From NCBI GenBank assembly GCA_030390025.1, contig JASTWF010000088.1:992001-1056000 (forward strand): a stretch of DNA of 64,000 nucleotides, given 5' to 3'. The notes beneath the pieces are model-generated. The model saw only the letters and a list, made by a program, of their open reading frames with translations, searched no databases and was not told where the DNA came from. The position numbers were made by a program, and so were the translations under genes. Below are positions 1 to 64,000 of the stretch, piece by piece. Positions within the stretch are counted from its first letter, which is position 1, and each line of letters opens with the position of its first letter. Source of the stretch: Squalus acanthias (Eukaryota).

Positions 1-650
1 GTAAATAAGGTGGTTAAGAAGGCATACGGAATGCTTGCCTTTATTAGCCGTGGCATAGAATACAAAAGCAGGGGGTTTATGCTTCAACTGTATAAAATAC
101 TAGTTAGGCCTCAGCTAGAGTACTGCATGCAGTTCTGGTCACATTACAGGAAAGATGTGATTGCACTAGAGAGGGTACAGAGGAGATTTACAAGGATGTT
201 GCCGGGGAGTAGAGAATCTTAGCTATGGGGAAAGACTGGATAGGCTGGGTCTGTTTTCCTTGGAAAAGAGGAGGCTGAGGGGAGACCTTATTGAGGTGTA
301 TAAAATTATGAGGGGCATAAAGTGGATAGAAAGGACCTATTTCCCTTAGCAGAGGGGTCAAAAATCAGGGGGCACAGATTTAAAGTAATTGGGGGAAGGT
401 TTAGAGGGGAAATTTCTTCAACCAGAGGGTTGTGGGGGTCTGGAACTCACTGCCTGAAAGGGTGGTAGAGGCAGGAACCCTAACCACATTTAACAAGTAC
501 TTGGATGTGCACTTGGGATGCTCTAACTTGCAGGGCTGCGGGCCAAGAGCTGGGAAGTGGGATTAGGCTGGATAGCTCTTTGTTGGCCGGCGCGGACACA
601 ATGGGCCGAAATGGCCTCCTTCTGTGCTGTAACTTTCTCAGATTCTATGA
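1..650 (+). mobile_element. CR1 LINE 3' fragment (C-terminal ORF2 and 3' UTR), degenerate
   Basis: ORF 10-222 KKAYGMLAFISRGIEYKS...LVRPQLEYC...[14 protein letters not shown] is the CR1 ORF2 C-terminus. Frameshifted; ends near an ATTCTATG-type tail. Confidence 0.9.
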
Positions 651-1960
651 CAATCTCCCCACCCCAGGAACCAGTCTGGTGAAACTTCATTGCACTCCCT
701 CTATGGCAAGTATATCCTTCCTTAGGTAAGGAGACCAAAACTGTACACAATACTCCAGGTGTGGTCTCACCAGGGCCCTATATAATTGCAGTAAGACATC
801 TTTACTCTTATACTCAAATCCTCTTGTCATTAAGGACAACATACCATTTATTTTCCTAATTGCTTGCTGTACCTGCATGTTAACTTTCAGTGATTCATGT
901 ACAAGGACACCCAGGTCCCTCTGAACACCAACATTTCCCAATCTCTCACCATTTAAAAAATACTCTGCTTTTCTATTTTTCCTACCAAAGTGGATAACTT
1001 CACATTTCTCCACATTATATCCCATTTGCCATGTTCTTGCCCTCTCACTTAGTTTGTCTATATCCCCTTGAAGCCTTCTTGCATCCTCCTCACAACTTAC
1101 ATTCTCACCCAGCTTTGTATCCTCAGCAAACTTGGATAAATTACATTTGGTCCCCTCATCCAAATCATTGATGTAAATTGTGAATGAGGCCCACTAGTTA
1201 CAGCCTGCCAACCAAAAAATGACCCGTTTATTCCTACTCTCTGTCATACCTTTTAATGTAGTTTCCCAATCCACCTTAGCCAACTCGCCCCTCATACCTA
1301 CATAGTTTGCTTTGTTTAGACTTAAGACACTAGTTTCGGATTTAACTAAATCACTTTCAAACTCAATATAAAATTCTACCATATTATGGTCACACTCTTC
1401 CCTAAAGGCCCCTTTACTACAAGGTTATTAATTAACCCTTTCTCATTGCACAATACTAGCTCTAAAATAGCCTGTTCCCTAGTTGGTTCCTCAACATACT
1501 GATCTAGAAAGCTATCTTGCATACATTCCATGAATTCGGTTTCCATACTATTTGGTTTGCCCAGTCTATATGTAGCTTAAAGTCCTCCTGATTGCTGTAT
1601 TACCCTTGTTGCATGCGCTTCTAATTTCCTGATTTCTACTCTGCCCTACGTTACAAGTACTGTTGGGGGGCCTATAAACAACTCCCACCAATGTTTTCTG
1701 CCCCTTGCTGTTTCTTAGCTCCACCCAAACTGATTCTGCTTCTTGATTTTCAGAGTTAAGATCCTTTCTACTGTCTTTATCCCATCCTTTATTATCAGGG
1801 CCTACCCCTCTGCCATTTTGCCTATCTCTTCTAAAAGTTAAGTATCCTGGAATATTTAGTTCCCAACCTTGGCCACTTTGCAACCACGTCTCTGTTATGG
1901 CTATTGGATCAAACTGTTAATTTCTATCTACGCTGTTAATTCATCTATTCTGTGGCGATG
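651..1960 (-). mobile_element. CR1 LINE ORF2 fragments with internal deletions (endonuclease and RT pieces)
   Basis: Minus ORFs 687-1163 (SKFAEDTKLG...RPHLEYC), 1194-1382 and 1566-1883 (WELNIPGY...VGVVYRPPNS). Confidence 0.9.
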
Positions 1961-2064
1961 GTCCGAATGGTCCTATCTGGGTTTTAAATTCTTTTCTAAC
2001 CTCTGCTCAGGAGGCGGCGCACTCACCTCGGGACCCGGAACACCCAAACACTGAGGTTACTTAC

Positions 2065-2113
2065 TCGCCAGGCAGAGGGTCAGGACCGAGGCCAGGACCA
2101 CGATCTTCAGCAT
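2065..2113 (-). CDS. B2M: Signal-peptide first coding exon of an MHC-pathway gene, most likely beta-2-microglobulin exon 1. Remaining exons would lie left of the window.
   Basis: Reverse complement reads GCCATC-ATG CTG AAG ATC GTG GTC CTG GCC TCG GTC CTG ACC CTC TGC CTG GCG A|GTAAGT: good Kozak context, 16-aa hydrophobic leader MLKIVVLASVLTLCLA, phase-1 donor. It sits below a full SXY/ISRE promoter. The B2M call is from resemblance to elasmobranch b2m leaders as recalled, not from a search; another MHC gene leader is not excluded. Confidence 0.6.
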
Positions 2114-2212
2114 GATGGCTGTAGGCTCACTCCGGGTTCTCAGGCTCGGTTCGGGTTCTCGGGCTCGGGTTCAGGCTCCGCTCCAGTCGCTTCTCCCTCA
2201 CTCTCTGCTCTT

Positions 2213-2296
2213 CACTTCCTGGGTTCCCGATTAAACTGCAACAAAAAAGCGCCCGAGCACCAATCAGAAAAAGACTGGCCGCGCTCCGCCCCGCCC
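2213..2296 (-). promoter_or_regulatory. Proximal GC-rich promoter: Ets-like AGGAAGTG, second inverted CCAAT, Sp1 GC box
   Basis: Plus strand cacttcct 2213-2220, CCAATCAG 2260-2267 (CTGATTGG on minus), ccgccccgccc 2286-2296; CpG-rich. Confidence 0.65.
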
Positions 2297-2310
2297 ACTC
2301 ACCCAATTCT

Positions 2311-2376
2311 AGCCAATCGCAATATTCATCCCCAACGAGTCATCGGTCTCCGGGTAAAAGACCGCTGAACAGTTTG
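2311..2376 (-). promoter_or_regulatory. MHC S-X1-X2-Y enhanceosome module (RFX, CREB/ATF, NF-Y; NLRC5/CIITA target)
   Basis: Minus strand: S CAAACT (2376-2371), 16-nt spacer, X1 CCCGGAGACCGATG (2354-2341) overlapping X2 TGACTCG (2342-2336), 20 nt from X1 end to Y GCGATTGGCT (2320-2311). Both spacings match the conserved MHC SXY geometry. Confidence 0.85.
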
Positions 2377-2426
2377 CGAATCGGGAGAGTGAGAGAGGGC
2401 GGGTCGGCGAGGGCAGTAGGAGCGGC

Positions 2427-2438
2427 GAAAGCGAAACC
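2427..2438 (-). promoter_or_regulatory. ISRE / IRF element
   Basis: GGTTTCGCTTTC on minus (GAAAGCGAAACC on plus), upstream of the S box as in class I and B2M promoters. Confidence 0.8.
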
Positions 2439-2469
2439 CAGGGACAAGCAATCGCTGGTCTCACATATT

Positions 2470-3276
2470 TACAGCCATGTACAGAGATAGGGAAGGGGTC
2501 CACACAGATAGGAAACAGGCACACAGAGAGGGGGTACATGTACACAGAGAGAAGGGAACATGTACACAGAGAGAGGCTACATGTACACAGAGATATGGAA
2601 CATGTACACAGAGATAGGAAACATGTACACAGAGAGAGGGAACATGTACATAGAGATAGGAAACATGTACACAGAAATAGGGTACATGTACACAGATAGG
2701 GTACATGTACACAGAGATAGGAAACATGTCAACAAATAGGAAACATGTACACAGAGATAGGGTACATGTACACAAAGGTAGGAAACATGTACACAGAGAT
2801 AGGGAACATGTACACAGAGATAGGGAACATGTACACAGAGATAGGAAACCTGTACACAGAGAGAGGGTACACTTACACAAAGATAGGGTACATGTACACA
2901 GAGAGAGGGAACATGTACACAGAGATAGGAAACATGCAGACAGAGAGAGGGTACATGTACACAGAGATAGGAAACATGCACACAGAGATAGCATACATGT
3001 ACACAGAGCTAGGGTACATGTCCACAGAGATAGGGAACATGCAGACAGAGATAGGAACCATGTACACAGAGATAGGGTACATGTACACAGAGAAAGGAAC
3101 ATGTACACAGAGATAGTGAACATGTACACAGAGAGATAGGGAACATGTACACAGAGATAGGGTACATGTACACAGAGATAGGGAACATGTACACAGAGAG
3201 AGGTAACATGTACACAAGAGAAGGAACATGTACACAGAGAGAGGGAACATGTACACAAAAATAGGCAACATGTACT
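2470..3276. repeat. ~21-bp minisatellite (CATGTACACAGAGATAGGGAA-like), main block
   Basis: Tandem 20-23 bp units; source of the low-complexity MYTEIGN/SLCTC ORFs. Continues at ~4266-4460 and ~6294-6368 after TE insertions. Confidence 0.95.
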
Positions 3277-4265
3277 TCTCTGCTTCTTCGTAGGCAGAAC
3301 CGAGGATGACTTGCTTTCACATTAAAAATGAGTTCGCAGGTGACTGATGAGTCCAATGCGGGACCTACAGTCTCTGTCACAGGTGGGGCAGATGGTGGTT
3401 GAAGGGGCAGGTGGGTGGGGTGCTTGGTTTGACGTGTGCTCCTTGCGCTGCCTGCGCTTGGCTTCTGCTTGCTCCCGGCGAAGAGACTCGAGGTGTTCGA
3501 CGCCTTCCCGGATGCTTATCCTCCACTTTGTGCGGTCTTGGGCCAGGGATTCCCAGGTGTCGGTGGGGATGTTGCACTTTTTCAAGGAGGCTGTGAGGGT
3601 GTCCTTGAAGCGTTTCCTCTGCCCACCTGGGGCTCTCTTGCCGTGCCGGAGCTCTGAGTAGAGCGCTTGTTTTGGGAGTCTCGTATTGGGCATGCGGACA
3701 ATGTGACCCGTCCATCGGAGCTGATCGAGCGTGGTCAAAGCTTCGATGCTGGGGATGTTGGCCTGAGCGAGAACACTGACGTTGGTGCGCCTATCCTGCC
3801 AATGGATTTGCAGGATCTTGCGGAGGCAGCGTTGGTGGTACCTTTGAGGTGCCTGCTGTACATGGTCCATGTCTCTGAGGCATACAGCAGGGCGGGTATC
3901 ACTGCTGTTCTGTAGACCATGAGCTTAGTGCCGGATTTGAGGTCCTGGTGTTCAAACACTCTCTTCCTCAGGTGACCAAAGGCTGCACTGGCACACTGAA
4001 GGCAGTGTTGGCCTTCATCATCGAATCTGCCCTTGTTAATGGTAGGCTCCCGAGGTATGGAAAGTGGTCCACGTTGTCCAAGGCCTTGTTGTGGATTTTG
4101 ATAATCGTGGCCGGTACTGTGTGGCGGGGGCAGGTTGGTAGAGGACCTTTGTCTTACGGATGTTTAGTGTAAGGCCCATGCTCTCGTACGCTTCGGTGAA
4201 GGTGTTGACGATGGTTTGGAGTTCGACCTCCGAGTGAGCGCAGACGCAAGCGTCGTCTGCATACT
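3277..4265 (-). mobile_element. RTE-clade non-LTR retrotransposon, 3' part, with deletions/frameshifts
   Basis: Minus translations give QYADDACV (RT), KLMVYRTAVIPALLYASETWT, RCLRKILQIHWQDR...LRWTGHIVRM..RLPKQALYSEL and a terminal CPTC...H..H zinc finger. Confidence 0.9.
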
Positions 4266-4460
4266 GTAATAGAAATGCACAGAGATAGAAAATGTACACC
4301 AAGATAGGGAACATGTACACAGAGATAGAAAACATGTACACAAAGATAAGGAACATGTACACAGAGATAGGAAACAAGTACTCAGAGATAGGGTGCATGT
4401 ACATATAGTCAGAGAACATGCATTCAGAGAGAGGGTACCTGTACTCGGAGATAGGGTACA
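4266..4460. repeat. Continuation of the ~21-bp minisatellite
   Basis: Same CATGTACACAGAGATAGG units resume after the RTE. Confidence 0.85.
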
Positions 4461-4985
4461 GAGTTTGGACTGGAGAAATTGAATGATGAGGATAGACAGA
4501 CTGGAGAATTTTAGCTAAAGATTTTAGCTATGAGGAAAAATTGGATAGGCTGGGGTTGTTTTCTTTGAAACAGAGGAGGTGGAGGGGAGACTTGATTGAG
4601 GTGTATAAAGTTATGTGGGCCCTAGTAAGAGTGGACAGGAAGGACTTATTTCGCTTAGCAGTGAGGTCACTAACCAGGGGGCATAGATTTAAAGTAATTG
4701 GGAGAAGGATTAGAGGGGTGTTGAGGAGAACCTTTTTCACCCAGAGGGTGGTGGGGGTCTGGAACTCAGTGCCTGAAAGGGTGGTAGAGACAGAAACGCT
4801 CATCGCTTTTAAAAAGTACTTGGATATGCACTTGAAGTGCCGTAACTTGCAGGGCTACGGACCAAGAGCAGGAAAGTGGGGTGAGGCTGGATAGCTCTTT
4901 TTCAGCCAGCACAGACACAATGGGGCGAATGGCCTCCTTCTATACCGCAAATTTCTATGATTCTATGATATGATTCTATGATATA
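4461..4985 (+). mobile_element. CR1 LINE 3' end
   Basis: ORF 4541-4894 [20 protein letters not shown]...FFTQRVVGVWN; ATTCTATG-type tail. Confidence 0.9.
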
Positions 4986-5041
4986 TACAAAAATGAGAAG
5001 TCGCACAACACCAGGTTATAGTCCAACAGATTTATTTAATT

Positions 5042-5080
5042 TTACAAGCTTTCGAAGCAGTTCGCTCCTTCGTCAGGTAA
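5042..5080 (-). ncRNA. Minimal type I hammerhead ribozyme motif (Penelope pLTR copy 1)
   Basis: Reverse complement of 6166-6204; same strand as, and downstream of, the GIY-YIG ORF. Confidence 0.75.
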
Positions 5081-6165
5081 GTTAGCAATGAGAGAATCTC
5101 CCAGAATTCACAATTTAAACCCAGACAAAATCTATTCACATTATTCCCTACAACAAAGAGCACAGCCAAGACAATGAGATGTGTCCCAGGGGGTCCAACG
5201 TGTCAAACCACCTGCTGGCTGCATATCCTGTCAATTTGTGTTCTTGTGTTAGTCTCTTTAAAAAAAAACCCTGGGAAGACCGGCCATGATGTCAAGTCAC
5301 GTTCTGTATCGTGACATGAACCCGATATCGCGATTGAGGCCATCCTCATGAGTGCGGAACTTGGCTATCAGTTTCTGCTCTATGATTTTGCGCTGTCGTG
5401 TATCTCGAAGGCCGCCTTGGAGAACGCTTACCCGCAGATCCGAGGCTGAATGCCCCTGGCTGCTGAAGTGTTCCCCGACTGGGAGGCAACCCTCCTGCCT
5501 GGCGATTGTTGCGCGGTGTCCGTTCATACGTTGTCTCAGTGTCTGCATGGTCTCGCCGATGTACCATGCTCTGGAGCATCCTTTACTGCAACGTATCAGG
5601 TAGACAACGTTGGCCGAGTCACATGAGTATGTACCGTGTACCTGGTGGGTAGTGTCCTCACGTGTAATGATGGTATCTGTGTCCATGATTTGGCATGTCT
5701 TGCAGAGGTTGCCGTGGCAGGGTTGTGTGGTGTCTTGGTTGCTGTTCTCCTGAAAGATGGGTAATCTGCTGCGAACGATGGTACTTTTGAGGTTAGGCGG
5801 CTGCTTGAAGGCGAGTAGTGGAGGCGTGGGGATGGCCTTAGCAAGGTGTTCGTCGTCATCGATGACATGTTGAAGGCTGCGAAGAACATGGCGTAGTTTT
5901 TCCGCTCCGGGGAAGTACTGGACGACGTAGACCTACAGAACGTGACTTGACATCATGGCCGGTCTTCCCAGGTGTGTTTTTTTTTAAAAAAGGCTAACAC
6001 AAGAACACAAATTGACAGGATATGCAGCCAGCAGGTGGTTTGACACGTTGGACCCCCTGGGACACATCTCATTGTCTTGGCTGTGCTCTTTGTTGTAGGG
6101 AATAATGTGAATAGATTTTGTCTGGGTTTAAATTGTGAATTCTGGGAGATTCTCTCATTGCTAAC

Positions 6166-6204
6166 TTACCTGACGAAGGAGCGAACTGCTTCGAAAGCTT
6201 GTAA
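6166..6204 (+). ncRNA. Minimal type I hammerhead ribozyme motif (Penelope pLTR copy 2)
   Basis: TTAC-CTGACGA-A-GGAGC gaact GCTTC-GAAA-GC-TT-GTAA: CUGANGA and GAAA cores, 5-bp stem II, palindromic AGCT helix III, 4-bp stem I TTAC/GTAA. Confidence 0.75.
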
Positions 6205-6368
6205 AATTAAATAAATCTGTTGGACTATAACCTGGTGTTGTGCGACTTCTCATTTTTGTCCACCCCAGTCCAACGCCGGCATCTCCACATCATGATATAT
6301 ACAGAGTTAGGAAACATGCACACAGTGTTAGGGGACATATAAACAACAGGGAACATGTACACAGAGAA

Positions 6369-7565
6369 GTGATGGAAGGTGTTGTAGACAGTGCTATCAA
6401 GCGGCACTTACCAGTAACTTGCTCATCGATGCTCAGTTTGGGTTCTACCAGGATCACTCGGCTCCAGACTTCATTACAGCCTTGGTCCAAACATGGACAA
6501 AAGAGCTGAATTCCAGAGGTGAGGTGAGAGTGACTGCCTTTGACATCAAGGCAGCATTTGACCGAGTGTGGCATCACGGAGCCTGAGGAAAATTGAAGCC
6601 AATGGGAATCAGGAGGAAAACTCTCCACTGGCTGGAGTCATACCTAGCACAAAGGAAGATGGTTGTTGTTCTGGATGCCAATCATCTCAGCCCCATGATA
6701 TCACTGCAGGAGTTCCTCAGTGTCCTAGGCTCAAGCATCTTCAGCTGCTTCATCAATGATCTTCCCTCCATCATAAGGTCAGAAGTGGGGATGTTCGCTA
6801 ATGATTGCACAGTGTTCAGTTCCATTCGCAACTCCTCTCATAATGAGGCAGTCCGTGACCGCATGCAGCAAGACCTGGACAACATTCAGGCTTAGGCTGA
6901 TAAGTGGCAGGTAACATTCGCACGACACAAGTGCCAGGCAATGACCATCTCCAACAAGAGAAAGTCTAACCACCGCCCCTTGACAGTCAACGGCATTATC
7001 ATTGTTGAATCCCCCACTATCAACATCCTGGAGGTCACAATTGACCAGAAACTTAACTGGACCAACCACATAAATACTGTGGCTATAACAGCAGGTCAGA
7101 GGCTGGGTATTCTGTGGCAAGTGACTCACCTCCTGACTCCCCAAAGCCTTTCCACCATCTACAAGGCACATGTCAGGAGTGTGATGGAATACTCTCCACT
7201 TGCCTGGATGAGTGCAGCTCCAGCAACACTCAAATAGCTCAACACCATCCAGGACAAAGCAGCCCGTTTGATTGGCCCCCCATCCACCACCTTAAACATT
7301 CATTCCCTCCACCACCGGCACACCGTGGTTGCAGTGTATACCATCTACAAGATGCACTGCAGCAACTCGCCAAGGCTTCTTCGACAGCACCGCCCAAACC
7401 CGCAACCTCTACCACCTGGAAGGACAAGGGCAGCAGGCACAAGGGAACACCACCACCTCCAAGTACCCCTCCAACTCACACACCACCCTGACATGGAAAT
7501 ATATTGCCGTTCCTTCAGCGTCGCTGGGTCAAAATCCTGGAACTCCCTCCCGAACAGCACTCTGG
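6369..7565 (+). mobile_element. CR1/L2-group non-LTR element RT region (family distinct from the other CR1s), degenerate and 3'-truncated at the satellite
   Basis: Translations include FDIKAAFDRVWH, LGSSIFSCFINDL..MFANDCTV, IYKAHVRSVMEYSPLAW; several stops and frameshifts. Confidence 0.85.
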
Positions 7566-10500
7566 GATTGGGTGGTGAGAGGGATCGGGTGGTGTGAGTT
7601 GGATCGGGTGGTGTGAGTTGGATCGGGTGGTGTGAGCGGGATCGGGTGGTGTTAGTTGGATCGGGTGGTGTGAGCGGGATCGGGTGGTGTGATTTGGATC
7701 GGTTGGTGTGAGCGGGATCGGGTGGTGTGAGCGGGATCGGCTGGTGTGAGTGGGATCGGGTGGTGTGAGTTGGATCGGGTGGTGTGAGTGGGATCGGGTG
7801 GTGTGAGTGGGATCGGGTGGTGTGAGTTGGATCGGGTGGTGTGAGTTGGATCGGGTGGTGTGAGTTGGATCGGGTGGTGTGAGTTGGATCGGGTGGTGTG
7901 AGCGGGATCGGGTGGTGTGAGTTGGATCGGGTGGTGTGAGTTGGATCGGGTGGTGTGAGTTGGATCGGGTGGTGTGAGCGGGATCGTGTGGTGTGAGTTG
8001 GATCGGGTGGTGTGAGCTGGATCGGGTGGTGTGAGCTGGATCGGGTGGTGTGAGTTGGATCGGGTGGTGTGAGTTGGATCGGGTGGTGTGAGTTGGATCG
8101 GGTGGTGTGAGTTGGATCGGGTGGTGTGAGTTAGATCGGGTGGTGTGAGTTGGATCGCGTGGTGTGAGCGGGATCGGGTGGTGTGAGTTGGATCGGGTGG
8201 TGTGAGTTGGATCGGGTGGTGTGAGTGGGATCGGGTGGTGTGAGTTGGATCGGGTGGTGTGAGCGGGATCGGGTGGTGTGAGTTGGATCGGGTGGTGTGT
8301 GCTGGATCGGGTGGTGTGAGTTGGATCGGGTGGTGTGAGTTGGATCGGGTGGTGTGAGTTGGATCGGGTGGTGTGAGCTGGATCGGGTGGTGTGAGCGGG
8401 ATCGGGTTGTGTGAGCGGGATCAGGTGGTGTGAGCGGGATCGGGTGGTGTGAGTTGGATCGGGTGGTGTGAGTTGGATCGGGTGGTGTGGGTTGGATCGG
8501 GTGGTGTGAGTGGGATCGGGTGGTGTGAGTTGGATCGGGTGGTGTGAGTGGGATCGGGTGGTGTGAGTTGGATCGGTTGGTGTGAGTTGGATCGGGTGGT
8601 GTGAGTTGGATCGGTGGTGTTACATGGATCGGGTGGTGTGAGTTGGATCGGTGGTGTTACTTGGATCGGGTGGTGTGAGTTGGATCGGGTGGTGTGAGCG
8701 GAATCGGGTGGTGTGAGCGGAATCGTGTGGTGTGAGTTGGATCGGGTGGTGTGATTTGGATCGGGTGGTGTGAGCTGGATCGCGTGGTGTGAGCGGGATC
8801 GGGTGGTGTGAGTTGGATCGGATGGTGTGAGTTTGATCGGGTGGTGTGAGTTGGATCGGGTGGTGTGAGTTGGTTCGGGTGGTGTGAGTTGGATCGGGTG
8901 GTGTGAGTTGGATCGGGTGGTGTGAGTTGGATCGGGTGGTGTGAGCGGGATCGGGTGGTGTGAGCGGGATCGGGTGATGTGAGCGGGATCGGGTGGTGTG
9001 AGTGGGATCGGGTGGTGTGAGTGGGATCGGGTGGTGTGAGTGTGATCGGTTGGTGTGAGTGGGATCGGGTGGACAGAGCTGGATCGGGTGGTGTGTGTTG
9101 AATCGGGAGGTGTGAGTTGGATCGGGTGGTGTGTGTTGAATCGGGTGGTGTGAGTTGGATCGGGTGGTGTGAGTTGGATCGGGTGGTGTGAGCGGGATCG
9201 GGTGGTGTGAGCGGGATCGGGTGGTGTGAGTTGGATCGGGTGGTGTGAGTTGGATCGGGTGGTGTGAGTTGGATCGGGTGGTGTGAGTGGGATCGGGTGG
9301 TGTGAGTGGGATCGGGTGGTGTGAGTGGGATCGGGTGGTGTGAGTTGGATCGGGTGGTGTGAGTTGGATCGTGTGGTGTGAGTTGGATTGGGTGGTGTGA
9401 GTTGGATCGGGTGGTGTGAGCTGGATCGGGTGGTGTGAGCGGGATCGGGTGGTGTGAGCTGGATCGGATGGTGTGAGTTTGATCGGGTGGTGTGAGTTGG
9501 ATCGGGTGGTGTGTGTTGGATCGGGTGGTGTGAGTTGGATCGGGTGGTGTGAGTTGGATCGGGTGGTGTGAGTGGGATCGGGTGGTGTGCGTGGGATCGG
9601 GTGGTGTGAGTTGGATCGGGTGGTGTGAGTTGGATCGGGTGGTGTGAGCTGGATCGGGTGGTGTGAGTTGGATCGGGTGGTGTGAGTTGGATCGGGTGGT
9701 GTGAGTTGGATCGGGTGGTGTGATTTGGATCGGGTGGTGTGAGTTGGATCGTGTGGTGTGAGTTGGATCGGGTGGTGAGTGCTGGATCGGGTGGTGTGAG
9801 TTGGATCGGGTGGTGTGAGTTGGATCGGGTGGTGTGAGTTGGATCGGGTGGTGTGAGTTGGATCGGGTGGTGTGAGCGGGATCGGGTTGTGTGAGCGGGA
9901 TCGGGTGGTGTGAGCGGGATCGGGTGGTGTGAGTTGGATCGGGTGGTGTGAGTTGGATCGGGTGGTGTGGGTTGGATCGGGTGGTGTGAGTGGGATCGAG
10001 TGGTGTGAGTTGGATCGGATGGTGTGAGTGGGATCGGGTGGTGTGAGTTGGATCGGGTGGTGTGAGTTGGATCGGGTGGTGTGACTGGGATCGGGTGGTG
10101 TGAGTTGGATCGGTTGGTGTGAGTTGGATCGGGTGGTGTGAGTTGGATCGGTGGTGTTACTTGGATCGGGTGGTGTGAGTTGGATCGGTGGTGTTACTTG
10201 GATCGGGTGGTGTGAGTTGGATCGGGTGGTGTGAGCGGAATCGGGTGGTGTGAGCGGAATCGTGTGGTGTGAGTTGGATCGGGTGGTGTGATTTGGATCG
10301 GGTGGTGTGAGCTGGATCGGGTGGTGTGAGCGGGATCGGGTGGTGTGAGCGGGATCGGGTGGTGTGAGTGTGATCGGTTGGTGTGAGTGGGATCGGGTGG
10401 ACAGAGCTGGATCGGGTGGTGTGTGTTGAATCGGGAGGTGTGAGTTGGATCGGGTGGTGTGTGTTGAATCGGGTGGTGTGAGTTGGATCGGGTGGTGTGA

Positions 10501-13500
10501 GTTGGATCGGGTGGTGTGAGCGGGATCGGGTTGTGTGAGCGGGATCGTGTGGTGTGAGCGGGATCGGGTGGTGTGAGTGGGATCGGGTGGTGTGAGTGTG
10601 ATCGGTTGGTGTGAGTGGGATCGGGTGGACAGAGCTGGATCGGGTGGTGTGTGTTGAATCGGGAGGTGTGAGTTGGATCGGGTGGTGTGTGTTGATGGGT
10701 GGTGTGAGTTGGATCGGGTGGTGTTGAGTGGATCGGGTGGTGTGAGTGGATCGGGTGGTGTGAGCTGGATCGGGTGGTGTGAGTTGGATAGGGTGGTGTG
10801 GTGGATCGGGTTGTGTGAGCTGGATCGGGTGGTGTGAGTTGGATCCGGGTGGTGTGAGTGGATTCGGGTGGTGTGAGTGGGATCGGGTGGTGTGAGTTGG
10901 ATCGGGTGGTGTGAGTTGGATCGGGTGGTGTGAGTTGGATCGGGTGGTGTGAGTGGATCGGGTGGTGTGAGTTGGATCGGGTGGTGTGAGTTGGATCGGG
11001 TGGTGTGAGTTGGATCGGGTGGTGTGAGCTGGATCGGGTGGTGTGAGCGGGATCGGGTGGTGTGAGTTGGATCGGTGGTGTGTGAGTTGGATCTGGTGGT
11101 GTGAGTTGGATCGGGTGGTGTGTGTTGGATCGGGTGGTGTGAGTTGGATCGGGTGGTGTGAGTTGGATCGGGTGGTGTGAGTGGGATCGGGTGGTGTGAG
11201 TGGGATCGGGTGGTGTGAGTTGGATCGGGTGGTGTGAGTTGGATCGGGTGGTGTGAGTTGGATCGTGTGGTGTGAGTTGGATCGGGTGGTGTGAGTTGGA
11301 TCGGGTGGTGTGAGTTGGATCGGGTGGTGTGAGTTGGATCGGGTGGTGTGAGTTGGATCGTGTGGTGTGAGTTGGATCGGGTGGTGTGAGCTGGATCGGG
11401 TGGTGTGAGTTGGATCGGGTGGTGTGAGTTGGATCGGGTGGTAGTGAGTTGGATCGGGTGGTGTGAGTTGGATCGGGTGGTGTGAGCTGGATCGGGTTGT
11501 GTGAGCGGGATCGGGTGGTGTGAGCTGGATCGGGTGGTGTGAGTTGGATCGGGTGGTGTGAGTTGGATCGGGTGGTGTGAGTTGGATCGGGTGGTGTGAG
11601 TGGGATCGGGTGGTGTGAGTGGGATCGGTGGTGTGAGTGGGATCGGGTGGTGTGAGTTGGATCGGGTGGTGTGAGTTGGATCGGGTGGTGTGAGTTGGAT
11701 CGGGTGGTTTGGGATCGGGTGGTGTGAGTTGGATCGGGTGGTGTGAGTTGGATCGGGTGGTGTGAGTTGGATCGGGTGGTGTGAGTTGGATCGGGTGGTG
11801 TGAGTTGGATCGGGTGGTGTGAGTTGGATCGGGTGGTGTGAGTTGGATCGGGTGGTGTGAGTGGAATCGGGTGGTGTGAGTGGGATCGGGTGGTGTGAGT
11901 TGGATCGGGTGGTGTGAGTTGGATCGGGTGGTGTGAGTTGGATCGGGTGGTGTGAGTGGGATCGGGTGGTGTGAGCTGGATCGGGTGGTGTGAGTGGGAT
12001 CGGGTGGTGTGAGTTGGATCGGGTGGTGTGAGTTGGATCGGGTGGTGTGAGTTGGATCGGGTGGTGTGAGTTGGATCGGGTGGTGTGAGTTGGATCGGGT
12101 GGTGTGAGTTGGATCGGGTGGTGTGAGTTGGATCGGGTGGTGTGAGTTGGATCGGGTGGTGTGAGTGGGATCGGGTGGTGTGAGTTGGATCGGGTGGTGT
12201 GAGTTGGATCGGGTGGTGTGAGTTGGATCGGGTGGTGTGAGTTGGATCGGGTGGACAGAGCTGGATCGGGTGGTGTGTGTTGAATCGGGAGGTGTGAGTT
12301 GGATCGGGTGGTGTGTGTTGAATCGGGTGGTGTGAGCTGGATCGGGTGGTGTGAGCGGGATCGGGTGGTGTGAGTGGGATCGGGTGGTGTGAGTGGGATC
12401 GGGTGGTGTGAGTGTGATCGGTTGGTGTGAGTGGGATCGGGTGGACAGAGCTGGATCGGGTGGTGTGTGTTGAATCGGGAGGTGTGAGTTGGATCGGGTG
12501 GTGTGTGTTGAATCGGGTGGTGTGAGCTGCATCGGGTGGTGTGAGTTGGATCGGGTGGTGTGAGCGGGATCGGGTTGTGTGAGCGGGATCGGGTGGTGTG
12601 AGCGGGATCGGGTGGTGTGAGTTGGATCGGGTGGTGTGAGTTGGATCGGGTGGTGTGAGTTGGATCGGGTGGTGTGAGCGGGATCGGGTGGTGTGAGCGG
12701 GATCGGGTGGTGTGAGTGGGATCGGGTGGTGTGAGTGGGATCGGGTGGTGTGAGTTGGATCGGGTGGTGTGAGTGGGATCGGGTGGTGTGAGCTGGATCG
12801 GGTGGTGTGAGTTGGATCGGGTGGTGTGAGTTGGATCGGGTGGTGTGAGTTGGATCGGGTGGTGTGAGCTGGATCGGGTGGTGTGAGTTGGATCGGGTGG
12901 TGTGAGTGGGATCGGGTGGTGTGAGCGGGATCGGGTGGTGTGAGCGGGATCGGGTGGTGTGAGTTGGATCGGGTGGTGTGAGTTGGATCGGGTGGTGTGA
13001 GTTGGATCGGGTGGTGTGAGTGGATCGGGTGGTGTGAGTGGGATCGGGTGGTGTGAGTGGGATCGGGTGGTGTGAGTGGGATCGGGTGGTGTGAGTTGGA
13101 TCGGGTGGTGTGAGTGGATCGGGTGGTGTGAGTTGGATCGGGTGGTGTGAGTGGGATCGGGTGGTGTGAGTGGGATCGGGTGGTGTGAGTTGGATCGGGT
13201 GGTGTGAGTGGATCGGGTGGTGTGAGTTGGATCGGGTGGTGTGAGCGGGATCGGGTGGTGTGAGTTGGATCGGGTGGTGTGAGTGGGATCGGGTGGTGTG
13301 AGTTGGATCGGGTGGTGTGAGTTGGATCGGGTGGTGTGAGTTGGATCGGGTGGTGTGAGTTGGATCGGGTGGTGTGAGCTGGATCGGGTGGTGTGAGCGG
13401 GATCGGGTGGTGTGAGCGGGATCGGGTGGTGTGAGCGGGATCGGGTGGTGTGAGCGGGATCGGGTGGTGTGAGTTGGATCGGGTGGTGTGAGCTGGATCG

Positions 13501-16500
13501 GGTGGTGTGAGCAGGATCGGGTGGTGTGAGCGGGATCGGGTGGTGTGAGCGGGATCGGGTGGTGTGAGCGGGATTGGGTGGTGTGTGTTGGATCGGGTGG
13601 TGTGAGTGGGATCGGGTGGTGTGAGTTGGATCGGGTGGTGTGAGTGGGATCGGGTGGTGTGAGTTGGATCGGGTGGTGTGATTTGGATCGGGTGGTGTGA
13701 GCTGGATCGCGTGGTGTGAGCGGGATCGGGTGGTGTGAGTTGGATCGGTGGTGTGAGTTTGATCGGGTGGTGTGAGTTGGATCGGGTGGTGTGAGTTGGA
13801 TCGGGTGGTGTGAGTTGGATCGGGTGGTGTGAGTTGGATCGGGTGGTGTGAGTTGGATCGGGTGGTGTGAGCGGGATCGGGTGGTGTGAGCTGGATCGGG
13901 TGGTGTGAGCGGGATCGGGTGGTGTGAGTGGGATCGGGTGGTGTGAGTGGGATCGGGTGGTGTGAGTGTGATCGGTTGGTGTGAGTGGGATCGGGTGGTG
14001 TGAGCTGGATCGGGTGGTGTGTGTTGATCGGGTGGTGTGAGTTGGATCGGGTGGTGTGTGTTGGATCGGGTGGTGTGAGTTGGATCGGGTGGTGTGAGTT
14101 GGATCGGGTGGTGTGAGCGGGATCGGGTGGTGTGAGCTGGGATCGGGTGGTGTGAGTTGGATCGGGTGGTGTGAGTTGGATCGGGTGGTGTGAGTGGGAT
14201 CGGGTGGTGTGAGTGGGATCGGGTGGTGTGAGTTGGATCGGGTGGTGTGAGTTGGATCGGGTGGTGTGAGTTGGATCGTGTGGTGTGAGTTGGATCGGGT
14301 GGTGTGAGTTGGATCGGGTGGTGTGAGCTGGATCGGGTGGTGTGAGCGGGATCGGGTGGTGTGAGTTGGATCGGATGGTGTGAGTTTGATCGGGTGGTGT
14401 GAGTTGGATCGGGTGGTGTGTGTTGGATCGGGTGGTGTGAGTTGGATCGGGTGGTGTGAGTTGGATCGGGTGGTGTGAGTGGGATCGGGTGGTGTGAGTG
14501 GGATCGGGTGGTGTGAGTTGGATCGGGTGGTGTGAGTTGGATCGGGTGGTGTGAGTTGGATCGGGTGGTGTGAGTTGGATCGGGTGGTGTGAGTTGGATC
14601 GGGTGGTGTGAGTTGGATCGGGTGGTGTGAGTTGGATCGGGTGGTGTGAGTTGGATCGTGTGGTGTGAGTTGGATCGGGTGGTGTGAGCTGGATCGGGTG
14701 GTGTGAGTTGGATCGGGTGGTGTGAGTTGGATCGGGTGGTGTGAGTTGGATCGGGTGGTGTGAGTTGGATCGGGTGGTGTGAGTTGGATCGGGTGGTGTG
14801 AGTTGGATCGGGTGGTGTGAGTGGGATCGGGTGGTGTGAGTGGGATCGGGTGGTGTGAGTTGGATCGGGTGGTGTGAGTGGATCGGGTGGTGTGAGTGGG
14901 ATCGGGTGGTGTGAGTTGGATCGGGTGGTGTGAGTTGGATCGGGTGGTGTGAGTTGGATCGGGTGGTGTGAGTTGGATCGGGTGGTGTGAGTGGGATCGG
15001 GTGGTGTGAGTTGGATCGGGTGGTGTGAGTTGGATCGGGTGGTGTGAGTGGATCGGGTGGTGTGAGTTGGATCGGGTGGTGTGAGTTGGATCGGGTGGTG
15101 TGAGTTGGATCGGGTGGTGTGAGTTGGATCGGGTGGTGTGAGTTGGATCGGGTGGTGTGAGTTGGATCGGGTGGTGTGAGTGGAATCGGGTGGTGTGAGT
15201 TGGATCGGGTGGTGTGAGTTGGATCGGGTGGTGTGAGTTGGATCGGGTGGTGTGAGCGGGATCGGGTGGTGTGAGTTGGATCGGGTGGTGTGAGTTGGAT
15301 CGGGTGGTGTGAGTGGGATCGGGTGGTGTGAGTTGGATCGGGTGGTGTGAGTTGGATCGGGTGGTGTGAGTTGGATCGGGTGGTGTGAGTTGGATCGGGT
15401 GGTGTGAGTTGGATCGGGTGGTGTGTGTTGGATCGGGTGGTGTGAGTTGGATCGGGTGGTGTGAGTGGGATCGGGTGGTGTGAGTGGGATCGGGTGGTGT
15501 GAGTTGGATCGGGTGGTGTGAGTTGGATCGGGTGGTGTGAGTGGGATCGGGTGGTGTGAGTTGGATCGGGTGGTGTGAGTGGATCGGGTGGTGTGAGTGG
15601 ATCGGGTGGTGTGAGTGGGATCGGGTGGTGTGAGTGGATCGGGTGGTGTGAGTTGGATCGGGTGGTGCTGAGTTGGATCGGGTGGTGTGAGTTGGATCGG
15701 GTGGTGTGAGTTGGATCGGGTGGTGTGAGTTGGATCGGGTGGTGTGAGTTGGATCGGGTGGTGTGAGTTGGATCGGGTGGTGTGAGTTGGATCGGGTGGT
15801 GTGAGTTGGATCGGGTGGTGTGAGTTGGATCGGGTGGTGTGAGTTGGATCGGGTGGTGTGAGTTGGATCGGGTGGTGTGAGTTGGATCGGGTGGTGTGAG
15901 TGGATCGGGTGGTGTGAGTTGGATCGGGTGGTGTGAGTTGGATCGGGTGGTGTGAGTTGGATCGGGTGGTGTGAGTGGGATCGGGTGGTGTGAGTTGGAT
16001 CGGGTGGTGTGAGTTGGATCGGGTGGTGTGAGTGGGATCGGGTGGTGTGAGTTGGATCGGTGGTGTGAGTGGATCGGGTGGTGTGAGTTGGATCGGGTGG
16101 TGTGTGTGGGATCGGGTGGTGTGAGTTGGATCGGGTGGTGTGAGTTGGATCGGTGGTGTGAGTTGGATCGGGTGGTGTGAGTTGGATCGGGTGGTGTGAG
16201 TTGGATCGGTGGTGTGAGTTGGATCGGGTGGTGTGAGTGGATCGGGTGGTGTGAGTGGGATCGGGTGGTGTGAGTTGGATCGGGTGGTGTGAGTTGGATC
16301 GGGTGGTGTGAGTGGGATCGGGTGGTGTGTGTTGGATCGGGTGGTGTGAGTTGGATCGGGTGGTGTGAGTTGGATCGGGTGGTGTGAGTTGGATCGGGTG
16401 GTGTGAGTTGGATCGGGTGGTGTGAGTTGGATCGGGTGGTGTGAGTGTTGGATCGGGTGGTGTGAGTTGGATCGGGTGGTGTGAGTGGGATCGGGTGGTG

Positions 16501-19500
16501 TGAGTTGGATCGGGTGGTGTGAGTGGGATCGGTGGTGTGAGTTGGATCGGGTGGTGTGAGTTGGAGTGGGATCGGGTGGTGTGAGTTGGATCGGGTGGTG
16601 TGATGATCGGGTGGTGTGAGTGATCGGGTGGTGTGAGCGGGATCGGGTGGTGTGAGTGGATCGGGTGGTTTGGGATCGGGTGGTGTGAGTTGGATCGGGT
16701 GGTGTGAGTTGGATCGGGTGGTGTGAGTTGGATCGGGTGGTGTGAGTTGGATCGGGTGGTGTGAGTGGGATCGGGTGGTGTGAGTTGGATCGGGTGGTGT
16801 GAGTTGGATCGGGTGGTGTGAGTTGGATCGGGTGGTGTTGGATCGGTGGTGTGAGTTGGATCGGGTGGTGTGAGTTGGATCGGGTGGTGTGAGTTGGATC
16901 GGGTGGTGTGAGTTGGATCGGGTGGTGTGAGTTGGATCGGGTGGTGTGAGTTGGATCGGGTGGTGTGAGTTGGATCGGGTGGTGTGAGTTGGATCGGGTG
17001 GTGTGAGTTGGATCGGGTGGTGTGTGTGGGATCGGTGGTGTGAGTTGGATCGGGTGGTGTGAGTTGGATCGGGTGGTGTGAGTTGGATCGGGTGGTGTGA
17101 GTGGGATCGGGTGGTGTGAGCGGGATCGGGTGGTGTGAGTTGGATCGGATAGTGTGAGTTTGATCGGGTGGTGTGAGTTGGATCGGGTGGTGTGAGTTGA
17201 TTCGGGTGGTGTGAGTTGGATCGGGTGGTGTGAGTTGGATCGGGTGGTGTGAGTTGGATCGGGTGGTGTGAGCGGGATCGGGTGGTGTGAGCGGGATCGG
17301 GTGGTGTGAGTGGGATCGGGTGGTGTGAGTGGGATCGGGTGGTGTGAGTGTGATCGGTTGGTGTGAGTGGGATCGGGTGGACAGAGCTGGATCGGGTGGT
17401 GTGTGTTGAATCGGGAGGTGTGAGTTGGATCGGGTGGTGTGTGTTGAATCGGGTGGTGTGAGCTGGATCGGGTGGTGTGAGCGGGATCGGGTGGTGTGAG
17501 TGGGATCGGGTGGTGTGAGTGGGATCGGGTGGTGTGAGTGTGATCGGTTGGTGTGAGTGGGATCGGGTGGACAGAGCTGGATCGGGTGGTGTGTGTTGAA
17601 TCGGGAGGTGTGAGTTGGATCGGGTGGTGTGTGTTGAATCGGGTGGTGTGAGCTGCATCGGGTGGTGTGAGTTGGATCGGGTGGTGTGAGCGGGATCGGG
17701 TTGTGTGAGCGGGATCGGGTGGTGTGAGCGGGATCGGGTGGTGTGAGTTGGATCGGGTGGTGTGAGTTGGATCGGGTGGTGTGAGTTGGATCGGGTGGTG
17801 TGAGCGGGATCGGGTGGTGTGAGCGGGATCGGGTGGTGTGAGTGGGATCGGGTGGTGTGAGTGGGATCGGGTGGTGTGAGTGTGATCGGTTGGTGTGAGT
17901 GGGATCGGGTGGACAGAGCTGGATCGGGTGGTGTGTGTTGATCGGGAGGTGTGAGTTGGATCGGGTGGTGTGTGTTGAATCGGGTGGTGTGAGCTGGATC
18001 GGGTGGTGTGAGTTGGATCGGGTGGTGTGAGCGGGATCGGGTTGTGTGAGCGGGATCGGGTGGTGTGAGCGGGATCGGGTGGTGTGAGTTGGATCGGGTG
18101 GTGTGAGTTGGATCGGGTGGTGTGAGTTGGATCGGGTGGTGTGAGTGGGATCGGGTGGTGTGAGCGGGATCGGGTGGTGTGAGTGGGATCGGGTGGTGTG
18201 AGTGGGATCGGGTGGTGTGAGTTGGATCGGCTGGTGTGAGCTGGATCGGGTGGTGTGAGTTGGATCGGGTGGTGTGAGTGGGATCGGGTGGTGTGTGTGG
18301 GATCGGGTGGTGTGAGTTGGATCGGGTGGTGTGAGTGGGATCGGGTGGTGTGAGTTGGATCGGGTGGTGTGAGCGGGATCGAGTGGTGTGAGTTGGATCG
18401 GGTGGTGTGAGGGGGATCGGGTGGTGTGAGTTGGATCGGGTGGTGTGATGGGGATCGGGTGGTGTGAGTTGGATCGGGTGGTGTGAGTTGGATCGGGTGG
18501 TGTGAGCTGGATCGGGTGGTGTGAGCTGGATCAGGTGGTGTGTGTTGGATCGGGTGGTGTGAGTGGGATCGGGTGGTGTGAGTTGGATCGGGTGGTGTGA
18601 GTTGGATCGGGTGGTGTGAGTTGGATCGGGTGGTGTGAGCTGGATCGGGTGGTGTGAGCGGGATCGGGTGGTGTGAGCGGGATCGGGTGGTGTGAGCGGG
18701 ATCGGGTGGTGTGAGCGGGATTGGGTGGTGTGAGTTGGATCGGGTGGTGTGAGCTGGATCGGGTGGTGTGAGCAGGATCGGGTGGTGTGAGCGGGATCGG
18801 GTGGTGTGAGCGGGATCGGGTGGTGTGAGCGGGATTGGGTGGTGTGTGTTGGATCGGGTGGTGTGAGTGGGATCGGGTGGTGTGAGTTGGATCGGGTGGT
18901 GTGAGTGGGATCGGGTTGTGTGAGTTGGATCGGTTGGTGTGAGTTGGATCGGGTGGTGTGAGCTGGATCGGGTGGTGTGAGCGGGAACGGGTGGTGTGAT
19001 TTGGATCGGTTGGTGTGAGCGGGATCGGGTGGTGTGAGTTGGATCGGGTGGTGTGAGCGGGATCGGGTGGTGTGAGTGGGATCGGGCGGTGTGAGTTGGA
19101 TCGGGCGGTGTTAGTTGGATCGGGTGGTGTGAGCGGGATCGGGTGGTGTGAGCGGGAACGGGTGGTGTGATTTGGATCGGTTGGTGTGAGCGGGATCGGG
19201 TGGTGTGAGTTGGATCGTGTGGTGTGAGTTGGATCGGGTGTTGTGAGTGGGATCGGGTGGTGTGAGTGGGATCGTGTGGTGTGAGTTGGATCGGGTGGTG
19301 TGAGTTGGATCGGGTGGTGTGAGTTGGATCGGATGGTGTGAGTTGGATCGGGTGGTGTGAGCGGGATCGTGTGGTGTGAGTTGGATCGGGTGGTGTGAGC
19401 TGGATCGGGTGGTGTGAGTTGGATCGGATGGTGTGAGTTGGATCGGGTGGTGTGAGCGGGATCGTGTGGTGTGAGTTGGATCGGGTGGTGTGAGCTGGAT

Positions 19501-22500
19501 CGGGTGGTGTGAGCTGGATCGGGTGGTGTGAGTTGGATCGGGTGGTGTGAGTTGGATCGGGTGGTGTGAGTTGGATCGGGTGGTGTGAGTTGGATCGGGT
19601 GGTGTGAGTTAGATCGGGTGGTGTGAGTTGGATCGCGTGGTGTGAGCGGGATCGGGTGGCTTGAGTTGGATCTGGTGGTGTGAGTTGGATCGGGTGGTGT
19701 GAGTTGGATCGGGTGGTGTGAGTTGGATCGGGTGGTGTGAGCGGGATCGGGTGGTGTGAGTTGGATCGGGTGCTGTGAGTTGGATCGGGTGGTGTGAGTT
19801 GGATCGGGTGGTGTGAGTTGGATCAAGTGGTGTGAGTGGGATCGGGTGGTGTGAGTGGGATCGGATGGTGTGAGTAGGATCGGGTGGTGTGAGTGGGATC
19901 GGGTGGTGTGAGTTGGATCGGGTGGTGTGAGTTGGATCGCGTGGTGTGAGCTGGATCGGGTGATGTGAGTTGGATCGGGTGGTGTGAGTTGGATCGGGTG
20001 CTGTGAGTGTGATCGGGTGGTGTGAGTTGGATCGGGTGGTGTGAGCTGGATCGGGTGCTGTGAGTGGGATCGGGTGGTGTGAGCTGGATCGGGTGGTGTG
20101 AGTTGGATCGGGTGGTGTGATTTGGATCGGGTGGTGTGAGTTGGATCGGGTGGTGTGAGTTGGATCGGGTGGTGTGAGTTGGATCGGGTGGTGTGAGTTG
20201 GATCGGGTGGTGTGAGCTGGATCGGGTGGTGTGAGTGGGATCGGGTGGTGTGAGTGGGATCGGGTGGTGTGAGTGGGAGCGGGTGGTGTGAGTTGGATCG
20301 GGTGGTGTGAGTTGGATCGGGTGGTGTGAGTTGGATCGGGTGGTGTGAGTGGGATCGGGTGGTGTGAGCTGGATCGGGTGGTGTGAGCGGGATCGGGTGG
20401 TGTGAGTTGGATTGGGTGGTGTGAGTTGGATCGGGTGGTGTGAGCTGGATCGGGTGGTGTAAGCGGGATCGGGTGGTGTGAGTTGGATCGGGTGTTGTGA
20501 GTTGGATCGGGTGGTGCGAGTTTGATCGGGTGGTGTGATTTGGATCGGGTGGTGTTAGTTGGATCGGGTGGTGTGTGTTGGATCGTTTGGTGTGAGCGGG
20601 ATCGGGTGGTGTGAGTTGGATCGGGTGGTGTGAGTTGGATCGGGTGGTGTGAGTTGGATCGGGTGGTGTGAGTTGGATCGGGTGGTGTGAGTTGGATCGG
20701 GTGGTGTGAGTGTGATCGGGTGGTGTGAGTTGGATCGGGTCGTGTGAGTTGGATCGGGTGCTGTGAGTGGGATCGGGTGGTGTGAGTGGGATTGGGTGGT
20801 GTGAGTGGGATCGGGTGGTGTGAGTTGGATCGGGTGGTGTGTGTTGGATCGGGTGGTGTGAGTTGGATCGGGTGGTGTGTGTTGGATCGGGTGGTGTGAG
20901 TTGGATCGGGTGGTGTGAGGTGGATCGGGTGGTGTGAGCGGGATCGGGTGGTGTGAGCGGGATCGGGTGGTGTGAGCGGGATCGGGTGGTGTGAGCGGGA
21001 TCGGGTGGTGTGAGCGGGATCGGGTGGTGTGAGTGGGATCGGGTGGTGTGAGTTGGATCGGGTGGTGTGAGCGGGATCGGGTGGTGTGAGTTGGATCGGG
21101 TGGTGTGAGTGGGATCGGGTGGTGTGAGTTGGATCGGTTGGTGTGAGTTGGATCGGGTGGTGTGAGCTGGATCGGGTGGTGTGAGCGGGAACGGGTGGTG
21201 TGATTTGGATCGGTTGGTGTGAGCGGGATCGGGTGGTGTGAGTTGGATCGGGTGGTGTGAGCGGGATCGGGTGGTGTGAGTGGGATCGGGCGGTGTGAGT
21301 TGGATCGGGCGGTGTTAGTTGGATCGGGTGGTGTGAGGGGGATCGGGTGGTGTGAGCGGGAACGGGCGGTGTGATTTTGATCGTTGGTGTGAGCGGGATC
21401 GGGTGGTGTGAGTTGGATCGGGAGGTGTGAGCGGGATCGGGTGGTGTGAGCGGGATCGGGTGGTGTGAGTGGGATCGGGTGGTGTGAGTTGGATCGGGTG
21501 GTGTGAGTGGGATCGGGTGCTGTGAGTGGGATCGGGTGGTGTGAGTTGGATCGGGTGGTGTGAGTTGGATCGGGTGGTGTGAGTTGGATCGGGTGTTGTG
21601 AGTTGGATCGGGTGGTGTGAGCGGGATCGGGTGGTGTGAGTTGGATCGGGTGGTGTGAGCGGGATCGGGTGGTGTGAGTTGGATCGTGTGGTTTGAGTTG
21701 GATCGGGTGGTGTGAGTTGGATCGGGTGGTGTGAGCGGGATCGGGTGGTCTGAGCGGGATCGTGTGGTGTGAGTTGGATCGGGTGGTGTGAGTTGGATCG
21801 GGTGGTGTGAGTTGGATCGGGTGGTGTGAGTTGGATCGGGTGGTGTGAGTTGGATCGCGTGGTGTGAGCGGGATCGGGTGGTGTCAGTTGGATCGGGTGG
21901 TGTGAGTTGGATCGGGTGGTGTGAGTGGGATCGGGTGGTGTGAGTTGTATCGGGTGGTGTGAGCGGGATCGGGAGGTGTGAGCTGGATCGGGTGGTGTGA
22001 GTTGGATCGGGTGGTGTGAGTTGGATCGGGTGGTGTGAGCGGGATCAGGTGGTGTGACTTGGATCGGGTGGTGTGAGTTGGATCGGGTGGTGTGAGTGGG
22101 ATCGGGTGGTGTGAGCGGGATCGGGTGGTGTGAGCTGGATCGGGTGGTGTGAGCTGGATCGGGTGGTGTGAGTGGGATCGGGTGGTGTGAGCGGGATCGG
22201 GTGGTGTGAGTTGGATCGGGTGGTGTGAGTGGGAACGGGTGGTGTGAGTGGGATCGGGTGGTGTGAGTGGGATCGGGTGGTGTGAGTGGGATCGGGTGGT
22301 GTGAGTTGGATCGGGTGGTGTGAGTTGGATCGGTTCGTGTGAGTTGGATCGGGTGGTGTGAGTTGGATCGGGTGGTGTGAGTTGGATCGGGTGGTGTGTG
22401 TTGGATGGGGTGGTGTGAGTTGGATCGGGTGGTGTGAGTTGGATCGGGTGGTGTGAGTTGGATCGGGTGCTGTGAGCTTGATCGGGTGGTGTGAGTTGGA

Positions 22501-23005
22501 TCGCGTGGTGTGAGTTGGATCGGGTGGTGTGAGTTGGATCGGGTGGTGTGAGTGGGATCGGGTGGTGTGAGTGGGATCGGGTGGTGTGAGTTGGATCGGG
22601 TGGTGTGAGTTGGATCGGGTGGTGTGAGTTGGATCGGGTGGTGTGAGTTGGATCGGGTGGTGTGAGTTGGATCGGGTGGTGTGAGTTGGATCTTGTGGTG
22701 TGAGTTGGATCGGGTGGTGTGTGATGGATCGGGTGGTGTGAGTGGGATCGGGTGGTGTGAGTGGGATCGAGTGGTGTGAGTTGGATCGGGTGGTGTGAGT
22801 GGGATCGGGTGATGTGAGTGGGATCGGGCGGTGTGACTTGGATCGGGTGGTGTGAGTTGGATCGGTTCGTGTGAGTTGGATCGAGTGCTGTGAGTTGGAT
22901 CGGGTGGTGTGAGTTGGATCGGGTGGTGCGAGTTGGATCGGGTGGTGTGTGTTGGATGGGGTGGTGTGAGTTGGATCGGGTGGTGTGAGTTGGATCGGGT
23001 GGTGT
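7566..23005. repeat. 19-bp G-rich satellite, left arm (consensus GGATCGGGTGGTGTGAG[T/C][T/G]), about 810 units by length
   Basis: Continuous tandem array; plus strand almost only G/T; one GATC and one CpG per unit. Confidence 0.98.
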
Positions 23006-23281
23006 AACAGCGGCGAGGCGGCGGCGGTAAAAGGCGGCAGCGACCAGGTAGGCCCACAGAGGCGGCGGACCTGGGTGGAGCAACAGCGGCGAGGCGGCGG
23101 CGGTAAAAGGCGGCAGCGACCAGGTAGGCCCACAGAGGCGGCGGACCTGGGTGGAGCAACAGCGGCGAGGCGGCGGCGGTAAAAGGCGGCAGCGACCAGG
23201 TAGGCCCACAGAGGCGGCGGACCTGGGTGGAGCAACAGCGGCGAGGCGGCGGCGGTAAAAGGCGGCAGCGACCAGGTAGGC
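23006..23281 (+). repeat. 3.6 identical 76-bp GC-rich monomers forming the CR1 5' end
   Basis: Unit AACAGCGGCGAGG...CCTGGGTGGAGC starts at 23006, 23082, 23158 and 23234 (partial). Confidence 0.95.
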
Positions 23282-23490
23282 TTTCACCAAGCCGAGAGCA
23301 GGAGAGAGGTAAAAAATAATCGAAGTGTGACGTCACCAGAAAGCAGGTAAGTGATTGGTTGGTGAGTATTTCTCTTTTTTTTTATACAAAACTTCAATTT
23401 TATTGTTTCTCGGGTATCTGTGGTGTAGCAGAGACTGCTGGCATAAATTAACTGAAGGGTAAATAATACATTTTTAATTAATTACATAGA

Positions 23491-24447
23491 ATGGGAGAGC
23501 AGGTGATGTGTTACTGCTGCAATATGTGGGAGCTGGTGGACACCATTGATGTTCACGGTGAACACATTTGCAGTAAGTGTTGGCTGCTCGAGGAACTCCG
23601 GCTCCGTGTTGATGAGCTGGAGTCCGAGCTTCAAACACTGCGACACATCAGGGAGGGGGAGAGTTACCTGGACTCCGTGTTTCAGGAGGTAGTCACACCA
23701 ATTAGAGTAACTAATTCAGAAGTAGCCCGTGGTCAGGGACAGGAAGGTGTGACTACGAGTGAGGCAGGTACAGGGATCCAGGAGGTAGTGTTGGAGGAGC
23801 CGCAGCCCTTGCTCTTGTCCAACAGGTTCGAGGCTCTTACTCCCTGTGTGGATAGGAGCGGGGACTGCAGGGAGGATGAGCAACCTGGCCACAGCACCGT
23901 GGTAAGGGGGGCCATTCAAGTGGGGGGAGTAAAAAGAAATGTTGTAGTGGTAGGGGATAGTATCATTAGGGGGATAGATAGGGTTCTTTGCAGCCAAAAG
24001 CGAGAGTCCCGAAGGCTGTGTTGCCTGCCCGGTGCCAGGGTTAAGAACATCTCCTCTGGGCTGGAGAGAAACTTGGAGTGGGAGGGGGAGGATCCAGTTG
24101 TCGTGGTCCATGTTGGTACCAATGACATAGATAGGACAAGGAAAGAGGTTCTGCTGAGGGAGTTTGAGCAGCTAGGGGCCAAATTAAAAAGCAGAACCTC
24201 GAGGGTAATAATCTCTGGATTACTACCTGAGCCACGAGCAAATTTGGCTAGGGTAAATAAAATCAGGGAGTTGAATGCGTGGCTCAAAGACTGGTGTGGG
24301 AAAAATGGGTTTTGCTTCTTGGGACACTGGCACCAGTACTGGGGCAGGAGAGAGCTGTTCCGTTGGGACGGACTTCACTTGGCCAGTGCTGGGACTAGTG
24401 TCCTGGCGAATCGAATAACTAGGGCTGTGGAGAGGGCTTTAAACTAA
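23491..24447 (+). CDS. CR1 ORF1p: zinc finger/leucine zipper plus SGNH/GDSL esterase, 318 aa
   Basis: CYCC...ICSKC, heptad LEELRLRVDELESEL, esterase blocks VVGDSIIR, PGA, HVGTND, DGLHL. Confidence 0.95.
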   Translation: MGEQVMCYCCNMWELVDTIDVHGEHICSKCWLLEELRLRVDELESELQTLRHIREGESYLDSVFQEVVTPIRVTNSEVARGQGQEGVTTSEAGTGIQEVVLEEPQPLLLSNRFEALTPCVDRSGDCREDEQPGHSTVVRGAIQVGGVKRNVVVVGDSIIRGIDRVLCSQKRESRRLCCLPGARVKNISSGLERNLEWEGEDPVVVVHVGTNDIDRTRKEVLLREFEQLGAKLKSRTSRVIISGLLPEPRANLARVNKIRELNAWLKDWCGKNGFCFLGHWHQYWGRRELFRWDGLHLASAGTSVLANRITRAVERALN

Positions 24448-24485
24448 TTAGTGGGGGGGAGGTTTCAAGAGAGCAAAAAATAAAA

Positions 24486-27437
24486 ATGACAACAGAGAGG
24501 GTCATAGACATAGGTAGCAGTAGGGGAATCACAAATCAGAGCGTGGCAGGAAGGGACAGAGTGTGTGGAGTAAAAGGTAAACTGGTAAAAAGTGAAAAAG
24601 CAGGAACTAAGTGCCACAAAGCATATTTGAAAGTTCTCTATCTGAATGCACGTAGCATTCGTAACAAAATAGACGAGTTAATGGCACAAATAACTACATA
24701 TGGTTATGATATTGTGGCCATTACAGAAACATGGCTGCAGGGTGACAATGCCTGGGAATTAAACATACCAGGTTATTTAACGATCAGGAAGGACAGGCAG
24801 GAAGGAAGGGGAGGTGGGGTGGCTATGTTAATAAAGGAAGGAATCACTGTAATACAGAGTAATGATATTGGGTCAAAAAATCATGATAATGAAACAGTTT
24901 GGGTGGAGATAAGGAATAATAAGGGGAAACAAACATTAGTGGGCGTAGTCTATAGGCCTCCGAACAGTTGCAACTCTATTGGACGGAGTATCAATCAGGA
25001 AATAGTTGAGGCATGTAATAAGGGAACATCTATAATTATGGGGGATTTTAACTATCATATTAATTGGACAAATCAAATGGGGCAGGGCTGCCTTGAGGAT
25101 GAGTTCATTGAGTGTATTAGGGATGGGTTTCTTGAGCAGTATGTAACTGAACCGACCAGGGGGCAAGCAACCTTAGATCTGGTCCTGTGTAACGAGACAG
25201 GATTAATTAAAAATGTCCTAGTAAAGGATCCCCTTGGAATGAGTGACCATAACATGGTTGAATTCCATATTCAATTAGAGGGTGAGAAGGTTGGATCTCA
25301 AACAAGCGTGCTAAGCTTGAATAAAGGAGACTATGAAGGTATGCGAGCGGAATTGAGTAGAGTGGATTGGGAAAATAGATTAAAGGGTAAGACGACACAT
25401 GATCAGTGGTGTACATTCAAGGAGTTATTTTACAACTTCCAAAAAAAATATATTCCACTGAAAAGAAAAGGGTGTAAAAGAAAGGACAGTCATCCGTGGC
25501 TAAGTAAAGAAATTAAGGATAGTATTCGACTAAAAACAAGGGCATATAAGGTAGCGAAATCTAGTGGGAGGACAGAGGATTGGGAAAACTTTAAAAGGCA
25601 GCAAAAAATAACAAAAAAAAAGATTAAGAAAGGGAAGATAGATTATGAAAGTAAATTAGCAAAAAATATAAAAACAGATAGTAAGAGTTTTTATAGTTAT
25701 ATAAAAAGAAAAAGGGTGGCTAAAGTAAATGTTGGTCCCTTAGAGGATGAGACCGGGAAATTAATGGTGGGAAATATGGAGATGGCAAAAACACTGAATG
25801 AATATTTTGTATCAGTCTTTACAGTAGAGGACACTAAGAATATCCCAACACTGGACAAACAGGGGGCTATAGGGGGAGAGGAGCTAAACACGATCAAAAT
25901 CACTAAGGAAGTGGTACTCGGTAAAATAATGGGACTCAAGGCGGATAAATCACCTGGACCTGATGGCTTACATCCTAGAGTCTTGAAGGAAGTGGCGGTA
26001 GGGATTGTAGATGCATTGGTAATAATTTTTCAAAACTCCCTGGATTCCGCTAAGGTCCCGGCAGACTGGAAAACTGCTAATGTAACACCCTTATTTAAAA
26101 AGGGCAGTAGACAGAAGGCTGGTAACTATAGACCGGTTAGCCTAACATCTGTGGTAGGTAAAATTTTGGAGTCCATTATTAAGGAAACAGTAACAGGACA
26201 TTTGGATAATCATAATTTAATAGGACAAAGTCAGCATGGTTTTACGAAGGGGAAGTCATGTTTGACAAATTTGCTGGAGTTCTTTGAGGAAGTAACATAT
26301 AGAGTGGATAAAGGGGAACCAGTGGACGTAGTGTATTTAGACTTCCAAAAGGCATTTGACAAGGTGCCACACAAAAGATTATTGCTTAAGGTAAAAAATC
26401 ACGGGATTGGGGGTAATATTCTGGCATGGATAGAGGATTGGCTATCTAACAGAAAGCAAAGAGTTGGGATAAATGGTTCATTCTCAGACTGGCAATCAGT
26501 AACTAGTGGTGTTCCACAGGGGTCAGTGCTGGGTCCCCAACTCTTCACAATCTATATTAACGATTTGGAGGAAGGGACCAAGTGTAACATATCAAAATTT
26601 GCAGATGATACAAAGATGGGAGGGAAAGTAGTGAGTGAGGAGGACATAAAAAACCTGCAAGGGGACATAGACAGGCTAAGTAAGTGGGCAGAGATTTGGC
26701 AGATGGAATACAACACTGGAAAGTGTGAGGTGATGCACTTTGGCAGGAAAAATCCTAGAGCAATTTATTATCTTAATGGCAAGAAACTGGAGAGTACTGA
26801 AGTGCAAAGGGATCTGGGGGTCCTGGTGCACGAAACTCAAAAGGTTAGTATGCAGGTGCAGCAAGTGATTAAGAAGGCAAATGGAATGTTGGCTTTCATT
26901 GCTAGGGGGATAGAATATAAAAATAGGGAGGTATTGCTTCAGTTGTACAAGGTATTGGTGAGACCGCACCTGGAATACTGCATACAGTTTTGGTGTCCTT
27001 ACTTAAGGAAAGACATCCTTGCTCTCGAAGCAGTGCAAAAAAGGTTCACTCGGTTAATCCCGGGGATGAGGGGGTGGTCATATGAGGAGAGGTTGGGTAG
27101 ATTGGGACTCTACTCATTGGAGTTCAGAAGAATGAGAGGCGATCTTATTGAAACATATAAGATTGTGAAGGGGTTGGATCGGGTGGATGCGGGGAGGATG
27201 TTCCCGATGACGGGTGAGACGAGAACTAGGGGACATAGTCTTAGAATAAGGGGCTGCTCTTTCAAAACTGAGATGAGGAGGAACTACTTCACTCAGAGGG
27301 TGGTAGGTCCATGGAATATGCTGCCACAAAAAGCTGTAGAAGCTACAACATTAATTAAATTTAAAACAGAAATAGACAGTTTCCTAGAAGTAAAGGGCAT
27401 TAAGGGTTACGGGGAGCGGGCAGGAATTTGGACATGA
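24486..27437 (+). CDS. CR1 ORF2p: APE endonuclease plus reverse transcriptase, 983 aa
   Basis: EN motifs YLNARS, ITETWL, YRPP, MGDFN, SDH; RT motifs KSPGPDG, NYRPVSL, QHGF, YLDFQKAFD, GVPQGSVLGP, FADD; no stops. Confidence 0.97.
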   Translation: MTTERVIDIGSSRGITNQSVAGRDRVCGVKGKLVKSEKAGTKCHKAYLKVLYLNARSIRNKIDELMAQITTYGYDIVAITETWLQGDNAWELNIPGYLTIRKDRQEGRGGGVAMLIKEGITVIQSNDIGSKNHDNETVWVEIRNNKGKQTLVGVVYRPPNSCNSIGRSINQEIVEACNKGTSIIMGDFNYHINWTNQMGQGCLEDEFIECIRDGFLEQYVTEPTRGQATLDLVLCNETGLIKNVLVKDPLGMSDHNMVEFHIQLEGEKVGSQTSVLSLNKGDYEGMRAELSRVDWENRLKGKTTHDQWCTFKELFYNFQKKYIPLKRKGCKRKDSHPWLSKEIKDSIRLKTRAYKVAKSSGRTEDWENFKRQQKITKKKIKKGKIDYESKLAKNIKTDSKSFYSYIKRKRVAKVNVGPLEDETGKLMVGNMEMAKTLNEYFVSVFTVEDTKNIPTLDKQGAIGGEELNTIKITKEVVLGKIMGLKADKSPGPDGLHPRVLKEVAVGIVDALVIIFQNSLDSAKVPADWKTANVTPLFKKGSRQKAGNYRPVSLTSVVGKILESIIKETVTGHLDNHNLIGQSQHGFTKGKSCLTNLLEFFEEVTYRVDKGEPVDVVYLDFQKAFDKVPHKRLLLKVKNHGIGGNILAWIEDWLSNRKQRVGINGSFSDWQSVTSGVPQGSVLGPQLFTIYINDLEEGTKCNISKFADDTKMGGKVVSEEDIKNLQGDIDRLSKWAEIWQMEYNTGKCEVMHFGRKNPRAIYYLNGKKLESTEVQRDLGVLVHETQKVSMQVQQVIKKANGMLAFIARGIEYKNREVLLQLYKVLVRPHLEYCIQFWCPYLRKDILALEAVQKRFTRLIPGMRGWSYEERLGRLGLYSLEFRRMRGDLIETYKIVKGLDRVDAGRMFPMTGETRTRGHSLRIRGCSFKTEMRRNYFTQRVVGPWNMLPQKAVEATTLIKFKTEIDSFLEVKGIKGYGERAGIWT

Positions 27438-27676
27438 GTCTAGGTTCGGATCGGTCATGTCCCTGTGGGTAGTGGAGCGGGCCCAGGGACTGTGTAGCCT
27501 GATTCTGCTCCTATTTCGTGTGTGCAATTCTGTTAGATGCAGGAGATGGTTCTGTGATAGATAGTAGATTGGCGGTTAGGATCAGATCAGCCATGATCTT
27601 ATTGAATGGCGGAGCAGGCTCGAGGGGCCGATTGGCCTACTCCTGCTCCTATTTCTTATGTTCTTATGTTCTTATG

Positions 27677-30600
27677 TGTGAGTTGGATCGGGTGCTGTGA
27701 GCTGGATCGGGTGGTGTGAGTTGGATCGCGTGGTGTGAGTTGGATCGGGTGGTGTGAGTTGGATCGGGTGGTGTGAGTGGGATCGGGTGGTGTGAGTGGG
27801 ATCGGGTGGTGTGAGTTGGATCGGGTGGTGTGAGTTGGATCGGGTGGTGTGAGTTGGATCGGGTGGTGTGAGTTGGATCGGGTGGTGTGAGTTGGATCGG
27901 GTGGTGTGAGTTGGATCTTGTGGTGTGAGTTGGATCGGGTGGTGTGTGATGGATCGGGTGGTGTGAGTGGGATCGGGTGGTGTGAGTGGGATCGAGTGGT
28001 GTGAGTTGGATCGGGTGGTGTGAGTGGGATCGGGTGATGTGAGTGGGATCGGGCGGTGTGACTTGGATCGGGCGGTGTTAGTTGGATCGGGTGGTGTGAG
28101 CGGGATCGGGTGGTGTGAGCGGGATTGGGTGGTGGGATTTGGATCGGTTGGTGTGAGCGGGATCGGGTGGTGTGAGCGGGATCGGGTGGTGTGAGTGGGA
28201 TCGGGTGGTGCGAGTTGGATCGGGTGGTGTGAGTGGGATCGGGTGGTGTGAGTGGGATCGGGTGGTGTGAGTTGGATCGGGTGGTGTGAGTTGGATCGGG
28301 TGGTGTGAGTTGGATCGGGTGGTGTGAGTTGGATCGGGTGGTGTGAGCGGTATCGTGTGGTGTGAGTTGGATCGGGTGGTGTGAGCTGGATCGGGTGGTG
28401 TGAGCTGGATCGGGTGGTGTGAGTTGGATCGGGTGGTGTGAGTTGGATCGGGTGGTGTGAGTTGGATCGGGTGGTGTGAGTTGGATCGGGTGGTGTGAGC
28501 TGGATCGCGTGGTGTGAGCGGGATCGGGTGGTGTGAGTTGGATCGGGTGGTGTGAGTTGGATCGGGTGGTGTGAGTGGGATCGGCTGGTGTGAGTTGGAT
28601 CGGGTGGTGTGAGTGGGATCGGGTGGTGTGAGTTGGATCGGGTGGTGTGAGCGGGATCGGGTGGTGTGAGTTGGATCGGGTGGTGTGAGTTGGATCGGGT
28701 GGTGTGAGTTGGATCGGGTGGTGTGAGTTGGATCGGGTGGTGTGAGTTGGATCGGGTGGTGTGAGCGGGATCGGGTGGTGTGAGTTGGATCGGGTGCTGT
28801 GAGTTGGATCGGGTGGTGTGAGTTGGATCGGGTGGTGTGAGTTGGATCAAGTGGTGTGAGTGGGATCGGGTGGTGTGAGTTGGATCGGATGGTGTGAGTG
28901 GGATCGGGTGGTGTGAGTGGGATCGGGTGGTGTGAGTTGGATCGGGTGGTGTGAGTTGGATCGGGTGGTGTGAGCTGGATCGGGAGGTGTGAGTTGGATC
29001 GGGTGGTGTGAGTTGGATCGGGTGGTGTGAGTGTGTTCGGGTGGTGTGAGTTGGATCGGGTGGTGTGAGCTGGATCGGATGCTGTGAGTGGGATCGGGTG
29101 GTGTGAGCTGGATCGGGTGGTGTGAGTTGGATCGGGTGGTGTGAGTTGGATCGGGTGGTGTGAGTGGGATCGGGTGGTGTGAGTTGGATCGGGTGGTGTG
29201 TGTTGGATCGGGTGGTGTGAGTTGGATCGGGTGGTGTGAGCTGGATCGGGTGGTGTGAGTGGGATCGGGTGGTGTGAGTTGGATCGGGTGGTGTGAGTGG
29301 GATCGGGTGGTGTGAGTGGGATCGGGTGGTGTGAGTTGGATCGGGTGTTGTGAGTTGGATCGGGTGGTGTGAGTTGGATCGGGTGGTGTGAGTTGGATCG
29401 GGTGGTGTGTGTGGGATCGGGTGGTGTGAGTTGGATCGGGTGGTGTGAGTTGGATCGGGTGGTGTGAGCTGGATCGGGTGGTGTGAGTGGGATCGGGTGG
29501 TGTGAGTGGGATCGGGTGGTGTGAGTGGGATCGGGTGGTGTGAGTTGGATCGGGTGGTGTGAGTTGGATCGGGTGGTGTGAGTTGGATCGGGTGGTGTGA
29601 GCTGGATCGGGTGGTGTGAGCGGGATCGGGTGGTGTGAGTTGGATCGGGTGGTGTGAGTTGGATCGGGTGGTGTGAGCTGGATCGGGTGGTGTGAGTGGA
29701 TCGGGTGGTGTGAGTTGGATCGGGTGGTGTGAGTTGGATCGGGTGGTGTGAGTTGGATCGGGTGGTGTGAGTTGGATCGGGTGGTGTGAGTTGGATCGGG
29801 TGGTGTGAGTGGGATCGGGTGGTGTGAGTTGGATCGGGTGGTGTGAGTTGGATCGGGTGGTGTGAGTTGGATCGGGTGGTGTGAGTTGGATCGGGTGGTG
29901 TGAGTGGGATCGGGTGGTGTGAGTGGGATCGGGTGGTGTGAGTTGGATCGGGTGGTGTGAGTTGGATCGGGTGGTGTGAGTTGGATCGGGTGGTGTGAGT
30001 TGGATCGGGTGGTGTGAGTTGGATCGGGTGGTGTGAGTTGGATCGGGTGGTGTGAGTTGGATCGGGTGGTGTGAGTTGGATCGGGTGGTGTGAGTGGGAT
30101 CGGGTGGTGTGAGTGGGATCGGGTGGTGTGAGTGGGATCGGGTGGTGTGAGTGGGATCGGGTGGTGTGAGTGGATCGGGTGGTGTGAGTTGGATCGGGTG
30201 GTGTGAGTGGGGATCGGGTGGTGTGAGTGGGATCGGGTGTGTGAGTTGGATCGGGTGGTGTGAGTTGGATCGGGTGGTGTGAGTTGGATCGGTGGCTGTG
30301 AGTTGGATCGGGTGGGTGGTGAGTTGGATCGGGTGGTGTGAGTTGGATCGGGTGGTGTGAGTTGGATCGGGTGTGTGTTGGACGGTGTGGAGCGGATCGG
30401 GGCTGGGGTGAGCTTGGGATCGGGTGGTGTGAGTGGGATCGGTGTGTGAGTGGGATCAGTGTTGAGTTGGATCGGGTGGTGTGAGTGGGATCGGGTGGTG
30501 TGAGTGGGATCGGGTGGTGTGAGTGGGATCGGGTGGTGTGAGTTGGATCGGGTGGTGTGAGTTGGATCGGGTGGTGTGAGTTGGATCGGTGTGGTGAGCG

Positions 30601-33600
30601 GGATCGGGTGGTGTGAGTTGGATCGGGTGGTGTGAGTGGGGATCGGGTGGTGTGAGTGGGATCGGGTGGTGTGAGTGGATCGGGTGGTGTGAGTGGGATC
30701 GGGTGGTGTGAGTTGGATCGGGTGGTGTGAGTTGGATCGGGTGGTGTGAGTGGGATCGGGTGGTGTGAGTGGGATCGGGTGGTGTGAGTTGGATCGGGTG
30801 GTGTGAGCTGGATCGGGTGGTGTGAGTGGGATCGGGTGGTGTGAGTGGGATCGGGTGGTGTGAGTTGGATCGGGTGGTGGTGAGTTGGATCGGGTGGTGT
30901 GAGTTGGATCGGGTGGTGTGAGCGGGATCGGGTGGTGTGAGCTGGATGGATCGGGTGGTGTGAGTGGGATCGGGTGGTGTGAGTGGATCGGTGGTGTGAG
31001 TTGGATCGGGTGGTGTGAGTGGGATCGGGTGGTGTGAGTTGGATCGGGTGGTGTGAGTGGGATCGGGTGGTGTGAGTGGATCGGGTGGTGTGAGTTGGAT
31101 CGGGTGGTGTGAGTGGGATCGGGTGGTGTGAGTTGGATCGGGTGGTGTGAGTGGGATCGGGGTGGTGTGAGTGGATCGGGTGGTGTGAGTGGATCGGGTG
31201 TGAGTGGGATCGGGTGGTGTGAGTTGGATCGGGTGGTGTGAGTTGGATCGGGTGGTGTGAGTTGGATCGGGTGGTGTGAGTTGGATCGGGTGGTGTGAGT
31301 TGGATCGGTGGTGTGAGCTGGATCGGGTGGTGTGAGTTGGATCGGGTGGTGTGAGTGGATCGGGTGGTGTGAGTGGATCGGGTGGTGTGAGCTTGGATCG
31401 GGTGGTGTGAGTTGGATCGGGTGGTGTGAGTTGGATCGGGTGGTGTGAGTTGGATCGGGTGGTGTGAGCTGGGATCGGTGGTGTGAGTTGGATCGGGTGG
31501 TGTGAGTTGGATCGGGTGGTGTGAGCTGGGATCGGGTGGTGTGAGTGGATCGGGTGGTGTGAGCTGGATCGGGTGGTGTGAGTTGGATCGGGTGGTGTGA
31601 GTTGGATCGGGTGGTGTGAGTGGATCGGGTGGTGTGAGTTGGATCGGGTGTTGTGAGTTGGATCGGGTGGTGTGAGTTGGATCGGGTGGTTTGGGATCGG
31701 GTGGTGTGAGTGGGATCGGGTGGTGTAAGTTGGATCGGGTGGTGTGAGTTGGATCGGGTTGTGTGAGTGGGATCGGGTGGTGTGAGTGGGATTCGGGTGG
31801 TGTGAGTGGATCGGGTGGTCGTGAGTGGGATCGGGTGGTGTGAGTTGGATGGGTGGTGTGAGTTGGATCGGGTGGTGTGCTGGATCGGTGGTGTGAGTTG
31901 GATCGGGCTGTGTGAGCTGGATCGGGTGGTGTGAGTTGGATCGGGTGGTGTGAGTTGGATCGTGGTGGTGTGAGTGGACTCGGGTGGTGTGAGAGGGATC
32001 GGGTGGTAGTGAGTTGGATCGGGTGGTGTGAGTTGGATCGGGTGGTGGGTTGGAACTCGGGTGGTGTGATGAGTGGGATCGGGTGGGTGTGAGCGGGATC
32101 GGGTGGTGTGAGTTGGATCAGGTGGTTTGTGAGTGGGATCGGGTGGTGTGAGTGGGATCGGGTGGTGTGAGTGGGATCGGGTGGTGTGAGTGGGATCGGG
32201 TGGTGTGAGTTGGATCGGGTGGTGTGAGTTGGATCGGGTGGTGTGAGTGATCGGGTGGTGTGAGTGGGATCGGGTGGTGTGAGTGGGATCGGGTGGTGTG
32301 AGTGGGATCGGGTGGTGTGAGTGGGATCGGGTGGTGTGAGTTGGATCGGGTGGTGTGAGTTGGATCGGGTGGTGTGGGATCGGGTGGTGTGAGTTGGATC
32401 GTGTGGTGTGAGCGGGATCGGGTGGTGTGAGTTGGATCGGGTGGTGTGAGTTGGATCGGGTCGTGTGAGTTGGATCGGGTGCTGTGAGTGGGACGGGTGG
32501 TGTGAGTGGGATCGGGTGGTGTGAGTGGGATCGGGTGGTGTGAGTTGGATCGGGTGGTGTGAGTGGGATCCGGTGGTGTGAGCTGGATCGGCTGGTGTGA
32601 GTTGGATCGGGTGTGGTGAGTGGGATCGGGTGGTGTGAGTGGGATCAGGTGGTGTGAGTGGGATCGGGTGGTGTGAGTGGGATCGGGTGGTGTGAGCGGG
32701 ATCGGGTGGTGTGAGTTGGATCGGGTGCTGTGAGTTGGATCGTGTGGTGTGAGTTGGATCGGGTGGTGTGAGTGGGATCGGGTGGTGTGAGCGGGATCGG
32801 GTGGTGTGAGTTGGATCAAGTGGTGTGAGTGGGATCGGGTGGTGTGAGTGGGATCGGGTGGTGTGAGTGGGATCGGGTGGTGTGAGTGGGATCGGGTGGT
32901 GTGAGTTGGATCGGGTGGTGTGAGTTGGATCGGGTGGTGTGAGTGTGATCGGGTGGTGTGAGTGGGATCGGGTGGTGTGAGTGGGATCGGGTGGTGTGAG
33001 TGGGATCGGGTGGTGTGAGTGGGATCGGGTGGTGTGAGTTGGATCGGGTGGTGTGAGTTGGATCGGGTGGTGTGAGTGGGATCGGGTGGTGTGAGTTGGA
33101 TCGTGTGGTGTGAGCGGGATCGGGTGGTGTGAGTTGGATCGGGTGGTGTGAGTTGGATCGGGTCGTGTGAGTTGGATCGGGTGCTGTGAGTGGGATCGGG
33201 TGGTGTGAGTGGGATCGGGTGGTGTGAGTGGGATCGGGTGGTGTGAGTTGGATCGGGTGGTGTGAGTGGGATCCGGTGGTGTGAGCTGGATCGGCTGGTG
33301 TGAGTTGGATCGGGTGTGGTGAGTGGGATCGGGTGGTGTGAGTGGGATCAGGTGGTGTGAGTGGGATCGGGTGGTGTGAGTGGGATCGGGTGGTGTGAGT
33401 GGGATCGGGTGGTGTGAGTTGGATCGGGTGGTGTGAGTGGGATCGGGTGGTGTGAGTTGGATCGGGTGGTGTGAGTGGGATCGGGTGGTGTGAGTTGGAT
33501 CGGGTGGTGTGGGTTGGATCGGCTGGTGTGAATGCGATCGGGTGGTGTGAGTTGGATCGGGTGGTGTGAGTGGGATCGGGTGGTGTGAGGGGGATCGGGT

Positions 33601-34470
33601 GGTGTGAGTGGGATCGGGTGGTGTGAGTTGGATCGGGTGGTGTGAGTTGGATCGGGTGGTGTGAGTTGGATCGGGTGGTGTGAGTGGGATCGGGTGGTGT
33701 GAGTTGGATCGGGTGGTGTGGGTTGGATCGGCTGGTGTGAGTTGGATCGGGTGGTGTGAGTGGGATCGGGTGGTGTGAGTGGGATCGGGTGGTGTGAGTG
33801 GGATCGGGTGGTGTGAGTGGGATCGGGTGGTGTGAGTGGGATCGGGTGGTGTGAGTTGGATCGGGTGGTGTGAGTAGGATCGGGTGGTGTGAGTGGGATC
33901 GGGTGGTGTGAGTTGGATCGTGTGGTGTGAGCGGGATCGGGTGGTGTGAGTTGGATCGGGTGGTGTGAGTTGGATCGGGTCGTGTGAGTTGGATCGGGTG
34001 CTGTGAGTGGGATCGGGTGGTGTGAGTGGGATCGGGTGGTGTGAGTGGGATCGGGTGGTGTGAGTTGGATCGGGTGGTGTGAGTTGGATCGGGTGGTGTG
34101 AGTTGGATCGGTGGTGTGAGTGGGATCGGGTGGTGTGAGTTGGATCGGGTGGTGTGAGTTGGATCGGGTGGTGTGAGTTGGATCGGGTGGAGTGAGTTGG
34201 ATCGGGTGGTGTGAGTTGGATCGGGTGGTGTGAGTGGGATCGGGTGGTGTGAGTTGGATCGGGTGGTGTGTGTGGGATTGGGTGGTGTGAGTTGGATCGG
34301 GTGGTGTGGGTTGGATCGGCTGGTGTGAGTGGGATCGGGTGGTGTGAGTTGGATCGGGTGGTGTGAGTGGGATCGGGTGGTGTGAGTGGGATCGGGTGGT
34401 GTGAGTTGGATGCGGTGGTGTGAGTGGGATCGGGTGGTGTGAGAGGGATCGGGTGGTGTGAGCTGGGTGG
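27677..34470. repeat. 19-bp G-rich satellite, right arm, about 360 units by length
   Basis: Same unit as the left arm; indel-rich between ~30150 and ~32150. Confidence 0.98.
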
Positions 34471-34807
34471 TTGAAGGTGGCAGGCATTACATGTGAATGT
34501 TTTGTTACAAAGCTGTCCAGACTACAGTCTGGGATTTGCAGTGGGAACAGAGCGAGGGCTCACTGCTCTCTTGCTTCCTCTGACATCTTTTGATGTGACT
34601 TGTGTCCAGTCTAAAATTAAAAGTACAGCATAAAACTCAGGTCTGTGAACTAGCAGGGCAGACGCTGCAGACTAACTGCGAACTGTAGATGAATAAACAC
34701 TCTGGAATGGGTGGTGAGTGTGTGCTGCTGGTGAACATGTATTGATCGGCCAAGGGCTCTGCTAACTTACCCTGTGCCAACTGATAGTGAAAGAGTTGGG
34801 ATGTGAG

Positions 34808-35006
34808 TGAGTCATGCTGATGTGAGCAGTACAGCACGGAGGGGATTTCCAGTCCAACAGTCCCTGTTTACCAGAGTCAACCCCTCTCCTTCACTCCTTT
34901 TCTCTCTTACAAAGAGCGGGCACCCCGAGCACCAGTGATTTGAAAGGAGCGGTGGCAGTGAGCCACAGCTGACACCAGATGAACAGAGGGAAAACTGAAA
35001 AAGTGA
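34808..35006. promoter_or_regulatory. Candidate inducible enhancer: AP-1, NF-kB and ISRE motifs
   Basis: TGAGTCA 34808-34814, GGGGATTTCC 34841-34850, GAAAACTGAAAA 34990-35001, inside a non-repetitive island. Confidence 0.5.
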
Positions 35007-35099
35007 CGCCATAGTCAGTGTGGAGTGAGGAAAGGCTGGAGCCGAGGAATCAGAGCAAGGTCTTTAATTTATCATTGATCTAAGTTTTAAAAGTATAGC

Positions 35100-35680
35100 A
35101 TCCTGCAGGTAAACAAATAAATCCCTGATCGAAGAAAAAGGCGTGAGCGAAGTGGGAGAAAAATCGCAAATGACGTCACAACACAAGGCGGGTCAGCGGG
35201 GTATGTTACAGGTAAATATTTAACTTAATCTACCTGTACCTTAAACTAGATCAAGTAGTCAGTTTAAAAACTAAAAAATATAAGCTAAGTTGATTGAATA
35301 CTTAAACGTTAATTAAACAAATATATAAAACAAGGTTATATAGGGATGGTATTGCAGGAGGTGTGCCACAACTGTGGAGAGCATCACGATCCAGGACAAC
35401 CACATGTGTGGTAAGTTGGAATTCTCTGCCCCAGAGGGCTGTGAATGCTGAGTCTTTGCGTATATTCAAGGCTGAGATCGATAGATTTTTGGACTTAGGG
35501 GAATCAAGGGATATGGAGCTCGGGCGGGAAAGTGGAGTTGAGGTCCATGATCAGCCATGATCTTATTCAATGGCGGAGCAGGCTCGAGGGGCCGTATGGC
35601 CGACTCCTGCTCTTATTTCTTATGTTCTAAGTGTCTGCAACTCAAGGAACTTCAGCTCAGAGTTGTTCAGCTGGAGTCCG
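35100..35680 (+). mobile_element. Degenerate CR1 5' UTR/ORF1 start interrupted by a short CR1 3' end
   Basis: TGACGTCA-containing 5' UTR and ORF1 remnants (CSKCLQLKELQLRVVQLESEVQ) split by a CR1 3' segment ending TTCTTATGTTC at ~35625. Confidence 0.7.
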
Positions 35681-35883
35681 AGGTGCAGATATCAGGGAGG
35701 GTCACGAGTATCCAGTTGAAGGACGGGGAAAGCTTGCAAAATTCCATGTGGGTTATTTCTAAACTTACACACACGCTGCTTCCGTTCTCACTGCGATCAG
35801 CCAGGGTTCGGGAGTGACATACGGACTTGGAGTACCCTCTGTTGGCAAACAGTCGCTACTACAACACACAGGCTTCCCCTGAT

Positions 35884-36818
35884 TGTGCAGACCCTGAGTT
35901 GAGTCCAGTTTGTTCAGTGTGTGTAACTGTACAGTCCCGAAGTTGAATCCAGTTTGTACAGTGTGTGTAACTGTACAGACCCTGAGTTGAATCCAGTTTG
36001 TACAGTGTGTGTAACTGTACAGACCCTGAGTTGAATCCAGTTTGTACAGTGTGTGTAACTGTACAGACCCCGAGTTGAATCTGGTTTGTACAGTGTGTGT
36101 AACTGTACAGACCCCGAGCTGAATCCGGTTTGTACAGTGTGTGTAACTGCACAGACCCTGAGTTGAATCCGGTTTGTACAGTGTGTGTAACTGTACAGAC
36201 CCTGAGTTGAATCCAGTTTGTACAGTGTGTGTAACTGTACAGACCCTGAGTTGAATCCGGTTTGTACAGTGTGTGTAACTGTACAGACCCTGAGTTGAAT
36301 CCGGTTTGTACAGTGTGTAACTGTGCAGACCCTGAGTTGAATCCAGTTTGTACAGTGTGTGTAACTGTACAGACCCTGAGTTGAATCTGGTTTGTACAGT
36401 GTGTGTAACTGTACAGACCCCGAGTTGAATCCGGTTTGTACAGTGTGTGTAACTGTACAGACCCTGAGTTGAATCCGGTTTGTACAGTGTGTGTAACTGT
36501 ACAGAAACTGAGTTGAATCCAGTTTGTACAGTGTGTATAACTGTACAGACCCTGAGTTGAATCCGGTTTGTACAGTGTGTAACTGTACAGACCCTGAGTT
36601 GAATCCAGTTTGTACAGTGTGTGTAACTGTACAGACCCTGAGTTGAATCCGGTTTGTACAGTGTGTAACTGTACAGACCCTGAGTTGAATCCAGTTTGTA
36701 CAGTGTGTGTAACTGTACAGACCCTGAGTTGAATCCGGTTTGTACAGTGTGTGTAACTGTACAGACCCTGAGTTGAATCCGGTTTGTACAGTGTGTGTAA
36801 CTGTACAGACCCCGAGTT
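35884..36818. repeat. 44-bp minisatellite (GAGTTGAATCCRGTTTGTACAGTGTGTGTAACTGTACAGACCCT), ~21 copies
   Basis: Direct tandem units of 42-44 bp, each with an internal TGTACAGT/ACTGTACA inverted repeat. Confidence 0.95.
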
Positions 36819-39800
36819 AGATAGATAGATAGATAGAGTTGTACAGCACAGAAAGAGGCCCTTCAGCCCATCGTGGCTGCGCCGGCCATCAAGCCCTAAC
36901 TATTCTAATCGCATTTTCCAGCACTTGGTCCGTATCCTTGAATGCTATGGCGTTTCAAGTGCTCATCTAAATGCTTCTTGAATGTTGTGAGGGTTCCTGC
37001 GTCTACCACCCTTTGAGGCAGTGAGTTCCAGATTCCAGCCACCCTCTGGGTGAAAAAGTTTTTCCTCAAATCCCCTCTAAACCTCCTGCCCCTTACCTTG
37101 AAACTATGCCCCTTGGTTATTGACCCCTCTACTAAGGGGAAAAGTTCCTTTCTATCTACCCTATCTATGCCCCTCATAATTTTGTACACCTCAATCAGGT
37201 CCCCCCTCAGCCTTGTCTGCTCTAAGGAAAACAACCCCAGCCTGTCCAGTCTCTCTTCATAGCTGAAACGCTCCAGCCCAGGTAACATCCTGGTGAATCT
37301 CCTCTGCACCCTCTCTAATGCAATCACATCCTTCCTATAGTGTGGCGACCAGAACTGCACACAGTATTCCAGTTGTGGCCTAACTAGCGTTTTGTACAGC
37401 TCCACCATAACCTCCCTGCTCTTATATTCTATGCCTCGGCTAATGAAGGCAAATATCCCATATGCCTTCTTAACCACCTTATCTACCTGTCCTGCTGCCT
37501 TCAGGGGTCTATGTACATGCACACCAAGTTCCCTCTGATCCTCTGTCCTTCCTAGGGTCCTACCATTCATTGTGTATCCCTTGCCTTGTTAGTCCTCCCA
37601 AAATGCATCACCTCACACTTTTCAGGGTTAAATTCCATTTGCCACTGTTCTGTCCATCTGACCAACTCGTCTATCATCCTGTAGCCTGAGGCTACCCTCC
37701 TCGCTATTTACCACTCCACCAATTTTCGTGTCATCTGCGAACTTACTGATCATACCTCCTATATTCATATCTAAATCATTAATGTACACTACAAACAGCA
37801 AGGGACCCAGCACTGATCCCTGCGGTACACCACTGGACACAGGCTTCCAGTCACAAAAACATCCTTCGACCATCACCCTCTGCCTCCTGCCACTAAGCCA
37901 ATTTTGGATCCAATGTGCCAAATTATCCTGGATCCCATGGGCTCTTACCTTCTTGACCAGTCTCCCATGCGGGACTTTGTCAAAAGCCTTACTGAAGTCC
38001 ATGTAGACTACATCAACTGCACTACCCTCATCCACACACCTAGTCACCCCCTCGAAAAATTCAATCAAATTGGTTAGACATGATCTCCCCCTGACAAAGC
38101 CATGCTGACTATCCTTGATTAATCCTTGCCTCTCCAAGTGGAGACTAATTCTGTCCCTCAGAATTTTTTCCAATAATTTCCCTACAACTGATGTTAGGCT
38201 CACTGGCCTGTAATTCCCTGGTTTATCCCTACTACCCTTCTTGAATAATGGTACAACGTTAGCTGTTCTCCAGTCCTCTGGCACCTCCCCTGTGGCCAGA
38301 GAGGTTCTGAAAATTTGTGTCAGAGCCCCTGCAATCTCCTCCCTTGCCTCACACAGCAGCCTGGGTATTGACTTGGATAGAGAACTGGTTGACGGACAGA
38401 AAGCAGAGAGTAGGAATTCATGGGTCTTTTTCCGAGTGGCAAGCAGTGACTAGTGGGGTACCGCAGGGATCGGTTCTTGGACCCCAGCTATTCACAATAT
38501 ACATTAATGATCTAGATAAGGGAACTAAATGTAATATCTCCAAGTTTGCAGATGACACAAAGCTGGGTGGGACTGTGTGCTGCGAGGAGGATACCGAGAA
38601 ACTCCAGGATGATTTGGACAGGTTGGGTGAGTGGGCAGAAGCGTGGCAGATGCAATATAACGTGGATAAATGCGAGGTTATCCACTTTGGTGTCAAAAAC
38701 AGGAAGGCAGATTATTATCTGAATGGCAATAGATTGGGAGAAGGGGAAGTGCAACGAGACCTGGGTGTCTTTGTGCACCAGTCGCTGAAAGTAAGCATGC
38801 AGGTGCAGCAGGCGGTGAAGAAGGCAAATGGTATGTTGGCCTTCATAGCGAAAGGGTTTGAGTATAGGAACAGGGATGTCCTGCTGCAGTTGTACAGGGC
38901 CTTGGTGAGACCACACCTTGAGTACTGTGTGCAGTTTTGGTTGCCTTATCTGAGGAAGGATGTTCTTGCCATGGAAGGAGTTCAGCGAAGTTTCACAAGG
39001 CTGATACCTGGGATGGCAGGAATGACATATGAGGAGAGATTGGGTCGATTGGGCTTATACTCGCTGGAGTATAGAAGAATGAGAGGGGATCTCATCGAAA
39101 CATATAAAATTCTGACAGGTCTGGACAAACTAGATGCAGGAAGAATGTTCCCGATGGTCGGAGAGTCCAGAACCAGGGGTCATAATCTAAGGATAACGGG
39201 TAAGCCATTTAGGACAGAAATGAGGAAGAGTTTCTTCACCCAGAGAGTGGTGAACCTGTGGAATTCTCTACCACAGAAGGTAGTTGAGGCCAAGTCATTA
39301 AATATATTCAAGAATGAGTTAGATATATTTCTTAAAGCTAAAGGTATCAAGGGATATGAGGAGAAGGCAGGTACAGGGTACTGAGTTTGGATGATCAGCC
39401 ATGATCTCATCGAATGGCGGAGCAGGCTCGAGGGGCCGAATGGCCTACTCCTGCTCTTATCTTCTATGTTTCTATACATCTCGTCTGGGCCTGGGGATTT
39501 ATCCACTTTTAAGCCCGCTAAAACCGCTCGTACCTCCTCCCTCTCAATACTAATTTGTTCAAGTATATCACAATGCCCCTGCCTGATTTCTGTGCCTACA
39601 TCGTCCTTCTCCATAGTGAACACAGATGCAAAATATTCATTTAAAACCCCACCTACGTCTTCTGGCTCTACACACAGATTGCCACTTTGGTCCCTAATGG
39701 GCCCTACTCTTTCCCTGGTTATCCTCTTGCCCTTAATATACTTATAAAACACCTTGGGATTTTCCTTTATTTTGCCCGCCAGTGTTTTCTCATGCCCCCT

Positions 39801-41190
39801 CTTCGCTCTCCTAATTTCTTTTTTAAGTACCCCCCTGCACTTTCTATACTCCTCTAGGGCTTCCACTGTTTTTAGTCCTTTGTATCTGCCAAAAGCCTCC
39901 CTTTTTTTCCTAATCCATTCTCGTATATCCCTTGACATCCAGGGTTCCCTGGGCTTGTTGGTCCCACCCTTGACCTTCCTTTCTGAAAGACTCCCACCCG
40001 TCTGATGTGGATTTTCCTACAAGTAGCTGATCCCAGTCCACTTTGGCCAGATCCTGCCTTATCATATCAAAATCGGCCTTCCCCCAATTTAGAACCTTTA
40101 TTTCCGGTCCATCTTTGTCCTTTTCCATGACTACCTTAAATCTTACCGAATTATGGTCACTGTCACCAAAATGCTCTCCTACTGACACTTCTACCACTTG
40201 CCCGGCTACATTCCCCAGAATTAGGTCCAGTATCGCCCCCTCTCTTGTAGGACTTTCTACATGCTGGCTCAAAAAGCTCTCCTGGATGCACTTTAAGAAT
40301 TCCACACCCTCTAAGCCTTTCACACTCTGCCTATCCCAGTTAATATTGGGGAAGTTGAAATCCCCTACTATTATTACCCTATTATTTCTACACTTCTGAG
40401 ATTTGCCTACATATCTGTTCCTCTATCTCCCCCTCACTGTTTGGGGGCCTATAGTACACTCCCAGAAAAGTGCTTGCCCCCTTTTTGGTTTTATGTTCTA
40501 CCCATATGGCTTCATTAGAGGAACCTGCTAAGATATCATCCCTCCTTACAGCACTAATTGACTCCTTGATTAATATTGCGACACCCCCTCCTCTTTTACA
40601 CCCCCCTCTGTCTCGCCTGAAGATTCTATACCCCGGAATATTGAGCTGCCAGTCCTGACCCTCCCTCAACCATGTCTCTGTGATAGCAACAATATCATAC
40701 TCCCATGTGTTCATCAACACCTTCAATTCGTCTGCCTTACTCGCAAGACTTCTTGCATTAAAATAAATGCCATCCAGTCTTGCCATACTCCCTTGTGCCA
40801 TTACATATTTGCTCTGCCTTCCAGGCTGACTTGTTTTTTCTTCTATATTTGGCTGTGCATCACCCCCTACTATAGCTCCACTCGGTATCCCATCCCCCTG
40901 CCAAGTTAGTTTAAACTCCACCCCACCCCCCCGCCCCGCCTACAGCACTAGCAAACCTATCCGCAAGGATGTTGGTCCCGTTCCGGTTCAGGTGCAACCC
41001 GTCCGACTTGTACAGGTCCCACCTTCCCCAGAAGCAGACCCAGTGATCCAGGAAAGTAAAGCCCTCCCTCCTGCACCAACTCTTTATCCACGCATTCATC
41101 TGCTCTATCCTCCTATTCCTATACTCACTAGCACGTGGCACTGGGAGTAATCCAGAGATTACAACCTTTGAGGTCCTGCTTTTTAATCCC
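36819..41190 (-). mobile_element. Long CR1 (end of ORF1 through ORF2 and 3' tail), frameshifted, split by a plus-strand CR1
   Basis: Minus ORFs 40911-41201 (esterase end DGLHL), 40388-40921, 39910-40323, 39180-39938 (part), 37628-38284, 36905-37570; (CTAT)n tail at ~36820. Confidence 0.92.
38363..39472 (+). mobile_element. 5'-truncated CR1 (RT C-terminal half and 3' UTR) nested in the minus-strand CR1
   Basis: Open frame in ORF 38317-39384 (WIENWLTDRKQRV...FADD...GIKGYEEKAG); host CR1 sequence resumes at ~39473. Confidence 0.92.
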
Positions 41191-41199
41191 CCCCCCCCC

Positions 41200-43960
41200 A
41201 ATAGCCCCTTGATTATCCATTATTGAGATGCTTTTAGTGTCTTCTACCGTGAAGACCGATACAAAATATTTGTTCAAGGTCTCTGCCATTTCCCTGTTTC
41301 CCATTATTAATTCCCCAGACTCATCCTCTAGGGGACTAACGTTTACTTTAGCTACTCTCTTCCTTTTTATATACCTGTAGAAACTCTTACTGTCTGTTTT
41401 TATATTTCTTGCTAGCTTACTCTCACAAGCTATCTTCTCTCTCTCTCTATCATTTTTTTAGTCATCCTTTGCTGCTTTTTAAAAATTTCCCAATCCTCTG
41501 GCCTTTCACTATTCTTTGCAACATTGTATGCCTTTGTTTTCAATTTGATCCCATCCTTTACTTCGTTAGCCACGGATGGTTCATCCTTCTCTTGGAGTCT
41601 TTCTTTCTCACTGGAATATATCTTTGCTGAGAGTTATGAAATATCTCCTTAAATGTTTGCCACTGCTTTTCTACAGTCTTACCCTGTAATATATTTTCCC
41701 AGTCCACATTAACCAAGTCTGCCTTCATGCCTTTGTAATTACCTTTGTTTAAGTTCAGGACACTAGTTTGAGACCTAGCTTTCTCACCGTCAAACTGAAT
41801 TTGAAATTCTACCATGCTATGATCACTCTTCCCAAGAGGATCCTTCATTTCGAGATCATTAATTAATCCAGCCTCGTTACACATTACCAGATCTAAAATA
41901 GTCTTCTCCCTGGTTGCTTCCACAACATATTGTTCCAAGAAACCATCCCGTATACACTCTAAGAACTCTTCCTCAAGTCTACCTTTGCCAATTTGCTTTG
42001 TCCAATCAATATGAAGATTAAAATCTCCCATGATTTTTGTCATACCTTTCGTACAAGCCTCTATTATTTCTTGATTTATTCTCTGTCCTACAGTGTAGCT
42101 ACTGTTTGGGGCCCTGTAGACCACTCCCACCTGTGACTTTTTACCCTTATTATTTCTTATCTCCACCCAAACTGATTCTACGTCTTGATCTTCTAGGCCA
42201 ATATCATTTCTCATTACTGCACTGATCTCATCCCTTATTAACAGAGCTACACCACCTCCTTTTCCTTTCTGCCTATCCTAATGAAATGGCAAATACCCCT
42301 GAATATTCAGTTCCCAGCCTTGGTCACCTTGCAACCACGTCTCTGTTATGGCTATCAGATCATACCCATTTATTTCTATTTGTGCTGTCAACTCATCTAT
42401 CTTGTTACGAATGCTGCGTGTGTTCAGATATAGAGCTTTTAATGTTGTCTTTTTACCATTTTTCCCTATTCTGACCCCTCTTTCTGATGCACTCTTGTGT
42501 ATACGCTCTGTCCCTTCCTGTCACATTCTGGTTATCATTACCCCTATCGCTACCCTGCACTTTTGCCTTCTCATTTTTCTTTGACTTTTTACATTTCCAC
42601 TCAGCGTATCCCTCCCCCCACTATTTAGTTTAAATCCCTATCTACAGCCCTAGTTATTCGATTCGCCAGGACACTGGTCCCAGCCTGGTTCAAATGAAGC
42701 CCATCCCGACGGAACAGCTCCCTCTTATCCCAGTACTGGTGCCAGTGCCCCAGGAATCAAAACCCATTTCTCCCACACCAATCTTTGAGCCACTCGTTCA
42801 TCTCTCTGATCTTATTTACCCTATGCCAATTTGCACGTGGCTCAGGTAGTAATCCAGAGATTATTACCTTTGTGGTTCTGCTTTTTAATTTAGCCCCTAG
42901 CTGCTCATACTCCCTCAGCAGAATCTCTTTCTTTGTCCTACCTATGTCGTTGGTACCTACATGGACCACGACAACTGGATCTTTCCCCTCCCACTCTAAG
43001 TTCCTCTCCAACCCAGAGGAGATGTTCTTTACCCTGGCACCGGGCAGGCAACACAGCCTTCGGGACTCACGCTCTCGGCTGCAGAGAACAGTATCTATCC
43101 CCCTAACTATACTGTCCCCTATCACTACCACATTTCTTTTTGTTCCCTCCACTTGAATGGCTCCCTGTACCACGGTGCTGTGGTCAGTTTGCTCATCCTC
43201 ACTGCTCTCGCCCACACAGAGAGTAAGAACCTCGTAACTGTTGGACAAGAGCAAGGGCTGAGGCTCCTCCACCACTACCTCCTGGTTCCCCATACCTGCC
43301 TCACTTGTAGTCACACCCACCTGTCCCTGACCACGGACCAAATTTGAATTAATTAATCTAAGTGGTGTGACTGCCTCCTGGAACACAGCGTCCAGGTAAC
43401 TCTCCCCCTCCCTGATGTGTCGCAGTGTTTGAAGCTTGGACTCCAGCTGATCAACACGGAGCCGAAGTTCCTCGAGCAACCGACACTTACTGCAAATGTG
43501 GTCACCGTGGACCTCAATGGTGTCCACCAGCTCCCACATGTTGCAGCAGTAACACATCGCCTGCCCTGCCATCTCTCATGTATTTAATTAACTAAGTGTT
43601 TAAGTTTTGAACGTTTAGTTTTTAATCCCAGCTCTTAATTTAAACCAATGCCCATAAAAGAGAGAAATACTGACCAACCAATCAATTCCCTGCTTTCCTG
43701 TGACATCACTCCTTGTTTTTGTTGTCAGGTCCGCTGCCTCTGCTCTCGGGCCTTCCTCTGCCGCGCTGTTTATTTGCTCCGCTCCCACTCAGGTCCTCTG
43801 CCTTTTCCCTGTGATGTCACCTTTTATTTTTCCCCGAATGCGGTTGGGGAGTTTCACAGAGCCGAACTCCTGCTGGTTCTCTGTCCCCTCTCGTGCAGAT
43901 TTTTAACTCATGCTCTCCTGGAGGCTGACAAAGATAGAAAAAGAAGAAAGGAGCACCTCC
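41200..43960 (-). mobile_element. CR1 5' half (5' UTR, ORF1, endonuclease), degenerate
   Basis: ORF1 42757-43572 (MAGQAMCYCC...GDS...HVGTND) with a premature stop; endonuclease ORF 41558-42214. Confidence 0.92.
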
Positions 43961-44019
43961 CTCCCCTCCTCTCCGAACTCCCTTACTCACCAAACTCGCA
44001 CATTTACACTCTGTTCCAA

Positions 44020-45378
44020 GCTGCACTTGGGGGCCTATAAACTACTCCCACTAGTGTTTTCTGCCCCTTGTTTCTTAGCTCCACCCAAACTGATTCTACA
44101 TTTTGTTTTTCTGAGCCAAGATCCTTTCTCTCTCCTATCTTTATCCCCTCCTTTATTATCTGGGCTACCCCCCCCCCCCCCCCCCTTCCTCCTTTTCCGT
44201 TCTGCCTGTCTCTTCTAAAAGTCAAATATCCTGGAATATTTAGTTCCCAACCTTAGTCACTCTGCAACCACATCTCTGTAATGGCTATTAAATCAAACCC
44301 ATTTATTTCTATCTGTGCTATTAATTCATCTATTTTGTTGTGAATGCTTCGTGCATTCAGATATAGTACCTTTAGCTTTAACTTTTTTCTATTTTTCCCT
44401 GATGTCACTTTAGTCACTGGTGTCCTATGACCTTTATCAATCCCTCTGTCCCTTCCTGACCCACGCTGCTTATCTTTACCCAGATCACTACTCTGCTCTA
44501 CAGCCTTGACATTTCTCTTACTGCTTTTGAATTTACTCTTTTCTGAATCCTCTCACCCCCCTTTCATTAGTTTATAGCCCTATCTACAGCCCTAGTTATT
44601 CGATTCGCCAGGACACTGGTCCCAGCTCAGTTTAAGTGGAGCTCGTCCCAAAGGAACAGCTCCCTCTTTCCCCAGTACTGCTGCCAGTGTCCCACGAATC
44701 AAAACCCCTTCCTCCCACACCACTCTTTGAGCCACACATTTAACTCTTTAATCTGTCTGTCCCTATGCCAATTTGCATGTGACTCAGGTAACAATCCAGA
44801 GATGATTACCTTTGAGGTTCTGCATTTTAATTTGGCCCCTAGCTGCTCAGACTCCCTCAGCAGAACCTCATTCGTAGTTCTACCTATGTCGTTGGTTCCT
44901 ACGTGGACCACGACCACTGGATCCTCCCCCTCCCACTCCAATTTCTTCTCCAGCCGCGAAGAGTTGTCTTTAACCCTGGCACCGGGCAGGCAACACAACC
45001 TTCGGAACTCCCGGTCGCGGCTGCAGAGAACAGTATCTATCCCCCTGACTATACTGTCCCCTACCACAACTACATTCCTTTTCACTCTCTCTCTCCCCCC
45101 ACCCCAATTGAATGGCCTCCTGCACCATGGTGCCATGGTCAGTTTGCTCATCCACCTTGCAGTCCTCGTTCTCATCCACATAGGTAGCAAGTACCTCATA
45201 CCTGTTGGTCAAAGACAAGGGCCCAGGCTCCTCCAGCACTACATCCTGGGTCCCCATACCTTCCTGACTCATAGCCACACCCTCCTGTTCCTGACCATTG
45301 ACGAACTCTAAAGTACTATTTAACCTAAAGGGGTGTGACTGCCTCCTGCAACAAAGTGTCCAGGTAACTCTCCCTCCC
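44020..45378 (-). mobile_element. Second CR1 5'-region fragment (ORF1 and start of ORF2), frameshifted
   Basis: ORFs 44699-45199 (esterase), 44970-45401 and 44004-44225 (endonuclease). Confidence 0.9.
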
Positions 45379-45495
45379 CAGTTTAAAGAGGTATTTGCCA
45401 TTCCCTGGGGTCAGGGTCTAATCCCCAGTTTAAAGGGGATGTACCGTTTCCTTCTCACACTGATTTGGCGCTGATCTGTTTTACTCTTTTCCCAG

Positions 45496-45771
45496 TTGCT
45501 CCGCAAGTATTTCCTTCTGTGGACAAGGCATCAGGTATTAAACCGACCGAATTCTCCTGCCTCGTCACAGGCTTTTACCCTCGCGATATCAAAGTCACCC
45601 TCCTGAGAAATGACGAGCCGATTACGGACACGGAGTCCACTGGCATCCTGCCCAACCACGATGGTACCTACCAGCTCACGAGATGGGCTCAGATTGAGTT
45701 CAAGGATGGAGCCGCCTATTCCTGTCAGTATGAGCAGAGCAGCAAAGCAGGAGTAGAGATCCGAGACTGGG
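45496..45771 (+). CDS. MHC class I heavy-chain alpha3-type exon (C1-set Ig domain), probably a non-classical lineage; isolated exon
   Basis: Acceptor ttactcttttcccAG, donor G|GTAAGA, phase 1-1, 276 bp. Encodes (V)APQVFPSVDKASGIKPTEFSCLVTGFYPRDIKVTLLRNDEPITDTESTGILPNHDGTYQLTRWAQIEFKDGAAYSCQYEQSSKAGVEIRDW, with CxxxGFYP, LPNxDGTYQ and YxC motifs and the terminal W. Confidence 0.9.
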
Positions 45772-45819
45772 GTAAGAGAAACAGCGACTGCAGGGGCATT
45801 GTCTCTCTGTGAGTCTTAA

Positions 45820-47490
45820 TGATGTTTATAATCATTCTGCCTTCTAAAATGCATCACTTCACACTTCTCTGCATTAAACTTCATCTGCCATGTGTCTGCC
45901 CATTTCACCAGCCTGTCTATGTCCTCCTGAAGTCTGTTACTGGCCTCCTCGTTGTTGTTTACTGCACTTCTGAGTTTCGTGTCATCTGCAGACTTTGAAA
46001 TTATGTCCTGTATACCCAAGTCCAGGTCATGAATATTCATCAAAAAGAGCCGTGATCCTAATACTGCCCCCTGGGGGACACCACTCCATACTTCCCTCCA
46101 GTCTGATAAACAACCGTTCACCATTACTCTCTGCTTTCTGTCCCTTAGCCAATTTCGTATCCACGCTGCCACTGTCCCTTAATCCCATGGGCTTCAATTT
46201 TACTAGCAAGTCTATTATGTGGCACTTTATCAAACGCCTTTGAAAGTCCATATACACAACATCAACTGCACTACCCTCATCAAGTTTGTCAAACACTATT
46301 TGCCTTTAACAAATCCGTGCTGGCTGTCAATTTATTAACCCATGTTTTTCCAAGTGACAGTTAATTTTGTCCCGGATTATTAAAACATTAGCAAGAGAGG
46401 ATATAGGTGATCAGCAGAGACTCTGGTTCAAATTGAGGAATAAGAGAGGACATAAAACTAGAATGGGAGTTGTCTAGAGGCCTCCTGATAGCAGCAATGA
46501 AGTGGCAGAATGTATTAATTCAAAGATTAGAGAGGCTTATAGCAAAAGCAGAGTAGTTTTAATGATTGGGAAGAGCAGAATAGCTCAAGTCAGAAAGGTA
46601 GTGAATTTCTTGAGTGCCTTCAAGATAGTTTTCTGGAACAGTATCTTCTAGAACCAACAAGAGGGCAGGCCATCCTAGATTTAATAATGAGTCAGACATA
46701 GTTAATCTAACAATAAGGGAACATTTATCTAACAGTGACCATAATACGGTCAAATTCAATGTTAGGTCTGAAAAGGAGAAACGTAACAGTTACTAAGATT
46801 CTAGATTTTGGTACGGCTAACTTTAACGGGATGAGACAGAGACTGACGACAGCAAACTGGTCAAAACTCTTAGTGGGTGAAACTACAGAAGAACAGTGGG
46901 AGGTGTTCAAGAATGAATTCAGCGTGATACAGGACCAGTATATACTCCTAATGGACAAGAGCTCTACTTACCAAATGAAACAGCCATGGTCGACAAAAGA
47001 GGTGAAAGATAACAAAATTAAAAGAAAGAGCAAAGAATAGTGTAGATCCAGGGGACTGGGAGAGATGTAAAGAACAGCAAAGGAAGACGAAGAAGATAGT
47101 AAGAGCTGCAAAATGGAATATGAAGCGAAACTTGCGCGGGATATCAATCATAGAATGGTTACAGCACAGAAGGAGGCCAATTGAGCCCGTGCCGGCTCTC
47201 TGCAAGAGCACTTCAGCTAGTCCCACTCCCCCGCCCTTTCCCTGTAGCCCTGCAAAAGTTTTTCCTTCAGTTACTTATCCAAGTCTCTTTTAAAAACCAC
47301 GATTGAATCTGCCTCCACCACCCTCTCAGGCAGTGCATTCCAGGTCATAACCACTCGCTGCGTAAAAAAGTTTTTTCTCATGTCGCCTTTGGTTCTTCTG
47401 CCAGTCACCTTAAATCTGTGTCCTCTGGTTCTTGACCCTTCCGCCAATAGGAACAGTTTCTCTCTCTCTCTACCCCATATGATCAAGATT
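45820..47490. mobile_element. Cluster of old CR1 fragments (minus 45820-46380, plus 46380-47146, minus 3' end 47147-47480)
   Basis: ORFs 45816-46172, 46027-46296, 46735-47040 and 47271-47495 are CR1 ORF2 pieces. Confidence 0.85.
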
Positions 47491-48908
47491 AACACACAGT
47501 TTTTACAATTATATTCGTGAAAAATGGGCCCTTTTTTAAAAAAAAAAGATGCGGGTAATATTGCAAATGAAAATAAGAAAATTACAGATTTGTTGAATAA
47601 TTACTTTGTCAGTTTTCACAGTAGAGGGAGAGCATACCTGATATTCCAGGGAAATTAATAATGAATCAAGGACTGGAACTCACTAATGTTAACGAAAGCA
47701 AGAAAACAGTATTAGAAAAAATAAATGGCACTAAAGGCTGACAAATCCCCGGGACCTGATGGTTTCCACCCCAGGGTTTTAAAGGAAGTAGGCGAGGAAA
47801 CGGCAGATGCTTTAGCCATAATCTTCCAAAGCACTCTCGATTCAGGAATTCCCCTACAGATTGGGAAATTACAAATTTAACTCCATTATTGAAGAAAGGT
47901 GAGTGAGAAACCAGGAAATTGTAGACCTGTTGATCTAAATTTGAGCTGATTAGAGAGCCAGCATGGATTTGTAAAGGGGAGGTCATGTCTAACGAACCTA
48001 ATTGAATTTATTGAGGAAATAACTAAAGTAGCAGACAGGGGAATGTCTATTGATGTAGTTTGTATGGACTTCCAGAAGGCATTCGATATGGTTCCACATA
48101 AGAGACTTATTAAAGCTCATGGAATTGAAGGCATATTATTGGCCTGGTTAGGAGATTGGTTAGCTGGTCAAACACAGAGAGTAGGGATAATGGGTATGTA
48201 CTCTAATTGGAAGGATGTGACTAGTGGTGTCCCACAAGGATCGATGCTGAGGCTTCAACTGTTCACTGTATTTATTAATAACTTCGATAACGCAATAGAG
48301 AGCCATATAACTCTGCCTAAGAGAGAGAGATCCAAGTTTATTCCAATGATACAAAGAGCATAAAATTAAAAAGAGACATTGATAGATAGTGAGTGGGCAA
48401 AACTGTGGCAGATGGATTTTAATGCAAGTAAGTGTGAAGTCATCCATTTTGGACCAAAAAAGGATAGATCCTTTTAAATGGTGAAACATCTTGGTTAGGA
48501 CCACATCTTGTACAGTTCTGGTTACCGCACCTTCAGAAAGGATATATTGGTCTTGGAAATAATGCAGCGCATATTCACCAGAATGTTACCAGGGTTAGAT
48601 TATGAGGCGAGATTAAATAAACTAGGCTTGTATTCCCTGGAATATAGAAGGTTAAGGGGTGATTTTTTGTGAATTTTTTTTTTAGGATTTTGAACCGAAT
48701 TGATAGGGCCATAGAGAAACTTTTTGCTGGCAGGGTAGTCTTGGACAAGGGGACATAACCATACAATCAGAGCCAGGCCATTCAGGAGAGAAGTTAGGAA
48801 ACACTTCTTCATGCAGAGGGTGGTGGAAGTGTGCAACTCTCTCCCACAAAAAGCAGTAGATGCTAGTTCAATTAATTTTAAATCTGAGATTTTTGCTGGC
48901 CAAGGGTA
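47491..48908 (+). mobile_element. Old degenerate CR1 RT region; its 3' terminus appears displaced to ~62038-62130 by the ERV
   Basis: ORF 48043-48363 (MDFQKAFD..GVPQGS); breaks off at GCCAAGGGTAT, and the expected continuation AAGGGATATGG...GATCACCCATGATCTCATTGAATGGCGG is at 62038. Confidence 0.8.
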
Positions 48909-49334
48909 TGAATTTAAGAAAACTGCGCGTCGTTCGCTTGCGTAGTAACAAAGTCAACCTTTGGTTCTGGTTACAATACTTTTTTATTCTTGCTTCAGCG
49001 CACAGTAGTTACGCAGACAGAGTACAATTACATGTAGGTATGCGTTCCTTACATTGTACCATCTATTGTTAGTGGACATAAGCGATTTATACATTCCCAA
49101 TGTGGGTGTTGAGGAAAATCCTTTCTGTCTCCTATTGGTCCTTTTTTATTGCTACAGCACCTTGTATGGGTTTTCTCCCTTCAGTGGTTTTTGACTTGCC
49201 AGGACTTGCCTTTTCCTTTCTGTCCCTGTATCAACATCCCTTACTTTGTTTTTCAACTTCGTGGACTGCCTCTTAAAGGTTGTTGCACTTCCCTAAAATG
49301 GTGGCCACCCCATTCCCATTACTATTTCATAACA
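48907..49334 (-). repeat. ERV 3' LTR
   Basis: Starts TGTTATG on minus; CCAAT (49138-49134), TATAAA (49091-49086), AATAAA (48988-48983); homologous to 61366-62031. Confidence 0.75.
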
Positions 49335-50555
49335 TAAGAACATAAGAATTTGGAGCAGGAGTGGGCCATACGGACCCTCAAGCCTGCTCCGCCATTCAAT
49401 AAGATCATGGCTGATCTTCAACCTCAACTCCGCTTTCCTGCCTGATCGCCGTATCTCTTGATTCCTCAAGAGTCCAAAAATCTATCTAGCTTAGCTTTAA
49501 CTATACTCAATGATTCAGCATCCACAGCCCTTTGGGGTAGAGAATTCCAAAGATTCACACCCCTCCTGAGTGAAGAAATTCCTCCTCATCTCAGTCTTAA
49601 ATGGCCGACCCCTTATCCTGAGAGTATGCTCCCTCGTTCTAGACTCTCCAGCCAGGGGAAACAACCTCTTAGTATCTACCCTGTCAATCCCCCTCAGAAT
49701 CTTGTATGTTTCAATGAGATCACCCCTCTTCTAAACTCCAGAGAGTATAGGCCCATTCTACCCAATCTCTCCTCATAGGACAGCCCTCTCATCCCAGGAA
49801 TCAATCTAGTGAACCTTTGTTGCACCGTCTCCAAGGCAAGTATATCCTTCCTCAGATAAGGAGACCAAAACTATACACAGTACTCCAATACCATGTACAA
49901 TTGTAGCAAGACTTCCTTACTCTTGTACTTCAACCCCCTTGCAATAAAGGCCAACATGCCATTTGCCTTCCTAATTGCATGCTGTACCTGCATCTTTTAC
50001 TCTCTGTTTCCTGTACAAGGACACCTAAATCTTTCTGAACACCAACATTTAATAGTTTCTCCCGATTTAAAAAATATTCTGTTTTTCTATTCTTCCTACC
50101 AAAGTGAATAACCTCACATTTCCCCACATTATACTCCATCTGCCACCTTACTCACTTACTCTGTCCATATCCCTTTGCAACCTTTGCAGGCTCTGTGGGG
50201 GAAAAATTAGGTCGCGCCCCGTTTGGGGCGCAAATATCGTCTGGACGCAAATATTAGCGCCTGGCGCTAATTATCGCCACTGACTGGAAACTTCACTTTT
50301 ACCGCCCCGGGAGGTGAGTGGAGCGCTAAATCAGGCGCTGCACACCTGTCTTAAGGCGCAAAGGCCGAGCAGTGAGGCGCTAACTCAGCGCGCGAGCGCA
50401 GCGCAGGTGCTGCCAGTTAGCGAGGGAACACAGACACACTGGCGCCGGTCAGTTCTTAAAGCGGGGGGGGCCAACTTGCTCTCCAGCCACACCCTGCTCA
50501 TTGCAGCCTTGAATCTCGGCCTGGAGAGACCTGTGAATCCATTTTGCTGCCAAGG

Positions 50556-52375
50556 ATGGAGAGGGTGAGAGAACGAGCTCAGCGCTTCACCGAGCGGGCC
50601 TTGGATGCTCTGGTTGGCGCGGTGGAGCGCAGAAGATGTATACTCTTCCCTGAGAGTGGCAGGAGGCCTTTGCCACGCGAGTACAGAAGAGTGTGGAGGG
50701 AGGTGGCTCAGAGCGTCTCCTCCAGGAGCATGGTGCCCAGGACCCATGTTCAATGCCGCAAAAAGTTCAACGACCTCACTCGGGTCATCAGGGTGAGTGG
50801 CTTTTTCTCAATACCTCTCCATCCCTCCATCTCAACCTCACTCTATGGCCAGAGGGTCTTAAAACCCCAATGCACAACACTCATCCAACACCTATGGCCC
50901 TTTCATGAAACACACACACACATTCCACACTTTGCATACAGTAAGGGCTATTCACCTATGGGAGGCGCATCAGGCAAGACCATGGCTGTATACAGTAAGG
51001 GCTATTCACCTATGGGAGGCACATCAGGCAAGACCATGGCTGTATATTTACTCAGATGCTGTCCTTTTTCTTGCAGGCCAAGCTGGCGCATAATAGGAGA
51101 CAGCAGCAACGGACAGGTGGAGGGCGGCCTCAGCTGCAACCCCTCAGCGATCTTGAGGAGCGCGTCCACAGGATTGTGGCAAGCCGGGTGATCGGTCCCG
51201 TCGCCACTGGAGACGCCGACCCCGTTCTGGACAGCAATGGTAAGGTCATCACCTTTTTGTCCTCTGTCCTTCCACTTGTCCCTCACAACACCAGCCTTTG
51301 ACACTTTCAATCCAACTTGCTAACTCGCTGCACTTATTCCTCCCTTACTGCCACCCTGTCCTCACGCTAAAGCCACTCTTGTACCTCCCTGCTTTCAGAT
51401 GGTGATTCACCAGCTGAGGAGACGGGCCCTGAAGCTGCCAGTGGGAGTGAAGCTGCAGCCGAGGAGGAAGAGGAAGCCGGAGCATCAGTGCCACCCTCTC
51501 CCGAGGAAGCCCATGCCCACACTGGGAACATGCCTTCCCTGGAGGAGAGCAGGGGGGAAGGGTCTGATGAGGGTGAAGCTCCAGGACCCAGTGGGCTGCA
51601 GCAACGCCATGGGGGTAGGGAAGAACGGGAGCCTTCTCCCCAGAGGGAGAGTATGCCAGCGACTCCTACTGCAATGGACGCAGAGGAGGAGCGGCTGATC
51701 GCAGAAATGAACACCCAGGCGGTGGGCATGCACACTGAGCTCATGGGTGCAGTGGGAAGGGTGCCCGAATGCATTGAGTCACTGGCAAGGAGTGTGGAGC
51801 ACTTTGCTGTAGCACAGGCGGATGCCACACTAACGCTTAGTGCTGCAATTCAGTCACTGACTGCCGTGATCCCATCTCTGACTGCTCTCATGCAGACTCA
51901 GATTGAGGCCACGCGAGCACTGACTGCTGCCAACCTCGATGGTTCGTTCACATGTCCCCGGGGCTCTCACCGCGCCGCAGCAGGCCAGCAATCTGTGCTC
52001 CAGCAGATTGCTCCGGATGCTGAAGTGCTGCCCCGTGGGAGTGCCAGTGTGTCGAGCGAGCAGGGAGTTGCTGTCCTCTCTCACGATGGCAGCATTCCTG
52101 CTGCCAACACTGTCACTTCTCCACTGCACTTGCCACCGCCTGTAGGACAGACTGCTGCCGCCCATGCAGAGTTGGTGCAGTCTGCAGCCGGGCCCTCCAG
52201 GCCCAGAACTGGTCGAGGCCGTCCTTCAGGGGCATCTGCAGTGTCAGGGTCTGACGATCAGCAGCCTTCCACCAGCCTTGCTGCAGCCACTGAGGTCCCA
52301 TTACGGAGGAGCAGTAGGGTTAGAAGGGGGGAAGTGCGCAAGGGAAGGAGATCACCCTCGAAGGGCAAAAAGTAG
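50556..52375 (+). CDS. Harbinger Myb/SANT-like DNA-binding protein, 3 exons (50556-50792, 51077-51239, 51399-52375), 458 aa
   Basis: RFTERALDALV...VWREVAQSV...RTHVQCRKKFNDL trihelix motif, then AHNRRQQQRTGGG. GT-AG introns (AGG|GTGAGT, TTGCAG|, G|GTAAGG, TTTCAG|) join in frame to TAG at 52373-52375. Confidence 0.85.
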
Positions 52376-52685
52376 GAGGTGTGACAAAATGCTGGTCATT
52401 TTTTTATTAAAGGCCGAGGTTCGTGGTCCAACTTTTGTTTAGTGTTTTGGACATTATCTCCAGGTTGTGAGAACCAGTTATGTTAATGACTTTTTTTGTG
52501 TTTATTTCTATGAGTATGTCATGAGGAAATGACACACACAGAGTTTGTAAAATAAATAAGTTTTTGTATTCAAAATATACATGTTTGGTGTTTGGAATCA
52601 TTGGTGCCTTGGCCGGCTTAGGGGTTGCGTGCTGGGTTCATTGATGTTGTTAGCAATGGCAGAAGCCATTTCCACAGCAGGGGCC

Positions 52686-53846
52686 CTAGAAGCGGCTTGC
52701 TATCAGCCGTTGACGGACGGCCCTTGCAGTTTCACCATTGTGGGCCGCCCTCCCGCCTTGGTGCTGCTGATGATCATCCTCCTCGTCCTCTTCCTCCTCT
52801 TCCTCCTCCTCCTCTGGTGGTGCTCCAAGGCCTGGTGGCATTGGCTGGGTCCTGACGATTGCCATGTTATGCAACATGCAGCACACAACTACGAAGTTGG
52901 ATACTCGCTCAGGCGAGTACTGCAGGGCTCCTCCAGAATGGTCGAGACAGCGGAACCGTTGCTTCAGCACGCCGATTGTGCGCTCAATGATGTTCCTGGT
53001 AGCTTGATGGCTCTCATTGTACCGCAGCTCAGCAGGGGTGTTGGGCGTACGGAGCGGTGTCATCAGCCAGGTGCTCAATGGATACCCCTTGTCCCCGAGA
53101 AGCCAACCAACTGGCTGATGCGGTGCCTCGAAAAGTTCTGCCACAGTAGTCTGGCGCAGGATGAAAGCATCGTGGCAGCTGCCAGGATAGTGGGCATTGA
53201 CAGCGAGTATCACCTGTCTGTGGTCACAGACCAACTGAACATTCAAGGAATGGAACCCCTTTCTGTTCCGGAATTCCTCGGCATTCTCATGTGGAGCACG
53301 CAAAGCCACATGCGTGCAGTCAATGGCGCCCTGCACCATGGGGAAGCCCGCTATCCTCGCAAAGCCCAGAGCGCGGTCACGCTGCTTGTCTGGGGTCATG
53401 GGGAAAGAGATGAACTCTCGTCTCCTTTTAAAGAGGGCATTTGTGACCTGCCAGATGCAGCAATGCACCGCGAACTGGGAGATATTGGCGAGGTCCCCAG
53501 CAGCAGCTTGAAATGAGCCAGTAGCATAGAAGTTGAGAGCCACTGTGACCTTCACTGCCACTGACAGAGACGTCCTGGACCTCAGTTGAGGCTGCAGATC
53601 TGGCTGCAGCAGGTGGCAGAGCTCAGTGACCACCTCCTTGCTGAATCGCAGCCTTCGCAAACACAGCTCCTCAGACATATGAATGTAGGAGAGCTGTTCA
53701 CGATATACCCTGGGAGGGTAAGCTCTCCTGTACATACGCCTGTTGGCCCTCCTCCGTCTGGCCATCATTGCCACTCTCTCTCTGCGTCTCTGTGTCCTCC
53801 GATTCAGCTGGAGCAGGACGACGCCCCCAATCAGTGCAGCCCCCAT
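52686..53846 (-). CDS. Harbinger DDE transposase (HARBI1-like nuclease), 386 aa from the first ATG
   Basis: GAIDCTH, NRKGFHSLNVQLVCD, PGSCHDAFIL, LLGDKGYP, RNIIERTIGVLKQRFRCL, CCMLHN; no stops. Confidence 0.95.
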   Translation of the reverse strand: MGAALIGGVVLLQLNRRTQRRRERVAMMARRRRANRRMYRRAYPPRVYREQLSYIHMSEELCLRRLRFSKEVVTELCHLLQPDLQPQLRSRTSLSVAVKVTVALNFYATGSFQAAAGDLANISQFAVHCCIWQVTNALFKRRREFISFPMTPDKQRDRALGFARIAGFPMVQGAIDCTHVALRAPHENAEEFRNRKGFHSLNVQLVCDHRQVILAVNAHYPGSCHDAFILRQTTVAELFEAPHQPVGWLLGDKGYPLSTWLMTPLRTPNTPAELRYNESHQATRNIIERTIGVLKQRFRCLDHSGGALQYSPERVSNFVVVCCMLHNMAIVRTQPMPPGLGAPPEEEEEEEEEDEEDDHQQHQGGRAAHNGETARAVRQRLIASRF

Positions 53847-55679
53847 AGTCTCTTTGCAAGCAAAGTTATGAAGGACAGCAACCAAAGTACCAGCGAAGTT
53901 AGGATCAGTAGGCAAAACTACCTCACAAAGCGTTGACTCAATGCAAAAGTCTCACTTTCTCTCTCTCCGAATCTCTCTCTCTCTCTCTCAGAACGAGTGG
54001 TGCAAAAATGTCAACCACAGAAAAAGACAGGAAGAGGCCCCCTTTAAATAGCGCCCCCCCCAGCCCCACAGCGATTGATAGCATTCCAGTCTTCCGGTCG
54101 TTGGATGCGCCAGGTGGTAAGGCAGGGGGCGCCACTCAATTTCCGCTCCGGGGCGCCACAAGGGCGTTGCACCATGGAATGACGTCACAATCTGCGCGCG
54201 CAGGTGGTCGCAGCGGTAAGGTTTAGCGCCGCCGCACAATGTCTAGTTAAGTTCCCGAGCGGCGCAAACATCGCTGTGCCCGGGCGCTAGCGGCTTTGCG
54301 CCCCATTAGCGCCCTCTTAAGGCGCTAACGGGAGGCGCAACCAACTGAATTTTTACCCCTTTGTGTCTTCCTCACAGCTTACTTTCCCAGCTAGCTTTGT
54401 ATTGTCAGCAAACTCGGATACATTGCACTCGGTCCCTTCATCTAAGTCACTAATATAGATTGTAAATAGCTGAGGCCCAAGCACTGATCCTTGCGTTACC
54501 TCATGAGTTACTGCCAACTGGAAATTGACCTGTTTAACCCTACTCTCTGTTTTCTGTCCATTAAGCAATCCTCTATCCATGCTAATATATTATCCCCAAC
54601 CCCGTGAGCCCTTATCTTGTAGAGCAACCTCTTATATGGCGCCTTATCAAATGCCTTTTGGAAATCCAAATATACTACATCCACTGGTTTCACTTTATCT
54701 ACCCTGTTAGTTACATCCTCAAAAAACTCTAATAAATTTGTTAAACATGATTTCCCTTTCATCAAACCATTTTGACTCTGCCTAATCATATTATTATGTT
54801 TTTGTAAGTGCCCTGTTGCCACTTCCTTAATAATGGATTCCAGTATTTTCCCAATGACTGATGTTAGGCTAACTGGCCTGTAGTTCCCTGCGTTCTCTCG
54901 CCCTCCTTTCTTGACTAGCAGGGATACATTTGCTACCTTCCAATCCGCTGGGATTGTTCTAGAATTTTGGAAGATCACAACCAATGCATCCACTATCTCT
55001 GCAGCCACCTCTTTTAGAACCCTAGGATGTAGGCCATCAGGTCCAAGGGATTTGTCAACTTTTAGTCCCATTAGTTTCTCAAGTACTTTTTCTCTATTGA
55101 TATTAATTACTTTAAGTTCTTTACTCTCAATAGCCCCTTGGTTCCCTGCTATTTTTGGTATGCTGTTGTGTCTTCTTCTGTGAAAACAGCTGCAAAATAT
55201 TTGTTTAATGTCTCAGCTATTTCCTTATCCCCCATTATAATATTTCCTGTCTCAGCCTCTAAGGGACCAATGTTTACTTTTGCTACTCTTTTTTACATAC
55301 TTGTAGAAGTTCTTACAATCTTTTTTTATGTTTTTTGCTAGTTTACTCTCATTCTATTTTCTCCCTTTTTATCAATTTTTTTGGTCATCCTTTGCTGGTT
55401 TCTAAAGCTCACCCAATCATCAGGCTTACTATTATTCTTCGCAACATTATAAGCCTCTTTTAATCTAATACTATCCTTAACTTCTTTAGTTAGCCATGGA
55501 TGGATCACTTTTCCCGTGGAGTTTTTATTTTTCAATGGAATGTATATTCGTTGAGAATTTTGGAATATTTCTCTACCCTTCCTTATATATATCCCGTATC
55601 GACTTTCTCACACAGCATAATTCAATGATCAGCAACATTTGCACTGTGTGTTTTTGTGAGGTTCTAGTTCTGTGGATTA

Positions 55680-55860
55680 TTTTTTTTATTCGTTCATGGG
55701 ATGTGGGTGTCGCTGGCAAGGCCAGCATTTATTGCCCATCCCTAATTTCCCTTGAGAAGGTGGTGGTGAACCGCCTTCTTGAATTGCTGCAATCCCTGTG
55801 TGGGGCGTACGAGAGCATGGGCCTTACACTAAACACCCGTAAGACAAAGGTCTTCTACCT
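55680..55860. mobile_element. Short non-LTR fragments within the ERV: a minus-strand LINE 3' end and a plus-strand RTE RT snippet
   Basis: 55680-55800 has a T-rich tail and resembles a shark LINE 3' UTR (recalled, not searched). 55805-55860 (AYESMGLTLNTRKTKV) matches the RTE at ~4140-4195. Confidence 0.6.
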
Positions 55861-56386
55861 GTGGTTCCTTTCAAAGTACAACACTCCATGTCTGGTGCAA
55901 TCCACGTTCAGATAATGCAGATATCCCTCGTGCATCGGGCCTTCGGCGGAGTCTTCAACCACTCCTGTTGATTTATACCTGGTCACCTTCCAAGGTTGAC
56001 TCCTGTTCTTTGCTGGTAGGGGTAGCACCAATACAACCGGTATGATATCCTTGTCTCCGCCCTCATCTCGGGAGGACCAAAAAATGTCATTCCCATCTGG
56101 CGCATCGTATCGTAGTCTGTATCTATGGTTCCTTCAAACCATTTTCTCAGCTGTTCTTTGATCTTCCCCAACTCCCGCACAAATTCTTCTGTACTCTGAT
56201 GCTCCCTCAGGTTGTCACCCTCTTGTTGATTCATTGTTATCAATAATCCTTCTAGTTGTCTCCTCATAACCTCATCATGTTCCCACACGCTCTCTATATC
56301 TGTCCTGTTCATTCCTGCTAACTCTGCCGTGGCTTCTATTCCTAGCCATTCTGTCAACCCTTGCTTTCTTCGTGATTTAGGTTCAT

Positions 56387-58186
56387 AGAATCATAGAATG
56401 GTTACAGCACGGAAGAAGGCCATTCGGCCCATCGAGCCCGTGCCGGCTCTCTGCAAGAGCACTTCAGCTAGTCCTACTGCCCCGCCCTTTCCCCAAAGCA
56501 TTGCACATTTTTTTCCTTCAGGTACTTCTCCAACTCAATTTTGAAAGCCGTGATTGAGTCTGCCTCCACCACCCTTTCAGGCAGTGCATTCCAGATCCTC
56601 ACTACTCGCTGAGTAAAAAAGATTTTTCTTATGTCGCCTTTGGTTCTTTTGCCAATCACCTTAAATCTGTGTCCTCTGGTTCTCGACCCTTCTGCCAATG
56701 GGAACAGTTTCTCTCTATCTACTCTGTCCAGGCTCTCATCAAATCTCCTCTCAACCTTCTCTGCTCTAAGGAAAACAACCCCAGCTTCTGCAGTCTATCC
56801 ACATAACTGAAGTCCCTCATCCCTGGAATCATTCTCGTAAATCTTTTCTGCACCCTCTCTAAGGCCTTCACATCCTTCCAAAAGTGCTGTGACCAGAATT
56901 GGACACAATACTCCACTTGAGGCTGAACCAGTGTTTTATAAAGGTTCTTCATAATTTCCACGCTTTTGGGGGGGGAAAATTCGGTTGGTTAACGCCTCCC
57001 GTTAGTGCCTCCAGGGGCGCTAACGGAGCGTTAGGAACTTAGCGCCCGAGCGCGGCAATTTTAGCGCCGCTCGCGAAATTGACCAGTCATTTTGCGGCGG
57101 CGCTAAACACTACTTCCACGATCTCATGCGCCCGCAGATTGTGACGTCAGTCAAGCGTGCAACACCCTGGTAGCGCTCCAGACCGGATATTGAGTCGCGC
57201 CCCCTGCCTTAGCGCCTGCCGCTAGGAAGAACAGGTAGAGGGGAACGTTTTCAAGTCGGGAAGGGCTGGGGGAGCGCTATTTAAAGGCGGGCGCTTCCTG
57301 GTTTTTCTTGTCAGCAAAATCTTTGGTTTTAACGCTGTCCTCAGGAGTTTTGGTCCTCAGCACCACTTTTGAGGTTCCTAAGTGCCGAGCTCTTTCCCTG
57401 GGCCTATCCATTAGTGCTTCCAACACAATTGCTTTTGAGGTCTCTCCAGGCCGAGATTCAAGGCTGCAATGAGCAGGGAGTGGCTGGCCAGCAAGATGGC
57501 CCCTCCACTTTAAGAACTGGATGGCGCCAATCTGTCTGGCTTCCATGGTAATTGGCATCGCCTGAGCTTCGGTAGCATTCTGAGGTAGCGCCTCGCTCCC
57601 TGACGTTTGCGCCTTGAGAGGTGTGTAGCGCCTGATTTAACGCTCAAATCACCTCCAAGGGCGATAGAGGCGAATTTTGCAGTCGGAGGCAATAATTAGC
57701 TAAACTTTGCGCATGGCCGATATTAGCGCCCCAAAATGGGCGATACTGAATTTTTCCCCCAAGTACTCTATGCCTCTATTCATGAAACCCAGGATCCCTT
57801 AAGCTTTTTTAACTGCTTTCTCAACCGGCCCTGCCAACTTCAAAGATTTGTGCACATATACCCCCAAGTTCATGCACCCCCTTTAGAATTGTACCCTTTA
57901 GTTTATATTGCCTCTCCTCATTCTTCCTAAGAAAATGTATCAATTCACACTTTTCTGTGTTAAATTTCATCTGCCATATGTCCGCCCATTCCACCAGCCT
58001 GTCTATGTCCTCTTGAAATCTATCACTATCCTCCTCACTGTTCACTATACTTCCAAGTTTTGTGTCATCTGCAAATTTTGATATTGTGCCCTGTACACCC
58101 ACGTCCAAGTCATAAATATATATCAAGAAAAGCAGTGGTCCTAGCACCGACCCCTGGGGAACACCACTGTATATCTTCCTCCAGTC
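56387..58186 (-). mobile_element. 5'-truncated CR1 inside ERV env, split by a non-autonomous Harbinger
   Basis: ORFs 57821-58213 (GVPQGSVLGP..FADD), 56719-56961, 56474-56698; (CATAGAAT)n tail at ~56385. Confidence 0.88.
56969..57760. mobile_element. Non-autonomous Harbinger derivative (~0.8 kb), inverted relative to the autonomous copy
   Basis: Left end GGGGAAAATTCGGTTGGTTAACGCCTCCCGTTAG matches the reverse complement of 54320-54359. Right end TATTAGCGCCCCAAAATGGGCG..AATTTTTCCCCC matches the reverse complement of 50197-50240. No coding region. Confidence 0.88.
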
Positions 58187-58984
58187 CGGTTGATTCATCT
58201 TATTTGTCCCCATCCTTCTCAGCCCTCGGCTCCTGTTTCCTATTCTTTCTTTCCTAACAATTCCTTTACTAATTCTCCAAGCATTTCATCTGTAAACTGT
58301 GAATTCTACAAATCAACTGTACTCCAAATCCTCCTTCCACCTTTACTACATAATTTTCTTCCTGCCCATTATAAATGTAGCATTCGCCTTCTCATTACCC
58401 TCCCATCTTATTAATGCTGTTACACAGCATGGCATATTCCTTGAGCCCCCATTTTTACGCTGACACACGTGTCCCATTCTTTTGTAGCAGACATTTAGTT
58501 CCGTTTTGATGTGACTCTTCATTGACGTCTTCCTTCAGCCAGTTTCCTGTTTCCGTTTCCACCGTATGGAATGTGGCATCCTTGGAGTCTGGACAGGCGC
58601 ATTCAAGACACACCCCCTGGTCTTGCCGACTAAGCGGACCTGTGGTGTGTAATGGCACGGTGTAGTTCCTGAACCGTCAGTGTCTGTAAAGCTGAACGTC
58701 TCTCTCCCCTCTATAGTAATAGTACAATCATTCTGGGACTCGTCTTTAGCATTCATTCCATATACACTCCCGGACAGGAACAGTAGCAGGATGTACAACA
58801 TCTTTGTCACTCCTTCACCTGCAGACACAAGACCAAATGTGTAACATTTAGTCTTTATTCTACATCTGCACCATTCTTTTTATAGGGTTTATCCTGATCC
58901 CCATGATACCACATGTATTGTATCCTCTTTTCTCGTTTCTGGATGGCCAATTTAATGTTGGATTCTCCCAGTTTGTCCATGATT

Positions 58985-59548
58985 TCATATGGGCCTTCCC
59001 AGGCCCTCCCACCCTTTAAAACTTTTTAACATCACTTGATCACCAATTGAGTAGGTGATACGACGAGTAAGGTGGTTATCGTTGGTGGTGTAAAGATGGG
59101 TAGCACCCATCTTCTGCGCTGCATGGTGCAGAGTAGAATCTAAGGATTGTTGGAGGTTCTGTTCATGGGTCTGAGGAGTAGCAATAGGGAGTGGTTCCCC
59201 CGTCAGGTGCATTTGCATCTGTGGGCCTGTCGTGAGTTTAAATGGGCTTTGAGCCATAGAGCTCACTGGTGTAGCGCATATGGCCATACACTATGATAAT
59301 TGAAACGTAATGTTGCCAATTTCCTATTGGAGGAGAATGGTCATCTCCGCCGAGGGGCCTCATCCTCCTACCCCACACAGCTGCAGGCCGTGCCCGCCAG
59401 AGGGGAAATCTTCATGGTAAGTGATGGAACAGGAAGTCCCAGTGTCCACTTAGTTGTCTTGGCGGCCTCTTGCCAAGACTGGAATACAAGGTCTAAACGC
59501 CTCATCACATTGGAGCTGGCTCACCACAGCTATTGAGGCCCGTCCCCG
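58985..59548 (-). pseudogene. ERV protease remnant fused directly to integrase C-terminus (RT, RNase H and IN core absent)
   Basis: Manual translation after the gag TGA: ...VDTGTSCSI (DTG at 59446-59438)...EIGNITFQLS*C then MAICATP...SPFKLTTG...YSIGDQVMLK (integrase tail). Confidence 0.7.
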
Positions 59549-60937
59549 TCAATCCTTCTTAAAAGAATTTTTGGGGTCTGTGGCTTTACCAGAATTGCTT
59601 ATTTCTACCATCTTCTATAGAGCCTGAAAGGCTTCTAAATATACATTCTGCTCATCTGGGAGAGGCAGGAATGAGCCTCCCTGTTCCCCTATCTGCTTGG
59701 GTCCCTGCTTGTAGGCTCCTCATCCCCTAGCCCAAGACTGTCCTCTAACGTGTCCTGACTTGCCACAGTTACAGCAAGGTCTCTTACTCCCCCACCCCTT
59801 TTTGCTTCTTCATAGGTCACAGTTGCTACCGCCATTTCATCTTTGGAATTACTGGGGGTCTCTGATCGAGTTGGGATTCGTACCAAGCTAGGAGGACCGT
59901 TTGGATGTCCCTTCCTATTCCTGCCCGTGGATTAGCTGCCGCTAATTCCATGGTGTACTGACGAAGCATATGCTCACCGGCAGGACTGAAGCATATGCTC
60001 ACCAGCAGGACTGAAGCATATGCTCATCGGCAGGACTGAGGAGGGCCTTGTACCTGCTAAGCACCAAGGTCCAAAAAGTGGGATCATTCCAGGTTAACTC
60101 CACTTGTTCATAGCCCCCACGATTTTGATTATACACCTCCACGAAGGCTCTCGGATATTAAGTTGGGTGCTCGTCCCTGGGTTTATGATCCATTATTTTT
60201 CCCGTATCTGCCACCACCCTATATCCCACAGCTTCACACACCACATCGTCGCGCACATCATGGTTTGGGAATTCTTGTCCCTCTCTAAACCGCTTGGGCG
60301 GTGTCAAGCCTGGAGGTAAGACAGCCTGTAGCAATCGACAACCATCCTTGTTTGCCAATGCTTCTGCCAGCTGTAGCGATCGTATTTTATTTAATAGCTG
60401 GGTTGCGTCTGCTACCCCATCAGATTTAGGCAGTTGGCCACTAAGTTGGCATAATTCCGAGAGAGTTAGGTCCCTACTAACTTGTTGATCCGCATATGTA
60501 TATTCCATTCGACCCTTCCCATGTGTGTGCAGGCGTTTGGTTACTACGGGGGCCACTAAGCGCCCATCTGTACTGCTACTTGCCGCATGGGACCGAGTGT
60601 AACTGGCTATACTATCTACTGCTAACGATGTACGAGGGAGACTGACTTAAACTGTCGTCGTCCTCCTTGCCACCTCGGTTAACTGCCCGTGGTGAGGAAC
60701 CGGGAATTAGAGTGCCGACGGGAGGGCTGGATCATCCTTGCCATCGTCACTATTGGATTTCTCCTCGCAAGTGCCGAAGGACAAGGCAGTCACTCTAACC
60801 CTTAATTCTTGAATTTTTTTTTCTTGTCCTCCTCCCTTCCACATCTTTCCTCCCTCAATTTCCTTATCATGCATAAGGCTATCACTAACACTACTAGCTG
60901 AGCAGCTACCAGCCCCATCTGGAACAGCATTGCCCAT
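59549..60937 (-). pseudogene. ERV gag remnant
   Basis: Starts MGNAV (Gly2, myristoylation type) at 60937; capsid-like ORF 60158-60556; ends TGA (59551-59549) in frame with protease; several stops and frameshifts. Confidence 0.6.
59962..60039. repeat. 3 x 25-bp tandem repeat within gag
   Basis: GAAGCATATGCTCACCGGCAGGACT repeated three times with single-base variants. Confidence 0.9.
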
Positions 60938-61365
60938 ACCCTCCACGGGGGTACTCCTTTATCATCTTTATCCATTTTTACAGTTGCTTTACCTTTGGCC
61001 CTCTCCTTCTTGGACTTGGCCTTTATTGGAGGTGATCAGCCTCCAATATTTCCTCCCTTGCAACAACCTCCCCCTTCTATGATACCTATAGAGATAGAGG
61101 ACTGTATAACTGGCACAGTGGTTTCCCGGCCACTGTCACGTTAAAACATCGTACAATTTGATGTCTGCTGTACTCATTAACAAATTGAATACTACTCTCA
61201 CGTGTATGTGTTCTTTATCCTGTGTCTTGCGGCGTAGTTTGTCGCTGTGGGTCGTTGACGCTCATCTGGATCGAGTTCTTGATGGTTCAGATTTGGCTTC
61301 AGACCGGTGTCGACCGTCCCTGGTTTTCAAAAAGCCACGAGTTCAGGTCGGCACTAGCTTGCCAA

Positions 61366-62031
61366 TGTTGAATTTTTTAAAACTGTGTGTCGTTCACTTT
61401 AGTAGTAACAAAGTCAGCTTTTGGTTCTGGTCCCAACACACCTATTCTTGCTTCAGCGCACACAGTACAGGAAACTCTTTATTAACTGGCACCGATGGGA
61501 CCGGCGTGGTGCCGGTTAATCAAAAAGTCCGGATAACGGAGAGTTATATCTCCCAACGTACGAGAGCCCCGTACACATTGACATGCGCCTGCATTCGGAG
61601 CTCCGTCTCCCCGGGGACCGCCAGCTGACCATCTGTCGTGTCCGCTGCCTACCCGGGCTGCACATTCCCCTCCCAATCTACACGCTCTGATACAAGGCAA
61701 ATGCCTCGGGGTTTTTTTTAAGTTAATTTTAAACGAGAGATGAAGGAAAACCCCGGTTACCTACTCAAGAATTTGGCCGGTTAAGAGAGATTTCCGGTTA
61801 TTTGGGTGCCGGTTAAAAGAGAGTTTCCTGTAGTTACACAGACAGAGTACAATTACATGTAGGTATGCGCCCCTTACATTGTACCATTTATTGTTCGTGG
61901 ACATGTTATTTATACATTCCCAATGTGGGTGTTGAGGAAAATCCTTTGTTTCCTATTGGTCCGTTTTTATTGCTACAGCACCTTGTATGGCACTCTCCCT
62001 TTAGTGATTTCCCTTCATGTCCAGACTTGCC
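61366..62031 (-). repeat. ERV 5' LTR (U3 start missing), interrupted by a MITE
   Basis: Colinear with 48909-49210; ends ...TTCAACA followed by T-TGG (PBS). Confidence 0.78.
61468..61830. mobile_element. Tc1/mariner-pogo-type MITE with TA TSD
   Basis: TA-CAGGAAACTCTTTATTAACTGGCACC ... GGTGCCGGTTAAAAGAGAGTTTCCTG-TA; the other LTR has the empty site CACAGTAGTTAC. Confidence 0.92.
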
Positions 62032-62297
62032 TGGGGGAAGGGATATGGAGTTAGAATACAGATCACCCATGATCTCATTGAATGGCGGAACAGACTCGAG
62101 GGGCTGAATGGCCTACTTCTGTTCCTATTGTCTCAAAGTTTCCCCACCCTTCCTTTGACTACCCTTTTACTACTTGTATGTTTATAAAAGAGTTTGGGGT
62201 TCCCTTTTATGTTACCCACTCATATTTTCTCATACACTCTCTTTTTTGCCCCTTATTTCTGCACTTTCTGTATTCTGCTTGGTTCTCTACTGTATTA

Positions 62298-63779
62298 CAG
62301 GAAACTCTTTGGTATCCGGCACCGACGGGACCGGCGTGGTGCCGGTTGATCAAAAGTTCCGGATAACGGAGTGTAACATATCAAAATTTGCAGATGATAC
62401 TAAGATGGGAGGGAAAGTAGTGAGTGAGGAGGACATAAAAAACCTGCAAGGGGACATAGACAGGCTAAGTAAGTGGGCAGAGATTTGGCAGATGGAATAC
62501 AACATTGGAAAGTGTGAGGTGATGCACTTTGGCAGGAAAAATCCTAGAGCAATTTATTATCTTAATGGCAAGAAACTGGAGAGTACTGAAGTGCAAAGGG
62601 ATCTGGGGGTCCTGGTGCACGAAACTCAAAAGGTTAGTATGCAGGTGCAGCAAGTGATTAAGAAGGCAAATGGAATGTTGGCTTTCATTGCTAGGGGGAT
62701 AGAATATAAAAATAGGGAGGTATTGCTTCAGTTGTACAAGGTATTGGTGAGACCGCACCTGGAATACTGCATACAGTTTTGGTGTCCTTACTTAAGGAAA
62801 GACATCCTTGCTCTCGAGGCAGTGCAAAAAAGGTTCACTCGGTTAATCCCGGGGATGAGGGGGTGGTCATATGAGGAGAGGTTGGGTAGATTGGGACTCT
62901 ACTCATTGGAGTTCAGAAGAATGAGAGGCGATCTTATTGAAACATATAAGATTGTGAAGGGGTTGGATCGGGTGGATGCGGGGAGGATGTTCCCGATGAC
63001 GGGTGAGACTAGAACTAGGGGACATAGTCTTAGAATAAGGGGCTGCTCTTTCAAAACTGAGATGAGGAGGAACTACTTCACTCAGAGGGTGGTAGGTCCA
63101 TGGAATATGCTGCCACAAAAAGCTGTAGAAGCTACATCATTAAATAAATTTAAAACAGAAATAGACAGTTTCCTAGAAGTAAAGGGCATTAAGGGTTACG
63201 GGGAGCGGGCAGGAATTTGGACATGAGTCTAGGTTCGGATCGGTCATGGCCCTGTGGGTAGTGGAGCGGGCCCAGGGACCGTGTAGCCTGATTCTGCTCC
63301 TATTTCGTGTGTGCAATTCTGTTAGATACAGGAGATGGTTCTGTGATAGTAGATAGTAGATTGGCGGTTAGGATCAGATCAGCCATGATCTTATTGAATG
63401 GCGGAGCAGGCTCGAGGGGCCGATTGGCCTACTCCTGCTCCTATTTCTTATGTTCTTATATCTACCGAGGCTATTTTTAACAAACAAAAATCAGACTCCT
63501 GTTACTGCTGTGTTCGGACTTCCGACAGCGCCAGGAGGCCGAGTAGTGGCACTTTGGAGAACTACCCCCACTGACTAACTCGGCGCTCGCGGGAGACTCG
63601 GACTCGGCAACATTGCCGGTTATTTGAGAGGAGTTTTCGGAGTACTCGGCGTTTGCGGGAGACTCGGACTCAGACTCGGCAACATTGCCGGTTATTTGAG
63701 AGGCGTTTTCGGAGTATGATTTTTGCCGGTTAAGAGAGAATTCCGGATATTTAGGTGCCGGTTAAACAAGAGTTTCCTG
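62298..63779. mobile_element. Second MITE of the same TIR family, interrupted by a young CR1
   Basis: TA-CAGGAAACTCTTTGGTATCCGGCACC ... GGTGCCGGTTAAACAAGAGTTTCCTG-TA. Confidence 0.9.
62370..63459 (+). mobile_element. 5'-truncated CR1, nearly identical to the 3' 1.1 kb of the full-length element at 23006-27676
   Basis: Matches 26581-27670 with only scattered substitutions; its translation differs at few residues (YNIGK vs YNTGK, TSLNK vs TTLIK). Confidence 0.95.
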
Positions 63780-64000
63780 TATATCTGACATTTATCAAAA
63801 GCTTCCTTTTTCTGTTTCATTTTAATCTCTATATCTTTAGTCATCCAGGGAGCTCTAGCTTTGGATGCCCTTCCTTTTCCTCTCATGGGAATGTGTCCAG
63901 TCTATACCTGAACGATCTCCTCTTTTGAAGGCCTCCCATTGCTCATTTACTGTTTTACCAGCCAATCTTTGACTCCAATCCACCTGGGCCAGATCCCTTT

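Follow-up and report, generated by a model that had tools for sequence, protein, structure and literature searches.

A leader exon and a promoter on the minus strand

The window analysed here is a 64,000-nt stretch of the Squalus acanthias genome (GenBank assembly GCA_030390025.1, contig JASTWF010000088.1, positions 992,001 to 1,056,000), and all coordinates below count from its first base. Its left end holds, on the minus strand, a short leader exon with a promoter upstream of it, and an intact MHC class I exon lies on the plus strand farther to the right; satellites and transposons make up the remainder of the window. The coding part of exon 1 (2065..2113, minus strand) is 49 nt long and consists of a 16-residue signal peptide and the first base of a split codon. 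The ATG at 2113 lies within GCCATCATGC, the 16 codons read MLKIVVLASVLTLCLA and are followed by the base A at 2065, and the exon ends at a phase-1 splice donor, GTAAGT (2059..2064, minus strand). The original prediction had described a 49-bp leader exon; this length is correct for the coding part, but exon 1 also holds a 5' UTR. No ATG was found between the Y box (see below) and position 2113, and the longest stop-free stretch at the leader is 37 residues. Among the 20 candidates in the window that combine an ATG with a phase-1 donor, the leader at 2113 was the only hydrophobic one, with a GRAVY value of 2.42 as compared with 0.35 or less for the other 19. A signal-peptide exon 1 followed by a phase-1 intron fits b2m, but it is common to other MHC genes and thus not diagnostic. 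The presumed 5' UTR also contains a 19-bp repeat of 2.3 copies (2123-2166). On the plus strand of the window, no hydrophobic leader with a donor was detected, and for this reason we rejected the idea that the promoter is bidirectional and also serves the class I exon on the plus strand.

Upstream of the ATG, S, X1, X2 and Y boxes follow each other in this order on a single strand, the minus strand. The candidate S (W) box, CAAACT (2371..2376), was assigned mainly by its position 16 nt before X1, with the spacer occupying 2370-2355. The X1 box (CCCGGAGACCGATG, 2341..2354), a putative RFX site, was recognized by its match to the mouse H2-K and H2-Eb motifs, and its end overlaps with the X2 box, a CREB/ATF-type half site (TGACTCG, 2336..2342). 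The Y box (GATTGGCT, 2311..2318; core ATTGG at 2317-2313), a putative NF-Y site, is located 199 nt upstream of the ATG. The ATTGG core is 23 nt from the end of X1 and 18 nt from the end of X2, and the 20-nt spacer reported originally is a value that depends on where the box edges are drawn. The span from S to Y is 64 nt, which is within the published range of 59-68 bp for SXY modules (PMC4243378), and a 16-nt S-X distance is also described for known NLRC5 targets. No second copy of this promoter was found within the window.

An ISRE-type element (GAAAGCGAAACC, 2427..2438, plus strand), matched by consensus, lies 50 nt upstream of the S box. On the gene's strand it reads GGTTTCGCTTTC, in the same orientation as in H2-K (PMC4374748), where the distance to S is about 5 nt. 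Such a site is rare locally (when the 500 nt upstream of the ATG were shuffled, 31 of 5000 sequences held one); taken alone and window-wide, the ISRE is not significant (two matches versus 0.83 expected; 17 of 100 shuffles). In addition to the Y box, the minus strand carries two further ATTGG motifs, one directly downstream of Y (2303..2307) and one at 2260..2264 in the context CTGATTGG; the latter is the second CCAAT reported originally, which is present but is not the only one beyond Y. Two overlapping GC boxes of the Sp1 type occupy 2286..2296 on the same strand. Hence, all the elements named in the original prediction (S box, 16-nt spacer, X1/X2, Y, ISRE, CCAAT, GC box, 49-nt leader and phase-1 donor) are found at this site. 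Neither a TATA box nor a kB-type site was matched in the promoter with the patterns used; mammalian B2M carries a kB-type site. An Ets-like AGGAAG occurs at 2220-2215.

A small CpG island (1901..2500) covers the promoter and exon 1. The CpG observed/expected ratio, calculated in 200-nt windows, was 0.71-0.98 across 1901-2500, as compared with 0.13 at 1701-1900 and 0.00 at 2501-2800. The island is flanked on one side by LINE remains (intron 1), which occupy 1-1920, and on the other side by a 21-bp minisatellite starting at 2481, and these two boundaries leave a proximal promoter of about 370 nt. The minisatellite begins 43 nt upstream of the ISRE and is found at 2481-3275 (38 copies) and again at 4278-4460 (9 copies); its length could differ between alleles. 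The intact start context, the open leader, the consensus donor and the CpG island argue for a live promoter, which would be a working one of the TATA-less CpG-island type.

The module compared with mouse promoters and with shuffled sequence

Reporter primers for H2-K (class I) and H2-Eb (class II) (PMC4374748), which represent two mouse promoters only, supplied the reference S, X1, X2 and Y motifs. Every position of the window was scored on both strands with fixed spacing, to a maximum of 30 matches, X2 being compared as the five bases directly after X1. The results showed that the site at 2354 matches H2-K at 23 of 30 positions (S 4/6, X1 10/14, X2 4/5, Y 5/5), while the next best H2-K-type site in the window reaches 16 of 30. 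When the 37 kb outside the satellite were dinucleotide-shuffled 200 times, no shuffle reached a score of 23, nor did any of 5000 shuffles made from the 500 nt upstream of the ATG. One could suppose that the motifs came together by chance in GC-rich sequence, as the boxes are short and the ISRE alone turned up in the window-wide shuffles at the above-mentioned frequency. However, no shuffle reached the module score although the motifs came from an independent mouse promoter, and the leader, the donor and the CpG island coincide with the module, so that a chance origin is extremely improbable. We are highly confident that the feature is an SXY-plus-ISRE promoter of an MHC-pathway gene in a shark MHC.

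The same site matches H2-Eb at 18 of 30 positions (S 3/6, X1 8/14, X2 2/5, Y 5/5), a score reached in 133 of 200 shuffles; with this one class II reference, the whole-module match is no better than chance. The two spacings, S to X1 and X1 to Y, are 16 and 23 nt in the window, 16 and 23 nt in H2-K, and 16 and 22 nt in H2-Eb according to the primers in PMC4374748. The 16-nt S-X distance is thus common to both mouse promoters and is no marker of class I, contrary to its original reading as a class I-like feature. The S box had also been called class I-like, but 4/6 matches to H2-K and 3/6 to H2-Eb are too weak for an assignment. Likewise, the description of X1 as class II-like does not hold for the whole box, which is closer to H2-K than to H2-Eb (10/14 versus 8/14) and is class II-like at its GATG end only. 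The Y flanks are class II-like (H2-Eb) as well: the mouse primers for B2m and H2-Eb also contain the Y 8-mer GATTGGCT, of which H2-K has 6/8 positions (PMC4374748), and we infer that the B2m primer covers the B2m Y box.

Compared with the mammalian class I/B2M module as represented by H2-K, the S box here differs at two of six positions and X1 ends in GATG; compared with the mammalian class II module as represented by H2-Eb, X2 is a clear TGAC half site and an ISRE is present. Read in this way, the module is a mosaic leaning to class I. The original statement that the architecture is conserved to the base pair applies to the S-X-Y spacing, which equals that of H2-K, but not to the ISRE, given its 50 nt from S as compared with about 5 nt. 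In mouse, the X boxes of genes of class I and of class II are reported to be exchangeable as far as NLRC5 is concerned, the S box being the deciding element; the flavour of X1 therefore says little about the activator used, and the S match itself is too weak to decide between NLRC5 and CIITA.

These comparisons also bear on whether the owner of the promoter and leader could be a CIITA-driven class II gene of the MHC (alpha or beta) or a gene of the W category. Both the Y flanks and the last bases of X1 (GATG) agree with H2-Eb, and some human class II X1 boxes (DQB1) presumably resemble the X1 of the window more than that of H2-Eb does. A phase-1 end is found in class II leader exons, too. On the other side, the H2-Eb module match is at chance level, as given above, X2 is H2-K-like, and no divergent partner leader is present on the plus strand of the window. 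Furthermore, an ISRE is described as typical of class I-pathway promoters, and the W genes map outside the elasmobranch MHC. Taken together, a class II or W-category gene is an unlikely owner of this promoter.

An MHC class I exon in the window

An MHC class I alpha3 exon of 276 nt, intact and with both an acceptor and a donor (45496..45771, plus strand; Pfam C1-set, E 8.8e-14) is located 43 kb from the promoter, on its upstream side and on the opposite strand. The search with this exon gave 13 hits among 60 candidates, all of which were named cartilaginous-fish proteins, and the identity was 81% to the class I protein of Pristiophorus and 80% to that of Squalus, in agreement with the original suggestion of a probable shark. 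In a 15-row tree, the exon joined Squalus UAA*01, without strong support (91/78). As judged from its sequence, the window sits in a shark MHC, which probably belongs to a squalomorph. The window, which reaches 45 kb upstream and 18 kb downstream of this alpha3 exon, yielded no alpha1, alpha2, leader or transmembrane exon to go with it; the exon may stand alone or belong to a gene of great length. Lying upstream and on the other strand, it is not part of the transcript that starts with the leader. A Heterodontus model (P0010) likewise joins LINE-like sequence to a class I alpha3-type exon.

A satellite with a 19-bp unit, situated between promoter and class I exon, extends over 7565-34466 (about 1400 copies); it is strongly G-skewed and CpG-rich (observed/expected about 1.5-1.9). 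Inserted in it is an open LINE frame of 1004 codons with endonuclease and reverse transcriptase domains (24423-27437, plus strand), which is probably a young copy. A 44-bp tandem repeat occupies 35884-36818 (21 copies, 94% matches). To the right of the class I exon, an open 421-codon DDE_Tnp_4 frame (52686-53951, minus strand) is faced by a Myb/SANT frame (50460-51191, plus strand), and we take this transposon (50460-53951) to be of the Harbinger/PIF type. Several frames of 100-170 codons at 55983-61628 have no Pfam match and may be retroelement remains.

The gene behind the leader exon

To place the leader, it was compared with the leaders of 14 class I proteins (10 named shark and four unnamed shark-like ones), which comprise three leader types and part of the shark class Ib lineages; shark b2m, class II and W-category leaders lay outside this set. 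Only 1-5 of the 16 residues were shared, and all 14 class I leaders continue with G, V or D, that is, with G-initial codons, while the exon here ends in A. In mammalian B2M, A is the first base of the split codon. These data speak against a divergent class I heavy-chain gene of a class Ib lineage within a class I cluster, and so does the alpha3 exon, which lies upstream and on the other strand. Such a gene would otherwise be in keeping with the best module match being a class I promoter (H2-K), with the presence of a class I alpha3 exon in the window, and with published class Ib clusters that hold genes on both strands. On balance, we consider a class Ib heavy-chain gene to be very unlikely.

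Searches with the leader itself gave little to go by. A two-row query of alpha3 and leader found no candidate among proteins of 8-160 residues, three shared 5-residue words being required; among longer proteins, it returned 157 candidates and 15 hits, namely the same 13 class I proteins and two unrelated ones. The leader had no usable hit in the Atlas and a chance match only in the PDB, and its first seven residues were absent from the full-text literature searched. None of 160 proteins was similar to it, the best being P0040 with 8/16 residues, where the N-terminus looks intron-derived. Rfam gave no matches. Little weight can be given to these empty leader searches, since a hit required three exact 5-residue words and the nearest database species is only 81% identical even in alpha3; moreover, in a simulation with the representatives library, the E value of an exact match of all 16 residues was still 250-510.

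It is on grounds of exclusion and synteny only that b2m, as in the original description of the exon as b2m-like, remains the likeliest gene. The promoter belongs to the class I-pathway type. The SXY targets of this pathway described in mouse are the class I genes, B2m and Tap1, and TAP1 has no leader of this kind. As for synteny, b2m is MHC-linked in all elasmobranchs surveyed, next to brd2 and a class Ib cluster (PMC10751288). In sawfish, b2m is on the minus strand and a class Ib gene on the plus strand lies about 75 kb away on its 5' side; in white shark, the class Ib cluster is also on the 5' side of b2m, at a distance of 1.3 Mb. The window resembles the elasmobranch b2m locus (PMC10751288) in that class I sequence is found 5' of the gene, on the opposite strand and within tens of kb, as in sawfish. 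It differs in that the neighbour is an alpha3 exon on its own and closest to class I of the classical type, whereas the published maps put class Ib beside b2m. The constant neighbour of b2m, brd2, is absent from the window and would lie to the left of it. An exon 2 within 1-2064 was considered and rejected, as only LINE-like frames were found there and the window has no second C1 domain. Since the published b2m gene spans are 4.4 and 12.5 kb, exon 2 may lie beyond the window.

A further class of explanations is another secreted or membrane MHC protein under an SXY promoter (for example, a butyrophilin-like or tapasin-like one), or a b2m pseudogene represented by a detached copy of exon 1. NLRC5 also drives the human BTN3A genes, a butyrophilin-like gene is present in the sawfish MHC, and the apparently isolated class I exon indicates that gene fragments occur in this region. 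However, nothing positive points to any of these candidates, and the intact start context, the open leader, the consensus donor and the retained CpG island speak for a live promoter; we give this class as a whole the same very low standing as a class Ib heavy-chain gene. Given a promoter of an MHC-pathway gene, there is a good probability that the gene is b2m. The reading as a whole, namely the promoter and exon 1 of shark b2m with exon 2 to the left of the window, is likely.

Discussion

By analogy with mammals (PMC4374748, PMC4243378), RFX would bind X1, CREB/ATF would bind X2 and NF-Y would bind Y in this promoter. The fixed spacing of the boxes may then build a surface that recruits NLRC5, and CIITA might also be recruited, to a lesser extent, as described for human B2M (PMC4243378). 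IRF1 at the ISRE would add interferon induction, and the extra CCAAT and GC boxes could give basal TATA-less transcription. The whale shark has orthologues of both NLRC5 and CIITA (PMC8455134). In a salmon cell line, however, RFX5 transcripts were reported to be absent, the authors credited STAT1 and IRF1 with the induction, and the enhanceosome did not seem to account for the response to interferon; the presence of the motifs therefore need not imply the mammalian mechanism.

SXY modules have been described for eutherians and opossum, and the promoters of teleost class I (UBA) genes are reported to contain an ISRE, W/S, X2 or site alpha, and Y/enhancer B (PMC1971071, PMC7573153). Those teleost genes are heavy-chain genes with a possible TATA box, whereas the promoter here is from a cartilaginous fish and is TATA-less by pattern scan; in addition, the teleost descriptions, as far as they were available, give no X1 box or spacing. 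We found no analysis of a shark SXY promoter in our searches of the open full-text literature, but the studies of shark b2m loci by Chen (2010) and Ohta (2011) may already describe one. The present case extends a known element to cartilaginous fish and is a clean example rather than a new kind. As teleost class I promoters carry such boxes and sharks have NLRC5 and CIITA, this conservation is to be expected, and the surprise expressed in the original prediction was overstated.

A more far-reaching, and rather doubtful, interpretation is that the shark b2m promoter preserves an ancestral mixed module, in which the S position, the 5' half of X1, X2 and the ISRE are of class I type and the 3' end of X1 and the Y flanks are of class II type. 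Such a module would be activated by both NLRC5 and CIITA, because the S-box code that tells the two apart in mammals would have arisen later; on this view, b2m would also lie nearer to class I in this shark than in the shark and ray maps published so far, at a distance of only 43 kb from an exon of the classical type. The compact promoter of about 370 nt with its divergent S box would offer a practical test of the age of the switch that activates antigen-presentation genes in mice, and with it a testable question: is the division of labour between NLRC5 and CIITA as old as the split between class I and class II?
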